64,000 bases of DNA, taken from NCBI GenBank assembly GCA_963771175.1, contig CAVYSY010000032.1, positions 32,001 through 96,000 of the forward strand. The letters are read 5' to 3'. The notes under the pieces are model-generated. The model saw only the letters and a program-made list of their open reading frames with translations. It was not told where the DNA came from and did no database searches. The translations under genes were made by a program, and so were the position numbers. Positions 1 through 64,000 of this stretch are shown one piece after another. The first letter of the stretch is position 1; the number at the start of each line of letters is the position of its first letter. Source of the stretch: an uncultured delta proteobacterium. Its GTDB lineage: Bacteria; Myxococcota; Myxococcia; Myxococcales; Myxococcaceae.

Positions 1-113
1 CCCAGGTGCAGCCCGTGGGCAACTACGCCCTCACCTTCGTCTTCAGCGACGGACACGGCACCGGCATCTACCCGTGGAAGCTGCTGCGCGACATCACCCA
101 GCCCCAGGGCTGA
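1..113 (+). CDS. DUF971-like (GBBH N-terminal-like) protein, 3' fragment
   Basis: Manual translation QVQPVGNYALTFVFSDGHGTGIYPWKLLRDITQPQG*; the VGNYAL..FSDGH.TGIY.W motif is typical of DUF971. Truncated by the window edge. Confidence 0.8.
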   Translation, partial: QVQPVGNYALTFVFSDGHGTGIYPWKLLRDITQPQG

Positions 114-129
114 CCTCCTGGAGGAACGC

Positions 130-1866
130 GTGAACGAGTCCCGGTACCGGCTGGTGCGCCCCCTGGCCACCGGAGGCATGGCGGAGCTGTTCCTCGGCGT
201 GGCTCGCGGCGCGGAGGGCTTCGAGAAGCCCGTGGCCATCAAGCGCATGCTGCCGCACCTGGCGCGCGAGCCCGCCATCGCGCAGATGTTCCTCGCCGAG
301 GCGCGGCTGGCCACCCACCTGCAGCACCAGAACATCGCCAGCGTCTACGACGTGGGCAGCGGCCCCGAGGGCCTCTTCCTGGTGATGGAGCTGGTGAACG
401 GGTGGGACCTGGGTGTGCTGCTGCGGCACGCCTGGCGGCGCAACCAGCGCTTCCCCCCGCACCTCGTGGCCTTCATCGGCACCCAGGTGCTGGCGGGCCT
501 CGTCCATGCCTACCGCCGCATGCACGACGGCCGCCCCGTGCTGACGGCCCACCGGGACATCTCGCCCTCCAACCTCCTCATCTCGCGCGAGGGCGAGGTG
601 AAGGTGACGGACTTCGGCATCGCCCGCATCGAGGGCGCGTCCCTGGGCACCCAGCCCGGCACCTTCAAGGGGAAGCTCCCCTATGGCTCGCCCGAGACGC
701 TCCAGGGCCAGCCGGCCACCGCCCTGAGCGACCAGTTCGCCCTGGGCATCGTCCTCTACGAGCTGCTCGCCGGGCGCCACCCCTTCGGAGACGGCGCGGA
801 CGAGCCGATGTCCATCGCCATGGCCATCGCCCAGCAAGAGCCTCCGCCACTCACGGACGTGCCCGCGCCGCTGGCCGCGGTCGTCTCTCGCGCACTGTCC
901 AAGGCACCCAAGGACCGCTTCCCCCGGCCGGAAGACATGGCCGAGGCCCTGGCCCGCTACCTCGCCCAGTCCGGCGAGCCCGCCTCCTCCCAGGCCCTGG
1001 CCGCGTTCCTCTCCAGCCTGAACCTCCCCCCCACCCTGCTCGAGCTGTCGGACTCCTCCGAGCAGCCCGATTCGGATCCGGGAGGGCAGGCGCCGACCGT
1101 CCGGCGCCCCATCCTCCCGACCCGGCCCGTGGACCCGCCCTCCTTCGCGCTGCAGTCCGAGGACTTCGACGACATGCCCGGAGGCCCCGCGCTCAGCATG
1201 AGTGGGCGGCTCGTCGTGCCCACCGCCGCGGCACCCGCCCCGGCTCGTGAGTTCCGTTGCTCCCGCTGCAACGCCCCTCTGCCGTCGGCCCATGCTCCGT
1301 GCGACCGTTGCGCCCGCGAGCTCTCCCCGGGTCTCTCCACGCTCGCCGAGGACGTCTCGCCCGCGTCGCCGAGCGTCCCGCCGAGAGCAGCTCCCGCCCC
1401 CGTGACAGACCCTCGGGCCCCGCTGCAATCGGTGCTGGAGATGAAGGAGGAGGAGCTGGAGTTGACCGAGCGGGCTCCTCGGCCGGAGAGCGACTTCGTG
1501 CCGATCGACACCGCCGAGCCCAGGCTCCGCCGACGGTGGGGACGCACGATGGCGCTCGTGGCCATCCCGCTGCTGGTGCTGGGCGGAGTCGTGGTGGCGC
1601 TGCCCCAGTTCTCCAAGCAGCTGGGCACCTTCCGCTTCTCGCCAGGTCCCAGGTCCGCGGTGGGCATGCTCTCCATCCAGAGCGAGCCCTCGGGCGCCAC
1701 CGTCACCGTGGACGGCACGGTGCTGGGCACGACGCCGCTGGCGGTCGACAACATCTACCCGGCCCAGGACATCCCCATGAAGGTGACGCTCAAGGGCTAC
1801 AAGCCCTGGACGGGTACCTTCACCGGGGGCGAGCCGGTGTCCCTGGAAGTGAAGCTGCGCAAGTGA
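130..1866 (+). CDS. Hanks-type Ser/Thr protein kinase with TM helix and C-terminal PEGA domain
   Basis: LATGGMAELF, VAIKR, HRDISPSNLL and DFGIAR motifs; CxxC..CxxC in the linker; hydrophobic TM; IQSEPSGATVTVDG..LGTTPL PEGA motif. Confidence 0.93.
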   Translation: MNESRYRLVRPLATGGMAELFLGVARGAEGFEKPVAIKRMLPHLAREPAIAQMFLAEARLATHLQHQNIASVYDVGSGPEGLFLVMELVNGWDLGVLLRHAWRRNQRFPPHLVAFIGTQVLAGLVHAYRRMHDGRPVLTAHRDISPSNLLISREGEVKVTDFGIARIEGASLGTQPGTFKGKLPYGSPETLQGQPATALSDQFALGIVLYELLAGRHPFGDGADEPMSIAMAIAQQEPPPLTDVPAPLAAVVSRALSKAPKDRFPRPEDMAEALARYLAQSGEPASSQALAAFLSSLNLPPTLLELSDSSEQPDSDPGGQAPTVRRPILPTRPVDPPSFALQSEDFDDMPGGPALSMSGRLVVPTAAAPAPAREFRCSRCNAPLPSAHAPCDRCARELSPGLSTLAEDVSPASPSVPPRAAPAPVTDPRAPLQSVLEMKEEELELTERAPRPESDFVPIDTAEPRLRRRWGRTMALVAIPLLVLGGVVVALPQFSKQLGTFRFSPGPRSAVGMLSIQSEPSGATVTVDGTVLGTTPLAVDNIYPAQDIPMKVTLKGYKPWTGTFTGGEPVSLEVKLRK

Positions 1867-1884
1867 GGCGCTGGGCCCGCGCCC

Positions 1885-2475
1885 TCACTTCACCAGGCGC
1901 AGGTGGCCGCGACGCGGAGGCGACGGATCATCCTTCGGTCCCTCGGGCTCGGTCGCGGCGGCGACGGGAGCAGGCGCGGGCACGGCGGCAATCGGGGTGG
2001 CGACGGGCTCCTCCTGGGGCTGGGGCTGGGGCTGGGGCTCGAGCCTCGCCACCTCGCGGAGGATGGCCCGGGGACGCTCCACCGGCGAGGCCGACTGCTC
2101 CCCCGCGGGCTCCGGCAGCGTCGCCTTGGACGTCACCATCGTCTGCTGGATGAGCTCGGCCGGCATGTCGTCCGGGTACATCCAGAATTCCTTCGTCGAG
2201 TGGCTCGTGATGGCGAACAGCGCCGACCAGGGCACCGCCACCGTGAACCGGCTCCCCGAGAAGCTCAGCGTGCAGCGAATGCCCCACTCGCCCACGGTGA
2301 GATCCGGGGGATCGAACCGGTAGGACAGGTTGAGACGCAGGTGGGCCTCGCTTCGCAGCGAGGTCGGCACGATGACTCCCGGACGACGTGCGTCCAGGTG
2401 GATCATCACCATGCCTTTGTCGAGTGCGGCCATCAGCCGCTCTTTCTTCTCCGGACCCTTCTTGTCCATCGACAT
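1885..2475 (-). CDS. sspB: ClpXP specificity-enhancing factor SspB (stringent starvation protein B)
   Basis: LDARRPGVIVP, LRLNLSY, TLSFSG..FTVAVPWSALFAI; acidic/Pro linker; C-terminal ClpX-binding-like tail RGHLRLVK. Confidence 0.85.
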   Translation of the reverse strand: MSMDKKGPEKKERLMAALDKGMVMIHLDARRPGVIVPTSLRSEAHLRLNLSYRFDPPDLTVGEWGIRCTLSFSGSRFTVAVPWSALFAITSHSTKEFWMYPDDMPAELIQQTMVTSKATLPEPAGEQSASPVERPRAILREVARLEPQPQPQPQEEPVATPIAAVPAPAPVAAATEPEGPKDDPSPPRRGHLRLVK

Positions 2476-2500
2476 GCGCCTCGGGGTGAGGATGGGCGAT

Positions 2501-2986
2501 TCAGCGACGACGCATCGCCCGATCCATCTCCCGCTTGGTCTCCCGTTCCTTGATGTCCTGCCGCCGATCCTCGTGCGTCTTACCGCGACAGAGGCCCAGC
2601 TCCACCTTCGCCCGGCCGTTCTTGAAATACAGCACCAGCGGGATGATGGAATAGCCTCGCTCGCGCACCTTGGTCGTCCAGCGGTCGATTTCCTCGCGGT
2701 GCATCAACAGCTTGCGGCCGCGCAGGGGCTCGTGGGTGAAGAAGCTGGAGGGGTTGTAGGTGCCAATGTGGGCGTTGAGCAGATACAGCTCATTGCCCTT
2801 GGGTAGCGCATACGCGTCCGAGAGGTTGGCCGTGCCAGCCCGCAACGCCTTCACCTCGCTGCCCGAGAGCAGAAGGCCGGCCTCGACCTTCTCGTCCACG
2901 GAGTAGGCGGCGCGCGCCTTGCGGTTCTCGGCGATGACCTTGATGCCGGGTTCGCCCGTCCCGCCCTTGCCCTTTCCACCCGCCAT
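2501..2986 (-). CDS. smpB: SsrA-binding protein SmpB
   Basis: [48 protein letters not shown]. Confidence 0.97.
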
Positions 2987-2999
2987 ACGCTCGCGTCCT

Positions 3000-3854
3000 C
3001 TAGCCTCCGATGGGCTGATTGTCGATCAGCCGAGTGGTACCGACGAAGGCCGCCACCAGCAGCCGTGCCGGCTGGCCTGGAGTCACGGCCGACAGGGGGG
3101 TCAGCGAGGTGGCGTCCATCAACTCCACGTAGTCCTCGCGAAGACCCGCCGCCTCCAATTCGCGACGCACCGCACCAACCAGGGCCTGGGCCTCGCGCAT
3201 GCCTTCCTTGTAGAGCGCCTGGGCCGCCGACAGGCCTCGCGACAGGGCGAGCGCCCGCTTCCTGTCCTCTGGGGACAGGTAGGCGTTGCGCGAGCTCAGG
3301 GCCAGCCCGTCCGCCTCGCGGATGGTGGGCATGCCGACGATCTCCACCCCCAGGTTCAGGTCGCGCTCGAGGGCGCGGATGACCTGGAGCTGCTGGTAGT
3401 CCTTCTCGCCGAAGAGGGCCACGTGGGGCTTGAGGATGCACAGCAGCTTCGTCACCACCGTGGCCACGCCCCGGAAGTGGCCGGGCCGGCGCGCGCCGCA
3501 CAGGCCCTGGCTCACCTTCTCCACGTCCACGTACGTCTGGAAGCCCGGCGGGTACATCTCGGCCGGCTCGGGGGCGAAGACGGCCTCCACGCCCGCGCTG
3601 GCGCACCTGGCCAGGTCCCCCTCGAGGTCCCGCGGGTAGCGCGACAGGTCCTCGGTGGGACCGAACTGGGTGGGGTTGACGAAGATGGAGGTCGCGACGA
3701 CGTCGGCCCGGCCGCGTCCCTCGCGCATCAGCGAGAGGTGGCCGTCGTGCAGGTAGCCCATGGTGGGCACCAGCGCCAGCCGGCGGCCCGAGCGGCGAAT
3801 GGACTCCGCCCAGGCGGCGGTCTCGGCGACAGTGCGAAGGACGAGGGGCGCCAT
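3000..3854 (-). CDS. panC: Pantoate--beta-alanine ligase
   Basis: [53 protein letters not shown]. Confidence 0.97.
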
Positions 3855-3857
3855 GGA

Positions 3858-4755
3858 CTAGACCGGAACTCCGTAGACGGGGCCCAGCTTCTCCGCGCCC
3901 TCGGCGGCGACCTCGGCCTCGGGGTTGACGGGCACGAGCCGGATGGGCTTGGACTTGAAGGAGTGCTCCTCGTCCGGGAAGGTGCCCGCGCGCACCTCGG
4001 CGAAGTAGGCGCCCGCCGCCTCGGTCATGGAGCCGTGGAGGTTGGCGTAGCGCTTGACGAACTTGGGCTTGAAGTCCGGGTTCATCCCCAGCAGGTCGTA
4101 GCAGACCAGCACCTGGCCGTCGCAGTATTTGCCCGCGCCGATGCCGATGGTGGGGATGGTGAGGCGCTGGGTGATGGTGCGCGCCAGCTCCAGCGGCACG
4201 CCCTCGAGCACCAGCGAGAAGCAGCCGGCGCGCTCCAGCGCGAGGGCGTCCTCGAGAATCTTCCGGGCGGCGTCCTCGTCGCGGCCCTGCACCACGTAGC
4301 CGCCCATCTTGTGCACCGACTGGGGCGTGAGGCCCAGGTGGCCCATGACGGGGATGCTGGCGCGCACGATGGCGGAGATGACGTCGGCGAACTCGGCGCC
4401 GCCCTCCAGCTTCACCGCGCCCACGCCGCCCTCCGCCACCAGCCGGCCCGCGTTGCGCACCGCCTCCTCCACCGAGACCTGGTAGCTCATGAAGGGCATG
4501 TCGCCCACCACGAGCGCCCGCTTCGTCCCGCGCATGACGGCGGCGCGAGTGGTAGACCATCTGGTCCATCGTGACCGGGAGCGTGGAGTCGTGCCCCTGG
4601 ACGACCATGCCCAGGGAGTCACCCACGAGCAGCACGTCCGCTCCGGCTTCATCGAAGACCCGGGCGAAGGTGGCGTCGTAGGCCGTGACCATGCAGATCT
4701 TCTGGCCGCTCTGCTTCTGGCGCTTCAGCGTGTGGATGGTGACCTTGTCCTTCAC
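3858..4755 (-). CDS. panB: 3-methyl-2-oxobutanoate hydroxymethyltransferase (one frameshift near 4545)
   Basis: N-half [19 protein letters not shown] in one frame; C-half [37 protein letters not shown] in another. GGAGG SD before the GTG. Confidence 0.95.
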
Positions 4756-4863
4756 GGTTCACCTCCTATGGCGGTGAGGGTTCGTCCTGCGGTTGCGTGG
4801 ATGAACACCCCTCGCCGTCCCCGGAGGGGCTCGCCGGAGGTGACCATCCACGGGGGGACTCTA
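4756..4863 (-). promoter_or_regulatory. Structured panB 5' leader with anti-SD and alternative stems; putative -10 TAGAGT
   Basis: SD GGAGGUGA (4766-4759) is complementary to UCACCUCC (4843-4836). A competing 8-bp stem CGUGGAUG/CAUCCACG (4852-4845 with 4803-4796) is present. TAGAGT at 4863-4858. Confidence 0.55.
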
Positions 4864-4919
4864 ACGCCCTTGGACGCGCCGCGGGGACTTCTCGTGAGGG
4901 CAGGCGGCCAGACGAGCCA

Positions 4920-5567
4920 CTATCCAGCCCGCTTGCTCGCGGTCGGGAGGTAGTGCTGGGAACCCTGACCCGCCCGGTCGATGGCACCCAGCAGCCCCTT
5001 CAGGTCGCCCTCGTTGTTGACGAAGTCGATGTCCGAGGTGTCCACCACCAGCAGCGGCGTCTCCGTGTAGTGGGAGAAGAACTCGTTGTAGGCGTGGACG
5101 AGCTCCTCCAGGTAGCCAGCGTCGAACTGACGCTCGAACTCCCGGCCGCGCTTCTTGATGCGGTAGAGCAGCACGTCCAGCCGCGCCTGCAGGAAGATGA
5201 CGAGGTCCGGCCGGGTGACGCGTGGGCTGAGCGCCTCGAAGACGCGGTCGTAGAGGGCCAGCTCGTGCGAGTCCAGCGTCAGGCACGCGAAGATGCGGTC
5301 CTTGGCGAACAGGTAGTCGCTGACCGTCACCGAGTTGAAGAGGTCCTGCTGGATCAGCTCCTGCTGCTGCCGGAAGCGCGAGAGCAGGAAGAAGAGCTGC
5401 GTCTGGAAGGCGTACTTCTGCCGGTCCTCGTAGAAGTTGGCGAGGAAGGGGTTCTCCTCGAATCGCTCGAAGATGCGCCGCGCCCCGAAACGCTCGGCGA
5501 GGATGTTGGAGAGGCTCGTCTTGCCGACGCCGATGGGCCCCTCGACCACGATGTAGCGGTTGTCCAT
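4920..5567 (-). CDS. Deoxynucleoside kinase (dAK/dGK family)
   Basis: IVVEGPIGVGKTSL P-loop, ENPFLANFY, FQTQLFFLLSRF, PDLVIFLQA, RIKKRGR. Confidence 0.93.
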   Translation of the reverse strand: MDNRYIVVEGPIGVGKTSLSNILAERFGARRIFERFEENPFLANFYEDRQKYAFQTQLFFLLSRFRQQQELIQQDLFNSVTVSDYLFAKDRIFACLTLDSHELALYDRVFEALSPRVTRPDLVIFLQARLDVLLYRIKKRGREFERQFDAGYLEELVHAYNEFFSHYTETPLLVVDTSDIDFVNNEGDLKGLLGAIDRAGQGSQHYLPTASKRAG

Positions 5568-5771
5568 CCCCTTCGAGACCTCCGACCTCTAACGAAAGCC
5601 ACGCCGCGCCCTTCCGGGCCGGCAGCGGGTCGCGGATATAGACCATGGGCGGGGCGAGCGGGCAATGATCCGGCACGAGGCGCGCTCTCCACGCTTGACG
5701 GCCCGGTGGGGGTCCACTACCAGAGACGCACGCGCGGTGCGAGACACGTGGGCGCGCAGGGACCGAGGGGG

Positions 5772-6053
5772 ATGAATCGAAGGCAGCGGGCGAAGACGGT
5801 CATCGAGCTGGAGCCACGCCGGGCCACGTCCACCCAGACGGCCCAGGTTCCCGCGAAGGTGGTGGAGCCCGATCCACTCTACGGCGTGGCCCTCCTCAAG
5901 ATGGCCCTGGAGCTGAAGCGCCGACAGGACGGCTCGCCGGAGGAGATCCTCCGCGACGTGCTCGCGCGCATGCGGCTGCCCGAGGACGAGTTCCGCGCGT
6001 GGCTCTCCCAGCAGGGCGGGCTGTTGCAGTCCCTGGGCAGCGGAGAGCACTGA
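5772..6053 (+). CDS. Small hypothetical protein (~93 aa)
   Basis: ATG after GAGGGG; MNRRQRAKTVIELE...PDPLYGVALLKMALELKRR; codon usage typical of the window. Confidence 0.6.
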   Translation: MNRRQRAKTVIELEPRRATSTQTAQVPAKVVEPDPLYGVALLKMALELKRRQDGSPEEILRDVLARMRLPEDEFRAWLSQQGGLLQSLGSGEH

Positions 6054-6065
6054 GCGGCGCTGGAG

Positions 6066-6476
6066 CTACTGCGCCGCCACCCACGGCTGGAGCGCCGCAT
6101 CCACCGCGTTGCCGAGAGACTTGCACAACGAGTACTCGGTGCGCAGCCGCTCGACGGGCGTGGCCGCCTCGAAGCGCCGCGTCTCGAAGAAGAGCGCGTA
6201 CACCACCTTATCGCCCACCTTCGAGCGGATGCCGAGGTGGTCCCCCTGCACGTCCATCTGCGGCAGCAGCATCCGCTCCAGCGAGCGGTAGACGCGGGCC
6301 ATGTCCCGGGTGGCGCCCACGAAGGCGTTCTCGTCGATCAGAGGAATCGCACTCGGATCGCCCCAACGCAGCAGCACCTCCCCATCGGGGCGGGCGAACA
6401 CCGCGTACAGCACGCCGAACCGGTTGAGTACCGGCTCCAAGGCCTCCAATGGCAGGGGTCTCATCAGTCCTCCCAA
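6066..6476 (-). CDS. Hypothetical protein (possible Roadblock/longin-like fold)
   Basis: Clean 136-aa ORF directly downstream of rsmA; VLYAVFARPDGEVLLRWG strand-turn-strand pattern. Confidence 0.55.
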   Translation of the reverse strand: MGGLMRPLPLEALEPVLNRFGVLYAVFARPDGEVLLRWGDPSAIPLIDENAFVGATRDMARVYRSLERMLLPQMDVQGDHLGIRSKVGDKVVYALFFETRRFEAATPVERLRTEYSLCKSLGNAVDAALQPWVAAQ

Positions 6477-6488
6477 GCCAGATTACCT

Positions 6489-7319
6489 CTACCCTGCAAT
6501 GGGTCCGAGCGAACGCTCGATGGCGGCGAACTCCCGGGCGAGAGCGTCTCCGCGCGACGGGTGGGGTCGATGCCGGCCGTCTCCAGCGCTTTCTGGAGCT
6601 GCTCCAGCGTACCGAGCGTCTTGTCCGACTTGAGCGAGTTGATGAGCGTCTTGCGCCGCTGGGCGAAGCCCGCCTTCACCAGCCGGATGTAGCGCGCGCC
6701 GTCCACCACCGGGGCCAGGGGCTGGGGCCGCCGCGTCAGCCGCAGCACCGCCGAGTCCACCTTGGGCGGCGGGTGGAAGCGCTGGGCGTCGATGTCGAAG
6801 AGGTGCTCGGACTCGAAGTACAGGCCCAGGATGGCGGTGAGCAGGCCGTAGTCGCGCCCACCCGGCTCGGCCGCGAGCCTGTCCACCACCTCCTTCTGGA
6901 GGGTGAAGACGGCGCGCGTCACATGCTCGCGCTGCTCCAGCACCTGGAAGAGGATGGAGCTCGTCAGGTGGTACGGGAGGTTGCCCGCCACCTTCAGCTC
7001 GGGGACACCGGCCACCTCGGCGAAGTCCACCGTGGCCGCGTTGCCGGACACCACGCGCACCCCGGGGATGGCCTCCTTCTCCAGCACCGCGATCATGTCG
7101 CGGTCCTTCTCCACCGCGGTGACGCGCGCGCCCGTGGCGGCGCAGGAAGCGAGTCAGGTGCCCGAGGCCCGGGCCCAGCTCCACCACCGGCTCGCCCTCG
7201 CGCAGCTCCAGCGCGTCGGCGATGGCCTCGAGAATCTGCGGGTCTCCGAGGAAGTTCTGCCCCCAGCTGTGCTTGGCCCTCAGGCCATGACGCTGGAGGA
7301 TGTCACGTGGCGTATCCAC
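6489..7319 (-). CDS. rsmA: 16S rRNA m6,2A1518/1519 dimethyltransferase (frameshifted)
   Basis: KHSWGQNFL, VELGPGLGHLT, AGNLPYHLTS, TLQKEVVDRL, FHPPPKVDSAV, GFAQRRKTL, RRAETLS across two frames. Confidence 0.93.
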   Translation of the reverse strand: MDTPRDILQRHGLRAKHSWGQNFLGDPQILEAIADALELREGEPVVELGPGLGHLTRFLRRHGRARHRGGEGPRHDRGAGEGGHPRGARGVRQRGHGGLRRGGRCPRAEGGGQPPVPPDELHPLPGAGAARACDARRLHPPEGGGGQARGRAGWARLRPAHRHPGPVLRVRAPLRHRRPALPPAAQGGLGGAAADAAAPAPGPGGGRRALHPAGEGGLRPAAQDAHQLAQVGQDARYAGAAPESAGDGRHRPHPSRGDALAREFAAIERSLGPIAG

Positions 7320-7337
7320 TCGCGGCTCCCTTCACCT

Positions 7338-8337
7338 TCACATGCGCCAGGCCGGGTCCGCGGACAGGTTGAAGTCTCCGCGCAGACCCCGGCGCCAGGC
7401 CTCATAGCCCGCCACGGCGATCATCGCGCCGTTGTCCGTACACAGCCGCACCGGCGGCAGGAAGAGCTTCAGGCCCCGCTCCTCGGCGCGCTCCTGGCAC
7501 AGCGAGCGCAGCCGCGAGTTGGCCGCCACGCCCGCCGCACACCACCAGGCGATTCAGGCCCAACCGGCGCGCGGCGGCGACGAACTTCTTCGACAGCGCG
7601 TCCGCCACGGCCTCCTGGAAGGAGGCGCACAGGTCCGCCAGCGCCTGCCCCTGGGGCACGCCGTGCTTGCGCACGTGCTGCAGCACCGCCGTCTTCAGGC
7701 CGGAGAAGGACCAGTCGAAGTTCTCCGAGCCGGGCAGCGCGCGGGGGAAGCGGATGGCCTCCGGGTTCCCCTTCTGCGCGAGCTGGTCGATGGGCAGCCC
7801 GCCCGGGTACGGCAGGCCGAGGATGCGCGCCGTCTTGTCGTAGGCCTCGCCGGCGGCGTCGTCGCGGGTGCTGCCCACCAGCCGGTAGCGGCCGTAGTCC
7901 TGCACCTCGTAGAGGCTGGTGTGGCCTCCGGAGACGACGAGCCCGAGGAACGGGGGCTCCGGCGCATCCTCGAGCAGCCGGATGGCGAGCAGGTGCCCCT
8001 CCAGGTGGTTGGCCCCGACGAAGGGCTTGCCGGTGGCGAGGCTCAGCGACTTGGCCACCTGCACGCCCACCAGGAGCGCGCCGATGAGGCCGGGCCCGGA
8101 GGTGACGGCGATGAGGTCCACGTCGTCGAGCGTCTTGCCGGCCCGGGTGAGGGCCTCGTGCAGGACGGGCATCACCTGCACCACGTGGTTGCGGCTGGCG
8201 AGCTCCGGCACCACCCCACCCCAGCGCCGGTGGATGTCCACCTGGGTGGAGACGACGTCGGAGAGCACGCGCCGACCGTCCTCCACGAGGGCGGCGGCGG
8301 TCTCATCACAGGAGGTTTCGAGTCCGAGTACGAGCAA
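7338..8337 (-). CDS. tsaD: tRNA N6-adenosine threonylcarbamoyltransferase (frameshift near 7530)
   Basis: [66 protein letters not shown]. Confidence 0.96.
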
Positions 8338-8369
8338 GGAGACAGCCTTTCCGGGAGCCCGCCGCCCGC

Positions 8370-11133
<2,764 letters not shown>

Positions 11134-11304
11134 TCAATAGCGGTAGCGGGGGTGGGGTTCTCGGCCGGCGTCCAGGGGGGCGGGCCCTGTCCCGGGGGCT
11201 CGGGACCCGCCCGGAGGGCGGGCAGGCGGGCGGGTTTCCAGGAAAGCCCCGACCTGTCCGCCCTGGCGGAGTGGGAGCGGAAGGTCAGGGGCTCGAACCA
11301 ACCG

Positions 11305-14300
11305 TCAGCGGAAGAGGCCGCCCTTCTTGGGGGGCGGCGGATTCTTCTTGCGCATCTCGATGAGGCGCAGCTCCTGGTTGGCCTCGAGGTGCTTGGGGTT
11401 GGCGCGCACCGCCTCGCGGAAGTGGCGCTCGGCGCGGTCCATGTCGCCCTCGACGCGGGCGATGACGCCGAGCTGGTAGTGGGCCCGGTCGCAGTTCGGC
11501 GTCCCGCTTGAGCGCCTCGGCCATCATCTGCTTGGCCTTGGGAGCCTCGGCCTTGCGCTGCGGGTCCATGTAGATGGCCCACGCGCAGGCGGCGAGGTAC
11601 AGGGCCTTGGGGTCGGCGCTGTAGGCGCGCTCGAAGTGCTCCACCGCGGCCGCGAAGTCCCGCTTGCGGAAGAAGACCTCGCCCATCTTGAAGAGGTCGT
11701 TCGGGTCCACTCCGCCGGGCCGGGCGGGCGCTCTGCGCGGCGCACCCTGGTGCGCAGCTCCTGGAGGTAGGCCGCGCGCTTCGCGTCGTCGTAGAGGACC
11801 TCGTAGGCCTCGCGGATGGCCTCGAAGACGGCGGTCATCTTGGGCGCGAGCGCGGAGAGCGCCGGCGGCAGGCGGTCCGGGTGGAAGCGCTTGGCGAGCC
11901 CGAGGAACGCGGTCTTCACCTGCTCGCGCGTCACCTCCGGACCGATCGTCAGACCGAGCATGGTGAAGTGGTCACGCTTCGCCTGCACGTCGGCGTAGCC
12001 GCTGCTCGATGAGCTGGGCGAGCTGCTGCTCGTCGAGACCGCTCGGGGCCGACGCTCCGGGAGCGGGGCGCGAAGTCGCGGGCGAGGGAGCAGCGGGAGC
12101 GACCCCGGGGCCGCGGTGGGACGGGGCGCGGCGGGCCCCAGTGCCTCCATGGTGCGCTGGAGCAGGCGCTGGCGACGGAGCTTCGACGCCTCGTCGGTGG
12201 GCTCGCCCGCCAGATCGTCCTCATCGAGGGCCAGGTCGTCCCAGTCGTCGGGCGGCTGGGCGGCGCCGGTCTGGTCCGGGGTGGCGGTGCTGACCGCCGG
12301 AGAAGGCGCGGGGGCCGGGGACCCGGGAGAGACCCCAGGAGTGGCCTGGACGCGGGCCTTCACCGTCGGCGCGACGGCGGGAGCGCGGGCCTGGGGGACC
12401 TCGGTCTGGACGAGGGACTCCAGGTGGGCATCGACCTGCTGCAGCGCGGCCTCGAAGGAGGCACTCATGTCCCCGGGAGCCACGGCGGACGCGTTGGCCC
12501 CGTCGAAGGTCACGATGCGCCAGAGGTCGTCATCGCCAGCGGGGCGAGGTGCGTCCGGTCCCAGCCGGAGCGGCTGCATGGACGCGGGCGCGGGCGCGGC
12601 GGGTGCATTGGCACGGGCCGACAAATTCGGAGGAACAGCGACCCGCCGAGGCGGGCGCGGGGGCCGCGGGCAGTACGGAGAGCCCGGAGGAACAACACCC
12701 GCCGAGGCGGGCGCGGGGGCCGCGGGAGTGCGGAGACCCGGAGGGACAGCACCCGCCGGAGCGGGCGCGGGGGACGCGGGAGAACGGAGACCCGGAGGGA
12801 CGGCGGCCCGAGGCGGCACGGTTGGCTGCGGGCGTGCGGCCGGCGGAGGTACAGAGGGAGCGGCGGTGACAGGGGCAGTGGGCACGGCGCAGCCACTGGC
12901 CCGGCGGGGAGGGCATCCATGAGCCACTCCTCGGGAGCAGGAGCTCCGGCTCGCCGCATCGCCTCCTGCATGTCCTGCATCAGCGCGGCATTGGCCCGTT
13001 CGCGCGCGAGCTGGAGCAGCGGCCGTATCCTCCTGGACGGGCAGCTCCTCGCTGTCCGGGCTCCGGGCCAGCTCCAGGCCACTCGGGCCCGTCGCCAGCT
13101 CCAGCTCGCCAGAGCCCTCGGATGTATCGCTCGGGAAGGCGTCGAACCAGACCTCGGAGGCGGGCGCGACCTCGGAGAGGGAGTCCTCGACCTTGGCGCC
13201 GAGCGTCGTTCCCGCGGCGGGCGCGGCGGGTGTAGCGGCGAACCGACCGACTTCGGACAACGGGAAGTCGATTGGCGACGCGGTGAGGATCAGCTCCTCA
13301 TCCTGCAACTCGGCCGACTCAGCGAGGCGAGCCACATCCGAGAGCTGAGACACCTCGGAGGGACGCAGCTGGTCGGCGAGGAGCTGTGCCTCCGCGAGGC
13401 GCTTCTCTTCCGCGAGACGCGCGGCTTCAGCACGCCGTTTCTCCTCGACGATTCGCTTCTCTTCCGCGAGACGCGCGGCTTCAGCGCGGCGAGCCGCTTC
13501 GGCCCGACGAGCAACCTCGGCACGACGGGCCTCCTCAGCGAGTCGAGCCTCTTCAGCGAGTCGAGCCTCCTCAGCGAGTCGAGCCTCCTCAGCGAGTCGA
13601 GCCTCTTCAGCGAGTCGAGCCTCCTCAGCGAGTCGAGCCTCTTCAGCGAGTCGAGCCTCCTCAGCGAGTCGAGCCTCTTCAGCGAGGCGAGCCTCTTCGG
13701 CGCGGCGAGCTCCTCTTCCGCAGCCCGACGCGCCTCTTCCGCGAGCCGAGCCTCTTCCGCGAGCCGAGCCTCTTCGGCCAGCCGGGCCTCCTCTTCAAGA
13801 CGGGCCTCTTCGGCCGACGAGCCTCTTCAGCGAGTCGAGCCTCTTCGGCAAGGCGAGCCTCTTCTGCGACCCGACGGCCTCTTCGGCAAGACGAGCCTCT
13901 TCCGCGAGGCGGGCCTCTTCGGCGAGTCGAGCCTCTTCAGCCGAGTCGCGCCTCTTCGGCCAGCCGCGCCTCTTCCGCGAGGCGGGCCTCTTCGGCGAGT
14001 CGAGCCTCTTCGGCCAGCCGCGCCTCTTCGGCGAGGCGCGCCTCTTCAGCGAGCCGCGCCTCTTCCTCTGCCCGGCGCCGCAACTCTTCGGCGAGACGAG
14101 CCTCTTCGGCCAGTCGCGCCTCTTCGGCCAGCCGCGCCTCTTCCGCGAGGCGGGCCTCTTCGGCGAGGCGGGCCTCTTCCGCGAGGCGAGCCTCTTCAGC
14201 GAGCGGGCCTCTTCGGCGAGTCGGGCCTCTTCCGCGAGGCGCGCCTCTTCAGCCAGCCGCGCCTCTTCCGCGAGGCGGGCCTCTTCGGCGAGGCGGGCCT

Positions 14301-16120
14301 CTTCAGCGAGCCGAGCCTCTTCCGCGAGCCGAGCCTCTTCCGCGAGCCGAGCCTCTTCCGCGAGCCGAGCCTCTTCGGCGAGCCGAGCCTCTTCCGCGAG
14401 GCGGGCCTCTTCGGCCAGCCGCGCCTCTTCCGCGAGGCGGGCCTCTTCGGCGAGCCGAGCCTCTTCAGCGAGCCGAGCCTCTTCCGCGAGGCGAGCCTCT
14501 TCTTCAGCCCGGCGCCGCTCCTCTTCAGCCTGGCAGCCGCGCCTCTTCGGCCAGGCGCGCCTCTTCCGCGAGGCGGGCCTCTTCGGCCAGTCGCGCCTCT
14601 TCAGCGAGCCGCGCCTCTTCCGCGAGCCGAGCCTCTTCTTCAGCCCGGCGCCGCGCCTCTTCGGCGAGTCGCGCCTCTTCGGCGAGGCGCGCCTCTTCCG
14701 CGAGGCGGGCCTCTTCGGCGAGCCGGGCCTCTTCGCGAGCCGGGCCTCTTCGGCGAGCCGCGCCTCTTCCGCGAGCCGCGCCTCTTCCGCGAGCCGCGCC
14801 TCTTCGGCCAGCCGCGCCTCTTCCGCCAGCCGCGCCTCTTCCGCGAGGCGGGCCTCTTCGGCGAGTCGCGCCTCTTCCTCTTCCTCTGCCCGGCGCCGCG
14901 CCTCTTCGGCGAGGCGGGCCTCCTCCGCGAGTCGGGCCTCTTCAGCGAGTCGCGCCTCTTCCGCGAGGCGGGCCTCTTCAGCCAGCCGCGCCTCTTCTGC
15001 CGGCGCCGCGCCTCTTCCGCGAGGCGGGCCTCTTCCGCGAGCCGAGCCTCTTCGGCCAGTCGGGCCTCTTCCGCGAGGCGGGCCTCTTCGGCCAGTCGCG
15101 CCTCTTCGGCCAGCCGCGCCTCTTCCGCGAGGCGGGCCTCCTCGGCCAGTCGCGCCTCTTCGGCCAGTCGGGCCTCTTCAGCGAGTCGCGCCTCTTCGGC
15201 CAGTCGCGCCTCTTCAGCCAGCCGCGCCTCTTCGGCCAGTCGCGCCTCTTCCGCGAGGCGGGCCTCCTCCGCGAGCCGCGCCTCCTCCGCGAGCCGGGCC
15301 TCTTCGGCCAGTCGCGCCTCTTCCGCGAGGCGCGCCTCTTCTTCGGCCCGCCGCCGAGCCTCCTCGGCCCGCCGCGCCTCTTCCGCGAGTCGGGCCTCTT
15401 CAGCCAGTCGCGCCTCTTCCTCTGCCCGCCGCCGAGCCTCTTCTTCCGCCCGCCGCCGAGCCTCCTCCGCCCGCCGCGCCCGCTCGCGGGCCTCCCACTC
15501 CTCAATGCACAGCGACTCGACGAGGCCCTCGCGCTCGAGGAGGTGGAGCAGCACCTCCTGGGCGGGCGCCAGCACCTCCAAGCGCTGGAAGTCCGTCAAC
15601 GTCTCGAGGAAAGCCGTCTCTTCCTCCTCCGTCACCCACGGGGCGCACGCCTCCACGTCCGCGCAGCGGTACATGCGCGCCACGGGGGCATCGGCGCGCG
15701 CGGGCTCGAGCGCGGCGCGGACGACGCGAGTGCCCGCGATGGGGCGGAACATCTCGCTCCACCCCACCCGCCTCGAACGCGGCGCGCTCGGCGAGCGCGC
15801 TCAACCGCCGCACCTGGGCGAGCACCTGCTGCTCCGCCACCACCTCCCGGTGCCAGCCCGAGCTCCTCCAGCAGGTCCTCGTCCGGAGCCCCGGCGCTGT
15901 CCCGGGCCCACAGCGCGTCCAGCATCTCCGCCCGCAGCGTCCGGCCTGCAGCAGCGCCTGCACGGGCGTCTGGAACCCGAAGCCAATCCGCGTCCCCACC
16001 AGGTCTCCGCCCTGCAGGAAGAGCGAGCGACTCACGCCCTCCGGCGTGCAGGGTGAGCCGGCCGGTGGCGCGGGACTTGTGGGCGGAGTACAGCGCTTCG
16101 GCGACCTGCGAGGGGGGCAT
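11305..16120 (-). CDS. Giant DnaJ-domain protein: DUF4388/PATAN-like N-terminus, EEARLA repeat rod, Pro/Ala linker, J domain, TPRs (many frameshifts)
   Basis: N-terminus [19 protein letters not shown]; (EEARLA)n; [34 protein letters not shown] domain; TPRs ([20 protein letters not shown]); ends KKGGLFR* at 11305. Confidence 0.75.
12629..12805 (-). repeat. ~54-bp tandem repeat, ~3 copies (18-aa Pro/Ala unit)
   Basis: Recurring GGAGG(A/G)ACA.CACCCGCCG...GCGGGCGCGGGGG.CGCGGG, encoding AVPPGLR.PA.PAPA.AG. Confidence 0.75.
13530..15480 (-). repeat. 18-bp coding tandem repeat, roughly 100-110 copies, encoding EEARLA
   Basis: Plus-strand unit GCCTCTTC(C/G/A)GC(G/C)AG(C/G/T)CG(C/A/G) repeated continuously, with occasional EEARRRA variants. 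Confidence 0.95.
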
Positions 16121-16153
16121 GCGACGCCCCAGTGTAGTCCTTCCGCCCCTCCC

Positions 16154-16664
16154 TCAACTCGCCGGCGTGCCCGCCCGCCCGGCCGCCTCGCCGAGCTGCA
16201 CCTGCCGCAGGGCCTCGTAGGTGGCGATCCCCACCGCGGTGGAGAGGTTGAGGCTGCGGCGCTCGGGGAGCATGGGGATGGTGACGGGCGTCCCCGAGCC
16301 CCCGGCCACGCACTGTCCGGGGCAGCCCCTGCGTCTCCGAGCCGAACACCAGGTGGTCTCCCGGCTCGAAGCGCGCCGCGTACAGGGATGTCGCGGCGCG
16401 CGGCGGAGAAGAGCCAGCGCCGCGCCGCGGGCACGTCCGCCAGGTAGGCGTCGTAGTCCGGGTAGAGCTTCAGGAAGACCTTGTCCCAGTAGTCGAGCCC
16501 GGCGCGCTTGAGGTCGCGGTCGGCGATGGAGAAGCCCGAGCGGCTCGACGAGGATGAGCCGGCAGCCGGTGACGGCGCACAGCCGGGCCACGTTGCCGGT
16601 GTTGGGGGGAATCTGCGGGGCGACCAGGACGAGGTGGAAGGGGCTGCGCCAGGGGCTCGAGCAT
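16154..16664 (-). CDS. trmL: tRNA (cytidine(34)-2'-O)-methyltransferase, SpoU family (frameshifted)
   Basis: [70 protein letters not shown]. Confidence 0.92.
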
Positions 16665-16682
16665 GGGGTAGAAGCGCGCGAC

Positions 16683-17042
16683 ATGCGCCTGAGGGTGAAC
16701 AACGTGCACGCGGGACCGCCTGCTGGCGGATCGCGCCCAGCGCGCCACGAGCTTCGTGGACCGGTTCATGGGGCTGATGGGCCGCGCGGCGCTGCCCTTG
16801 GGCGAGGGGCTGCACATCGAGCCCTGCAACTCCATCCACACCTTCTTCATGCGCATCCCCATCGACGTGGCCTTCCTCGACGCGGAGGGGGTCATCGTCA
16901 AGCAGCTCTCGGCCCTGCCCCCCTGGAGGGCGACCGCGGTGTACTTCCGGGCGACGCTCGGTGCTGGAGCTGCCCGCCGGGACGCTCGCAGGCGAGCGGC
17001 ACCCAGGAGGGGGATCGGCTGCGCTTCGAGCCGGTCGCTTGA
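16683..17042 (+). CDS. DUF192 family protein (frameshifted)
   Basis: [39 protein letters not shown]..., ending [10 protein letters not shown]. Confidence 0.85.
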
Positions 17043-17159
17043 GCCTCCACGGACCGTGAAGGACAACCCCGGCATTCGGGGCTTTGACCCGCCTCGTGGC
17101 GCTTTGTTAACCTGCCCGTCTTCCACGGCACTCCTGGACTCGTTGGAGACTCACCGAGC

Positions 17160-17934
<775 letters not shown>

Positions 17935-17956
17935 GCGTCGTGAGCCGCCCCGCGGG

Positions 17957-19043
17957 TTACCCCGAGCGGGAGCCTCCACGGACGCTCGGACTGCGCGTCG
18001 AGCGGCGCGGGCACCCGGTGCGTGCCCCACGCCACGACGTCCACCAGCTCCTCGCCGGGAGCCACCTCGGTGCTCCTCGAGCACGGCGCAGCGCTCGAGC
18101 CGCGCCCCCGCGCCCACGCGCGCGACCTGGCGCCCACGGACACCGCGGCGCCCAGCGCGCACCCCGTCCGCCAGCGGCGCACCCGCGCGCACGAAGTACG
18201 CCGGGCCCGTCACCTGCAGCGCCGCCCGAGCGCGCGCCGTCGGGATGCGACCCAGGAGTTCCCCTGCCCGCGCGGCGCGGCGGCGAACGGCGAGGCCGCC
18301 CCCAGGCCCGCCAGAGGACACGCTGCCCGGAGAGCACGTCGCGCACCGTGGCCAGGTAGCGCGCCGGGCGTGCCCAGGTCGGACCAGTACGCGCGCACCA
18401 CGCTCGCCGCGCACGGTGAGGCCCGCCTCCATCATCCGCACGTAGACGTCGCGGTTGATGTCCTCGGGGCCCTCGGGGCGCATGAAGTCGAAGACGCGGG
18501 GGCGCATGACGTGGACGCCGGTGAAGTGCCAGGGGGTGAGCCCCTCGCCGCCCGGACCCGTGCCCGCGATGCGGCGCACCCGGTCGCCGCGCATCCATCT
18601 CCACCGCGGCGTACTTCTCGCCCGCCGGCAGCGGCATGCAGCACCATGGTGGCCGCCGCGCCCGAGGCCCGGTGCGCCGCGACCACGGGGCGCAGGTCCA
18701 CCGGGAAGAGGATGTCCCCGTTGAAGACGACGAAGTCATCGCGCTCGCGAGGAAGTCCCGCAGGCCGCGGATGCCGCCTCCGGTGCCCTGGATGACGGGC
18801 TCGTGCACCACGTGGCAGCGGCAGCCCCGCGCGGGCGCACTCGGCCCGGGCGGTGGCGCGCCATCACGTCCGGCAGGTGGTGGGTGTTGATGCCCACCTC
18901 GCTCACGCCGGCGCGCCCGCAGCACCGCCAGGTGGTAGCGCAGCAGCGGCGCCCCGAGGAGCGGCATCGCCGGCTTGGGCCAGCGCTCGGTGAGCGGGCC
19001 GCAGGCGCGTGCCCAGCCCCGCGCAGAGGATCATCGCCTTCAT
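17957..19043 (-). CDS. Sugar-phosphate nucleotidyltransferase, MurU/GMPP-like (frameshifted; 3' end approximate)
   Basis: MKAMILCAGLGTRLRP, GINTHHLP, HEPVIQGTGGGIR, FNGDIL, FTGVHVM, YWSDLGTP; hexapeptide-like C-terminus. Confidence 0.85.
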
Positions 19044-20118
19044 GTGCGGCCCCTCCCTGCTCCAGGCAGCCCAGCTCGGGGACGTAGCTGCGCGACCAGC
19101 TTCTGCAGCCCGGCGCAGCTCCGGCCGACGCGTGAAGGCCGTCGCGCACGTAGCGCAGCGATGGCCGGGATGGACACCAGGAAGCCCGGGTTGCCCTTCA
19201 CCCGGTTGATGAACTCGAAGCGGCCCGCGTCCTTCAGCTTGCGCTGGATGGTGAGCAGGTCGAAGAAGGCCTTGAACGGACCCCGCGCTCGATGCGCTCG
19301 CCCGCTCGCCTCGGCGAAGGTCGGCGATGTAGCGGTCGAGCATGCGCGTCCACGAAGTCGCGGTCCAGCTCCACGTAGCTGTCGCGCAGCAGCGCCACCA
19401 GGTCGTACTGGCGCGGGCCCTGGAGCGCGTCCTGGAAGTCGATGACCACCAGCTCGCCCTCCTTCACCATGATGTTGCGGCTCTGGTAGTCGCGGTGGGT
19501 GAAGCCGCGCGGCGCGGCGGCGAGCTGCTTCGCGATGTCGCGGAAGGTGCTGTCCAGCTCGGCGCGCTCGGCGTCGGTGGGCTTCTTGCCGCTCCACACC
19601 TCGAGGCCCCACTCGCGGAAGTGGTGCAGCTCCCAGTCGTAGAGGTCCTCGTCGAAGGCGCGGGTGAAGGCGAGGCACTCCGGGTCCGGGCTGACGCTCG
19701 GCCTGCGGCGCGCAGGCGGGCCAGCAGGTCCACCGCGCGGGTGTAGAGCGCCTGGCTGTGCTTGCCGCCCTCCAGCGCCGCCTCGAAGGTGAGGTCGCTC
19801 GAGGTCCTCGAGCACCATCATCCCCGCGGGCTCGTCGTAGCGGAGGATGCGCGGCACGCGGACGCCCAGCTTCTCCAGGTAGCGGTGCACGTTGACGAAG
19901 GGCAGCTCCTTGGGCGGCTCGCCCTTGGAGGCCTCCTCGCTCTTCTTCGCGCGCCTCCGGGGGCATCACCATGACCACCCAGCTCTCGGGGGCTGCGCCC
20001 ACGCGGTAGTAGGAGCGGTTGCTCGCGTCGCCCTTGAGCTTCGTGCACTGGGGGCCTGGGGCACGGGGCGGCCGATGGCCTTCCCCACCTGGTCGCGCAG
20101 CGCGGCCTCGAGTTCCAT
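19040..20118 (-). CDS. Aminoglycoside-phosphotransferase-family sugar kinase, AmgK-like (frameshifted)
   Basis: LKGDASNRSYYR (manual translation), VLEDL, FTHRDYQSRNIM, VIDFQDALQGPRQYDLVALLRDSY, QRKLKDAGRF; directly upstream of the nucleotidyltransferase. Confidence 0.85.
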
Positions 20119-20420
20119 AGATGAACGATTCTCCCTGGGTAGTGAGAGGGAGGCGCGCGAGTATGGGAGTGCCGGGGGGGCCGGGTCAAAACGTCCTGTG
20201 CGGGACATTTCATGGCTGGTCGTGTCCCCGACATGCCAGTGCCAGGGCCCGGGTGGCCGGCCGCTACACGGGCTCGCGCGTCCTGCCGCGACGTGTCGGA
20301 AGCACCCGGAGCGCGGGCCTGTTGCACCCTGATGGGGGACGGGCAACCGGACGAGGTCGACCGGCACCACCGGGGCGGTTATAAGGACCGCCGAGTTCTC
20401 CTCCCTCACGAGAGCTTCCG

Positions 20421-21786
20421 ATGGACATCCACGAGCACGATTCTCTCCGCCATTGGCCACACGCCGCTGGTCAAGCTCAACCGCTGGTCGGCCCCAACGA
20501 CGCGACCGTGCTGGTCAAGTGCGAGTTCATGAACCCCGGCGCGTCCATCAAGGACCGCATGGCCCTCTACATCATCGAGAAGGCCGAGAAGGAGGGGAAG
20601 CTCAAGCCCGGCGGCACCATCGTGGAGAACACGAGCGGCAACACGGGCATGGGCGTGGCGCTGGCCGCGGCGGTGAAGGGCTACAAGTGCATCTTCACGA
20701 TGCCGGACAAGATGTCGCTGGAGAAGATCAACCGCCTCAAGGCGCTGGGCGCGCAGGTGGTGGTGACGCCGACGAACGTGCCGGCCGAGGATCCGCGCAG
20801 CTACTACGAGACGGCCAAGCGCCTGCACCGGGAGACGCCGGGCGCGTTCATGCTCAACCAGTACCACAACCCGGACAACATCGAGGCCCACTACAAGATT
20901 ACGGGTCCGGAGATCTACGAGCAGACGGAAGGCAAGTTCGACTACTTCGTGTCGGGCCTGGGCACCGGCGGCACGATGAGCGGCGCGGGCAAGTTCCTCA
21001 AGGAGAAGATTCCGGGCCTGAAGAACGTGGGCGTGGACCCGGAGGGCTCGGTGTACGAGGGCTACTTCAAGACGGGCAAGCTGACCGAGCCGCACGTCTA
21101 CAAGGTCGAGGGCATCGGCGAGGACATGCTGTGCGGCGCCATGGACTTCAAGGTCGTGGACGACATCCGCCAGGTGGATGACCGCCAGAGCTTCGTGGCG
21201 GCGCGGCGGCTGGCGCGCGAGGAGGGCATCTTCGCGGGTGGCTCGGCGGGCGCGGCGGTGCACGTGGCGGTGCAGCTCGCCAAGGAGGTCGGCAAGGGCA
21301 AGACGATCGTCGTCATCGCTGCCCGACACCGGCATGAGCTACATCAGCAAGTTCCACTCGGACGAGTGGATGCGCGACAACGGCTTCCTGGAGGAGAAGG
21401 GCGCCGGCACGGTGCGCGACCTGCTCAGCGGCAAGAGCGAGGTGATCACGGCGCGCAAGGGCCAGCGGGTGGACCAGGTGGTGGAGACCATGCGCAACCA
21501 CGGCATCAGCCAGATGCCGGTGCTGGACGAGGACGGTCGCGCGGTGGGGATGATCCACGAGTACGACCTGCTCAACGCGCTGGTGGCGAACAAGGTGAAG
21601 TTCGCGGACACCATCGACAGCATCGTGGCGCCGCTGCAGGGCGTCGTCTCTCCGGAGACGAGCCTCAACCGGCTGCGCGAGGTGTTCGATCAGGACAAGG
21701 TCGCGGTGGTGAAGGAGGGCGAGAAGATCGTCGCCATCGTGACGAAGATCGACCTGATCGAGCACATGCACCGCACCGCGGCGTAA
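20421..21786 (+). CDS. cbs: Cystathionine beta-synthase with C-terminal CBS pair (frameshifted)
   Basis: IGHTPLVKL, KCEFMNPGASIKDR, ENTSGNTG, GLGTGGT, VEGIG, PDTGMSYISKFHSDEWM; CBS domains (ISQMPV, IVTKIDL). Confidence 0.92.
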
Positions 21787-21816
21787 TGCGAATCCCCGGA
21801 GCACGAATGGAAGCAG

Positions 21817-21856
21817 GGCCCCGGACGCCATCAGGTGTCGCGGGGCCTTGTTTTTG
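21817..21856 (+). terminator. Intrinsic terminator after cbs
   Basis: GGCCCCG GACGCC-ATCA-GGTGTC GCGGGGCC hairpin followed by TTGTTTTT. Confidence 0.75.
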
Positions 21857-21908
21857 GCCCCCGTGGCGCGGCTTGCCGCTCCCGGGGCGCGGGTACAAGG
21901 TGAAGGGG

Positions 21909-22136
21909 ATGGATGACCTGGACGTGAACGACGTGGCCGTGAAGGAGGCGGTGCAGCGGGCCTGCGTGGACGTGGGCCTGCCCCTCTCCTATCGGTCGGT
22001 GGTGAGCCAGATGCTGCGGACCCCGTCCTCCGAGTGGCCCGCGTGCTGCGGCGAGGGCTGCTTCCCGTGCCAGCAGTCGCTGGCGGATGCGGTGCATCGC
22101 ACGCTGGAGCTGCTCGGCCGGCCCGCCCCGAGGTAG
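21909..22136 (+). CDS. Small Cys-motif protein (CCGEGCFPC)
   Basis: 75-aa ORF after GAAGGGG; CCGxGCxPC motif resembles the oxidoreductase-like N-terminal Cys domain. Confidence 0.65.
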   Translation: MDDLDVNDVAVKEAVQRACVDVGLPLSYRSVVSQMLRTPSSEWPACCGEGCFPCQQSLADAVHRTLELLGRPAPR

Positions 22137-22209
22137 CCCGGCCGGGGAGGAGCAAGGCGGCCTCGGGTTGGGATATGCTCCACGCCCGCACTCGCGGTGC
22201 ATCCTTCCC

Positions 22210-23807
22210 ATGACTCCTTCGCGTCTCCGCTCGCTCCCCGCGCTCCTCGCGTCCCTCACCCTGCTGTCCTGCGCCGGTCCCCGCATCGAGTCGCAGAACC
22301 TCCAGCCGCCACCGCCCGCGGCCAATGGGGGTCGCCCGGTGTCGGATCCGCCTCCGTCGCGCATCGTCATCCACGCCACCATCTTCCGGGAGGCCCTCAC
22401 CAAGAAGATGGCCGAGAGCCTGCCCCGCTCGGGCGAGGGCGATGCCCAGCTCTTCGCCGGGCAGACGCTCCACTACACCTGGCAGCGCGAGCCGGTGACG
22501 CTCAAGTTCGACCGCGGCCGCGTCGTGGTGGGCGTCAAGGTCAACGGCCGCTTCAACATGATGGGCGAGCGCGAGATGCCCATCGCCATCACCATCGCCG
22601 GCGAGCCCGTGATGACCGCGGACTTCAAGGCGCTCCTGCAGTCCACCGAAGTGCAGGTGGTGGCCTCGGGCCCGGTGGATGCCGTCAACCGCAGCATCGA
22701 GGCCAAGCTGCACGACCTCATCACCCAGACGCTCGACACGTTCCGCTTCGACGTGCGTCCGCTGGTGGCCAGCGCCTTCGCCCGCCTCGCCCGCCCCATC
22801 GAGATTCCCGTGGGCGGCGACCAGGTGGCCTGTGCCGAGCTGAAGGTGACCAACCTGGAGGCCGCTCCCACCGTGCTCGCCGACGGCATGGAGAAGGACC
22901 TCGGCATCGTCGTGATGCCCTCGGTGACGCTGCCCTGCACCCCGGTGGCCAGCCTCGCCGCCGCCCCCGCCAGCGGTGATGGGGGCACCCCGGCCGATGC
23001 CGGCGCGCAGACGGCCAGCGTCGATGCCGGCTCCCCGGCCACCAGTGGCAACACCCAGTTCGCCAGCTACACCCCGGGCCCGAGCGTCACTCCGGGCACG
23101 GACGGTGGGACGCCGGGCACCGACGCCGGCACCCAGCTCGCGAGCGCGGGCGGGCCGATGGCGGCTCCCCGGGCCTGGACGCGGGCACTCCGGCCACGCA
23201 GGTGACGATGCCGCTGCTGCAGAACGTCTCCACCCTGCCCTCCGGCCCCTTCAAGGTGACCATCCCCGTGGCCGCCCGCTACGAGGAGCTCTCCAAGGCG
23301 CTCGAGGCCTCCATGAATGGACGCCTCTTCTTCTCCGCGTCCAACCCCGAGCTCTACATGGAGAACCCCCAGGTCTACCCGTCGGATGACACGGTGGTCA
23401 TCAAGATGAACCTGGGGGGCAAGGCCCAGGTGGGCAACTACGCCATTCCCGTGGGCGGCGAGCTCTACTTCGCCGGCCATCCCCACGTGATGGACAACCA
23501 GCTCTCCGTGCCCGACCTCGAAATCACCCCGGGCACCGCCAGCGAGCTGGTGAAGCTCAAGTTCGCCCTGGACTACCAGTCCATCCGCGACCAGGCCCGA
23601 CAGGCGCTCCGCGTGGACGTCTCCGAGCGGCTGGCGGCGGTGAAGGACAAGATGTCCACCGAGCTGTCCTTCTCCGAGGACATGGGCTGCGTGCGCGGCC
23701 AGGTGCTGCGCACCGAGGTGACGGGCGTCTACCCTCACCCGACCTTCCTGCGCATCTACGTGCAGGTGGACGCCCAGGTGGGGCTGTACCTGCCCTGCAA
23801 GAAGTAG
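22210..23807 (+). CDS. DUF4403-like lipoprotein (frameshift near 23170-23200)
   Basis: Lipobox LTLLSC; beta-rich domains split by a low-complexity DGGT linker; second ORF 23202-23807 continues it. Confidence 0.65.
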
Positions 23808-23833
23808 CTCCTTCGCTTGCGTGGGGGTGAACC

Positions 23834-25304
23834 ATGCGCGCTGACTCACCGCGGCTCCCCTGGGCGGGGCTGCTGCTCGCCATGAGCCTGCTGTCCACCG
23901 GCTGCGCGTCGCTGACGCCACCGCCCAGCCGGGGGATGCACCTGCGCTACTCGCCTCGCGAGGCCTCCGCTCCCTCGTGGGCAGAGGGGACGAGCCAAGA
24001 GCTTCCACGCGCCCTCACTTCATCTCCCCCTCGGCGCCAGAGCCCGCACGGCAGAGCGCCATCGCGGCCCATTCTCGCGTTCCTCGGTGCCGTTGGCGAC
24101 GTGTCCAGCTCAACCCGCCGCATTTCCGGTGAGCTCTCCAGACTCAAGGCCAGCAAGCGGGGCATCGCCGGCCGATACGCCGACCTGTTCATCCCCTTCG
24201 TCGACCATGGCGTTGAGCAACTGCGATGGATTGACGCCGAGCTCGCCGCTACCACCCGGCTGTCCAACACGGCCTCGGAGGTGGATGACCCGGACATGGC
24301 GCTCGCCCTCCTGCGTCTCGGCGGCCCACGGCTCGAAGCCGCCATGTTGGGCTCCATTCTGCTCGCCGCATGGCTGGACTTCCTCAACCTCGCCGACGTC
24401 GTGCTCAGGCAGTGTCCCTACTACAGCGTGGAGCGGCTGTTCTGGCACATGGACCGCTTGCAGATGATGCTCGCGCCCGCCATGACGGCACTCGCCTCCC
24501 TGGAGCCAGGACAGGTGGAGGCGGCGGCGACCGACCTGCCCTCGCTGGTAGGCCACCTCACCGGCGAGTTCGCCGCGACCCGTGAGTCCGTGCGCGTGGC
24601 GGCGCGGCAGTTCGAGGAGGCGATGCTGGTGAAGGAGCTCATCGAGCTGCTCACCACGGCCTCGGCGATGAAGATGGCACTGCCCCGGCTGCTACCGCCG
24701 GCCGCTTCCGCCACTCTCGGCGTGGGGCTCGTGGTGGGCTCCAACGGCGTGATGACGGGCACGCGGATTGTCGTCTCCGCCGAGTGGGTGGAGATGATGC
24801 GCCGGCTCGTACAGGCGGGCGTCATCTCCCGTTCCCGCCGTCAGCGCCGCTGTCCGGATTCACGCCGGCCAGGTGATGATGGCCGAAGCGAACGCAGGAC
24901 CTGCCGCGGGGCGTGCGCGACGCGCTCGGCGACGGGCCCGAGGTGCGTGGCATGCGCGTGACGGGCAGAGCGGGGGCCGGCATGGCCGAGCCACCGCAGC
25001 ACCACGTCCTGCCGCGAGAGTTCCGCGAGTGGTTCGAGAAGCGCGGCTTCACCGGCGAAATGAGCATCGACCAGTTCTGCGTCAGAATGGAGCAGGCAAG
25101 GCACGAGGCGATCCATGGCGGTGGCAACTGGCGCCTGGGTCGCATATGGCCCGGCGAATGGAACCGGATGATCATGAAGGCGCTGCGCGAGCCGAGACCA
25201 AGGCTGGCCGGATGCTGACGCCGACGGAGATTCTGAAGGTCGTCGCGGAGTATATGAAGGAGTACGACATCCCGATGAACTTCACCCCCTGGAGAGGAAG
25301 ATGA
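23834..25304 (+). CDS. Lipoprotein polymorphic toxin with DUF2380/TIGR02269-like His-rich nuclease C-terminus (frameshifted)
   Basis: Lipobox LLSTGC; helical core; C-terminus QHHVLPREFREWF..IDQFCV..HEAIHGGGNW..EWNRMIM..MNFTPWRGR*. Confidence 0.75.
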
Positions 25305-25772
25305 CCGACGGACCGTTCCTGGGATGGCAACTGGAAGGTCCGCCTGTATGAGCGGGTCCGCGAGCGTGGTTACGCTTCGCTCACCGCCTTTGCCGAGGCA
25401 CGCCCCACCGCCTCGCTGTTGGCACTGGCCGAGGAGCTTGGCGAGGACGACGTCAACGCAGTGCAGGTGTTCAGCGGGTTGGTGGCCGAGGCGGAGCGGA
25501 GCCATCAGCTCACACGGCTGGTGCGCGGGCAGCTCGTGCGCGAGCTGTCCCAGATCTCCCGAACGGCTGGCCGGCCGTGCTGGACGACGCAAACCGTTTC
25601 GAGGTTGCCATGGCGCTCGCCCGTTGGAGTAGCCTACACCCCAGAAACCCATGAGGAGCGCGTCAGGCAGGTCGGCGATGCGCTGCTCGCCACGCCGCCG
25701 CCGCCCGGCTGGCGCCCACTCGGCCCCGACGACGAGCTGCTCCGCACGCTCCTGCCCGACGAGGAAGTCTGA
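25301..25772 (+). CDS. Probable cognate immunity protein (frameshifted)
   Basis: ATGA overlap with the toxin stop; MTDGPF/SWDGNWKVRLYERVRERG...PPPPGWRPLGPDDELLRTLLPDEEV; no Nudix box visible. Confidence 0.65.
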
Positions 25773-25795
25773 TCTTCCTCCTCCCGCGTGAAAAG

Positions 25796-25845
25796 ACAGA
25801 GGGCCTCCGCTCCAGCACTTCGGAGCGAGAGGCCCTCGGTGTTTC
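25796..25845. terminator. Probable bidirectional terminator between convergent genes
   Basis: GAGGGCCTC CGCTCC ... GGAGCG A GAGGCCCTC hairpin, with AAAA upstream and GTTT downstream. Confidence 0.65.
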
Positions 25846-25846
25846 A

Positions 25847-27007
<1,161 letters not shown>

Positions 27008-27140
27008 GACCGGGGGCCTATCACACTCCCCCGCCGCCCGGGAGTGGTGGACGCGCCCAGTCCCCCTCCGGAACGCTTGCGGGACGGCGGGGACTCGGAG
27101 AAGAGGGAGCCGAGGTTGTACGGGAGAGGACAGGGCAGCC

Positions 27141-28119
27141 ATGACGACAGCGGACCAGGGCGCGGTGGGGATGTTCGAGAACCGCCTGCGCAAGAACGCG
27201 CGGCATTTCCGCAAGTGGGCCAAGGCGCACGGGCTGACCGCCTTCCGCGTGTATGACCGGGACGTCCCCGAGTACTCCTACGCGGTGGACCTCTACGGGG
27301 ACCGGGTGCACCTGGTGGAGTACCCCCGCCGGCGGGCGCTGAAGAGCCTGGAGGAGCAGCGAGCGGAGGTGCTGGCGGCGGTGACGGCGGTGCTGGAGGT
27401 CCCCCCGGAGCACATCCACGTGAAGACGCACCTGCCCCAGCCCTGGGGCCGCTCCCAGTACGGCCGGGTGGGCCAGGGCAGCGAGCGCCTCGTGGTGGAG
27501 GAGCAGGGGCTGAAGTTCTGGGTGAACCTCGGCGACTACCTGGACACCGGCCTCTTCATGGACCACCGGCAGACGCGCGCCCGGGTGCGCGAGGAGGCCA
27601 AGGGGAAGAGCTTCCTCAACCTCTTCTGCTACACGGGCGCCTTCACCGTGTACGCCGCCGCGGGCGGGGCCTCGCGCACCCTCAGCGTGGACCTGTCCAA
27701 CACCTACCTCGACTGGGCCGAGGAGAACCTCGCGCTCAACGGACTGTCGGACCCGCGCCACACCTTGCTGCGCGCGGATGCCCTCGCCTGGGTGCTGGCA
27801 CAGGGCAAGGCCCCCGAGGAGAGGTTCGACCTCGTCGTGTGCGATCCTCCCTCCTTCTCCACCTCGAAGAAGATGCAGGGCACCTTCAACGTGCAGAGGG
27901 ACCATGTGCGGATGGTGGAGGCCGTCCGGGAGCTGCTCGACTCCCGGCGGCGTCCTCTACTTCTCCACCAACTTCCTGGGCTTCGAGCTGAAGGACTCCG
28001 CCGTGCGCGGCTACGAGACGGTGGAGGAGCTCACGCCCGACTCCATTCCCGAGGACTTCCAGCGCAAGGAGATCCACCGCTGCTGGCGAATGGTGGCGCC
28101 CCGCGCTGGAAGCCGCTGA
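27141..28119 (+). CDS. Class I SAM rRNA methyltransferase, stand-alone RlmK-like (frameshift near 27940)
   Basis: FENRLRKN..FRVYDRDVPEY, NLGDYLDTGLFMDHR, FLNLFCYTG, VDLSNTYL, DPPSFSTSKKM, IPEDF..IHRCW. Confidence 0.88.
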
Positions 28120-28128
28120 GCCTCGGGC

Positions 28129-28962
28129 TCAAATGCTGCAGACGCCTTCCACGCAGCGCTCGCCGGAGGGGCAGTCGCAGTTGACGGTGCAGGCATTGCC
28201 GCTGGCCGGGGAGTCCGACGGCATGCAGTAGCCGATCTTGCAGACGGAGCCCGAGGCGCACGTGGTGCTGGAGGTGCAGGGCGCGCGGCACGAGCCGTCC
28301 ACGCAGTCGTTGCCCGTGGCGCACTGGGTGGAGGTGGTGCACGCGGGCGTCGGACGCGGGCGGCACAGGCTGCTCGAGCACATCTCGGTGGAGGCGCAGT
28401 CACTGTCGGAGCCGCAACCGCGGATGCAGGCCCCGTTGATGCAGTAGCTGCCCACGCCGCATTCAGTGTTGCGCATGCAGGTGCTCGGGGTGCCCGCGTC
28501 GGAAGGAGGAGGCGGCGGGGGCGGAGTGCCCGCGTCCGACGGGGACGGGCAGGTGCTTCCAGCGTCCGGCCGCGTGCCCCCATCCGTCGGAGAGCTGGTT
28601 CCTCCATCCGTGGTGCCCCGCTTCGCGCGGCAGTAGTAGCCATCGCAGGAGTAGCCGGAGGCGCAGTCCATGTCGCGAGAGCACGAGCGGCTGCACAGCC
28701 CGTTGACGCACACGTCACCAGAGGCACAGTCCCTGCCGGTGGTACAGGACTGCGAGTCCACGGGGACGTCCTGACACATTCCGCGCGCGCAGTACTGGTC
28801 GAAGTGGCAGTCGGAAGCCTCGGTGCACGAGTGGTAGTCGTTCTCGCACCAGTCACCATGACCACCGCCGTGCTCAGTGATGATGCATCCAGAGACGAGG
28901 CCCACGACGAGCGCGAGCAGGGGAGTCAGTAAAGAGGCTCTGCGGGGGAGAAGGCTCAGCAT
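28129..28962 (-). CDS. Cysteine-rich repeat lipoprotein
   Basis: Lipobox LVSGC; ~8 repeats of CxxxxDCxxGxxCxxGxC. Confidence 0.85.
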   Translation of the reverse strand: MLSLLPRRASLLTPLLALVVGLVSGCIITEHGGGHGDWCENDYHSCTEASDCHFDQYCARGMCQDVPVDSQSCTTGRDCASGDVCVNGLCSRSCSRDMDCASGYSCDGYYCRAKRGTTDGGTSSPTDGGTRPDAGSTCPSPSDAGTPPPPPPPSDAGTPSTCMRNTECGVGSYCINGACIRGCGSDSDCASTEMCSSSLCRPRPTPACTTSTQCATGNDCVDGSCRAPCTSSTTCASGSVCKIGYCMPSDSPASGNACTVNCDCPSGERCVEGVCSI

Positions 28963-29222
28963 GAGGGGACTCCGTGAGGCGGCCGGCCACCGGCCTCGGG
29001 GGTTCGCGTCGGTTCGACGCTGGGGCCCGGGAAATTGCTCAAAGAATGTCCCGAAGCACCTGGGACCCGAGGGCCGTGATGGATTCTGAACGCCCGGGAT
29101 TCCGCACTGTCGTTCACCCTGAATTCATTCTGCTCAATTTCGCTCTCCGTGAAGCGCTATGCTCGAAGCGCCTCCGGGCCAGCGTCGTTGGCCCGAGTCC
29201 TCGCCCAGGGCAGGAGTTCACT

Positions 29223-30638
29223 ATGACGCATCGATTCGCATGGCTGACGCGGTGCTTGACGTTCTTGTCCTTCTTCCTCGCGGGCTCCGCTGGAGCCGCC
29301 GGGTGGAACTACGGCCTCTACCAGAGCCTCTGGCACAACGAGTGCCAGACCGGGAACACGGAGGTCCTCGCCCAGACCCAGGCCGGCTACTTCGGAGACA
29401 GCGCGACTCCCAAGGTCGGCGAGGTCTATTACGTCTCGGCGCTCGTCGCGGTGATTGGGAACTCCTGCGTTGGAGGCGCCCAGGTGATTCCGGAGGTCCA
29501 GCTCCCACCGCAGACGGTTCTGGCCATCAGCAGTCAATACCCGGTGCGGTGCGTGTACACGGACATTCAATCCGGCACGCAGACCGAACTGAGTGCCGCG
29601 GAGTGCCCGCAGACTGCATCCGTAGGCCTCTATGGGCAGTACGCGTTCGTCCAACCCGCGCAGTCGACCTTCCCGGTCCCCTACGGGAAGCGGTTCGAAA
29701 TCTGGGTGCCCGTCCTGTCCAAGACGACGCTGAGCGGCATCTCCACCAATTTCACCGCGGTGCTCCGCATCGCGAGCGGCGTCTCGGGCGATCTGTTCCC
29801 CAAGGTCGGCGTCTTCGTCTACCCGAACCCGCCCACCATCACCTACCCGGTGCCCTCGACCACGAGCCTCGGCAGCAACGCGGCCAGCACCCGGGGCGTC
29901 CTCAACAACCATTACACCTATGGGAATGTGTACGCCGACTTCGGCAAGACCACGTCCTACGAGCTGAGCGGCCACGGTCCCTTCGCCATCGGGGACTACG
30001 ACATGTACCAGGTGAACCTGGACTGGACGAGCCTCACGCCGGGCACGCTCTACCACTGGCGCCTGCGGTTCGTGTCCTCCACCGGGGCGACGACCCTGGG
30101 CGCCGACCAGACGTTCACCACGACCGGGACGCCTCCCGCGGGCCAGTACCAACTGGCGATGTCCGTGACCTCCGGGGGCTCCGTGGACATCTCGCCGAAT
30201 CTTCCCAGCTACCCGGCGGGGACCCAGGTCACCTTCACCGCCCGCCCCGAGCCCGGATTCCGGCTCGGCGGCTGGAAGATCGACGGCGTCGCGGCGGGGA
30301 GCGCAAACCCGCTCGTCCACACCATCACGAAGGAGCACTTCATCGGCGTGACCTTCCAGCAACTCCCGCCCGGAGGGGATGCCGGCACCGGAGCCTCGGA
30401 TGCCGGTACTGGAGCCTCGGATGCCGGCACCGGAGCCTCGGATGCCGGCACCGGAGCCTCGGATGCCGGGACGGGAGTAGCGGATGGTGGAACGAACCCC
30501 GGTCCTGGCGGCGGTACCGGCTCGACCAACCCGGAGGGCGGCGGCTGCTCCGCGGCGGCGTTCGGACCGGGCGCGATCATCGCGCTGGTGGGCCTGCTGC
30601 GTCGCCGTCGCGGGCGCGGTGGGCGAGGACAGAACTGA
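29223..30638 (+). CDS. Secreted surface protein: FN3-like + InlB B-repeat-like domains, DAGTGAS spacer, MYXO-CTERM-like anchor
   Basis: Signal peptide after GGAG; LTPGTLYHWRL FN3 motif; YPAGTQVTFTARPEPGFRLGGW; C-terminus GGGCSAA..hydrophobic..RRRR. Confidence 0.75.
   Translation: MTHRFAWLTRCLTFLSFFLAGSAGAAGWNYGLYQSLWHNECQTGNTEVLAQTQAGYFGDSATPKVGEVYYVSALVAVIGNSCVGGAQVIPEVQLPPQTVLAISSQYPVRCVYTDIQSGTQTELSAAECPQTASVGLYGQYAFVQPAQSTFPVPYGKRFEIWVPVLSKTTLSGISTNFTAVLRIASGVSGDLFPKVGVFVYPNPPTITYPVPSTTSLGSNAASTRGVLNNHYTYGNVYADFGKTTSYELSGHGPFAIGDYDMYQVNLDWTSLTPGTLYHWRLRFVSSTGATTLGADQTFTTTGTPPAGQYQLAMSVTSGGSVDISPNLPSYPAGTQVTFTARPEPGFRLGGWKIDGVAAGSANPLVHTITKEHFIGVTFQQLPPGGDAGTGASDAGTGASDAGTGASDAGTGASDAGTGVADGGTNPGPGGGTGSTNPEGGGCSAAAFGPGAIIALVGLLRRRRGRGGRGQN
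30377..30481 (+). repeat. 21-bp coding tandem repeat, 4 near-perfect + 1 degenerate copy (DAGTGAS)
   Basis: GGATGCCGGCACCGGAGCCTC repeated. Confidence 0.9.
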
Positions 30639-30754
30639 CCCGGGCGTTCAAACAACCCGCGCGAGAGGCGCGCGGCTCGATGAGCCTCAGTACGCGCTGA
30701 ACCGCCCCAGGGCGTGAAAGAGCCAGCCCCGCGCGCCCGTGGTAGACCGGGGCC

Positions 30755-31477
30755 ATGCTTTCCACCTTCTCCGTCCTCGCCCTGCTGCTCGCCGCGGATG
30801 GGGGGACCCCGGCCCCGAAGGAGTCCCCCAAGGCGTCCCCGGTCGAGGTCACCGCGCTCGCGGTGGACGTGGACTTCGTCTGCCGCATCCGCTCCACCCA
30901 GAGCCTCATCCTCATCCCGAAGGCCCAGGGGCAGCTTCAAGTGCCCGACAGTTGCCCAGACGCCGGTGCCGACTGGCGCCTCACCGTCGACTGCACCGAC
31001 GAGCGCTGCTCGGGCTACGTCCGCACCAAGGCCGGAGCCATCGCCCTCATCCAGGGCACTCGCAAGCAGCTCGAGGTGAAGCCCATCGCCGAGGAGCACC
31101 CGCCCACGCTGGACCAGGTGCAGGTGAGCATCACCGGCCAGCACACGCTGACGCTGGAGAAGCCCGAGGCCCACCAGCCTCCAACTCAGCTCCTCTTGCA
31201 GCTCCCCAGCGTCACCGGGGTCTACACCCTCGCCTCCTCGGAGCCGACCGACGTGGCCTTCGAGCATCGGGGCAAGCGCCTCGTGCTGCGCGCCCAGCTC
31301 TCCCGGAGCGATGACGGCTCGCTGGTCCACGTCCAGCTCTGGAACGCCCAGCACGAGCCGCTGCTGGACGAGACGCTCATGCTGGATGAGTCCCGCGAGC
31401 TCGACTGCCAGCGCCTGAACAACATCTGCGAGAGCAAGCTGAAGGTGCTGGTGCGGGAGCCCCAGCGCGTCCTCTGA
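30755..31477 (+). CDS. Hypothetical exported protein
   Basis: Signal-like N-terminus; clean 240-aa ORF with paired cysteines. Confidence 0.7.
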   Translation: MLSTFSVLALLLAADGGTPAPKESPKASPVEVTALAVDVDFVCRIRSTQSLILIPKAQGQLQVPDSCPDAGADWRLTVDCTDERCSGYVRTKAGAIALIQGTRKQLEVKPIAEEHPPTLDQVQVSITGQHTLTLEKPEAHQPPTQLLLQLPSVTGVYTLASSEPTDVAFEHRGKRLVLRAQLSRSDDGSLVHVQLWNAQHEPLLDETLMLDESRELDCQRLNNICESKLKVLVREPQRVL

Positions 31478-31533
31478 CTCGACTTTCGCCGCCGGGGTTT
31501 TTCTTTCGTGCCTGCGCCGGCTAGAGCCGCGCC

Positions 31534-32145
31534 CTACATGAAGATCCCAGGCGCCCGCTCCAGCGCCGCGCGCAGCTCCTCGACAGTCGTGTCCATCTTC
31601 TCGGCCACGGCGGGCGCGTGCCACGTTTCCGCGACTGTGCCCTCGGGATTCTTCGCAAGTCCTTCAACGAGGATCCCGACCTGGCCGGGCCACTCACGGC
31701 GGCCCAGCTCCGCCGCGTGCCCGCGTGGGTCCATGATGGTGAAGCACGGCCAGCGCGGCAGGCGAATCGTGCTCATGTCGCAGTTGAAGAAGCGGCAGCC
31801 ATTGAGGCGGGCCTCTGAGAAGTCGCAGTCCTCAATGCCTCCGAGCTTCCGCCTCTCGTCGAGGTCCTCGCGGAACCCGAAGTCGTTTCCGCCGAAGCGC
31901 CCTGTGAAACGGCACCCCTTCAGCTTCATTGGTGCCCACGGCAGCGTCTTGAGCTCGCCCTTCGCCTGGATGGTGCAGTTGATGAGCTGTCCCGACATCA
32001 GGGTCAGCGAGCGCCGGGCCGCGCTGATGATGACGGTGCAGTCGCGCAGCGTGAGGTTGGGACCGAGCCAGTAGAGCGAGCCCTTAACCAGCTCCACCCG
32101 CTCGCCTACGATCTCTCGGTCCTTGAAGTGGATGTTGGGAGTCAC
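31534..32145 (-). CDS. Probable immunity protein of the SitA5-type toxin (beta-helix/pentapeptide-like)
   Basis: Starts 7 bp after the toxin stop; LTLRDCTV..LINCTI..LKGCRF..IEDCDFSEARLNGCRFFNCD repeats; LPRWPCFTI. Confidence 0.7.
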   Translation of the reverse strand: MTPNIHFKDREIVGERVELVKGSLYWLGPNLTLRDCTVIISAARRSLTLMSGQLINCTIQAKGELKTLPWAPMKLKGCRFTGRFGGNDFGFREDLDERRKLGGIEDCDFSEARLNGCRFFNCDMSTIRLPRWPCFTIMDPRGHAAELGRREWPGQVGILVEGLAKNPEGTVAETWHAPAVAEKMDTTVEELRAALERAPGIFM

Positions 32146-32152
32146 GCGGCCC

Positions 32153-33067
32153 TCAGAAGAAGATCATACGGAAGAAGGTGCTCGCCATCCGTCGCCCGTG
32201 CAGCGCGAAGTTCGACTCCGTGCCAGACAGGATTTCATAGTGGTAGCTCTGCCCTCCAGGGCCGGTGATATCGACACCTCGGCTGTTCCAGGAAAGCCCT
32301 GGGAACCGCTCCTTCATTTGTGCCTCCACCCACCGCCCCCTCGCCTGTCGCTCCAGAAGATTAGCGCGGTGCTCCTTACCTGCCTTCCGCATCTTGTCGA
32401 TGGCGAACCCCTCCTCCCGTGAGAGTTCGGCCTGGGACCACCTCGCCGCCACCTCCTTCAAGGCCGCCTGCATTTCGTCGCCAAGCCTGTCCTCCGCCGG
32501 AATGTCCCTGTAGCTCTTGCCGCGTGGGAGGTGCCACCGCTCGCCATTGCTGAGGATGACCTGCTTGTTGCCGCCGCGATGCTGAATGGCCACGGTGCCC
32601 GAGTGCCCTCCACCAACTCCCGCGCTTCCGCTCCTCGCCAGGACGTTGATGGCAACCGGCACCTGCGGGGACGTGAGGACGACCAGGGCGCGGCCCTGCT
32701 CCACCGCCACCTCCACCGCCGCGGCCTCCTCCATGGCCACCGCCACCGAGCCCTCGAGGCCCTGGGCCGCCCATTGCGACTGCACCTGGTTGAACCTCGG
32801 CAGCGAGCGCAGGTGCGCCGCCACCTCGCCGAGCGTCCGCCCGCTGAGGCTCGCCACCGCCAGAATGAGGGCCCGGGCCGCATCCGTCCCAATCACCCGG
32901 CCGAAGGCCTCGCCGGCGTCGCGCAGCTCCTCGAACGTGGTGGCCTCGTGGGCCCGGTGCGCCATGTTGGCCCACCCGTCCATGAGACCCCACATGGCGT
33001 CCACGCCCAGCCAGGCCAGCAGCACCACCGAGAGAGCGGCCGCCACCGCCTTCGTGCTCGGTTCCGG
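32153..33067 (-). pseudogene. SitA5-type polymorphic toxin, 3' half (after the insertion)
   Basis: PEPSTKAVAAALSVVLLAWLGVDAMWGLMDGW..ATTFEELRDAGEAFGRVIG..AAR, which I recognise as the SitA5-like conserved core; C-terminal domain with GRWVE..GVD..YEILSG. Confidence 0.8.
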
Positions 33068-33114
33068 CAAGCCCCCAACGACGCACCCCCTTAAAGACGC
33101 AGCCGTCGAGAGAT

Positions 33115-33543
33115 TTGGTGGTCATCACCCACCCGCTCCATCCGTTCGTGGGTCGTGCATTCCCCGTGCAGCAGCGCCTGCGGTACCTCGGCCGCCCCAG
33201 TGTCGTGCTGCTGTTTCCCGACGGTCGTCTCGCGAAGGTCCCCGAAGACTGGACGGACCTGAGGCCCTGGCCCCCACCGCTCGAGTTCCGGGGGAAATGT
33301 CCGAAGCTGCACCCTGAATCGCTCCGCGAGCTGAGTGCCCTTCTCGATGACTTGAGGCATAGGTCTCAGCTCCATGACCAGGAAGGTAGTGCGTCGGACG
33401 AGAAGCGCCAACGGCCGGTCATCGCCGGGCGCGCTCTACGCCGCACTCCCCGCGGCGGCCCGACACGAGCTGCTGGGCGTGCTGGCCGACGTGCTGCTCA
33501 AGGCCGTCACCAAGGCTCCCGCCGGAGGCGAGGCAAGAGATGA
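33115..33543 (+). CDS. DUF5372-like small protein of the recombinase element
   Basis: VITHPLHPFVGRAF...PDGRLAKVPEDWTDL motif (HPxHP..G..P..WTD); its stop overlaps the recombinase ATG (ATGA). Confidence 0.65.
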   Translation: MVVITHPLHPFVGRAFPVQQRLRYLGRPSVVLLFPDGRLAKVPEDWTDLRPWPPPLEFRGKCPKLHPESLRELSALLDDLRHRSQLHDQEGSASDEKRQRPVIAGRALRRTPRGGPTRAAGRAGRRAAQGRHQGSRRRRGKR

Positions 33544-35910
33544 CCACCAAGATTCGGCCAGAGCACTTGGCCAGACCCGCGCTGGTGTACATCCGCCAGT
33601 CCACCCTGTTGCAGGTCCACGAGAATCGGGAGTCAACCGAGCGCCAGTACGCCCTGGTGGAGCTGGCCAAGAAACTCGGCTGGGACGCCACCCAGGTCGA
33701 GGTCATCGATGAGGACCTGGGGCAGAGCGGTGCCAGTGCTGCCCGGCGCAAGGGCTTCCAGCGGCTGACGGCCGAGGTCAGCCTCGGCAAGGTAGGCGCC
33801 GTCTTGTCGCTGGAGGTGTCACGCCTGGCGCGCTCCTCGTCCGATTGGCATCGGTTGCTGGATTTGTGCGCGCTCTCCGACACGCTCATCATCGACGACG
33901 ATGGCGTCTACGACGCCAACGACTTCAACGACCGGCTGGTGCTGGGCATGAAGGGCACCATGAGTGACGCCGAGCGCCACTCCATGCGCCTGCGCCTGCA
34001 AGGCGGCATCCTGCACAAGGCGAAGAAGGGTGAGCTCGTCTACCCCCCTCCCACCGGCTACGTCTTCGACAACGGTGCGCTCGTCTTCGACCCCGACGAG
34101 CAGGTGCAGAAGGCCATCCGCCTTCTTTTCGAGCGCTTCCGCCTGGAAGGCAGTGTCAGCGGGGCCGTGCGCTACTTCAATCGCCACAAACTGCTCTTCC
34201 CCTCACGACATGCCCACCGGGGCGCTCCGGCGGAAATTCACTGGCACGCGCTGGACGTCCCGCGTGCCGTATCCATCCTGCGCAACCCGGTGTACGCCGG
34301 AGCCTATGCGTGGGGCCGCAATCGCGATCGGCGCGTCCTCGTCGAAGGAGCGGTGCGTCGCAAGCACGAGACGCTCCAGGAGCGTGAACAGTGGCATGCA
34401 TTCCTGCGCGATGCGCACCCCGCGTACATCTCCTGGGAGCAACACCTGGAGAACTTGAAGCGCCTCGAAGACAACGCCATCAAGGGGGCGCATGTGCGTG
34501 GCCGTGGTGCGCCACGCGGAGGTCTGGCGCTGCTCCAGGGGCTGGTGCTGTGCGGCAAGTGTGGCCGGCGGATGCACCCGGTCTACTCCGTCGCCGACGA
34601 CCCCAGCTACCAGTGCACCAAGCGCATGTACGGTGAGGGCAACTGCTGGTCCACTGTCGCACGCCGCATTGACGACAAGATAGTCGAGGCCCTGCTCGCG
34701 GCTTTCGCCCCGCCCGAATTGGACCTGTCGCTGGCGGTCCTCAAGGAGGTGGAACGGCAGGCCGAGGATGTCAACCGCCAGTGGAAGCTGCGCCTGGAGC
34801 GGGTGCGCTACGAGGCCCAGCGCGCCGAGCGCCAGTACAACGCCGTGGAGCCGGAGAATCGCGTGGTGGCCCGCACGCTGGAGTCGCGCTGGAACCAGAC
34901 GCTCGAGGAGCTCGCGCGGGTCGAGCATGAATACGAGCAGGCCAGGAGCACGAGTCCGCTGGAACTCTCGGACAAGGACAAGAAGAAGATACTGGCGCTG
35001 GCGGGCGACCTTCCAGGGCTGTGGAACGCGCCGACCACGACCAACTCGGACAAGAAACGGATACTGCGGCTGCTCATCCAGGAGGTGGTGCTCTCGCCGG
35101 TGGACGTGCCAAAGCGGGCCACCCGCATCCGCATCCTCTGGAAGACGGGAGCCATCACCGAGTTGCAAACGCCTCGGCCCACGTTTTCTGAATCCAGAAG
35201 GACGTCACCCCAGGTCATCGCTGAGATTCGCAAGCTCGCCAGGAAGCATTACTGCGATTCGCAGATAGCAGAGGAACTCAACCGGAGTGGCTTGAAGAGC
35301 GGCCTGCGCCACACCTTCACCCACCGCCTGGTGGCGGGCATTCGCAAGCGACAGGGCATTCGTGCTGGACGAACTGCTGGAGGATTCAGCATCCGGGCGC
35401 CCGAGCGCGACGAGCAGGGGCTCTATTCCATCCGCGGTCTGATCGCGCATTTCGGAGTGACGGCCCCCATGGTCCACTACTGGGTCAACCGCGGCCTGCT
35501 CACCCCCGTGCACAGCCGCACGCCCATGCACAAATGGAACAAGGAGCCCTTCTGGTTCGAGATGACGCCCGAATTGGAGGCGCTCCTGGCCAAGGCGCGC
35601 GACCAGGGCTACGAGCCGGGCAAGCCGCCGCATCGCGCATCCACAATGGCCTTCCGCGCCCGCCGGCTCGTCTGCCTGACGGCCGCTACTCCACGCGCGG
35701 TCTCGTCGAGAAGTACGGAGTAACCTGGGACACCGTGCGGGTACTGGATAAAGAAGGGCATCCTCACGCCCGAGCGCGCTCTACCGAAGGGCGAATTTCT
35801 GCTTCCGGCTGACCCCCAAGGTGGAGCGACACATCCAGGCCGCCCTTGCTCGAAAACGGAGATCGCGCGGTTCCACGCAGCACCACCATCATCACATCCA
35901 TTCCCGCTAA
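33540..35910 (+). CDS. Large serine recombinase (resolvase + recombinase + Zn ribbon + coiled coil + C-terminal HTHs; 3' end frameshifted)
   Basis: YIRQST catalytic Ser, DLGQSG..RKGF, SRLARS, ILRNPVYAG, HPAYISWE, LLQGLVLCGKCGRRM. The ORF track stops at 35723, but a homologous HTH repeat continues in other frames to TAA at 35908-35910. Confidence 0.93.
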
Positions 35911-35918
35911 CACAGGTG

Positions 35919-36653
35919 GGTTCCGGTAACAGCCAGAGCGCCAGGTACAGGCCCGCGGCCCACACCAGCGAAGAGAGCAGCGCCTGCGGGCTGAGCTCGC
36001 GCCCAAGGGCCGCTCGCGTCTCGTCGAGCACTCCTCCGAAGGCCAGGGCGAGCGCCAGGGTGCGCCTGTCGTCGGTGCGCAGGTAGGGCCCATCCGTGAA
36101 GAGTCCCAGGCAGTCGCCGCCGCCGCGTGGCTGACACCACCGGAGGTACTTCTCCTTGAGCGCCGCCTCGGCCTCGGGGACGAGCGGGCCCTTATCGGTG
36201 AGGGGCACCAGCGTGAGGACCCTGTCTCGGTACACCTCGGCGAGCAGCTCCTCCTCGGGCATGGCCTGGAGCAGCCCTTGCGCGGCCTCTTGGGGCGTCC
36301 CCTGCACCTGGTGGTGCTGGAGGAGCTGTGCCACCGCGCGCTGGTACTCCTCCCGCGTGACGGCCACCACCCGCGTTTTCCCCCGCCTCGACGTGGCCCG
36401 CGTACACGACGACCACCGGCTGCAGCTCCCTCGGCGCCGCTCGCGCCTCGCTTTCCGCTGCCTCCTCCCAGCCGCGGCGACCCCCCTCCCCCTGCCTCGC
36501 CGCCGGGCCCTGCGTCGCGCAGGCCGCGTGGAGGAAGAGGACGATGAGCCAGAGGGCGCCGGCCGGTGCCCAGCGTGTCGGGCCCCGCCGCCGCGGCTCG
36601 AGCTGCGTACCGCCGCCCTCCCCCACCCCAGGACTCCGGTACTCCTTCGACAT
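35919..36653 (-). pseudogene. SitA5-type polymorphic toxin lipoprotein, 5' half (frameshift near 36380)
   Basis: Lipobox LWLIVLFLHAAC; YLRWCQPRGGGDCLGL..DRRTLALALAFGGVLDETR..YLALWLLPEP up to the att core. Confidence 0.8.
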
Positions 36654-36910
36654 GGTGCGGCCCTTTCCCCCAGAAGAAACAGCCCTGAAGGATAGGATGC
36701 GGGCTTCCCAACCCTACAGGGGGGGAGGCCCGCACAGGCCCGGAGTCTCAGCTGCCGCTACTGGCGGCCCCTAGAGGCGGCGCCCCCTCGTTGGTCGCCG
36801 GCCAACCGCCTCTGCCGTCAGGGTGCCGAGGTAGGCCTGCACAAGCGTGCTCGATAGGGACGCCGGGCCAGTAAGTGCCCAGGTTCACAGGGATTTGCAG
36901 GCTCACCCGG

Positions 36911-37444
36911 CTACCCGCGCCCGGGTCCGTCCTTCTCCCCGGCGTCCAGCTCGCCCCCCGGCTCGCCATCGATGCGGCGCAGGGAGGGAAGACTCCCGAA
37001 CGGCTCCTCCCGAGCAGGAGGTCCGAAGGGGTCCCCGGGAAACGGACCCGTGCGGAAGGTGGTGACACGCAGCGTGCCCGCCGCCATGCGGCGCTCGAGC
37101 CTCCGCCGCACCAGCGCGGCCACGAGCCGGCGCGTCGGGGGCAACAGCAGGAAGAGGCCGGCGACGTCGGTGAGCACCCCCGGCCATACCAGCAGCACCC
37201 CGCCCACCAGGATGAGTACCCCACCCAGCAGGCCCTCCTCGGGCATGCGGCCCCGCGCGAGCGACTCCTGCCAGCGACGGAGGACACGCACTCCCTCCCT
37301 CCTGGCCAGCAGGGAACCCACCAGCCCCGCGGCGAGCACCATGCCTACCGTGGGCCAGAGGCCGACTTCCCGGCCAAGGGCCAGCAGCAGGTACAGGTCC
37401 AGGAGCGGGACGACCACGAACGCGAGGAATAGGTACTTGAACAC
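36911..37444 (-). CDS. fxsA: FxsA family membrane protein
   Basis: FVVVPLLDLYLL..G.WPT..GSLLARREG..GGVLLVWPGVLTDVAGLFLLLPPTR. Confidence 0.9.
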   Translation of the reverse strand: MFKYLFLAFVVVPLLDLYLLLALGREVGLWPTVGMVLAAGLVGSLLARREGVRVLRRWQESLARGRMPEEGLLGGVLILVGGVLLVWPGVLTDVAGLFLLLPPTRRLVAALVRRRLERRMAAGTLRVTTFRTGPFPGDPFGPPAREEPFGSLPSLRRIDGEPGGELDAGEKDGPGRG

Positions 37445-37453
37445 CCCTCCAAC

Positions 37454-38176
37454 CTAACGCCCCGCGCCCGCCAGCGCCTGGAGGAAGTCGTGGATGCGCG
37501 CGGCGTTCGCTCCCAGGTCCCCCCGTCCCACCCGCGACTTCGAGCGCATGTCCACCCGCGTCCCCCCGCCCTCCTCCGGCCGCACCCGCACCACGAAGTC
37601 GTCCTGGAAGCGGAAGACACGGGTCACCGCCACGCCCTCGAAGGTGCGCGCCTGGGGCTCCACGTGCGTCACCGTCCACCCGGGGCGCGCCCGCGCCAGC
37701 GCGACCGCCCGCTCGAAGACCGCGTCCGGGGGCTCGGCCAGCTTCAAGGGCTTCAGGTCCGCGTAGAAACGCGTCATCACGGGCTTGAAGTCCTCGGGGT
37801 AGCTCAGGTTCTTCCCGGCGTTCTCCGGCAGCGTCTGGGCATGGGTGAAGGCGGGCACGTCCTGGAGGTCCGTGCTGATGTCGTTGATGGGGGGCTTGCC
37901 ACCACCCGCGAAGGCCGGGATCAGCACCACGCCCAGCGCCAGGAACCCGAGCGCCACCGCCGTGAGACCGGGAGCCACCTTGCCCCGGATCGCGGAGATG
38001 ATGCCCGCGAATATGCCCACGATGCCCACCAGCGCCGCGAGGCCGAAGACGAGCAGGGCCTGCATCCCGGGGAGCACCCCGAGAAAGGCCAGCAGCGGCC
38101 CGAGGACCAGCAACACCAGCGCGACGAGCGAGATCCGCAACGACCAGGAGCGAAGCATGCGAGAGGCATGCGTCAC
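37454..38176 (-). CDS. DUF1499 family membrane protein
   Basis: Three TMs; PPINDISTD, EGVAVTRVFRFQDDFVVRV, VDMRSKSRVGRGDLGANAARI. Confidence 0.88.
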   Translation of the reverse strand: MTHASRMLRSWSLRISLVALVLLVLGPLLAFLGVLPGMQALLVFGLAALVGIVGIFAGIISAIRGKVAPGLTAVALGFLALGVVLIPAFAGGGKPPINDISTDLQDVPAFTHAQTLPENAGKNLSYPEDFKPVMTRFYADLKPLKLAEPPDAVFERAVALARARPGWTVTHVEPQARTFEGVAVTRVFRFQDDFVVRVRPEEGGGTRVDMRSKSRVGRGDLGANAARIHDFLQALAGAGR

Positions 38177-38200
38177 CGGCGCCGTGAAATCCAGCCTTTT

Positions 38201-38716
38201 TCAGCCGCCGAGGTTGCCGCCAATCCAGTCCATCACCAGGTACAGCAGCACGAAGAAGCCGATGACCCCGAAGAAGAACTTCGTCGTCGGCTGGAAGCCC
38301 TCGCTCCCGGTGGCGGTGCTGCTGGGCAGGGCCTCGACCATCCCGAGCGTCTCCCCCGCGTAGCGCGCGGTGCGCTCGTACTGCTCCGCCACCAGCCCGC
38401 CATCCTGGGCCGAGAGCGCGCGCCCGAGCTGCGGATCGAAGACGCGGACCTCGGCCTCCTTGGCCACCTCGGCCACCCGGGAGACCACCTCGCGCACGAG
38501 CTCGGTCCGGTCCGACAGGGGCACGCGCACCTCGGTGGCCACCCACTGGCCCCCCTCGCGCAAGGGGTGGAGCTCCACCGCGCCGTATTCGAGCTGCCAG
38601 GCATGCCCACCGCTCGGCAGTGCCTTCGCCCCCCGGGCTTCCAGGAGGGCCTCCACCCGGGCGCTGTCGAAAGGCGTCCCGGGGACCATCGATTGAAGGA
38701 GCAGGTCGTATCTCAC
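38201..38716 (-). CDS. Hypothetical protein with C-terminal TM
   Basis: GTG start VRYDLLL..; VRVFDPQLGR; C-terminal hydrophobic helix. Confidence 0.7.
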   Translation of the reverse strand: MRYDLLLQSMVPGTPFDSARVEALLEARGAKALPSGGHAWQLEYGAVELHPLREGGQWVATEVRVPLSDRTELVREVVSRVAEVAKEAEVRVFDPQLGRALSAQDGGLVAEQYERTARYAGETLGMVEALPSSTATGSEGFQPTTKFFFGVIGFFVLLYLVMDWIGGNLGG

Positions 38717-38746
38717 GCGGGTTGGAAGTATACGCCTGCACCAGCC

Positions 38747-40040
38747 ATGCCCAAGCCAACCACCCCAGGTCCCCGTCGCGATCGCCGTCCCGGAGCTCCC
38801 TCCGGCCGGAAGCCCTTCCCGCAGCGCCCGGAGAAGCCCGCCCCGGACCGGACCACTCCAGACATCGGGCCGGACGGACTGCCCCAGGTCTCCCTCATCC
38901 GCCGAGGCGTCGACCGCTGGCAGGCCGGTCACCCGTGGATCTACCGCGCCGACCTCAACGGCGACCCCGCCCTGGAAGGGGGCGAGGTGGTGCGCGTGAT
39001 GGATGCTCGCGGCTGGTTCCTGGGCAAGGCCTTCTACTCGAAGCAGTCGAAGATCTCCCTGCGTTGGCTGTCCTACGAGGACGTGGCGGTGGACACGGAC
39101 TTCTTCCGCCAGCGTCTGGCCCTGGCGGAGGCGATGCGTCGGCGCGCCCTGCCGGGGGAGACCACCTACCGCGTGGTTCACGGCGAGGCGGACCTGCTGC
39201 CCGGTCTCGTGGTGGACCGCTATGGCGACTGCTTGAGCGTCCAGTTCCTCACGCCGGGCACCGAGCAGCGCAAGGAGATGTTCGTGGACCTGCTGGTGGA
39301 GCTGTTCAAGCCGCGCGCCATCGTCAACCGCTCGGACGTGGGCGTGCGCGCGCTCGAGGGCCTGCCCCAGGAGAAGGGCGTGCTGTACGGCGACGCTGCC
39401 CGGGCCGGTGGCCTATGACGAGGGCCTGGTGCGCGTGCGCGCGGACCTGCTGGAGGGCCAGAAGACGGGCTCCTTCCTGGACCAGCGGGAGAACCACGTG
39501 ATGGCGTCGCAGTACGCCTTTGGCGAGGCGCTGGACTGCTTCTCCTACGTGGGCGGCTTCGCGCTGCAGCTCGCCACGCGGGCCGAGAAGGTCACGGCGG
39601 TGGAGATCTCCGACGCGGCGGCCGCGCAGCTCCGCGAGAACGCCACGGCCAACAAGCTGCCCAACGTGGAAGTGGTGGTGGCCAACGCCTTCGACTTCCT
39701 GCGCGACGCGGTGGACGAGGGCCGGCGCTTCGACACCATCGTGTTGGATCCGCCCTCGTTCGCGAAGAACAAGGACGCCATCGAGGGGGCGCTGCGCGGG
39801 TACAAGGAGATCAACCTGCGCGCCATCCAGCTCCTGCGGCCGGGCGGCTACCTCATCTCCGCGAGCTGCACGTACCACATCGACGAGCAGGGCTTCGAGG
39901 ACATGCTGGCCTCGGCGGCGACGGACGCGAAGCGGCGGGTGCAGATCATCGAGAAGCGCGGGGCGGGCAAGGACCACCCGGTGCTGCTGAACCTGCGCGA
40001 GACGCGCTACCTGAAGTGCTTCGTGCTCCGGGTGCTGTGA
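38747..40040 (+). CDS. rlmI: RlmI-like 23S rRNA m5C methyltransferase with PUA domain (frameshift near 39395)
   Basis: GHPWIY, RVVHGEADLLPGLVVDRY, GQKTGSFLDQREN, LDCFSYVGGF, LDPPSFAK, SCTYH, ETRYLK. Confidence 0.88.
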
Positions 40041-40052
40041 GCCGCTGATTCC

Positions 40053-40538
40053 ATGCGTCATCCGGACTGGGACGACACCGACGACGAGGCCCCCTCGGGC
40101 ACGCGTGCGCGCGAGGAGGCGCGTGCCCTCCAGGAGCTGCGGGCCATCTACCGGCAAGCGGATGCGGCCTACGCGCCCTTCTCGTGCCCGGCGAGCGGGG
40201 AGTGCTGCCAGCTCGCCAAGACGAAGCGCCAGCCCTGGCTGTGGTACCCCGAGTGGCTGCTGCTCGCGCGGAGCCACCCGCTGCCGCCCCCTCGGGAGGA
40301 CGGTGGCTGTCCCTACCTGGACGCGGCGGGAAAGCGCTGCACCGTGTACGCGGATCGTCCGTTCGGCTGCCGAACCTTCTTCTGTGAACGCATCCGGGGG
40401 CCGGCCCGCCAGCCAGGGGACACGGTGAACGCCCTGCTGGTACGGTTGGAGCGCGTCTCGCAACGCCTCCTGCCCTCATTGACCGGGCCTCGGCCCATCC
40501 TCGAGTGGCACGCGGAGGCCTCTGACCCCGAGGAGTAA
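40053..40538 (+). CDS. YkgJ-family cysteine-cluster protein
   Basis: CPASGECC..GCPYLD..CTVYADRPFGCRTFFC. Confidence 0.85.
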   Translation: MRHPDWDDTDDEAPSGTRAREEARALQELRAIYRQADAAYAPFSCPASGECCQLAKTKRQPWLWYPEWLLLARSHPLPPPREDGGCPYLDAAGKRCTVYADRPFGCRTFFCERIRGPARQPGDTVNALLVRLERVSQRLLPSLTGPRPILEWHAEASDPEE

Positions 40539-40540
40539 CC

Positions 40541-40921
40541 ATGAGTCCCAGGCCGTGGTCCGGTGTCGTGGTGCTGGCCGTCCTCCTCCAGATGGGCTGC
40601 GTCGCCGGCGCCGTGAGCGGGGCGGTCATCAACGCCGCGTTGAACACGGGCGTCGCGGTGGGCGCGTCCGCGGTCTCGCGCTCCCAGGGCGGCTGCTATG
40701 CCTCGTGCCCCGCGGGGACCACGTGCAACAAGACCACGGGGTACTGCGATCCCCTCCCCTGCCGTGGCGAGTGCGACCCCTTCGAGGAGTGCATCGAGGA
40801 GACGCTGGTCTACCGCTGTGTCGCGCGGAGCCCGGGGACCGGAAACATCATCGTCAATCCCCCCCAGACGTCCTCGGAGCAGAAGCCCGAGGAGCAGAAG
40901 CCCGCTGAGCCCAAACCGTGA
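40541..40921 (+). CDS. Small Cys-rich lipoprotein
   Basis: Lipobox LQMGC; CYASCPAGTTCNKTTGYCDPLPCRGEC. Confidence 0.75.
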   Translation: MSPRPWSGVVVLAVLLQMGCVAGAVSGAVINAALNTGVAVGASAVSRSQGGCYASCPAGTTCNKTTGYCDPLPCRGECDPFEECIEETLVYRCVARSPGTGNIIVNPPQTSSEQKPEEQKPAEPKP

Positions 40922-42018
40922 GCCGCTGGCTCGTCGCGCCCCAGGAGTTCAAGGGGACCCTCACCGCCACCGAGGCCGCCACCGCCCTGGCCGAGGGGCT
41001 GCGTCAGGGCGCGCCCGGAGTGGAGCTGGACGTGGCACCGCTCGCGGATGGTGGACCGGGCACGGTGGAGGCGCTGCTCGCGGGCGTGGGTGGCGAGCGG
41101 GTGACTCGCACCGTGCGGGGTCCGCTCGGCGCGCCCGTGCGAGCCACCTATGGACTGCTGGACTCGGGACGCACGGCCGTCATCGAGATGGCCGCGGCCT
41201 CCGGGCTGTCCCTGCTCACTCCCCGCGAGCGTGACCCGCGACACGCCTCCACCTTCGGCACCGGCGAGCTGATGCGCGCGGCCCTGGACGCCGGATGTGA
41301 ACGGCTCATCCTCGGACTTGGCGGCAGCGCCACCAACGACGGCGGGACGGGGGCGCTCGCGGCGCTCGGGTTCCGGTTCCTCGACGAGCACGGTGCTCCC
41401 CTTCCCCCGGGTGGGGCCGAGCTGAAACGGCTCGCGCGGGTGGATGCGAGCGGACGGCATCCGCGACTCTCCGAGGTGGAGCTGCTCGTGGCCTCGGATG
41501 TCACCGCGCCGCTGCTGGGCCCGGATGGGGCCTCGCGCCTCTTCGGGCCCCAGAAGGGAGCGGACGAGGCGACCGTGGCCGAGCTGGAATCGGCCCTGGC
41601 CCGGCTCGCCGAGGTCGTCTCGCCCGAGAATGCCAACCTGCCCGGGGCGGGCGCGGCGGGAGGCTTCGGTTACGGGCTCACGGCCCTGGCTGGAGGGAAG
41701 CTCGTCTCCGGATACGGGCTGGTGGCCCGGACGCTCCGGCTGCCCGAGCGACTCGCCGCCGCGGAGGCCGTGCTCACCGGCGAGGGACGCTTCGACCGGC
41801 AGACGGCGCTCGGCAAGGGTCCCGGTGTCCTGGCCCGGGAGGCGCGTGCGCTCGGCAGGCGCACGGTGATGTTCGCGGGAATCGTGACGCCCGACATGTA
41901 CCCGAGCACCTCTCCCTTCGATGAGGTGGTCGAGGTGTCCGCGCTCGCTCCGGCCGGTGCCTCCTACTTCGAGGCCCTGCGCCATGCCGGTGCCTGGTGG
42001 GCTGCTCGAAGCAAGTAG
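40918..42018 (+). CDS. glxK: Glycerate kinase (GlxK/GarK family)
   Basis: APQEFKGTL, PLADGGPGT, IEMAAASGL, STFGTGEL, GLGGSATNDGG, FGPQKGA, GAGAAGG, TGEGRFDRQT. Confidence 0.93.
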   Translation: MSRWLVAPQEFKGTLTATEAATALAEGLRQGAPGVELDVAPLADGGPGTVEALLAGVGGERVTRTVRGPLGAPVRATYGLLDSGRTAVIEMAAASGLSLLTPRERDPRHASTFGTGELMRAALDAGCERLILGLGGSATNDGGTGALAALGFRFLDEHGAPLPPGGAELKRLARVDASGRHPRLSEVELLVASDVTAPLLGPDGASRLFGPQKGADEATVAELESALARLAEVVSPENANLPGAGAAGGFGYGLTALAGGKLVSGYGLVARTLRLPERLAAAEAVLTGEGRFDRQTALGKGPGVLAREARALGRRTVMFAGIVTPDMYPSTSPFDEVVEVSALAPAGASYFEALRHAGAWWAARSK

Positions 42019-42024
42019 GAAAGA

Positions 42025-43235
42025 ATGCCGGGCATGACAGAGACGGGGGAGAAGACGAGCAAGGCCGGGACGATCCTCACCCTCCTGGCGGTCGCCCTGC
42101 TGCTCCTGCTGGTGATGCTCGCTGGCGCGTACTGGCGCCTGGGTCAGCGGTTCCGGGAGGCCGGGGACGAGCTGGTCGCCGAGGTCCAGGCCCTCGCGAG
42201 CCTGCGCCGGGTACGCCCCGCCCACACGGACGCCCCGCCCCCCGGCTCGCTCGCCCAGGCCCTCGGGCCGCTGATGCCGGAGCTCCTTCGTCTCCACAAG
42301 GCCGAGCCCCGGTTGGAGGAGTCGATCAACGGCGCGTGCCGGGAAGTCCGTGAGGGGAAACGGCCCCTCGCGAAGCTGCCTCGGGAATGCCGCGAGGCGT
42401 TCGAGCGCGGCCGCCCGTTGATGCAACGCGCGCTCCTGGCCTCGCGGACCGAGGAGGCCGGTCTGCCCGAGGGGCTCCAGGCGCTCAGCGACCCCAGCCA
42501 AGAGTCGGGCACGGTGGCGCTACAGCATGTCGTCAAATTGGCCGCGCTCGAGGTGCGGTTCCAGCTCCAGGACGGACAGGCCGACGTCGCCCTGGAGACC
42601 TGCCTGGATGGGCTCGGGCTGGCACGGGACCTCGCACACGGCGGTGGGAGGAGCGTGTCTTCGGGCCCCTGTACGCGTTTGGCCGGCTGCTCGACCGGGA
42701 CCAGTTCGGCGCCCTTCCGGCCCAAGCGCGGGCCCTCGCAATGCAAGGCTCGGCCGACATGGGAGTGGAGATCCCCTTCGTCGCGCCCATCCTCATGCGC
42801 CACGCCATGGTCGAGTTCATGCGGCTCGAAGGGCAGATGGTTCCGCTCGTCGATCTCCCACTCTCGGTACGCGCCGGCCGGCTCGATGCGGTGGGCCGGG
42901 CCGCCGAGAGTTCGAGGAATCCCATCGTCAGCCAGGGCATGCCCGCCTTCGACAAGTTCGCCGCACGGGTGGACCAACAGCGGGCCCAGGTGGACCTGCT
43001 GCTCGCACTGGCGCTGGTGGAGACACACCGCGCCGAGCATGGCGAATGGCCCTCGACACTCCCGCCGCTCTACCCCGAGCGCGCGGTCCTGCTGCCCACG
43101 GCGTTGAAGCTCCAACCAGAAGGAGCGGACACGCTGCGCATCATTCCCGAGGAAGCGGACCTGCGGGAGCTCGAGGTCATCCTCGGCGCGGAGGGGCTGG
43201 ACCGCCAGGCGCTCAGCGTGACGGCGACCCCCTGA
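42025..43235 (+). CDS. Hypothetical membrane-anchored protein (frameshift near 42650)
   Basis: N-terminal TM; continues in ORF 42387-43235 (ALALVETHRAEHGEWPSTL). Confidence 0.6.
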
Positions 43236-43336
43236 GCACCGGAGCCTGCGCCCCAAGAAGCAGGGCGCTCATCAGGCTACACCCTCCCCTGCATTCCGTT
43301 GACGGCTCTCCGCGCTGTCGTCATGGTGAGTGCATC

Positions 43337-44585
43337 ATGTCTCCGGAGCACCCACTTCCCCTCTCATTCGAAGATCCAGCACCTCTGCTCAGGTGGCTAT
43401 CAGGCGAAGGACCAGAGCCCGATCGAATCGAATTGCTCTATCTGGCCCATACCTGGGTCCGCCTTGTCATAAGCATGCGGTCGATCGAAGACCCTCGTGC
43501 CAAGACCGTAGTCGATAGAGCCACTGCGTTTCTCACGGCCTGCCTGGCAGGACAGGGCGGAGAGGCTGGCTCGTTATTAGTCAAAACACTGGTACGAGAT
43601 CCGAGAAAGTTCGATCCCAAGGCATTCGCGGACAGGTTCCGGCTTGAGCACGTCACCAGCTTCGAGCGGATTGAAAAGCTGGCCAACGAAATATCGCTCC
43701 GCCTTGTTCCATCCGAGGAACTGGAGGACACGCGGCATACGATTCGTTACGTGCTCATCGAACTCCTTCGGAACTCGGTGCAGCACAGCCATTGGCCCAG
43801 CGGGGGGGTGGTCGCTGCGGATCTTGGTGATGTGGGGCAGGGACAAAAAATGGTGCAGGTGACGGTAGCCGATCTGGGAATTGGAATTCCCACCAGCCTC
43901 CAGACGCTCCACCCCACGCTGACCAGCCCTGAAGCCGCGCTGGAGAAAGCTCTCTGGCCGCACATCTCCGGCACGTTCGAGGAGGGCCTGACTGGCACCC
44001 AGCAGAACGCGGGAATGGGCCTCTTCTTCATCGCCGAGATGGCGAAGCTCACGGGAGGAACGCTGCTCATTGCCTCGCGAGGGGCGACCCTGCTGCTCTC
44101 CGGCTACACGGATGAAGAGGGAGGTCACACGTTGCGGTTCATCGAGCCCCGTGGAACGGGCTTCCCTGGGACACTCGTCGTCTTCGAGCTTCCCGTGGGC
44201 AGTGTCGGGGACTATCCCTCGCTCATCGAGACCATCAAGGAACGAGCGAAGCAGCGGACTCCGGCTCGGACAACACACCGATGGATCCGGTTCGATCCCC
44301 GCCCCTTCAGGGGCCACGCGGATCGAAGTGCGCACCCAGGCGGAAGACACCTCGGCGGCCATGCGCGTGGCCCAGCAAGAGCTCACCCCTCGAATCTTCC
44401 AACGCGAGCCGGTGCTCCTCGACTTCGCGGGCCTGAACATCGTCACGCAGAGCTACCTGCATGCGCTCCTGTTCGAGCCGCTCCGTCTCGCATGGGCGCT
44501 GCGCACCCCCATCCACGTGGCGAACGTGGAACCGGCGGTACGCAGCACCCTCGAGCTCCTCGAGAACTACGCGCTCGCGGGTTGA
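43337..44585 (+). CDS. HATPase_c (anti-sigma-kinase-like) protein fused to a C-terminal STAS-like (DUF4325-like) domain (frameshift near 44300)
   Basis: IELLRNSVQHS (N box), ADLGIGI (G1), NAGMGLF (G2), GTLVVF; then VLLDFAGLNIVTQSYLHALL; 5' part is visibly more AT-rich than the flanks. Confidence 0.75.
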
Positions 44586-44604
44586 GCCCCGACCCTGATG
44601 ACGC

Positions 44605-45522
44605 TCACGGCGTGTACTTCACCGTGCGCGTCACCCAGGACATGCCGCCGCGCCCGTCGCGCACCACCACCCAGAAGCGCACCTCCTGGGCTTGCGCGTC
44701 CTGCGGCGGCCGCCACTCCGCCCGGTGCCGCTCCTCCTCACCGTCGATGCCTGTCCCGCCCGTCTGATTGGGGGAGATCGTCCCCAGCGTGCTCTGCCAG
44801 GCCAGCTCCCACGACTCCTGGAGATACACCGGCTTCAGCTCGAAGGAGGGCACGATGTACTCCTCCTCCAGCGAGGAGAAGTCCGGCGCCTCCAGCTTGA
44901 AGGGCCCCGGGCCGGACAGCTCGCGCGGCACCTCCGCCTCCCACGGCTCGCCCTCCAGCAGCAGGCCCGGCAGCGCTGGCTGCACGTTGGGAGTCATCTC
45001 CGGGAAGAAGCGGCAGCCGTACACCATCAGCTTCTGCGCGTACACCTGCTCGCCGCCACCGCGCACCCACAGCACCAGCGGCAGGCGCAGGCCGCCCAGC
45101 CCGTTGTAGATGTCGTTCTCGAGCACCTTCTGCGCGAGGAAGGTGCCATCCGGCAGCCGTGCCGTGCCCGGGCCCGGGAAGAGGTCGATCACCAGCTCGC
45201 CGCCCTGGGTGATGCCGCGGGCCAGCTCCACCCGGTCCTTGGTGCAGGTGTCGTCGTCCGCGTCCGCGCAGGCCCACAGGGTGTAGTCGAGCTCGCGGCC
45301 GTTCCCGACCGGGTCCGGAATGAGCGCGGTGAGGCGCACCGGGCGCAGGAGCGCATCGGCGATCGCCGTGGGATCGGTGGAGCACGTCTCGGCGAAGACC
45401 TCCGGCGGATCCATCCGCATGGCGAGCACGCGCAGGTCCTTCACCTTCGACGGAGTGTCCTCGGGCCCCACGCAGCCAGCGCACAGCAGCAGGCCCAGGG
45501 CGGCGTACAGGAAGTGGCGCAT
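44605..45522 (-). CDS. Lipoprotein partner of the TonB-dependent receptor
   Basis: Lipobox LCAGC; KVKDLRVLAMRMDPPE; WVVVRDGRGG; 2 bp downstream of the receptor. Confidence 0.8.
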   Translation of the reverse strand: MRHFLYAALGLLLCAGCVGPEDTPSKVKDLRVLAMRMDPPEVFAETCSTDPTAIADALLRPVRLTALIPDPVGNGRELDYTLWACADADDDTCTKDRVELARGITQGGELVIDLFPGPGTARLPDGTFLAQKVLENDIYNGLGGLRLPLVLWVRGGGEQVYAQKLMVYGCRFFPEMTPNVQPALPGLLLEGEPWEAEVPRELSGPGPFKLEAPDFSSLEEEYIVPSFELKPVYLQESWELAWQSTLGTISPNQTGGTGIDGEEERHRAEWRPPQDAQAQEVRFWVVVRDGRGGMSWVTRTVKYTP

Positions 45523-45524
45523 GA

Positions 45525-48194
45525 CTAGAAGCTCCCCTTGACGCCGACGACCGGGAGGATCGGGATGCCGGGCACCTCGAAGACCTCGCGGTAGCGGTAG
45601 TCGTAGAAGGTCGCCTCCACGTTGGAGGCGTTGTAGACGTTCTGCACGTCGACGTAGGCCGCGAGCGTCCAGCTCTGGAAGAGCCAGCTCTTCTCCAGCC
45701 GCAGATCCAACTGGTGGAAGGGCTTGAAGCGGATGGAGTTGGTGGCCCCGAAGGTGCCCGAGAAGTTGTTCCGGTCCACGTCGTAGCGGTCGAAGGTGTG
45801 CTGCAGCGGCGTGGTGGGCCGGCCGGTGACGTAGCGCATGCGCGCGCCCAGCTCCATGCCGTACGGCAGCCGGTAGCTGGCCACCGCGGTGAGGATGTGC
45901 GTCTGGTCCCAGGTCGTCAGCCGGTAGTCGTCGCCCCCCACGCGCCGCTGCTCGGAGCGGTTGAGCGTGTAGGCCAGCCAGCCGAAGAAGTCGCGCGTCA
46001 CCGCGTGCCGCAGCATCACCTCCACGCCGTACGCGCGCCCCAGCCCCCGGTTGGAGTACGGGAAGCGCGTCAGCGTGCCGTCCTCGTTGCGCACCGTGTC
46101 TCCCGGGGAGACGACCAGCTCGTAGCGCCGGTTGAAGTAGCCGGTGACGTCCACGCTGATGGCGTCGGTGAGCTGCTGCTCCACGCCGAGGCTCGACTGG
46201 AAGGAGCGCTCGTGGGTGAGCGCCGGGTTGCCCAGGGGCGCCGGCTCCAGGTTGAAGGCTTCCGGCGGCTGGCTGTAGAGGCCCAGGCTGCCCTTGAAGC
46301 TCGTCTTCTCCGTGGGCTGCACGCGCACCCAGAGGCGCGGGTCGTAGGTGTAGCGGTCGTGCCCGTAGATGCGGGCGTAGGTGGCGCGCAGGCCGGGCGT
46401 CAGCGTCACCGGCCCGGCCTTGAGGTCCAGCTCCGCGTAGAGCGCGCCGTCGAAGGTGTTGGCCACCCGCTTGATGGACTGCATCTCCACCTTCGGCTCG
46501 GCGCCGGGGAAGGGCGCGTACTGGATGCCGCCGATGACCGGGAGCTGTCCCTCGCCCACCGCATGCTCGAACCGCACGTCCGCGCCGGTGCGCGCGGTGA
46601 GCCAGGGCAGCAGCTCCAGCGACAGGTCCTCGCGGGCTCCGAGCGACCAGACGCTCGCATCGAGCTTCGTCTGGCCAAAGCCAAGGCTCGCCAGGTCGTA
46701 GCCCGCATACGGGGTGAACACCGAGGTGAAGCGCCCGAGGCGGTACGTCCAGTCACCCTTGAGCCGGTGGAAGAGCGTGCGCACGTCCACGGAGACGTCA
46801 CGGTTGCGCCCGCCGCCCGAGGCCACCACGTTCAGCAGGTCGTCCGAGCCGAAGGCCATCACGTACCCGGTGCTGCGCCCGCCGGGGCCCGGCTCGCTCC
46901 CGCGCTTCGCGCCGAAGTCCACCCGCACCTGGTAGTCCCAGTAGCGCGGCAGCACGAGCAGCGTGCCACCCTCGGGGTCCTCGGGCAGCACCACCGGCAG
47001 CAGCACGTCCACGTACGAGCGACGCGCGGCACCGGCCACCGAGATGCCCTCGGCCACGGGCGCCTCGACGAAGAAGCCCGAGTCCAACAGGTCCACCTTC
47101 ACCGAGCCGTGCAGCGTGTCACTGGCGCCCTTGCGTGTGGCCACGTCCACCGCGCCGCCCACCGCTCGGCCGTAGCGAGAGCCGAAGCCACCCGGGAAGA
47201 AGTCCACCCGGTCGATGAGCTCGGCGTTGAGCACCGAGGGCCCACCGCCCAGGTGGTAGAGCAGCGGCACCTCCACGCCGTCGAAGAAGGTGAGCGTCTG
47301 GTCCGGCGCCGCGCCGCGCACGATGAGCTGTCCGGAGATGAAGGGCGCTCGCGCCACGCCGGGCAGGTTCTGCAGCACGCGGATGGGGTCTCCGAAGGTG
47401 CCCGGCACCTTCTGCAATTCCTGACGCTCCAGGGTGCGGCGCACCACCTCCTTCTTCTCGCGCGCGCCACGCACCACCGTCTCGTAGCCCGGGGCCTTGG
47501 GCAGCAGGTAGAAGATGACCTCCGTCCTCTCGTCGGGAGCGAGCTCCTCCTTCGTCGTGAAGAGGTGGAAGTCGTTGGCCACCACGCGCACGTCACAGGT
47601 GCCAGGCGTCACCTTCAGGGTGAAGCGGCCCTCCGCGTCGGAGAGGGCCTCGGGTGCCTCGGGGTCGTCTCCGCAGCGCACCGTGGCTCCGCCCACGCGC
47701 GAGCGGCTGCCACGCGCCAGCAACTGCCCGGTGAGGGTGGCCTGCGGCGGGGGCGGCGGCGGCGCGGACTCCTCCACCTTCGGCGGCTGGAGGACGAAGT
47801 TGTAGACGTACTGGATTTGAATGGGGGCCGGCGCGCCGTCGACCTCGGCCGGAGTGAACTGGAACTGCCGCACCGCCGCGAGCGCCGCCTCGTCGAAGCC
47901 GTCACCGACGGGCTTCGTCACCTGCGCGTCGGACACCTGGCCCTTCTCGTCGATGGTGATGAGCATCTCCACCGACGCCGTCTTGCTGGCCGCGGCGGCA
48001 TCCGGCGGGTAGGCGGCTTCCACGAAGTGGACGAGCTCGGGTGCCTTCGTCAGCACCGGGGTATGGACACCCGCGTCCACCTCCTCCCTGCGTGCTCCTT
48101 CGTAGGCCTGAGCCCACGCTCGCGCGGAGGAAAGGGAGAGGACGGCGAGCAGCAGCCAGAGGGCGGAGCGGATCGGGGGCACGGTGACGGGCAT
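45525..48194 (-). CDS. TonB C-terminal domain + TonB-dependent receptor
   Basis: Signal peptide; YPPDA..FDEAALAAVRQFQFTPA TonB-C; plug VPGTFGDPIRVLQNLPGV..YGRAVGG; barrel ending GVKGSF. Confidence 0.9.
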   Translation of the reverse strand: MPVTVPPIRSALWLLLAVLSLSSARAWAQAYEGARREEVDAGVHTPVLTKAPELVHFVEAAYPPDAAAASKTASVEMLITIDEKGQVSDAQVTKPVGDGFDEAALAAVRQFQFTPAEVDGAPAPIQIQYVYNFVLQPPKVEESAPPPPPPQATLTGQLLARGSRSRVGGATVRCGDDPEAPEALSDAEGRFTLKVTPGTCDVRVVANDFHLFTTKEELAPDERTEVIFYLLPKAPGYETVVRGAREKKEVVRRTLERQELQKVPGTFGDPIRVLQNLPGVARAPFISGQLIVRGAAPDQTLTFFDGVEVPLLYHLGGGPSVLNAELIDRVDFFPGGFGSRYGRAVGGAVDVATRKGASDTLHGSVKVDLLDSGFFVEAPVAEGISVAGAARRSYVDVLLPVVLPEDPEGGTLLVLPRYWDYQVRVDFGAKRGSEPGPGGRSTGYVMAFGSDDLLNVVASGGGRNRDVSVDVRTLFHRLKGDWTYRLGRFTSVFTPYAGYDLASLGFGQTKLDASVWSLGAREDLSLELLPWLTARTGADVRFEHAVGEGQLPVIGGIQYAPFPGAEPKVEMQSIKRVANTFDGALYAELDLKAGPVTLTPGLRATYARIYGHDRYTYDPRLWVRVQPTEKTSFKGSLGLYSQPPEAFNLEPAPLGNPALTHERSFQSSLGVEQQLTDAISVDVTGYFNRRYELVVSPGDTVRNEDGTLTRFPYSNRGLGRAYGVEVMLRHAVTRDFFGWLAYTLNRSEQRRVGGDDYRLTTWDQTHILTAVASYRLPYGMELGARMRYVTGRPTTPLQHTFDRYDVDRNNFSGTFGATNSIRFKPFHQLDLRLEKSWLFQSWTLAAYVDVQNVYNASNVEATFYDYRYREVFEVPGIPILPVVGVKGSF

Positions 48195-48273
48195 GTATGG
48201 GGTCCTTGCCTGCCGGACAGCCCGCGACTCTACCCGCCTTCGCTCCAAATGCGGTTGCTCCCTTGCCGCTCCC

Positions 48274-49098
48274 TCACCGGAAGATGCCCCCTGGGGGCTT
48301 CCAGAGCAGGTAGCCGTGGTCGAGCAGCCATGCGTCGGTCGAGATTCCCACAACCTGAGAGGCCAGCCGGAGCACGGAGTGACGGAAGGCCTCGGGAGGC
48401 TCCGTGTGTCCCACCTCCCGAGCCTCCCGCCACGCCTCCGTCCAATCGGCGAAGAAGGCGTGGATGGGTTCTCCGGGCTTCACCCGGCGGCGGAAGTCCC
48501 GGGGCAGCCAGTCGCGGAAGAGGACGGGCGCGAAGCCCCGGCTGAAGTCGGTGTGGAACAGCAGGGCCTCGCGCGAGAGCCCCTCCGGAACGCGCCGGAG
48601 CAGGTGCGCCACGAGCACGGCCCCGGACGTGTCCGTGCTGCCCTCGACGAGCAGCCCCCCTTCGAGCAGCGCCGCGCCCACCTTCTCGTGGATGCCGGGC
48701 ACCTCCTCGGGGCGATACCCGCGCAGCAGGTTCATGGCGCGGATGAGGCGGACGGTCTCTCCGGGACACAGGGGCAGGTCGAACCCGCCCTCCCGGAAGT
48801 CGGTGAGGGCATCGGCATGGGCTCGGGCGGGCTCCACCCGCTGGGGCTCCAGCTCCACCCCCACCACCGGGAGCCTCGGGTTGACCTCGCGGAAGACCCG
48901 GGCGCTCTCGAGCGTGGTCCACGGGTGCTCGCCGAAACCGAGGTCCACGAAGACGGCCCGCGCCCACTCGCCCTCGTCGCGAGTCAGCAGCTCGCGCTCG
49001 GAGTGGAGCAGGAACATGTCGAGCGCTTGGAGGCGCTGGTGAGCCGTTCTTCCTCGCGTCTTCCTGTCCAGGGACGTCATGGCTTGGGGCCGAACCAT
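48274..49098 (-). CDS. Putative SAM-dependent methyltransferase
   Basis: VFVDLGFG, VVGVEL, FREGGFDLP, LIRAMNLLRGY, GGLLVEG. Confidence 0.65.
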   Translation of the reverse strand: MVRPQAMTSLDRKTRGRTAHQRLQALDMFLLHSERELLTRDEGEWARAVFVDLGFGEHPWTTLESARVFREVNPRLPVVGVELEPQRVEPARAHADALTDFREGGFDLPLCPGETVRLIRAMNLLRGYRPEEVPGIHEKVGAALLEGGLLVEGSTDTSGAVLVAHLLRRVPEGLSREALLFHTDFSRGFAPVLFRDWLPRDFRRRVKPGEPIHAFFADWTEAWREAREVGHTEPPEAFRHSVLRLASQVVGISTDAWLLDHGYLLWKPPGGIFR

Positions 49099-49159
49099 GC
49101 CCTATCCCTGAGTCTCCCGCGCGCCTCGCGGGAGGACGTGGTGCGCGAGGGCTCCGACT

Positions 49160-49603
49160 TCAGGCGACAGACGCCAGCTGATCCACGGGGACGCGGTTCT
49201 GCGAGCCGAAGAGGGCCGTCTCCTCGTGTTCCATGTCGAGAAGGACGGCATGGGTCATCGCCGCGATGATCTCCCCGAGCCGCTGCGTGGCATGGACCGC
49301 GGCGATGCGCCCCGGGAACGAGGCGATCAGCGTTCGCTGGTGGACGTGGTTGTGCTCGACCTCCGCGAGGTGCTCGGCGGCGGGGCCATGACCCTCACGC
49401 GCGAGCTCCTTCAGGAGCCGCTCCTCGTCGGTCATGTGGCGCAGGAGCTCGTCGGTGAGCTGCTGGGCGCCCTTGCGCAAAGTCTCCTCACACGAGCTGT
49501 CACCCGCCGCCACCATCTGGGCCACGTCACCGATATCCACCAGCAACGCGCGGAGCATGTGGTGCTGCGCGAGAACCTGGTTCTTGAGGTCTTCGATCTT
49601 CAT
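49160..49603 (-). CDS. Hemerythrin/HHE cation-binding domain protein
   Basis: QHHMLR, HMTDEE, HNHVHQR, DMEHEE four-helix pattern. Confidence 0.75.
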   Translation of the reverse strand: MKIEDLKNQVLAQHHMLRALLVDIGDVAQMVAAGDSSCEETLRKGAQQLTDELLRHMTDEERLLKELAREGHGPAAEHLAEVEHNHVHQRTLIASFPGRIAAVHATQRLGEIIAAMTHAVLLDMEHEETALFGSQNRVPVDQLASVA

Positions 49604-49734
49604 GAGCGCTCTCCACCCCGGGGCATGGGGGATGCCTCGGGCCGCTATGTCCCGATTCGAAACCGGAGCAGTGCAAGGGATGGGCCGTGCCGCTCGCTCC
49701 CCTGGGAAGCGACGTCCAGTCCAGGAGTACGAGT

Positions 49735-50496
49735 TCAGGACCGCGAAAATCTTGCGCGTCCGCTCACCGCTCCGGACACATCTTGCGCCGAGAACCGATA
49801 GAGGGCCGCGGGCTTCGAGGCCGTCCGCCGCACTCCTGGCGCCCTCTCCAGCACTCCGTCCTCGATGAGCCGCGTCACCTTCCGGCGGAAGTTCCCCGGA
49901 TCCTGCGGCTCGCCCTTCACCGCCGAGAACACCGTGCGCAGTTCGGGAATGGTGAAGGTCTCCGGCACCAGCGAGAACGCCAGCGACGAGGTGTCCAGCT
50001 TGTCCCGCATCCGCTCCAGCGCCACCCGGAGGATGTCCTCATGGTCGAAGGCCAGTGTGCCCTCGCGCAGTTCCGCCACCGGACTCCAGCACGTCTCCGC
50101 CGCGTCTCCGCCCGCGCGCACCCTCAGCGCCAGGTCCGACCTCACCAGCGCGTAGTACGCCACCGAGAGGACCCGCATGCGGGGATCCCGTCCCGGCCGG
50201 CCGAACGTGGCGAACTGCTCCAGCAGCACGTCCCCCACCCCGAGCCCCGTCTCCTCCTCCAGCTCGCGCGCCGCCGCCGCGTCCAGGTCCTCCCCCTGGT
50301 TCTCCACCCCGTCCCCTACCCGCAGGAAGCCACCGGGCAGCGCCAGCTTCCCCTCGAAGGGGGGCTCGCCCCGGCGCACCAGCAGCACGTTCAGCGCGCC
50401 GTCCAGCAGCGTCAGGATGACCAGGTCCACCGCCACCGCCGGGCGCGCGTATGCCGCCAGCGACTCGCGCGCCCGAAGGACTTCCGGTGCCCTCAC
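49735..50496 (-). CDS. nrtR: NrtR family Nudix-wHTH transcriptional regulator
   Basis: AVDLVIL, ALPGGF, AAARELEEETGL, GRDPRMRVLSVAY, LAFDHEDIL, FTIPELR..NFRRK..PAALYRF; GTGA overlap with pncA. Confidence 0.9.
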   Translation of the reverse strand: MRAPEVLRARESLAAYARPAVAVDLVILTLLDGALNVLLVRRGEPPFEGKLALPGGFLRVGDGVENQGEDLDAAAARELEEETGLGVGDVLLEQFATFGRPGRDPRMRVLSVAYYALVRSDLALRVRAGGDAAETCWSPVAELREGTLAFDHEDILRVALERMRDKLDTSSLAFSLVPETFTIPELRTVFSAVKGEPQDPGNFRRKVTRLIEDGVLERAPGVRRTASKPAALYRFSAQDVSGAVSGRARFSRS

Positions 50497-51464
50497 ACGT
50501 CCACCGGGTCGGTGGTCCGTACCACCTTCATCCCCGCCTCCCGGAACGTCCGCATGGCCTCGTTCGCCACACGCGGGAAGTCCAGCCCCGGCGGCAGCGG
50601 GTCCAGCGGCGGCGCCGGCACCGGGCTCATCGCGTCCTCCAGGATGTGGATGCGCCCCATCTTCGAGCGGTCCGTCGCCTCGATGTGCTGCTTCAGGTCC
50701 AGCAGCGTCGACAGCACGCAGTGCGACTTCGCCTGCCCGAACACGTACACCCGGTCGAACGTCAGCAGGTGGTCGAAGAGGTCCTGGTTGAACTCGCCCA
50801 CCTTCCGCCCCGCCACCTCCGTCACCTCGGGCGACAGCACCGAGTAGTTCTCCGTCAGCGGCTCCTCGCCCTTCTGCTCGAAGCGCGTCTGCGTGTCCCG
50901 CGCCACCGAATGGAAGAGGCTCGCCTCCATCACCGCCGGCAACAGTGCGTGACTCAGTCCGCCGAGCAGCGCGTGGTACGGCCACACCGTCAGCACGTAC
51001 CGGCCCGTCGCCTCCAGCCGCTCGCAGTAGGCCAGGCTCTCCTCCGGGTAGCGCGTGGCCCGCCACTTCCCCGAGCGAATCTCCGCCGCCGTAATGGGCG
51101 TCAGCGGCGCCGGCTGCCGGCCCTCCGCGTCCGCCCACCACGCCGGGTGGAAGATTTGAAACACGCGGTGGGTGTCGAGCGAGAACACCAGCCCGGTGAT
51201 GCGATCCAGGTGCGAGTACAGCCAGCGCAGCGTGCGCTGCGTGTCCTCCACCGCGCCGGGGACGAAGAGGCTCGCCTCCGGCTGGCAGAACGCCACCTGC
51301 ACGTCGATGCCGAAGGCGGCGATGCGCACAGGGTCCTCGCGCGCCGGCTTCACCTTGTTGGCCACCGCGTAGCGGCGGGCCTCGTCGGTCACCTGCGCGG
51401 CTCGCTCCAGGTACAGCGCGCCCACGCGCTTCTCGTCATGGAACTGGGGAATGGGCAACGGCAT
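50493..51464 (-). CDS. pncA: Nicotinamidase (long isochorismatase-family type)
   Basis: IDVQVAFC..LFVPGA, SLDTH, VWPYHALLG, KG..ENYS, GQAKSHCV, LEDAMSPV. Confidence 0.85.
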   Translation of the reverse strand: MPLPIPQFHDEKRVGALYLERAAQVTDEARRYAVANKVKPAREDPVRIAAFGIDVQVAFCQPEASLFVPGAVEDTQRTLRWLYSHLDRITGLVFSLDTHRVFQIFHPAWWADAEGRQPAPLTPITAAEIRSGKWRATRYPEESLAYCERLEATGRYVLTVWPYHALLGGLSHALLPAVMEASLFHSVARDTQTRFEQKGEEPLTENYSVLSPEVTEVAGRKVGEFNQDLFDHLLTFDRVYVFGQAKSHCVLSTLLDLKQHIEATDRSKMGRIHILEDAMSPVPAPPLDPLPPGLDFPRVANEAMRTFREAGMKVVRTTDPVDV

Positions 51465-51481
51465 GGCGTCCTCCTGGAAGA

Positions 51482-52946
51482 TCAAGAATGGTGCGCGGGG
51501 CCTTGCGGGAAGTGCCGCTGGCGCAGTTCCACCACCAGCGCCTGCGTGGCCGGCGTATAGGCGACACGCTGATCATCGGCCCCGGCCGGGGGAATGGCGG
51601 AGGCGGCCTCGGGCGTGGCTGCCGGAGAGCAGCGCAGTAGCCCTCGGGCACCGACTCTCCCTCCTGCCCGATGAGCCCGATGGGCCCCGTGCCGCTCCGG
51701 CGCCGGAACACCACCGGCACGCCCGGGATGCTCTGCTTGCCCTCGGCCAGCTCGTTGCCGAACTTCATCGTCGGCACGTGCGCCCGTGCTGCGACAGCTT
51801 GTAGACCGCCGCCACCCGGTCCCGCGTGAAGGGGCTCGCCATGGTGCGCGCCACGATGTAGCCGCCGTAGCCGTAGAACTGCTCCGACGGCTTCCAGCCC
51901 ACCTGGCTCCGCAGCTCCTCGAACTCGCGCGTGGCCTGCGCGTCGAGCCCGTCCTCGAGGATGTGCACCGGGCGGATGCCCAGCTCCTTCGCCCGCGACG
52001 ACCGCGTAGCGGTACTGCGCTTCTTGTCGCCCGAGTCGAAGCGGATGGAGTCCCCCGCGCTCGGGCTCCTCGTGGATGAGCCGGAAGGCCGTCGGCAGGC
52101 CCGAGCGCGAGCGTGTCGTAGGTGTCGAGCAGGTAGCTCGAGCGCTGCGGCCGCCGCTCGCGCATGGCCCGGAAGGCCGCCTCGTCGGAGCCGTAGCGCT
52201 GCACGTGCTCGTGCCCCATGGTGCCCACCGGAATCATCCCCAGCCGCTGCGCCCCGAGCACGTTGCTGGTGCGCGTCACGCCGGCCTCGCTTGCAGGCCT
52301 CGCAGCGCGAGCTCGTGCTGCTCCAGGCAGGTCGCCGCGCGCAGCCCCACCTCGAAGATGCGGCTCGGGTCCTCCACCACGTCCACCAGGTCGCGCACCA
52401 CGCGCCGCACCCGCGCGTGGTAGCCCTCGGCGTCCACCGTCATGGGCACGCGGCTTCACCCCCACCGCGTCCAGCGTCTCCAGGGCGATGTCGCTTCTGC
52501 TCCTCGCACGACAGCACCGCGAGCGCCTCGCCAGGGCCTCGCCGGTCCGCCAGCGCCTGCGTGGCCACCTGGATGCGGAAGTTGAGCTGCAGCAGCAGCG
52601 GCTCCAGCCACGACACCAGCGCCGAGGGCCCGGTCACCGAGAACACCGGCTCGCGCGGGTAGAAGCGCGCGCCCTTCGGCAGGGCGCGGATCGACCAGCT
52701 TGTCCCGGCGCTGGATGGCCGCCTTGAAGCCCGCGCCCATCTCGTAGCTCGTGCGCGGCCAGGTACGCGTAGTCGCTCTCGGTCGGCTCCGGGCAGCAGC
52801 GCGCGCACGTAGCACTCGAGGTCCAACGGCACCACCTGCTGCCCGCCCTTGCGGTGCGAGTAGTAGAAGGTCTCACGACGCAGCGGCCAGCCGGCCTCCG
52901 CCATGCTGAACTTGTAGCCGTCCGTCGCGAGCAGCGAGTTCCCCAT
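51482..52946 (-). CDS. pncB: Nicotinate phosphoribosyltransferase (heavily frameshifted)
   Basis: LLATDGYKFSM, FEVGLRA, TSNV, GTMGHEHVQ, LLDTYD, IRFDSGD, VYKLS, MKFGN..GKQSIPG. Confidence 0.85.
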
Positions 52947-52979
52947 GTGAACCTCCGGGGAGGAAATCTATCGAGTAGA

Positions 52980-53002
52980 GAAAGAGTCAGCAACACTCTT
53001 TC
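52980..53002. promoter_or_regulatory. NrtR operator (palindrome with GT-N7-AC core)
   Basis: GAAAGAGT-CAGCAAC-ACTCTTTC, perfect 8-bp inverted arms, ~35 bp upstream of the pncB ATG. Confidence 0.8.
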
Positions 53003-53022
53003 CCCCTTGGGGGCGGGAATGG

Positions 53023-54200
53023 GTGCGAAGGGTGGTTGAATTCGGTCCGCGATGCCGGACTCCCGCCGCCGACTGCTGCTCGCGCTCGCTCGTCAGCCTC
53101 GGCGCACATGCCCTGTTGTGGCTGTGGGTGGAGGTACGGCGCCCTTCCGAGGAGCAGCGGACGGAACCCAAGCCCGCCCAGGCGACGCTCCAGTTCGTCG
53201 AGGTGGAGGTGGCACCCCCGTCCGAGCCACCGAAGCCCCCGCCACCGAGCCCCAAGCCTCCGCCGAAGCCCGCTCGCCGCGAGCCCCCCGCCGTCGCGCA
53301 GGTGCCGAAGCCACCTCCTCCCGCGCGCACCGAGCCCGCGCCCACCCCGGTCGAGCCTCCCGCGGTCACCGAGGCGCCCCCACCGAGCGACATGCCCCGA
53401 GCGGACACGCCTCGCGCCGAGGGCCCCCGCCTGGGCGCTTCGCGACTCCTGCCCTCGCCGTCGCTCTCGTGGAGCCCCGAGGGAGGCGTCGCCGTGCCGG
53501 ACGCGGGCGTGCCCGTGCCCTCCACTCCCGAGGAGAAGGTGGCCGACATGGTGCTGGAGGGCGTGCGCCGCGGGAAGGTGGATCGCGGGCTGGTGCACCC
53601 CTACTTCTCCGAGCTGGGCAAGTCCCTGCTGAAGAGCTGGGACGCGGAGCGCGCCGTGAGCGCGAAGGGCCTCAAGGGCTTCCTCGACCAGAGCCGGGGC
53701 AACTCGAAGGAGTGGATGCGCGTCTGGCAGGACCGCGCGACGGCCTACTCCAGCACGGGCTCACCGCTCAACACCGACTCGCCCGAGGCCTACGACCGCC
53801 TGCCGCACGGCGGAGACCCGTCCCTCGAAGCGCGCCGCACCCTGCGCCGGCAGATGCGCGAGGACTTCCGGGCCACCCGCCGCGCCATCGTGCGCGTGGT
53901 GCAGGACACGATGGGACGACTGCTCAGCGTGGAGCTCGTCACCCCCAGCAACGACTTCCAAGTGGACCGAGAGGCGATCGTCGACATCCGTGCCGCCGCC
54001 GAGCGCCTCCCCGTCCCGCCACCCGAGGCCCTCCAGGGCCGCACGCGGCTCGTGAGCCTGTGGCAGATCGAGCTCATCATCTCCATCAGCCCGCCCGTCC
54101 CCACCGTCAGCATCGAGTTCGACGCGGAGATGAAGCTCTCGGACATGCGGATGCCGCTCGACCGCCGTCTCTACAAGCGCGTGCGGCTGCTCGAGGTGCG

Positions 54201-54204
<4 letters not shown>
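53023..54204 (+). CDS. Pro-rich TonB/TolA-like membrane-anchored protein (start uncertain)
   Basis: SLGAHALL TM motif, Pro-rich spacer, C-terminal VELVTPS..VDREA..AAERLPVPP. Confidence 0.6.
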
Positions 54205-54872
<668 letters not shown>

Positions 54873-54908
54873 GTCGCTTCTTCTTGGACCTCGCTCGTCC
54901 GGGGTCCT

Positions 54909-55901
54909 TCAGACGAATTCGTGCGCCGGGAAGAGGAGGACGTCTCGAGATGGAGTGCACTCCCAGCAACAACATCAAGATACGGTCGAGCCCCACGGCG
55001 ATGCCCGCCGAGGGCGGCATTCGACCTACCGCGTCAAGGAACGCGCTCGTCCAGCGGATAGACGGCCCTCGCCCGCCTTGCGCGCGGAACTGCCTGCTCC
55101 TCGAGCAGCCGGGCACGCTGCTCCACCGCGTCGGTCAGCTCGCAGAAGCCGTTGGCCAGCTCCAGCCCTCCGGCGTACAGCTCCACGCGCTCGGCCACCG
55201 TGGGGTCCTCCGGCTTGAGGCGCGCCAGCGAGGCCATGGAGGCCGGGTACTCGGTCAGATAAGTGGGCCGCTCCCGACCCAGCGTCCCCTCCACCCTCTG
55301 TAGGAAGAGGTGGAAGAAGACGTCGTCGAAGCTCGTGGCGTCCCCGGTGCGCACCCCGAGCCGCCTCCGCCGCCCGCTTCAGCGAGGCCCCGTCCGGGCA
55401 GGCCCGCAGGTCCACCCCCGTCGCCCGCAGCACCGCGTCCCGCACCGAGAGCCGCTCGTAGGGCGTGCGAGCGAAGAAGCCATCGCCGCCCACCGCTCGG
55501 TCCGCCTCGGCCAGCGCCCCCTCCAGGTCCGCCATGATGGCGTGGTAGTCCGCTCGGGGCCGGTAGAACTCCAGCATCGTGAACTCGGGATTGTGGGTTT
55601 GCGAGACCTCCCCGTTCCGGAACACCTTGCAGATCTGGAAGAGGGGCCCCGCCCCGTCGGCGAGCAGCCGCTTCATCGCGTACTCGGGGCTGGTGTGCAG
55701 GTAGAGGGTGCGGCGCTGCCCCACGTCCGTCTCGGGGACGAAGGGGGCCTCGAAGGCGGTGATGTGCGGCTCCATCCCGGGGGCCGGGACGAGCAGCGGG
55801 GTGTCCACCTCGAGGTAGCCAAGCTGAGTGAAGAATCGACGGAGGGCTCCGTAGAGCGCCTGCCGCCCGGCGGCCGAGCGCCACTGGACTTGATTGGGCA
55901 T
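54909..55901 (-). CDS. epmA: EF-P lysine aminoacylase EpmA/GenX (frameshifted)
   Basis: YLEVDTPLL, YLHTSPEYAMKRLLA, FRNGE..HNPEFTMLEFY, ELANGFCELTD, MPPSAGIAVGLDRILM. Confidence 0.92.
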
Positions 55902-55931
55902 GGGCGCCGCGGAAGTTACATTGCGCGTCTC

Positions 55932-57766
55932 ATGCGCCCAAGGCTTCCCGCACTCGTCCTCTCCTTCAGCCTCAGCGCCCTCGGCGGGTGCGTCACGACT
56001 GGCTCCAACCCCCCACCTCCTCCGCTCACCGAGGAGCAGAAGCTCGCCACCGAGGTGGCCCGGCTCTCCTCCGAGGCCGAGGCCCTGCTCAAGGCTCAGG
56101 ATGAGCTGGTGTGGACGTACTGGGCCGAGGGTGCCCGCGCCGACGTGGCCTCCACGTACGTCGGCAAGGAGGCGCTGTTCAGCCTCGACAACATCCGGAA
56201 GATCGACCAGTTGCGCCGGCACACCACGGACCCGCGCGAGCTGCGCGCCCTCACCGCGCTCCAGTCGCACTTCGCCGGCGAGTACCTGTCGCAGCAGCTC
56301 GCCGAGGTGAACGACGCCATCGCCAACCTGGAGGCCTCGCTCTCCTTCCCCATGGATGGCCGCGAGGTGCACTGGCTCGACCTGGAGCGGCTGCTGGCCA
56401 ACGAGAAGAGCGCGGTGAAGCGCAGGGCCCTCTACACCGCGGCCACGCCCGCGCTGGAGCGGCTCAACCAGCTCATCCGCCGCCGCGAGGAGCGGACCGA
56501 GGCCCTGGTGCGCGAGCTGGGCTACCCCTCCTACGAGGCCTTCGGCGCCGAGCTGCGGCAGGCGGACTTCGCCCGGCTGGGCCTGCTGGCCGAGGAGGTG
56601 CTCCAGGCCACCGAGGCGCCCTACAAGGAAGTGATGGAGCGGCTCGCCCAGCGCGAGCTGGGGCTGCCCTTCGCGAGCCTCACCCGGGCGGACCTGCCCC
56701 GGCTGTTCCGCCCGCGTGACGTGGACGGCTTCTTCCCCAAGAGCGAGCTGCTGCTGCGCGCGCACGGCACGCTGTCGGGGATGGGCATCGACCTCGGCGG
56801 GATGAAGAACGTGCGCATCGACGCGCGCGACGACGTGCCGCGGAAGAACCCGCGCCCGCTGACGCTGGGCATCGGAGTGCCCGGGAGACGTGCGGATGTC
56901 GATGCGCCCCGTCGAGGGCGCGCTGGAAGCAGTCGCGGCTGATGCACGAGTTCGGCCACGCGCTGCACTACGCCTTCACGAAGGAGTCGCGCTTCGAGCT
57001 GGCCAAGCTGGGCAACGCCACCGTCACCGAGGCCTACGCCGCCCTCTTCGAGGACCTGATGGAGGACCCGGTGTGGCTGGAGGAGCATGCCGGGCTGTCG
57101 GACAAGCGAGCGCACCGAGTACCTGGCGGCGGCGAGCGCCCACAAGCTGTTCCTCATCCGCCGCGCCGCGGGCCGGCTGCTGTACCAGCTCGCGGTGCAC
57201 CGCCAGGAGGGCGCCGACACCCGCGAGCTGTACAAGGCCCTCATCACCCTCACGGACGCGATGCCGGCCACGGACGACGACGTGGCGCGCTACCTCGTGG
57301 ACCAGGAGGACTTCTACCAGTCCGCGGACAGCTTCCGCGCGTGGTTCCTCGCGGGCCAGCTCCAGGGACAGTTGAAGGCGCGCTTCGGCCCGTCCTGGTG
57401 GCACAGCCCCGAGGCCGGCACCTTCCTCCAGGGACTGTGGACCCACGGCAACGCACTCTCCGCGCGCGAGGTGGCCCAGGCCATGGGAGAGAGCGCCATC
57501 ACCCCGGACGTGCTGCTGCTGCGGCTCGGCACCACCCTGCAGGTCCCCGTCAAGTTGGATGCCCGAGACGAGCAGCAGCTCGAGCCCCACGCTCCGGCCT
57601 CCCCGAGCCCGCCCAGCCGCGCCGCGGCGGTACAGCCTTCCGCTCGAAGACGGCCGCGACGGTGAAGCGGCAGGCCCGCGCGTCGAAGGCCAAGAACGCA
57701 AGACCCAGAAAGCACGAAGGCTCCCGCCCGGAACACGGACGGAAGCCTCGGGGCAAGAGCCACTGA
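55932..57766 (+). CDS. Lipoprotein gluzincin metallopeptidase, M2/M3-like (frameshifted; 3' end uncertain)
   Basis: Lipobox ALGGC; KNPRP; HEFGHALH followed by TEAYAALFE. Confidence 0.7.
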
Positions 57767-57780
57767 TTCGGCCACCTCAC

Positions 57781-57809
57781 CCCGTCCCTCCCAGGTGGAG
57801 AGGGACGGG
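57781..57809. terminator. Hairpin between convergent genes (REP-like or terminator)
   Basis: CCCGTCCCTC-N9-GAGGGACGGG, perfect 10-bp stem. Confidence 0.55.
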
Positions 57810-57824
57810 TGGGGAACCCAGGGG

Positions 57825-58888
57825 CTACAGCAGCTTCATCAGCTCGGCGCGCTTGGCGTTGTACTCCTCGTCGCGAGAGCACGCCCGCGTCCTTCAGCTC
57901 CTTCAGCTCCTTCAGCCGCTGCGCCGGGCTGCGCGTGTCGGCCGCCGGGCGCCGCCGCGGGGCGGAGGCTGCTGCTGGCCTGGCTGCTGCTGCTGCTGTT
58001 CTGCTGCTGCTGGTTCGTGAACATCTGGGCCATGCCGAAGCCCATGCCCATGCCCATGCCCTGCAGCGCGCCGTCCGGCGCCGCCGCCGCCCTTGGCCAT
58101 GCCCTCGGCCGCGCCCAGCATCGCCTGGCCCTGCGCGTACTGCTGGAAGCCGCCCGCCAGCCGCGAGTAGGCCACGTCCTTGGACAGCTTCTTCAGCGTC
58201 GCCTCGTCCTCCTCCTTGATGCTGACGTGGAAGTTGCCCATGCGCACCACGGTCATGCCGTAGGCGTCCACGTGCGGCTTGAGGCCGGCGATGACCTCGG
58301 TCTCGATCTCCTCGGTGTACGCGCCGCTCGTCACGTCCAGCAGCGGCCACTTCTTCTTCACCAGCAGCTCGGCGATGCGGTCGCGCGTCACCTTGAGCAC
58401 CTGGTTCTTGAACCAGCCCAGGAACTCCTCGTTGCTCGTGCGGCCCATGCCCACCAGGCCCACCACCAGCTTCTCGGGGTCCGTCACGCGGATGGAGAAG
58501 TCGCCGTACACCATGGTCCCGATGCCCAGGCCCGTCTCCGGGTCGCGCACGTCGCCGATGGGCCCGCCGAACTTCACGCCCGCGAACTCGCGCGATGGAG
58601 ACGAAGAAGACCTCGGCGATGAAGAGGTTGCCGCCGGTGAACTTCTCGAGCAGCCGCGACGAGGAACGGGATGTTGCTGGTGTCCAGCGTGTGGCGCCCG
58701 GCCCCAGCTTGCCCTCCGACCTTGCCGTCCTTCACGAAGAGCGCGACCTCGTCCGCGTCGACGGTGAGCTGGGTCATCATCCGGATGTTGTTCTCCGGAT
58801 ACTTGTAGATGATCTCGTCCTTCGCCTCGTCGGCGCGCGCGATGAAGTTGCGCTTCGCCTCGCCCTTGATCGTGTCGAAGATTCCCAT
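57825..58888 (-). CDS. SPFH (band 7) domain protein with C-terminal SHOCT domain (frameshifted)
   Basis: IIYKYP..QLTVDADEVALFVKDG, LDTSNIP, GDFSIRVTDP, GMGMGMGFGMAQM, RLKELKELKDAGVL..EY. Confidence 0.85.
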
Positions 58889-59074
58889 CGTGCTTTCGTT
58901 GCCTCCAGACCGCGTCGACTGCACGGGAGCCCACGCCGCCGCCCCTTCCTAACGCATAGCGTCCGGGCCGATTGCATGCCCGCCGTTCGTACGGCTCCCG
59001 GCCTCTCGCCAGGAACCATGCCAGACTCACCGGATGCCTGGCCAGCCAGACGCGGCAGGCCACCGTCCGCCCGG

Positions 59075-59880
59075 CTACCCCCAGCGGCTGAGCAGGCGCT
59101 CCCGGTCCAGCAGGCGGATGCTCGCGCCACAGCAGCCCGACGTCCAGCAGCAGCACCACCGACGCCCTGCACGCGCGTAGTAGCCCGGCACCGGCCTGCA
59201 GCAAGCCCGCCACCTGGCCGGCCACCAGCCCCACGAGCGGCAGCACGACCAGCGCGGAGAGCTGCTGCGCCGGCGCGCGCCTCGCCCACCCGCGCGGAGA
59301 TCAGCACCGCCACCCCGTTGCCGAAGAAGGCGAAGAGCGGCGCCATCACCAGCACCCCGAAGAGCCACAGCCCATTGGGCAGCAGCAGCCCCTGCACCAG
59401 CGGCCACGCCACCACGTCCACGCCCACGCACAGCAGCACGAAGGCCACCCAGGTGATGGCCACCGCCGGCACCAGCGAGGCCAGGCTCTTGCCCGATCAC
59501 CAGCTCGGCCGCCGTCACCGGCGAGGCCAGCAGCGGCTCCAGGGTGCGCCGCTCCTTCTCCCCCGCCACGCTCTGCGAGGAGATGAGGATGGGGACGAAC
59601 ACCGGCATCACCAGGAACAGCCCGAACCAGTCGGCCAGCGTCGTCGACCAGGAAGCGCGCCGCGCTCGGCGTTCAGCGGCAGGCTCGGGTCGTAGTAGAG
59701 CGCGATCACCCGCAGGTTGGGGTCGTTCGGGTCGCGCACGTAGGTCCAGACGACGCCCATCGGCACCACCACCATCACCACCGGCAGCGCGAGCATGGCG
59801 GCCAGCAGCGCCGGGTTCTTGCGCAGGTCCAGGAAGTCCTTCCAGAACACGGCCAGCGCGCGCCGGGGACGGAACGCCAT
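59075..59880 (-). CDS. ABC-2 type permease (frameshifted)
   Basis: VFWKDFLDLRKN, SVAGEKERRTLEPLLASPV, multiple TMs, ends LDRERLLSRWG. Confidence 0.85.
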
Positions 59881-59882
59881 GC

Positions 59883-60817
59883 TCACGCCCTCCTCCTCGC
59901 GAATGAGCTCCAGGTAGACCTCTTCGAGCGGCCGCTGACGCCGGCACCGCGCTGCGCACGCGCGCGCCCGCGCCCACCAGGCACGCCACCACGTCCGGGG
60001 CCTGCTGCCTCGTCCGCCAGCATCACCCGCAGCCGCCCGCCCTCGGCGAGCACGTCGGGCGCGAACGGCAGCGCGGCCAGCGCCTGGACGGAAGCGCCGG
60101 CCTCGCCCTCCACCTTCACCTCCAGCGCGCTGCCCGTCGCGCCGCAGCTCGTTCACCGACGCCAGCGCGCAGCAGCCGCCCCTTCACCACCGCCACCCGC
60201 GTGCACAGCCGCTCCACCTCGGCGAGGTTGTGCGAGCACAGCACGATGGTGCGCCCCTCCGCCGCCAGCTCCGCCACCGCGTCGCGCACGGTGCGCGCCG
60301 ACTCGGGGTCCAGCCCGCGAGGTGGGCTCGTCGAGGAAGATGACCTTCGGGGTCGTGCACCAGCGTGCGCACGATGGCGAGCTTCTGCCGCATGCCCTTG
60401 GAGAAGCCGCCGCAGGGCTCGTCCTCGCGGCCCGCCAGCCCGAAGCGCTCCAGGTACGCGCTGGACGCGCGGCCAGGCGCCGCGCTCGTCCAGCTCGTGC
60501 AGCTTCATGAAGAAGCGCAGGTTCTCGCGCGCGCTGAGCCGCTCGTAGAGGCCGGGCTGCTCGGTGAGCAGCCCCACCACGCGGCGCAGGGCCTCGCCGT
60601 CCGTGCGCACCGACGTGACCCCAGCACACGGGCCTCGCCCTCCGAGGGGCGCAGCAGGCCGCGTGAGCATCCGCACCGTGGTCGTCTTCCCCGCGCCGTT
60701 GGGCCCGAGCAGACCGAACACCTCGCCGGGCGCGACCGTCGAAGGACAGCCCCTCCGACCGCGGTGCGCGCGCCGAAGCGCTTGCGCGAGGCCCTGGACG
60801 CTCGAGATGCCGCTCAA
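59883..60817 (-). CDS. ABC transporter ATP-binding protein (frameshifted)
   Basis: [43 protein letters not shown]. Confidence 0.88.
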
Positions 60818-63139
60818 TCGATGGTCACCAGGACGAACTTGTTGTTGATGTCGCGGTCGATGACGGTGACGATCTTGTCGGAGCCCACCGCGCTGCTGGA
60901 GGATGCCCAGGCGGTTGTGCTCCACCAGGGCCCACTCGCGGCCCGGCTGGTCCGCGAAGGGCTTGAGCTCTGGGCGCGCTCCCGGATCTGCTTCACCGTG
61001 TTGCGCGAGTAGAAGGTCTCGCCGCGCCAGTTCATCAGGAAGGCGGTGATGGGCTCGTCCGGCTTGCGCTGGTCGTAGTAGCGCCAGAACAGGTCGCGCT
61101 GCGTCCAGTGGTGGGACAGGTCCACCCAGTGGCTCCAGTTGAACCAGAGCGCGAAGCCGGCCGCGAGCGCCCAGAAGGTGCCGAACAGCATCACCCGCGC
61201 GCGCTGCAGCGCCGCCACCACGACCAGGGCGCCGGCCACCGCGAAGGCGAAGCCCATGGCCATCTTCACGTTCACCGGCTCGGACAGGGACTTGAGGAGC
61301 GAGTCGCTCAGCGCGGGCACCTGGAGGCCGCGCGCGAGCGAGCGCTCCGCCCACCAGGGCCAGCGTCCCGGCCAGCACCCACAGGCCGGTGCGCGACTCC
61401 GCGGCGAGCCTCGTCGCCTGCCACGCGAGCCAGCCGCCCACGAGGCCCAGCGCGAGGCCCATGAGCCACTGCGCGCCCACCGCGCCCCGCAGGGCCATGG
61501 GCACGAGGAAGGCCGCGCCCACGCCCAGGCACAGCAGCGCCACCGCGCGAGCGCCCACCGAGGCCCGAGCCTTCGCCGGGAACACGCCCACGGCGAGGTA
61601 GGCGCCCACGGCGAGCAGCACCAGCGTCAGCAGGTCGCCCATCCACAGCGGGCGCGAGACGAACATGGCGATGGGCTTGGTGACGAGCTCGGTGGGGTAC
61701 GGCCGGTCGTAGTTGTAGACGAAGAGGTCGGTGAAGTTCTTCGGGTTGCTGGCCAGGTCCTTGCCCACGAGGATGAAGAGGACGAGCCCGAAGATGAGGC
61801 TCATCGCGTGGGCGGAGATGCCCTCCTCCCACAGCCGGTCGACGAAGAGGGCGATGAGGATCGGCGAGGCCCGGCAGCACCGGGAAGACGTAGTGGTGGA
61901 ACTTGGTGGCCGAGGAGGCCAGCAGGAAGAAGGAGAAGGCCACCCACAGCGCGGCGATGAGCGCCAGGTGGTCCGCCTTGTCCCGCGAGCGCGGCTCGCA
62001 GCCGCGACACCACCGCGAAGGCGCCGGGCAGCAGCGCCACCCAGGGGAAGATGGCGAAGCCGCCCTGCTCGATGAAGTAGGTGAAGGTGCCGCCCGGGGT
62101 GGTGGTGTGCACGCCCGCGCTCAGGCGGTTGAGGTGGTCGTGGATGAAGAAGCGGTACCAGAAGAGCTTGCTCTCGTCGTCCACGCCGTCGAAGAGGGAC
62201 AGGGTGAGGTACCAGGGCACGGCCACCGCGCAGAACACGAGGATGCCGGTGCCCAGCTTCATCGTGAACATCTGCCCCCACAGCACCGGCATGGGCTGCT
62301 TGCCCTCGCGCACCTCGGCGCGGAAGGCCGGCTCCAGCAGCCAGCGCAGGTGCGCGTTGAGGCTCGCCGCGTCCTAGGGGATGACGGCGAAGAGGGCGTA
62401 GAGGACGAGGATGACGGCCGGCAGGCCCACGCCGAGCAGGCCCTTGGCCAGGGTGGACAGGCCCGCGAAGACGTAGAAGGCGTACCACCAGCCGGCGCGG
62501 TGCTTCGTGGTGTCGTCGAGCTGGCCGATCATCGCGCACGCCATGGCGCACACCAGCGTGGTGACGAAGGGCGTGTCCGTCACCGTCTGCCGGGTGAGCA
62601 GGAAGTAGAGCGGCATGGTGGCCAGCACGAAGCCGGTGGCCAGGCCCGCGCGCCGGTTCACCACGCGCGCCACCGCCAGCGACAGCAGCGACACCGCGGC
62701 GATGCTCAGCAGGGCGAAGGGCAGCCGCATGCCCCACTCGGTGTAGAGCGCCCAGCGCGCCCTCGGTGCGCAGCGTGCCCACCACCTGCATGCCCAGCGC
62801 CTGCATCCACATGGTGAGCGGCGGCTTGGAGAAGAACCACGCGTTCTCCCAGAAGGGGAACACGTAGTCGCGGCGCTGGATCATCTCGCGCGCCACCTCG
62901 CCGTAGTGCGTCTCCCAGGGGTCCCACAGGCCCACCGCGCCCAGGTAGGGGATGAAGAGCAGCGCCGCGAAGGCCGCCGTCGCCAACGCCACGCGCATCG
63001 TCGGGTCCAGCGCCATCCAGCGCCGCGCCCACGACTCCTGATGGATGCCCTTGCCGAGGATGGCCTCGGTGAAGGTCTGCGGCTCCTGCTGCTGCTCTGG
63101 TCCGTCGCTCGCCACGGGGAAACTCGCCTCCATCCGCAC
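60814..63139 (-). CDS. ArnT/PMT-family (GT-C) membrane glycosyltransferase (frameshifts, one internal TAG; start approximate)
   Basis: LWDPWETHYGEVAREM, FFSKPPL, RLPFALL, LAKG, KFHHYVFP; many TMs. Confidence 0.85.
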
Positions 63140-63362
63140 TGGCCCGCGCTCTCCGCACGGGTCGCGGCCTTATATCCCTGCCTCCCGCTCCGGTCGACCT
63201 CCGCCAGAGCAGGCTCCGTGCAGTCTGCCGCGCATCGTGCCGGGGACTGCACAGCTTCTTGCACATCCATCCCTCGCCGGGCTGGTATCCAGGCGAGGGC
63301 ATGGGTCTTGAATCGCACGCGCCCGCCCCCCCGCATGCCGCGGGACCCCCCGGAGACCCGAC

Positions 63363-64000
63363 ATGATGACGGCCGCGCTCCTCGCCCTCCTGCTCTCCCA
63401 GGTTGGAGGCCCCGAGGCCCCTGTGACGCTCGCCCCTCCGGAGACCCCCCTGCCCGTCCTGCGCTGGGACGGGTACAGCCAGTGCGCCTCGCTCGGGCCC
63501 TCGCCCCAGGTGCCATCGGGCCGCTATCGGGTGCAGTGCGAGGAGCGGAGCCGGCGCTGTCTCGTCGCGCCCGAGCACGAACTGGACGCGGATGGCACGG
63601 AGAGCGACCGGCCCCTCGAGCGCGTGCCCTTCTGCACTGAGAACACCGAGGACATCCGCCAGCGCGCGGCCGAGGGCTACACCTTCGTGCCCGCCCTCGC
63701 CGAGACACCGCCCGGCTGGTACCGCGACGAGCGCGGCCGGGTGATGCAGTTCAACTTCGACCTGCACCGGCGCGTCTGGCTCGGGGGCGCGTGGGCTCCG
63801 CTGTGGCGCCAGGACGAGGAGCGGAGCCTCGAGCGCGGCCGGGTGGACTTCGGCATCGTCACCGAGATTCCCCGAGGCGAGAAGCTGATGCACCGCCTCA
63901 CCCTGCTCGACACCGAGCTGGTCCTCGGAGAGCAGGCGTCGCTCGACTCCACGCTGCTGCGCTACGACACCAACGTCCGACGGGACAAGCCGCCCATCCG
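63363..64000 (+). CDS. Hypothetical exported protein, 5' part (frameshift near 63470; truncated)
   Basis: MMTAALLALLLSQ signal-like start; later frame YRVQCEE..RCLVAP..PPGWYRDERGRVMQFNFDL open to the window end. Confidence 0.6.
   Translation, partial: MMTAALLALLLSQVGGPEAPVTLAPPETPLPVLRWDGYSQCASLGPSPQVPSGRYRVQCEERSRRCLVAPEHELDADGTESDRPLERVPFCTENTEDIRQRAAEGYTFVPALAETPPGWYRDERGRVMQFNFDLHRRVWLGGAWAPLWRQDEERSLERGRVDFGIVTEIPRGEKLMHRLTLLDTELVLGEQASLDSTLLRYDTNVRRDKPPI

Follow-up and report, generated by a model that had tools for sequence, protein, structure and literature searches.

The leader in front of panB and panC in the DNA analysed here, a stretch of 64,000 nucleotides from an uncultured member of the Myxococcaceae (the window), raised the question whether these pantothenate genes are controlled on their mRNA, and by which structure. 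A first-pass annotation had proposed a translational switch, in which an anti-SD near the 5' end is either hidden in a stem (fold A, ON) or paired with the SD (fold B, OFF). The pan motif, which occurs upstream of pantothenate genes, is listed as RF01749, and Weinberg et al. 2010 (PMC2864571, in the part available) suggested a dimeric protein for it. According to the accessible part of PMC9971707, a CoA riboswitch is expected but none is known, and the way in which bacterial mRNAs respond to CoA or pantothenate is described as an open gap. Here we compared the leader with its relatives among Myxococcota. The annotated idea that panB has a conserved regulatory RNA, akin to the pan motif and most likely acting on translation, was supported. 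Comparison showed two tandem hairpins of the same shape, H1 and H2, of which H2 is predicted to bury the ribosome site.

Locus and 5' end of the leader

The leader is situated on the minus strand between the kinase gene and panB, with panC next downstream (Table 1). The panB frame is broken by one extra base near 4545, a single 1-base gap against the nearest relative (L002), and this base is probably an assembly error. Frames with a shifted look were seen in panB itself (3858-4755) and in ksgA-like and tsaD-like genes (6464-7372, 7402-8337), and coaX was fragmented into pieces (G000:C50:158326-158945); single-base indel errors are probably numerous across the assembly. Since other genes of the assembly also look broken, the panB frameshift was taken as an assembly error and relatives were used throughout. 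The named PanB relatives closest to the window were those of Archangium, Cystobacter, Corallococcus and Myxococcus. Downstream, smpB begins 13 nt past panC and an SspB-family gene comes next (window 1885-3854). A single transcript, with the leader in front, may comprise panB, panC and smpB.

Table 1. Features of the panB leader and its neighbouring genes, in window coordinates.
Feature	Position	Strand	Remarks
Deoxynucleoside kinase family gene	4920..5567	-	Pfam PF01712, E 4.7e-41; upstream neighbour of the pan leader
-10-like box TAGAGT	4858..4863	-	TAnnnT box before the H1 core in relatives
H1 basal extension, 4852-4845 with 4803-4796	4796..4852	-	MFE of 5' prefixes from 4800 on
H1	4806..4842	-	Outer stem 4842-4837/4811-4806; apical CCCC/GGGG
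Anti-SD UCACCUCC of the first-pass annotation	4836..4843	-	Overlaps the H1 5' arm; lineage-restricted
Linker, C/A-rich near the SD	4767..4795	-	Base composition over 135 leaders
SD GGAGGUGA, 5' arm of H2	4759..4766	-	Full complement of the genome's own 16S 3' tail
H2	4734..4766	-	SD pairs with panB codons 4-8; GUG start opens the loop
panB, ketopantoate hydroxymethyltransferase	3858..4755	-	PF02548; GUG start at 4755
panC, pantoate-beta-alanine ligase	3000..3854	-	PF02569, E 3.6e-103, ORF list; begins 3 nt past the panB stop

The -10 box TAGAGT of the first-pass annotation was in place at 4863-4858, and 82 of 110 leaders had a TAnnnT 8-39 nt ahead of the H1 core, compared to 6 of 107 control windows; a consensus promoter scan gave no sigma-70 site. 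We infer from the sequence that transcription starts near 4852, which would thus place H1 at the 5' end of the mRNA. A terminator scan found 0 sites between the kinase gene and the leader, so read-through from the kinase gene is possible. RNA-library contigs (4 runs) over the relative L167 covered the leader, one of low depth starting 11 nt past the -10 box and three running through from the upstream gene; contigs of this kind cannot prove a start or transcription. In the available part of the M. xanthus Cappable-seq paper (PMC8844925), four supplementary files contained no match to panB terms.

Upstream of the SD the linker is rich in C and A (16 nt, mean over 135 leaders: C 0.45, A 0.26, G 0.16, U 0.12) and, judged by this composition, is a candidate ribosome standby site. 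A leader peptide was considered and rejected: stop codons overlap the SD and start, yet leader lengths vary freely.

Hairpin 1

Before any model was built, the first 30 leaders were found to have a common core, consisting of CGGYG-A, a variable hairpin and a second CGGYG-A. In the window the strings that had been annotated as stems were confirmed on the minus strand: CGUGGAUG at 4852-4845 with CAUCCACG at 4803-4796, CACCUC at 4842-4837 with GGGGUG at 4811-4806, and the cap CCCC-UCC-GGGG at 4829-4819. What had been described as an internal loop flanked on either side by GGCGAG is better read as a helix of 5 bp (CGGCG 4836-4832 with CGGCG 4817-4813, central G.G) between two adenines, A4831 and A4812, bulged on opposite strands, with G4830.A4818 at the first apical pair. 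The basal extension was variable among relatives.

Conservation of the stem in relatives was verified by a geometry scan, which found the bulged hairpin in 90 of 119 panB leaders, compared to 20 of 476 shuffled and 1 of 119 reverse-complemented sequences. Two-sided changes occurred at 14 of 14 H1 pairs (173 cells in 47 rows chosen for spread), and the pairing score was 0.69 versus 0.20 when shuffled and at most 0.20 when slid; the rows were picked by geometry, and these counts are therefore partly circular and describe variation rather than providing an independent test. The only invariant bases in these 47 rows, picked by that same geometry, were the two bulged A. A reading of the repeats as a DNA site was rejected, as the spacing of the half-sites varies and the changes on both sides track RNA pairing.

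A structure model of H1 only (R1) was made from an alignment that included the row of the window. With 150 of about 14,000 candidates scored in the genome, the best match was H1 of the window with 37.4 bits, and the next one, with 25 bits, was situated inside a coding frame. R1 listed no start-spanning H2 at E<=1.

Hairpin 2 and the coding sequence of panB

The leader of the first-pass annotation was real, but the element was larger than annotated, and H2 had been missed as the annotation stopped at the start codon. In H2, GGA 4766-4764 pairs with UCC 4736-4734, GGUGA 4763-4759 with UCACC 4742-4738 and CC 4757-4756 with GG 4744-4743; A4758 and A4737 are bulged and the loop, 4755-4745, begins with the GUG start. 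The core, 5 bp between two opposed bulged A, is the shape common to H1. H2 alone had a folding energy of -12.0 kcal/mol, and its pattern occurred a single time in the genome. In viral contigs 3 pattern matches were found, 0 of them on panB.

The string GGAGGUGAACC before the panB start was nearly invariant among leaders, because it pairs with panB codons 4-8. Base invariance in H2 is confounded by the SD and the codons. Compensation was followed in 136 leaders grouped by their RBS string alone to avoid circularity, 135 of them with the Val-Thr pair. SD position 7 and the third base of the Val codon formed G-C in 122 leaders, G-U in 4, A-U in 5, U-A in 1 and G.G in 3. In this genome GTG is the preferred Val codon (0.67), and GTT and GTA are used at 0.02 each. 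Changes in the SD were matched by synonymous changes of the Val codon; this compensation concerns one pair in 6 related genomes, and since 34 of 55 tree branches could not be resolved, independent events are uncounted. The Thr codon of H2 was ACC in 133 leaders, ACT in 2 and ACG in 0, compared to 264 ACG and 322 ACC among control Thr codons of the same genes.

Over 43 distinct rows, 98.1% of the H2 cells paired and 6 two-sided changes were seen at one pair. Mismatches were present in four genomes, three with G.G and one with C.A at the neighbouring pair. The arms were constant and the loop measured 8-13 nt. The bulged A pair at fixed spacing was kept in 135 of 135 H2, the 3' bulged A doubling as the first base of an Ile codon. 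In the leader L094 the first A of GAA was replaced by G (A-U to G-U) and the second A was kept, which fixes the register of H2 at 5 bp; a 4-bp register was dropped in favour of it. Opening the ribosome site cost a median of 14.9 kcal/mol, versus 8.4 in leaders without hairpins. A perfect H2 survived 272 of 2000 synonymous resamplings (14%), so a single genome alone proves nothing about H2.

Survey of panB leaders

The survey comprised 219 distinct Myxococcota panB leaders, among which one family dominates; duplicates, loci with less than 120 nt upstream or without panB, and the leader L181 were left out. A start-spanning H2 was present in 135 leaders, a hairpin just before the SD in 35 and a distal hairpin only in 22, and 27 had none, so that the geometric scan found some hairpin in 192 of 219. 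In 170 leaders (135 spanning, 35 proximal) the hairpin overlaps or abuts the ribosome site. Leaders with H2 span 10 family handles in the tree, and H1 was also present in 122 of the 135, with the tandem order kept. The 35 proximal-hairpin leaders resemble canonical pan, in which the hairpin is placed just before the SD.

Two other arrangements were observed. In L068, L190 and L191 panB comes after the kinase gene with neither leader nor hairpins, and L068 and L190 have ACG as the Thr codon; we regard these as natural losses, useful for a search for the binder by gene content. In one branch of the phylum (L124, L125, L209, L212, L215, L217, L221, L223, L224 and L232) a single, very uniform hairpin was located 42-59 nt before panB (97 in L212), and a second hairpin was not detected there. 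This branch represents a third wiring of the motif.

Folding of the leader and the anti-SD

As annotated, UCACCUCC at 4843-4836 is complementary in 8 Watson-Crick pairs to GGAGGUGA at 4766-4759. Fold A was the MFE structure of 4863-4750, but taken alone its stability was within chance (z -1.75, a level reached by 13 of 200 shuffles). The SD, claimed to be free in fold A, was paired to a local UCACC in the fold of 4863-4750, and when H1 was fixed and the coding sequence included it paired with panB codons 4-8 with P about 0.97. The labels ON and OFF were reversed in sign, as the conserved two-hairpin fold buries the SD.

Fold B was competitive in the window, at 1.4 kcal/mol from the ensemble, but this leader was the only one of 86 to come within 2 kcal/mol of the ensemble (median penalty 12.5 kcal/mol). 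Likewise the 8 of 8 Watson-Crick pairs were unique to this genome among the 86 leaders, and the anti-SD switch therefore fails as a general mechanism. The SD paired with the coding sequence in 82 of the 86 leaders.

Upstream complementarity gave a mean z over 135 leaders of -0.18 for the SD arm and -0.44 for the H2 3' arm. The corresponding values were -4.5 (the extreme of the 135) and -3.6 in the window genome, and -2.0 and -2.8 in the nearest relative L002. The 5' end of the window leader (4834-4852) is complementary to both arms of H2, more weakly in L002; we regard this match as chance or as a recent extra conformation. A conserved anti-H2 strand was also rejected as a general mechanism. 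In the window species and L002 the anti-SD may be a local add-on.

The equilibrium fold of 4852-4715 was neither H1 nor H2, and H1 together with H2 was about 4 kcal/mol above the ensemble. H1 was the MFE structure of prefixes ending at 4800-4760 and at 4740, not of those ending at 4812, 4750, 4734 or 4725. A model based on the two hairpins therefore needs H1 to be trapped during transcription.

Relation to the pan motif

The search of 3500-6500 with Rfam cmscan, which the first-pass annotation had suggested for the pan motif, gave no pan match; four chance matches were listed and no family fitted. RF01749 (gathering cut-off 36.2 bits) had no match at E<=10 in 3500-6500 nor in the genome. Across 151 genomes of the phylum none was over the cut-off, and 5 weak matches were found, 4 before panB and 1 before panD.

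The likeness to pan is one of geometry. In the available part of the published alignment (PMC2864571) both hairpins have two opposed bulged A, 5 bp apart, and the rows include single-hairpin forms and G.A at the first apical pair. H1 and H2 share the stem with its two opposed bulged A at 5 bp, the tandem arrangement and the placement at panB, H1 being wholly upstream and H2 reaching codons 1-8; the G.A at the first apical pair is found in H1. The geometric scan and R1 recovered held-out canonical pan hairpins, two of them identical to published rows, and R1 scored such hairpins at 13-28 bits. The differences lie in sequence and position. The symmetric CGGYG-A/CGGYG-A core of H1 with its central G.G was seen in no published row of the part available, and H1 shares only C...G-A with the canonical consensus, with UCC/GGA in relatives. 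The letters of H2 also differ from the consensus of the canonical 3' hairpin (CCUgG-A-UCc ... gGA-CcGGG-A-CaG). In canonical pan the SD lies beyond the 3' foot of hairpin 2, 8-22 nt from the start, whereas in the variant it forms the 5' arm of H2, the 3' arm is made of coding sequence and the loop contains the start codon. On these comparisons, H1 and H2 are best classed as tandem hairpins with pan geometry, presumably a variant of pan rather than a scored member of RF01749.

In the literature searched, mostly without subscription papers, no paper was found on a pan binder, a pan ligand or a coding-overlap form; in the available parts of PMC5670726 and PMC4342826 pan matches were merely tabulated.

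Other pantothenate genes

Hairpins of the pan type were found before unlinked panD in 16 of 30 loci. In other Myxococcota families they preceded stand-alone panD (L254-L280), in tandem in L278-L280 and all below the Rfam cut-off. The panD gene of the window genome (C7) had no hairpin.

The exact pattern of the canonical hairpin was followed in 120 metagenome loci, which led to panB (49), panC (13), panD (9) and others (41); 8 were too short. Among the 32 of the 41 others that were scanned there were 19 Rossmann/DUF2520, 10 peptidase S58 and 3 ABC ATPase genes. DUF2520 is presumably linked to ketopantoate reduction and S58 to beta-alanine supply. The hairpin stands directly before the peptidase S58 genes in L286, L300, L302, L316, L324, L337, L339, L358, L368 and L380, which suggests that these enzymes act in pantothenate or beta-alanine supply. 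Before the ABC ATPase genes (L329, L364, L398) the pattern possibly marks a pantothenate uptake system.

Discussion

The reading that we favour, with moderate confidence, is that the leader is a tandem translational operator of the pan type, which an oligomeric protein clamps shut once pantothenate or CoA is in adequate supply. H1 would fold at the extreme 5' end of the mRNA and in H2 the maximal SD would be paired with panB codons 4-8, leaving the start codon in the loop. Without the binder, ribosomes would load before H2 forms or compete with it; the late 3' arm (about 20 nt past the start codon), the full match of the SD to the 16S tail and the C/A linker would favour such loading. With enough of either compound, an oligomeric protein of two-fold symmetry would recognise the bulged-A shape of H1 and H2, using H1 as its anchor and clamping H2, and panB and the closely following panC would be OFF. 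Shape reading suits better than a ligand pocket because H1 has no invariant bases beyond the two A, and since little but shape is kept in a two-fold symmetric motif, the binder is more probably a protein than a metabolite. From the hairpins before unlinked panD and other pantothenate-supply genes, the signal seems to act in trans.

Candidates for the binder are PanB, PanC and CoaX (type III pantothenate kinase). PanD is disfavoured, as it was missing from 14 of the H2-bearing genomes listed (92-100% completeness). CoaX was present in 136 of 151 genomes and was not found in three hairpin-bearing genomes (91-93% completeness); being near-universal, its presence does not discriminate.

Small hairpins whose bulges are read by a protein dimer near a signal for initiation or termination are known from the MS2 and PP7 coat operators and the LicT/SacY RAT hairpin. 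The likeness of the pan leader to these, a small bulged hairpin at an initiation or termination signal, is a mechanistic analogy only: sequences and genes are other, and the binder is known there but putative here.

The first alternative is a riboswitch, in which the bulged adenines let H1 and H2 dock around pantothenate, pantoate, phosphopantetheine or CoA, H2 being stabilised thereby. Its attraction is the strict association with pantothenate-supply genes, including those for ABC ATPase and peptidase S58, along with the tandem order kept in 122 of 135 leaders and the fact that no candidate protein stands out. A CoA riboswitch is also expected and none known, according to the accessible part of PMC9971707.

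The tandem-hairpin guanidine-II class, which proved to be a riboswitch, offers a precedent, with two similar small hairpins, a variable linker and a narrow set of downstream genes; its loops contain conserved ligand-binding bases, however, whereas the loops are free here and only the bulged A are kept. With two invariant A only in H1, every stem pair varying, loop and linker lengths that vary (40-137 nt from bulge to start) and single-hairpin forms in existence, we consider a riboswitch unlikely. A conserved, mutually exclusive alternative fold of the anti-SD platform kind was not found among the leaders; direct occlusion by H2 needs none. More specifically, the pan pair could be the missing natural pantothenate/CoA riboswitch, with four bulged adenines docking around the ligand and stems free in sequence, and in Myxococcales half of the aptamer would be contained in synonymous codons of the controlled gene; this version appears a little less likely again.

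A second alternative is a fixed damper: H2 would set a low, constant level of PanB without sensing, and H1 would protect the 5' end or be a relic. The stability of H2 alone (-12 kcal/mol) would agree with this, and the literature searched contained no regulation data. A damper needs no two bulged A at fixed spacing, yet these were kept in every H2 and repeated in H1, and the same shape stands before panD and other supply genes, which makes this explanation improbable. Recognition of the hairpins by a nuclease or other general factor, with an effect on mRNA stability and not on initiation, would agree with H1 at the inferred 5' end and with the 22 leaders that have a distal hairpin only, but we think it very unlikely given that in 170 of 219 leaders the hairpin overlaps or abuts the ribosome site. 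The anti-SD model, in which the H1 5' arm swaps between H1 (ON) and the SD (OFF), fits this genome and to some degree L002, but it is highly improbable in view of its penalty in the other leaders, the mean z near zero and the SD that stays paired with H1 formed, and the window was itself picked because of the anti-SD match.

The orphan pan motif itself was known, and what appears new is its coding-overlap form. This variant reveals the sign and level of control directly, as folded H2 hides both the SD and the start codon, and it reduces the motif to its shape, since the stems vary freely. Most Myxococcota copies are missed by Rfam, with no genome of the 151 over the cut-off compared to hairpins in 192 of 219 panB leaders. 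In these bacteria a regulatory RNA constrains synonymous codons, with compensation between the SD and the codons of the gene that it precedes.

Follow-up and report, generated by a model that had tools for sequence, protein, structure and literature searches.

In spore formers, the skin element interrupts sigK and is excised by a large serine recombinase. Other elements, namely Tn4451 with TnpX, Tn5397 with TndX and SCCmec with Ccr, are moved by a large serine recombinase alone; they carry resistance or other cargo and go to other targets. Polymorphic toxins of the SitA5 type are delivered by TraAB-dependent outer-membrane exchange. According to the parts of the reports used here, the SPbeta element with SprA and SprB interrupts spsM (PMC4191935, PMC5499854), and the gin element with GirC and GirX comprises 31 genes, interrupts gerE and has a 9-bp overlap at its junctions (PMC5595907). 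SitA proteins are described, in the sections consulted, as lipoprotein toxins of outer-membrane exchange (PMC5562445, PMC8546572), and a term search within the available text of two SitA papers found no mention of "recombinase" or "interrupted".

The window analysed here is a stretch of 64,000 nucleotides from an uncultured member of the Myxococcaceae (GCA_963771175.1, contig CAVYSY010000032.1). It contains a SitA5-type toxin gene on the minus strand that is split by an element inserted on the plus strand. We read this insert, with a probability of about 0.8, as a minimal site-specific selfish integrative element, consisting of a large serine recombinase (LSR) and a probable DUF5372 cofactor, that lands in the PEP motif of SitA5. 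The features of the locus are as follows.

31534-32145, minus strand: candidate immunity gene (sitI-like), an intact ORF of 203 aa
32153-33067, minus strand: 3' piece of sitA5, with the end of the escort domain and a C-terminal toxin domain of unassigned family
33060-33067, plus strand: left junction core GGTTCCGG, with the putative crossover dinucleotide GG at 33066-33067
33068-35918, plus strand: inserted element of 2,851 bp, delimited by where homology with other copies begins and stops
33115-33543, plus strand: DUF5372 gene (Pfam PF17342, E 7.8e-09, residues 4-80), whose stop overlaps the recombinase start
33374-33712, plus strand: 112-aa ORF in an alternative frame that overlaps the end of the DUF5372 gene and the beginning of the recombinase gene
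33540-35723, plus strand: LSR ORF of 727 aa, conserved to about residue 700
35613-35900, plus strand: frameshifted remains of the C-terminal recombinase region (second HTH-like repeat), as aligned with eight other copies
35918/35919, plus strand: loss of 10 bp in the right arm (TCCTGATGCA in the sibling copy), 6 bp from the putative crossover
35919-35926, plus strand: right junction core GGTTCCGG
35919-36383, minus strand: escort-domain portion of the 5' sitA5 piece, sharing the frame of the junction
36384-36653, minus strand: N-terminal portion of sitA5 that codes for a lipoprotein-type signal (...LFLHAAC...) and is read in a different frame

The division of the toxin gene into two pieces around the cassette, as described in the earlier note, was confirmed by the NCBIfam model NF050093 (SitA5_escort), which has 262 positions and a cut-off of 160 bits. 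The 5' piece (ORF 35609-36370) matches profile positions 37-186 with 112.8 bits and the 3' piece (ORF 32153-33070) positions 182-260 with 96.8 bits, each alone being below the cut-off. The break therefore falls inside the SitA5 escort domain. LLPEP or PEP is readable on both sides of it, and the 5' part of the domain shares 78-90% DNA identity with intact homologues. A lipoprotein-type signal (...LWLIVLFLHAAC...), read by eye in ORF 36192-36653, is conserved in homologues and is out of frame with the rest of sitA5 in the window. The locus resembles known SitA toxins in its escort domain, its lipoprotein-type N-terminus as read by eye, and its downstream candidate immunity gene. Unlike them, this allele has a toxin end that could be assigned to no known family. 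No Pfam match was found for its C-terminal 182 aa, nor for the C-terminal toxin domain when the whole protein of the uninterrupted homologue L115 was searched, and there was no PDB sequence match to this domain, so that toxicity of the window allele is presumed from family membership only. The 203-aa ORF, a candidate immunity gene by its position downstream of the toxin gene, adjoins the toxin stop at a distance of 7 bp. It was said earlier to be intact, and indeed a single co-linear tblastn match spans residues 1-203 with 69-79% identity in eight of nine homologous loci, where it is conserved together with the toxin end; its domain matches are only weak, sub-threshold ones to pentapeptide repeats.

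The insert codes for the DUF5372 protein and the LSR only. No phage, transfer or cargo genes were found in it by the ORF list and the domain search, in agreement with the earlier description of a cassette free of phage, conjugation and cargo genes. With two genes in 2.85 kb, it is unlike gin with its 31 genes or SPbeta, a prophage, as these are presented in the accessible parts of their reports. Like Tn4451, Tn5397 and SCCmec, it would leave as a circle and insert through the action of a single serine recombinase, and the target would not be duplicated, as far as can be judged from sequence; it differs from them in having no cargo, in its DUF5372 partner and in its use of a coding motif of a toxin family as the site. 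The 112-aa ORF gave no Pfam match; a clade of 49% identity has a conserved helix-like motif that can be read in the corresponding frame. No sigma-70-like promoter was found in 31400-36900 by a scan that is weak for this organism.

One copy of GGTTCCGG lies at each junction. The 8-bp direct repeat reported earlier is thus exact in the window copy; it is not a general feature, the octamers at the two ends of other element copies differing at 2-3 positions. The octamer by itself is unremarkable (5 occurrences in the window against 3.84 expected), and its weight comes from its exact position at both junctions, not from rarity. A short overlap at both junctions is shared with the skin, SPbeta and gin elements (9 bp at gerE in the consulted part of that report, 8 bp here). 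Since the octamers are unequal in other copies, they would fit an att-site core around a 2-bp crossover rather than to a target-site duplication. The dinucleotide was deduced by comparing the junctions of three element clades (GG, AA and CA on the recombinase strand), among which its position is consistent, and by this comparison the crossover most likely lies at the plus-strand GG closing the octamer.

The recombinase contains a catalytic domain (PF00239, Resolvase, E 4.9e-21, residues 14-165), a first DNA-binding domain, DBD1 (PF07508, Recombinase, E 1.1e-13), and a second, DBD2 (PF13408, Zn_ribbon_recom, E 4.9e-08), a domain set that assigns it to the LSRs. The presence of the Recombinase and Zn_ribbon_recom domains led to rejection of an IS607-type serine transposase, which is a small recombinase with an N-terminal HTH that lacks DBD1 and DBD2. 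In an alignment of 15 recombinases, Y17, R19, Q20, S21, R95 and R98, of which the S is the nucleophile, are invariant, as are the zinc-ribbon residues C338, C341, C359 and C369; residues of about 400-480 are Arg/Glu-rich and appear helix-like by eye. Full-length relatives have 779-789 aa. The best-scoring named recombinase model is XisF (NF041201, E 1.5e-25) of the fdxN element in heterocyst-forming cyanobacteria, which likewise belongs to the large serine recombinases and cuts an element out of a gene. XisF orthology was rejected because the score of 90.1 bits is far below the cut-off of 375 bits, and the match reflects general family likeness. CcrA/B/C models match weakly. The nearest solved relative is the SPbeta integrase (E about 1e-21), known together with its directionality factor (PDB 9dxd/9dxh; PMC11722253); the window recombinase is homologous to it and differs by an extra C-terminal pair of HTH-like repeats.

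Comparison of codons shows purifying selection on both genes, with dN/dS of 0.15-0.27 for the recombinase and 0.12-0.30 for codons 1-85 of DUF5372. A complex of DUF5372 with the LSR was predicted with an ipSAE of 0.64 (best control 0.00), a score reached by 116 of 157 solved complexes and by 2 of 215 mismatched pairs. Contact agreement between the runs was at least 59% and partner pLDDT at least 60, values that express model confidence and not measurement. The predicted interface covers LSR residues 337-404 and 474-540, that is, the zinc-ribbon domain and the base of the putative coiled coil, and the model supports a placement of DUF5372 where directionality factors bind. DUF5372 is thus probably a directionality (excision) cofactor of the recombinase, a role deduced from the predicted complex. 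A second small excision factor is required in the skin, SPbeta and gin systems, according to the parts of the literature drawn on, and one is predicted here. In contrast to the directionality factor of the SPbeta system, DUF5372 resembles no PDB chain by sequence (0 matches at E up to 1). Among 68 more distant loci, which come from several phyla, 28 have a DUF5372-like ORF just upstream of the LSR.

Empty sites exist in relatives. In eight of the nine homologous loci from genus-mate genomes (L115-L122), the two flanks run into each other with an overlap of exactly 8 bp, whereas the element is present in the ninth (L123). The gene in L115 is uninterrupted and codes for a protein of 545 aa with ...LALWLLPEPSTKAVAAAL... 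(...LLPEPSTK...), which matches NF050093 in one stretch with 214.1 bits, above the cut-off. Thus, the LLPEPSTK junction foreseen by the earlier note for the rejoined gene is a natural one. The continuous frame of about 545 aa foreseen with it was not obtained from the window as assembled, because a 2-bp gap at about 36383/36384 shifts the frame, and removal of the insert gives no single continuous ORF. A search for the empty site had also been proposed. In metagenomes, contigs from three of four runs join the flanks at the core, those of uninterrupted homologues skipping 2,859 bp (33059 to 35919 and 33062 to 35922), and one contig of 2,962 bp covers the occupied form with both junctions. None of the public sequencing runs holds the strain itself, the best containing a fraction of 0.28 of the words sampled, and neither an excision product nor a circle junction nor expression was observed. 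Occupancy is low, since the own genome has at least 12 PEP sites that are free.

The element belongs to a family. Its own genome has three copies, at 100, 95 and 73% identity, and the SitA5_escort fragments on either side of each are interrupted at about profile position 182-187. A census of copies with a recombinase at least 70% identical and at least one flank read gave 16 in Archangium, Cystobacter and Corallococcus. Half of them (8/16: the window, C39, C44, L021, L022, L026, L028 and L123) are hosted by SitA5 genes, four by the F-N-K-P motif of a second lipoprotein family (three in C. fuscus and one in an Archangium MAG), two by a lipoprotein with a DUF6310 end and two by other sites, one of them with a DUF4230 flank. 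Such a tabulation had been named earlier as a check. Strand information was available for seven SitA5 insertions, and in all seven the recombinase runs antisense to the toxin gene. Specificity is not absolute, as two of the eight copies that are at least 93% identical lie outside SitA5 genes, and sister clades of the element insert into other lipoprotein genes and into a gene for an IS91-like transposase. C. fuscus Cbf 10 has three copies that are 100% identical over 2,860 bp, another genome (G080) has two that are 100% identical, and A. gephyra PVMSAZ has two that are 99.93% identical; the flanks of the former two sets are 65-82% identical, and those of the A. gephyra copies gave no alignment. 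These comparisons show recent copying in other genomes and a site-specific mobile family of which both empty and occupied alleles exist. The suggestion that a selfish element targets the PEP motif of a multicopy toxin family is thus upheld by the three own-genome copies, by occupation of the same motif in different SitA5 alleles of at least five other genomes, and by the diverged flanks.

In the proposed mechanism, attB would be the DNA in which the L-P-E-P turn, conserved in SitA5 escort domains, is encoded. The recombinase would join the attP of the element to this site, with crossover likely at the plus-strand GG that ends the octamer. Integration would split the toxin gene and leave the downstream immunity gene intact, and excision between attL and attR would restore the gene exactly because serine recombination is conservative. 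Conserved motifs of multicopy, horizontally moving gene families may offer safe landing sites, these families being SitA5 toxins, other lipoprotein genes and an IS91-like transposase. As a side effect, cells would be disarmed for one toxin and still immune; we infer the fitness logic.

Whether the window copy itself is alive must be weighed against its damage. The 10 bp of the right arm are kept in all eight other aligned copies and missing here alone, next to the core, so that this copy is perhaps no longer excisable. The recombinase tail has indels at about 35613-35635, 35739 and 35793, all three private, and the extra bases at the latter two positions are absent from metagenome contigs of all four runs. 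Compared with four intact homologues, the 5' half of sitA5 lacks 2 bp at about 36383/36384, a private gap, and relatives in two metagenome runs have two more letters there. With the arm loss, the out-of-frame tail and the toxin gap, the window copy may be inert. It could then be a dead relic, an immobilised fossil in a pseudogenised toxin that is inactive in cis and in which only the immunity gene is useful, and its identity of only 96% to the sibling, against 99.9-100% between copies elsewhere, fits this. However, rpoB is spread over three frames and rpoC is in four pieces, and the own rpoBC stretch shows 16 indel events against two genus-mates, mostly of 1 bp and private. In so error-prone an assembly, small indels are unsafe as evidence; this applies to the frameshift near 36380 flagged in the earlier note, which is present as the 2-bp gap. 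Moreover, both the DUF5372 domain and residues 1-700 of the recombinase, its core, are undamaged, and the two other own-genome copies could act in trans. Because the assembly is unreliable for small indels, we give only roughly even odds that this copy is immobilised and its toxin allele dead, and the fuller account of a relic is a serious candidate somewhat short of that. The many small errors might also suggest that a misjoin put the cassette into the toxin gene, but independent genomes of named strains show an identical arrangement and identical junctions, and the 2,962-bp contig spans both junctions, which makes a misjoin hardly credible.

The locus invites comparison with a domesticated gene switch, in which the host keeps the toxin off and re-arms by regulated excision upon starvation, development or contact. 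As in the skin, SPbeta and gin systems, a serine recombinase element breaks a coding sequence and precise excision, here in silico, rebuilds the gene. Excision would be exact to judge from the empty-site overlap and the L115 protein, the immunity gene is intact, the element codes for a recombinase and, from the predicted complex, a likely directionality factor, and the top NCBIfam match is XisF, albeit at 90.1 against 375 bits. Terminal cell fates exist in myxobacteria. However, each of the known developmental elements has a single fixed position, in a sporulation gene present once per genome, and is excised in a terminal cell, whereas this element is multicopy, patchy among strains, recently copied and found in a multicopy toxin family, in different paralogues and in other gene families. 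A fixed single-locus developmental element was rejected on the three own-genome copies, the several target families and the empty state of 8/9 homologous loci. The damaged right arm and the lack of a sigma-70-like promoter match in 31400-36900 in that weak scan also count against a switch. Of the reversible on/off switch suggested earlier, precise excision thus stands as formally possible, and the multicopy, patchy, multi-target spread makes the switch itself improbable. Still less probable is a device that swaps toxin-immunity ends between sitA5 loci, or rearranges the chromosome, rather than moving the element. The three own-genome copies do share their target motif, and each precedes a different toxin end; moreover, SitA5 toxin domains are reported as modular in the available part of one paper (PMC8546572). 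Nevertheless, the break is inside the escort domain (profile 182-186 of 262) rather than where the escort and toxin parts meet, none of the junctions compared was a hybrid, and identical copies between diverged flanks fit plain insertion.

The selfish integrative element thus remains our preferred reading, and a wider proposal can be attached to it, which we regard as tentative and possible rather than likely: that mini-elements of DUF5372 and a recombinase are heritable, reversible safety catches on kin-discrimination toxins, that DUF5372 is a new and widespread family of directionality factors, and that the element family is specialised on multicopy mobile genes. If this is true, hopping in and out of the PEP motif of sitA5, and of equivalent motifs in other lipoprotein toxins, would alter the social "barcode" of the cells while immunity is kept.

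The minus-strand sitA5-type toxin gene of the window is split into two pieces by an insert with 2,851 bp between two copies of an octamer. The features concerned are the following.

31534-32145: candidate immunity ORF, downstream of the toxin gene
32153-33070, minus strand: sitA5 3' piece (NCBIfam SitA5_escort profile positions 182-260)
33060-33067: first copy of the octamer GGTTCCGG
33115-33543, plus strand: DUF5372 ORF, within the insert
727-aa ORF overlapping the DUF5372 ORF, plus strand: Resolvase, Recombinase and zinc-ribbon domains
35609-36370 (as ORF), minus strand: sitA5 5' piece (SitA5_escort profile positions 37-186)
35919-35926: second copy of the octamer

The profile coverage of the two pieces places the break within the escort domain, and P-E-P can be read on either side of it. 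From its three domains the 727-aa ORF is a large serine recombinase, and beyond it and the DUF5372 ORF the insert encodes nothing else notable. Thus the earlier note was right in describing a toxin gene split by a cassette without phage, conjugation or cargo genes, and equally in calling the downstream immunity gene intact, as the candidate ORF is undamaged and co-linear in eight of nine homologous loci. The octamer occurs five times in the window against 3.84 expected, which is the chance frequency, so that no significance is given to the sequence on its own and its location at the junctions is what counts. The adjacent genes are ordinary chromosomal ones (FxsA, DUF1499 and a secreted repeat protein). 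In 31400-36900, a promoter scan that is weak for this organism found no sigma-70-like site, and terminator-like sites were at chance level. The toxin end gave no sequence match to solved structures. Elsewhere in the window, a 554-aa ORF (28974-30638, plus strand) has an InlB B-repeat-like domain and, close to the C-terminus, DAGTGAS repeated in tandem.

The 3' toxin piece and the downstream ORF were used together as a DNA query against 18 genomes of the genus, and many full-length matches at 80-87% were obtained. The flanks of the insert directly adjoin, with an exact 8-bp overlap, in eight of the nine fetched loci, and the ninth (L123) has the element at the same position. One of these loci, L115, encodes an unbroken 545-aa protein containing ...LALWLLPEPSTKAVAAAL..., which matches SitA5_escort in one stretch (214.1 bits; cut-off, 160 bits). 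The protein of ~545 aa that precise removal had been predicted to restore is thus found naturally. In three of four runs, soil or manure metagenome contigs have the flanks joined at the core with 2,859-2,860 bp skipped, and one metagenome contig of 2,962 bp covers an occupied form. These contigs derive from relatives of the strain, so they establish that both forms exist and do not demonstrate excision. The strain itself was in none of the public sequencing runs, the best of which has 0.28 of the words. In its own genome, at least 12 PEP sites in SitA5 paralogues are still unoccupied. An apparent excision scar in one paralogue (L125, G000:C26:201900-203000), with profile halves 17 bp apart, was rejected as evidence of excision, being a plain 1-bp insertion; this frameshift falls exactly at the motif targeted by the element, where the paralogue reads IPDV instead of LPEP, and it resembles the usual errors of the assembly. 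A SitA5 piece that stops at profile position 184 at the beginning of contig C11 suggested a fourth element copy, which was discarded because the bases past the piece mismatch the element end.

Three element copies are present in the own genome, at 100, 95 and 73% identity, and all have SitA5_escort fragments at their borders, broken at profile position ~182-187. Recombinase relatives (E up to 1e-50) were found in 27 of 201 genomes of the family, own genome counted; 11 of these are among the 17 further members of the genus. When named genomes were scanned, the close relatives fell in Archangium, Cystobacter and Corallococcus. The targets were counted for 16 copies with a recombinase at least 70% identical and at least one flank read each, and half of them (8/16) lie in SitA5 genes. 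Both flanks of six of these eight were recognised by an HMM built from the intact SitA5 paralogues of the own genome, the remaining two being the copy on contig C44 and L123; HMMs as narrow as these, built from 6 and 7 seeds, may overlook diverged flanks, and a miss does not mean absence. Four copies, three of them in C. fuscus Cbf 10, target the F-N-K-P motif of ~800-aa lipoprotein genes, two target a lipoprotein gene that ends in DUF6310, and the last two are at other sites.

The copies at the F-N-K-P motif (L054, L055 and L056 of Cystobacter fuscus Cbf 10, and L057) belong to a sister clade with 84-85% recombinase identity. In L054-L056, where the three genes are diverged, the motif is close to the 3' end, and the element is co-directional with the gene. 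These lipoproteins match no Pfam or NCBIfam family, so the label of toxin is not established for them. In genome G080, the lipoprotein gene with DUF6310 as its C-terminal part is split by two identical copies (L027 and L048) of a relative at 71% identity, and the junctions are consistent with a TG/CA crossover dinucleotide. Two members of the clade at 93% or more, L050 (Archangium MAG) and L052 (second copy of A. gephyra PVMSAZ), lie outside SitA5 genes, one adjoining a DUF4230 gene piece that starts with PEP and the other at a site without a recognised gene; their positions are possible off-target sites. In a 49%-identity clade (L029-L031), a 2,683-bp DUF5372-recombinase element splits a transposase gene of IS91-like type (Y2_Tnp) that L036 has unbroken, and an IS630-like DDE_3 transposase gene adjoins the site; here one mobile element is nested in another.

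The three copies of C. fuscus are 100% identical over 2,860 bp, the two of G080 are also 100% identical to each other, and identity between the flanks in these genomes is only 65-82%. Between the two A. gephyra copies it is 99.93%, and no alignment was obtained between their flanks. To judge from these sequences, the copies within a genome are very young. The recombinase has a dN/dS ratio of 0.15-0.27, and codons 1-85 of DUF5372 have one of 0.12-0.30, values indicating that purifying selection acts on both element genes. At the family level, the proposal of a selfish element that targets the PEP motif of multicopy toxins is well supported by the eight copies in SitA5 genes and by the identical copies between diverged flanks. 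The other proposal, a possible switch that would turn the toxin reversibly on and off, is unsupported.

Serine recombinases make a 2-bp crossover cut, and the target is not duplicated. This accounts for the junction octamers of other copies, which differ: the sibling copy in the same genome has GGCTCGGG and GGTTCCGG. The 8-bp direct repeat reported in the earlier note is present at both window junctions, and its identity is confined to the window copy. The octamer beside the 5' toxin piece is almost invariant across targets and that beside the 3' piece varies as natural unoccupied sites do, which points to a crossover at the plus-strand GG ending the octamer. The sister clades appear to agree with the same crossover position, with dinucleotides AA and CA. 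The 8-bp identity in the window would then come from an attB (CCG GAA CC) that chances to resemble attP.

The window copy itself may be a dead relic that is no longer mobile, and the odds that it is immobilised are roughly even. Compared with eight other copies, it alone lacks 10 bp of the element right arm, from 6 bp off the inferred crossover, and three private indels in the recombinase tail put the last ~90 residues, which form the second HTH-like repeat, out of frame. Full-length relatives of the recombinase are 779-789 aa long and end in two tandem HTH-like repeats (window region 35400-35900, plus strand), which is unusual for large serine recombinases; the repeat region has a weak MerR_1 match at residues 629-659. 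Both own-genome copies at 95-100% are frameshifted in the linker ahead of the second repeat. In the 5' half of the toxin, a private 2-bp gap at ~36383 divides the lipoprotein signal from the escort domain, so the frameshift near 36380 that had been raised as a concern is present in the assembly, and it is possibly an error. The assembly is poor: completeness is 81.66%, rpoB is in three frames and rpoC in four pieces (L110, G000:C25:92400-100900), and the rpoBC stretch differs from two genus-mates by 16 indel events, mostly of 1 bp and private to the own genome. Small indels are unreliable throughout the genome. At the indel sites of the window, metagenome contigs of relatives match the other genomes and not the window. 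The single-base frameshifts of the window copy may be assembly errors, which is less probable for the 10-bp loss.

From structure prediction, DUF5372 is proposed to be the excision cofactor of the recombinase. The predicted DUF5372-recombinase complex, which supports binding, scored 0.64, whereas the best of its three controls had 0.00. Among 157 solved complexes 116 attained this mark, as did 2 among 215 mismatched pairs. The runs share at least 59% of contacts, with a partner pLDDT of at least 60, and the predicted contact surface (recombinase residues 337-404 and 474-540) comprises the zinc-ribbon domain and the coiled-coil base, a region to which directionality factors bind. The proposal draws on binding predicted at this place and on recurrent pairing of the two genes: among 68 loci that are more distant (Acidobacteriota, Actinomycetota, Alphaproteobacteria and others), 28 have a DUF5372-like ORF ahead of the recombinase. 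In L059-L078, L093 and L094, such an ORF is immediately upstream, on MAG contigs of Acidobacteriota, Solirubrobacterales, Microvirga and others; the length of many of these, just 2-3 kb, is as expected of repeated elements. The nearest solved relative of the recombinase is the SPbeta integrase, and DUF5372 has no match to any solved chain. The tail of DUF5372 gave no signal of purifying selection (ratio ~0.9-2.2). An alternative-frame ORF (33374-33712, plus strand) overlaps this Arg-rich tail and the recombinase start, and its helix-like motif is kept in the same relative frame in the 49%-identity clade; this ORF is perhaps a third small gene, or else a C-terminus put out of frame.

Among known systems, the closest are gene-intervening elements of spore formers, such as gin with GirC-GirX (9-bp overlap; PMC5595907) and SPbeta with SprA-SprB (PMC4191935, PMC5499854), in which the gene is rebuilt once a large serine recombinase, together with a small cofactor, has taken the element out. 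The mechanism would be shared, the cofactor role being predicted here. However, those elements carry dozens of genes and interrupt a developmental gene, whereas the present one has two genes, sits in a toxin family and, unlike them, is multicopy, patchy, recently copied and multi-target. An XisF orthologue was rejected (90 bits against a 375-bit cut-off), as was an IS607-type element as the class. No mention of DUF5372 was found by full-text search. Six SitA families were reportedly defined in a 2019 PNAS paper. Among the papers listed for SitA and myxobacteria, 'serine recombinase' was not found, and a term search of two SitA papers (PMC5562445, PMC8546572) returned no recombinase. Judged by title and abstract, the papers found by full-text search to name large serine recombinases, polymorphic toxins and insertion are not concerned with such an element.

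SitA toxin-immunity sets are thought to define kin in myxobacteria. If the above is true, DUF5372 gets its first function, and compact modules of recombinase plus cofactor, which come with att sites of natural origin and with three or more different crossover dinucleotides, would be of interest to genome engineering. The finding bears on the fields of both serine integrases and myxobacterial kin discrimination. The strategy of such tiny elements without transfer genes would be to ride multicopy genes that move horizontally. An element that splits SitA genes specifically and precisely would yield 'immune but unarmed' lineages, which it could also arm again; social change by such a route is so far undescribed in the field.
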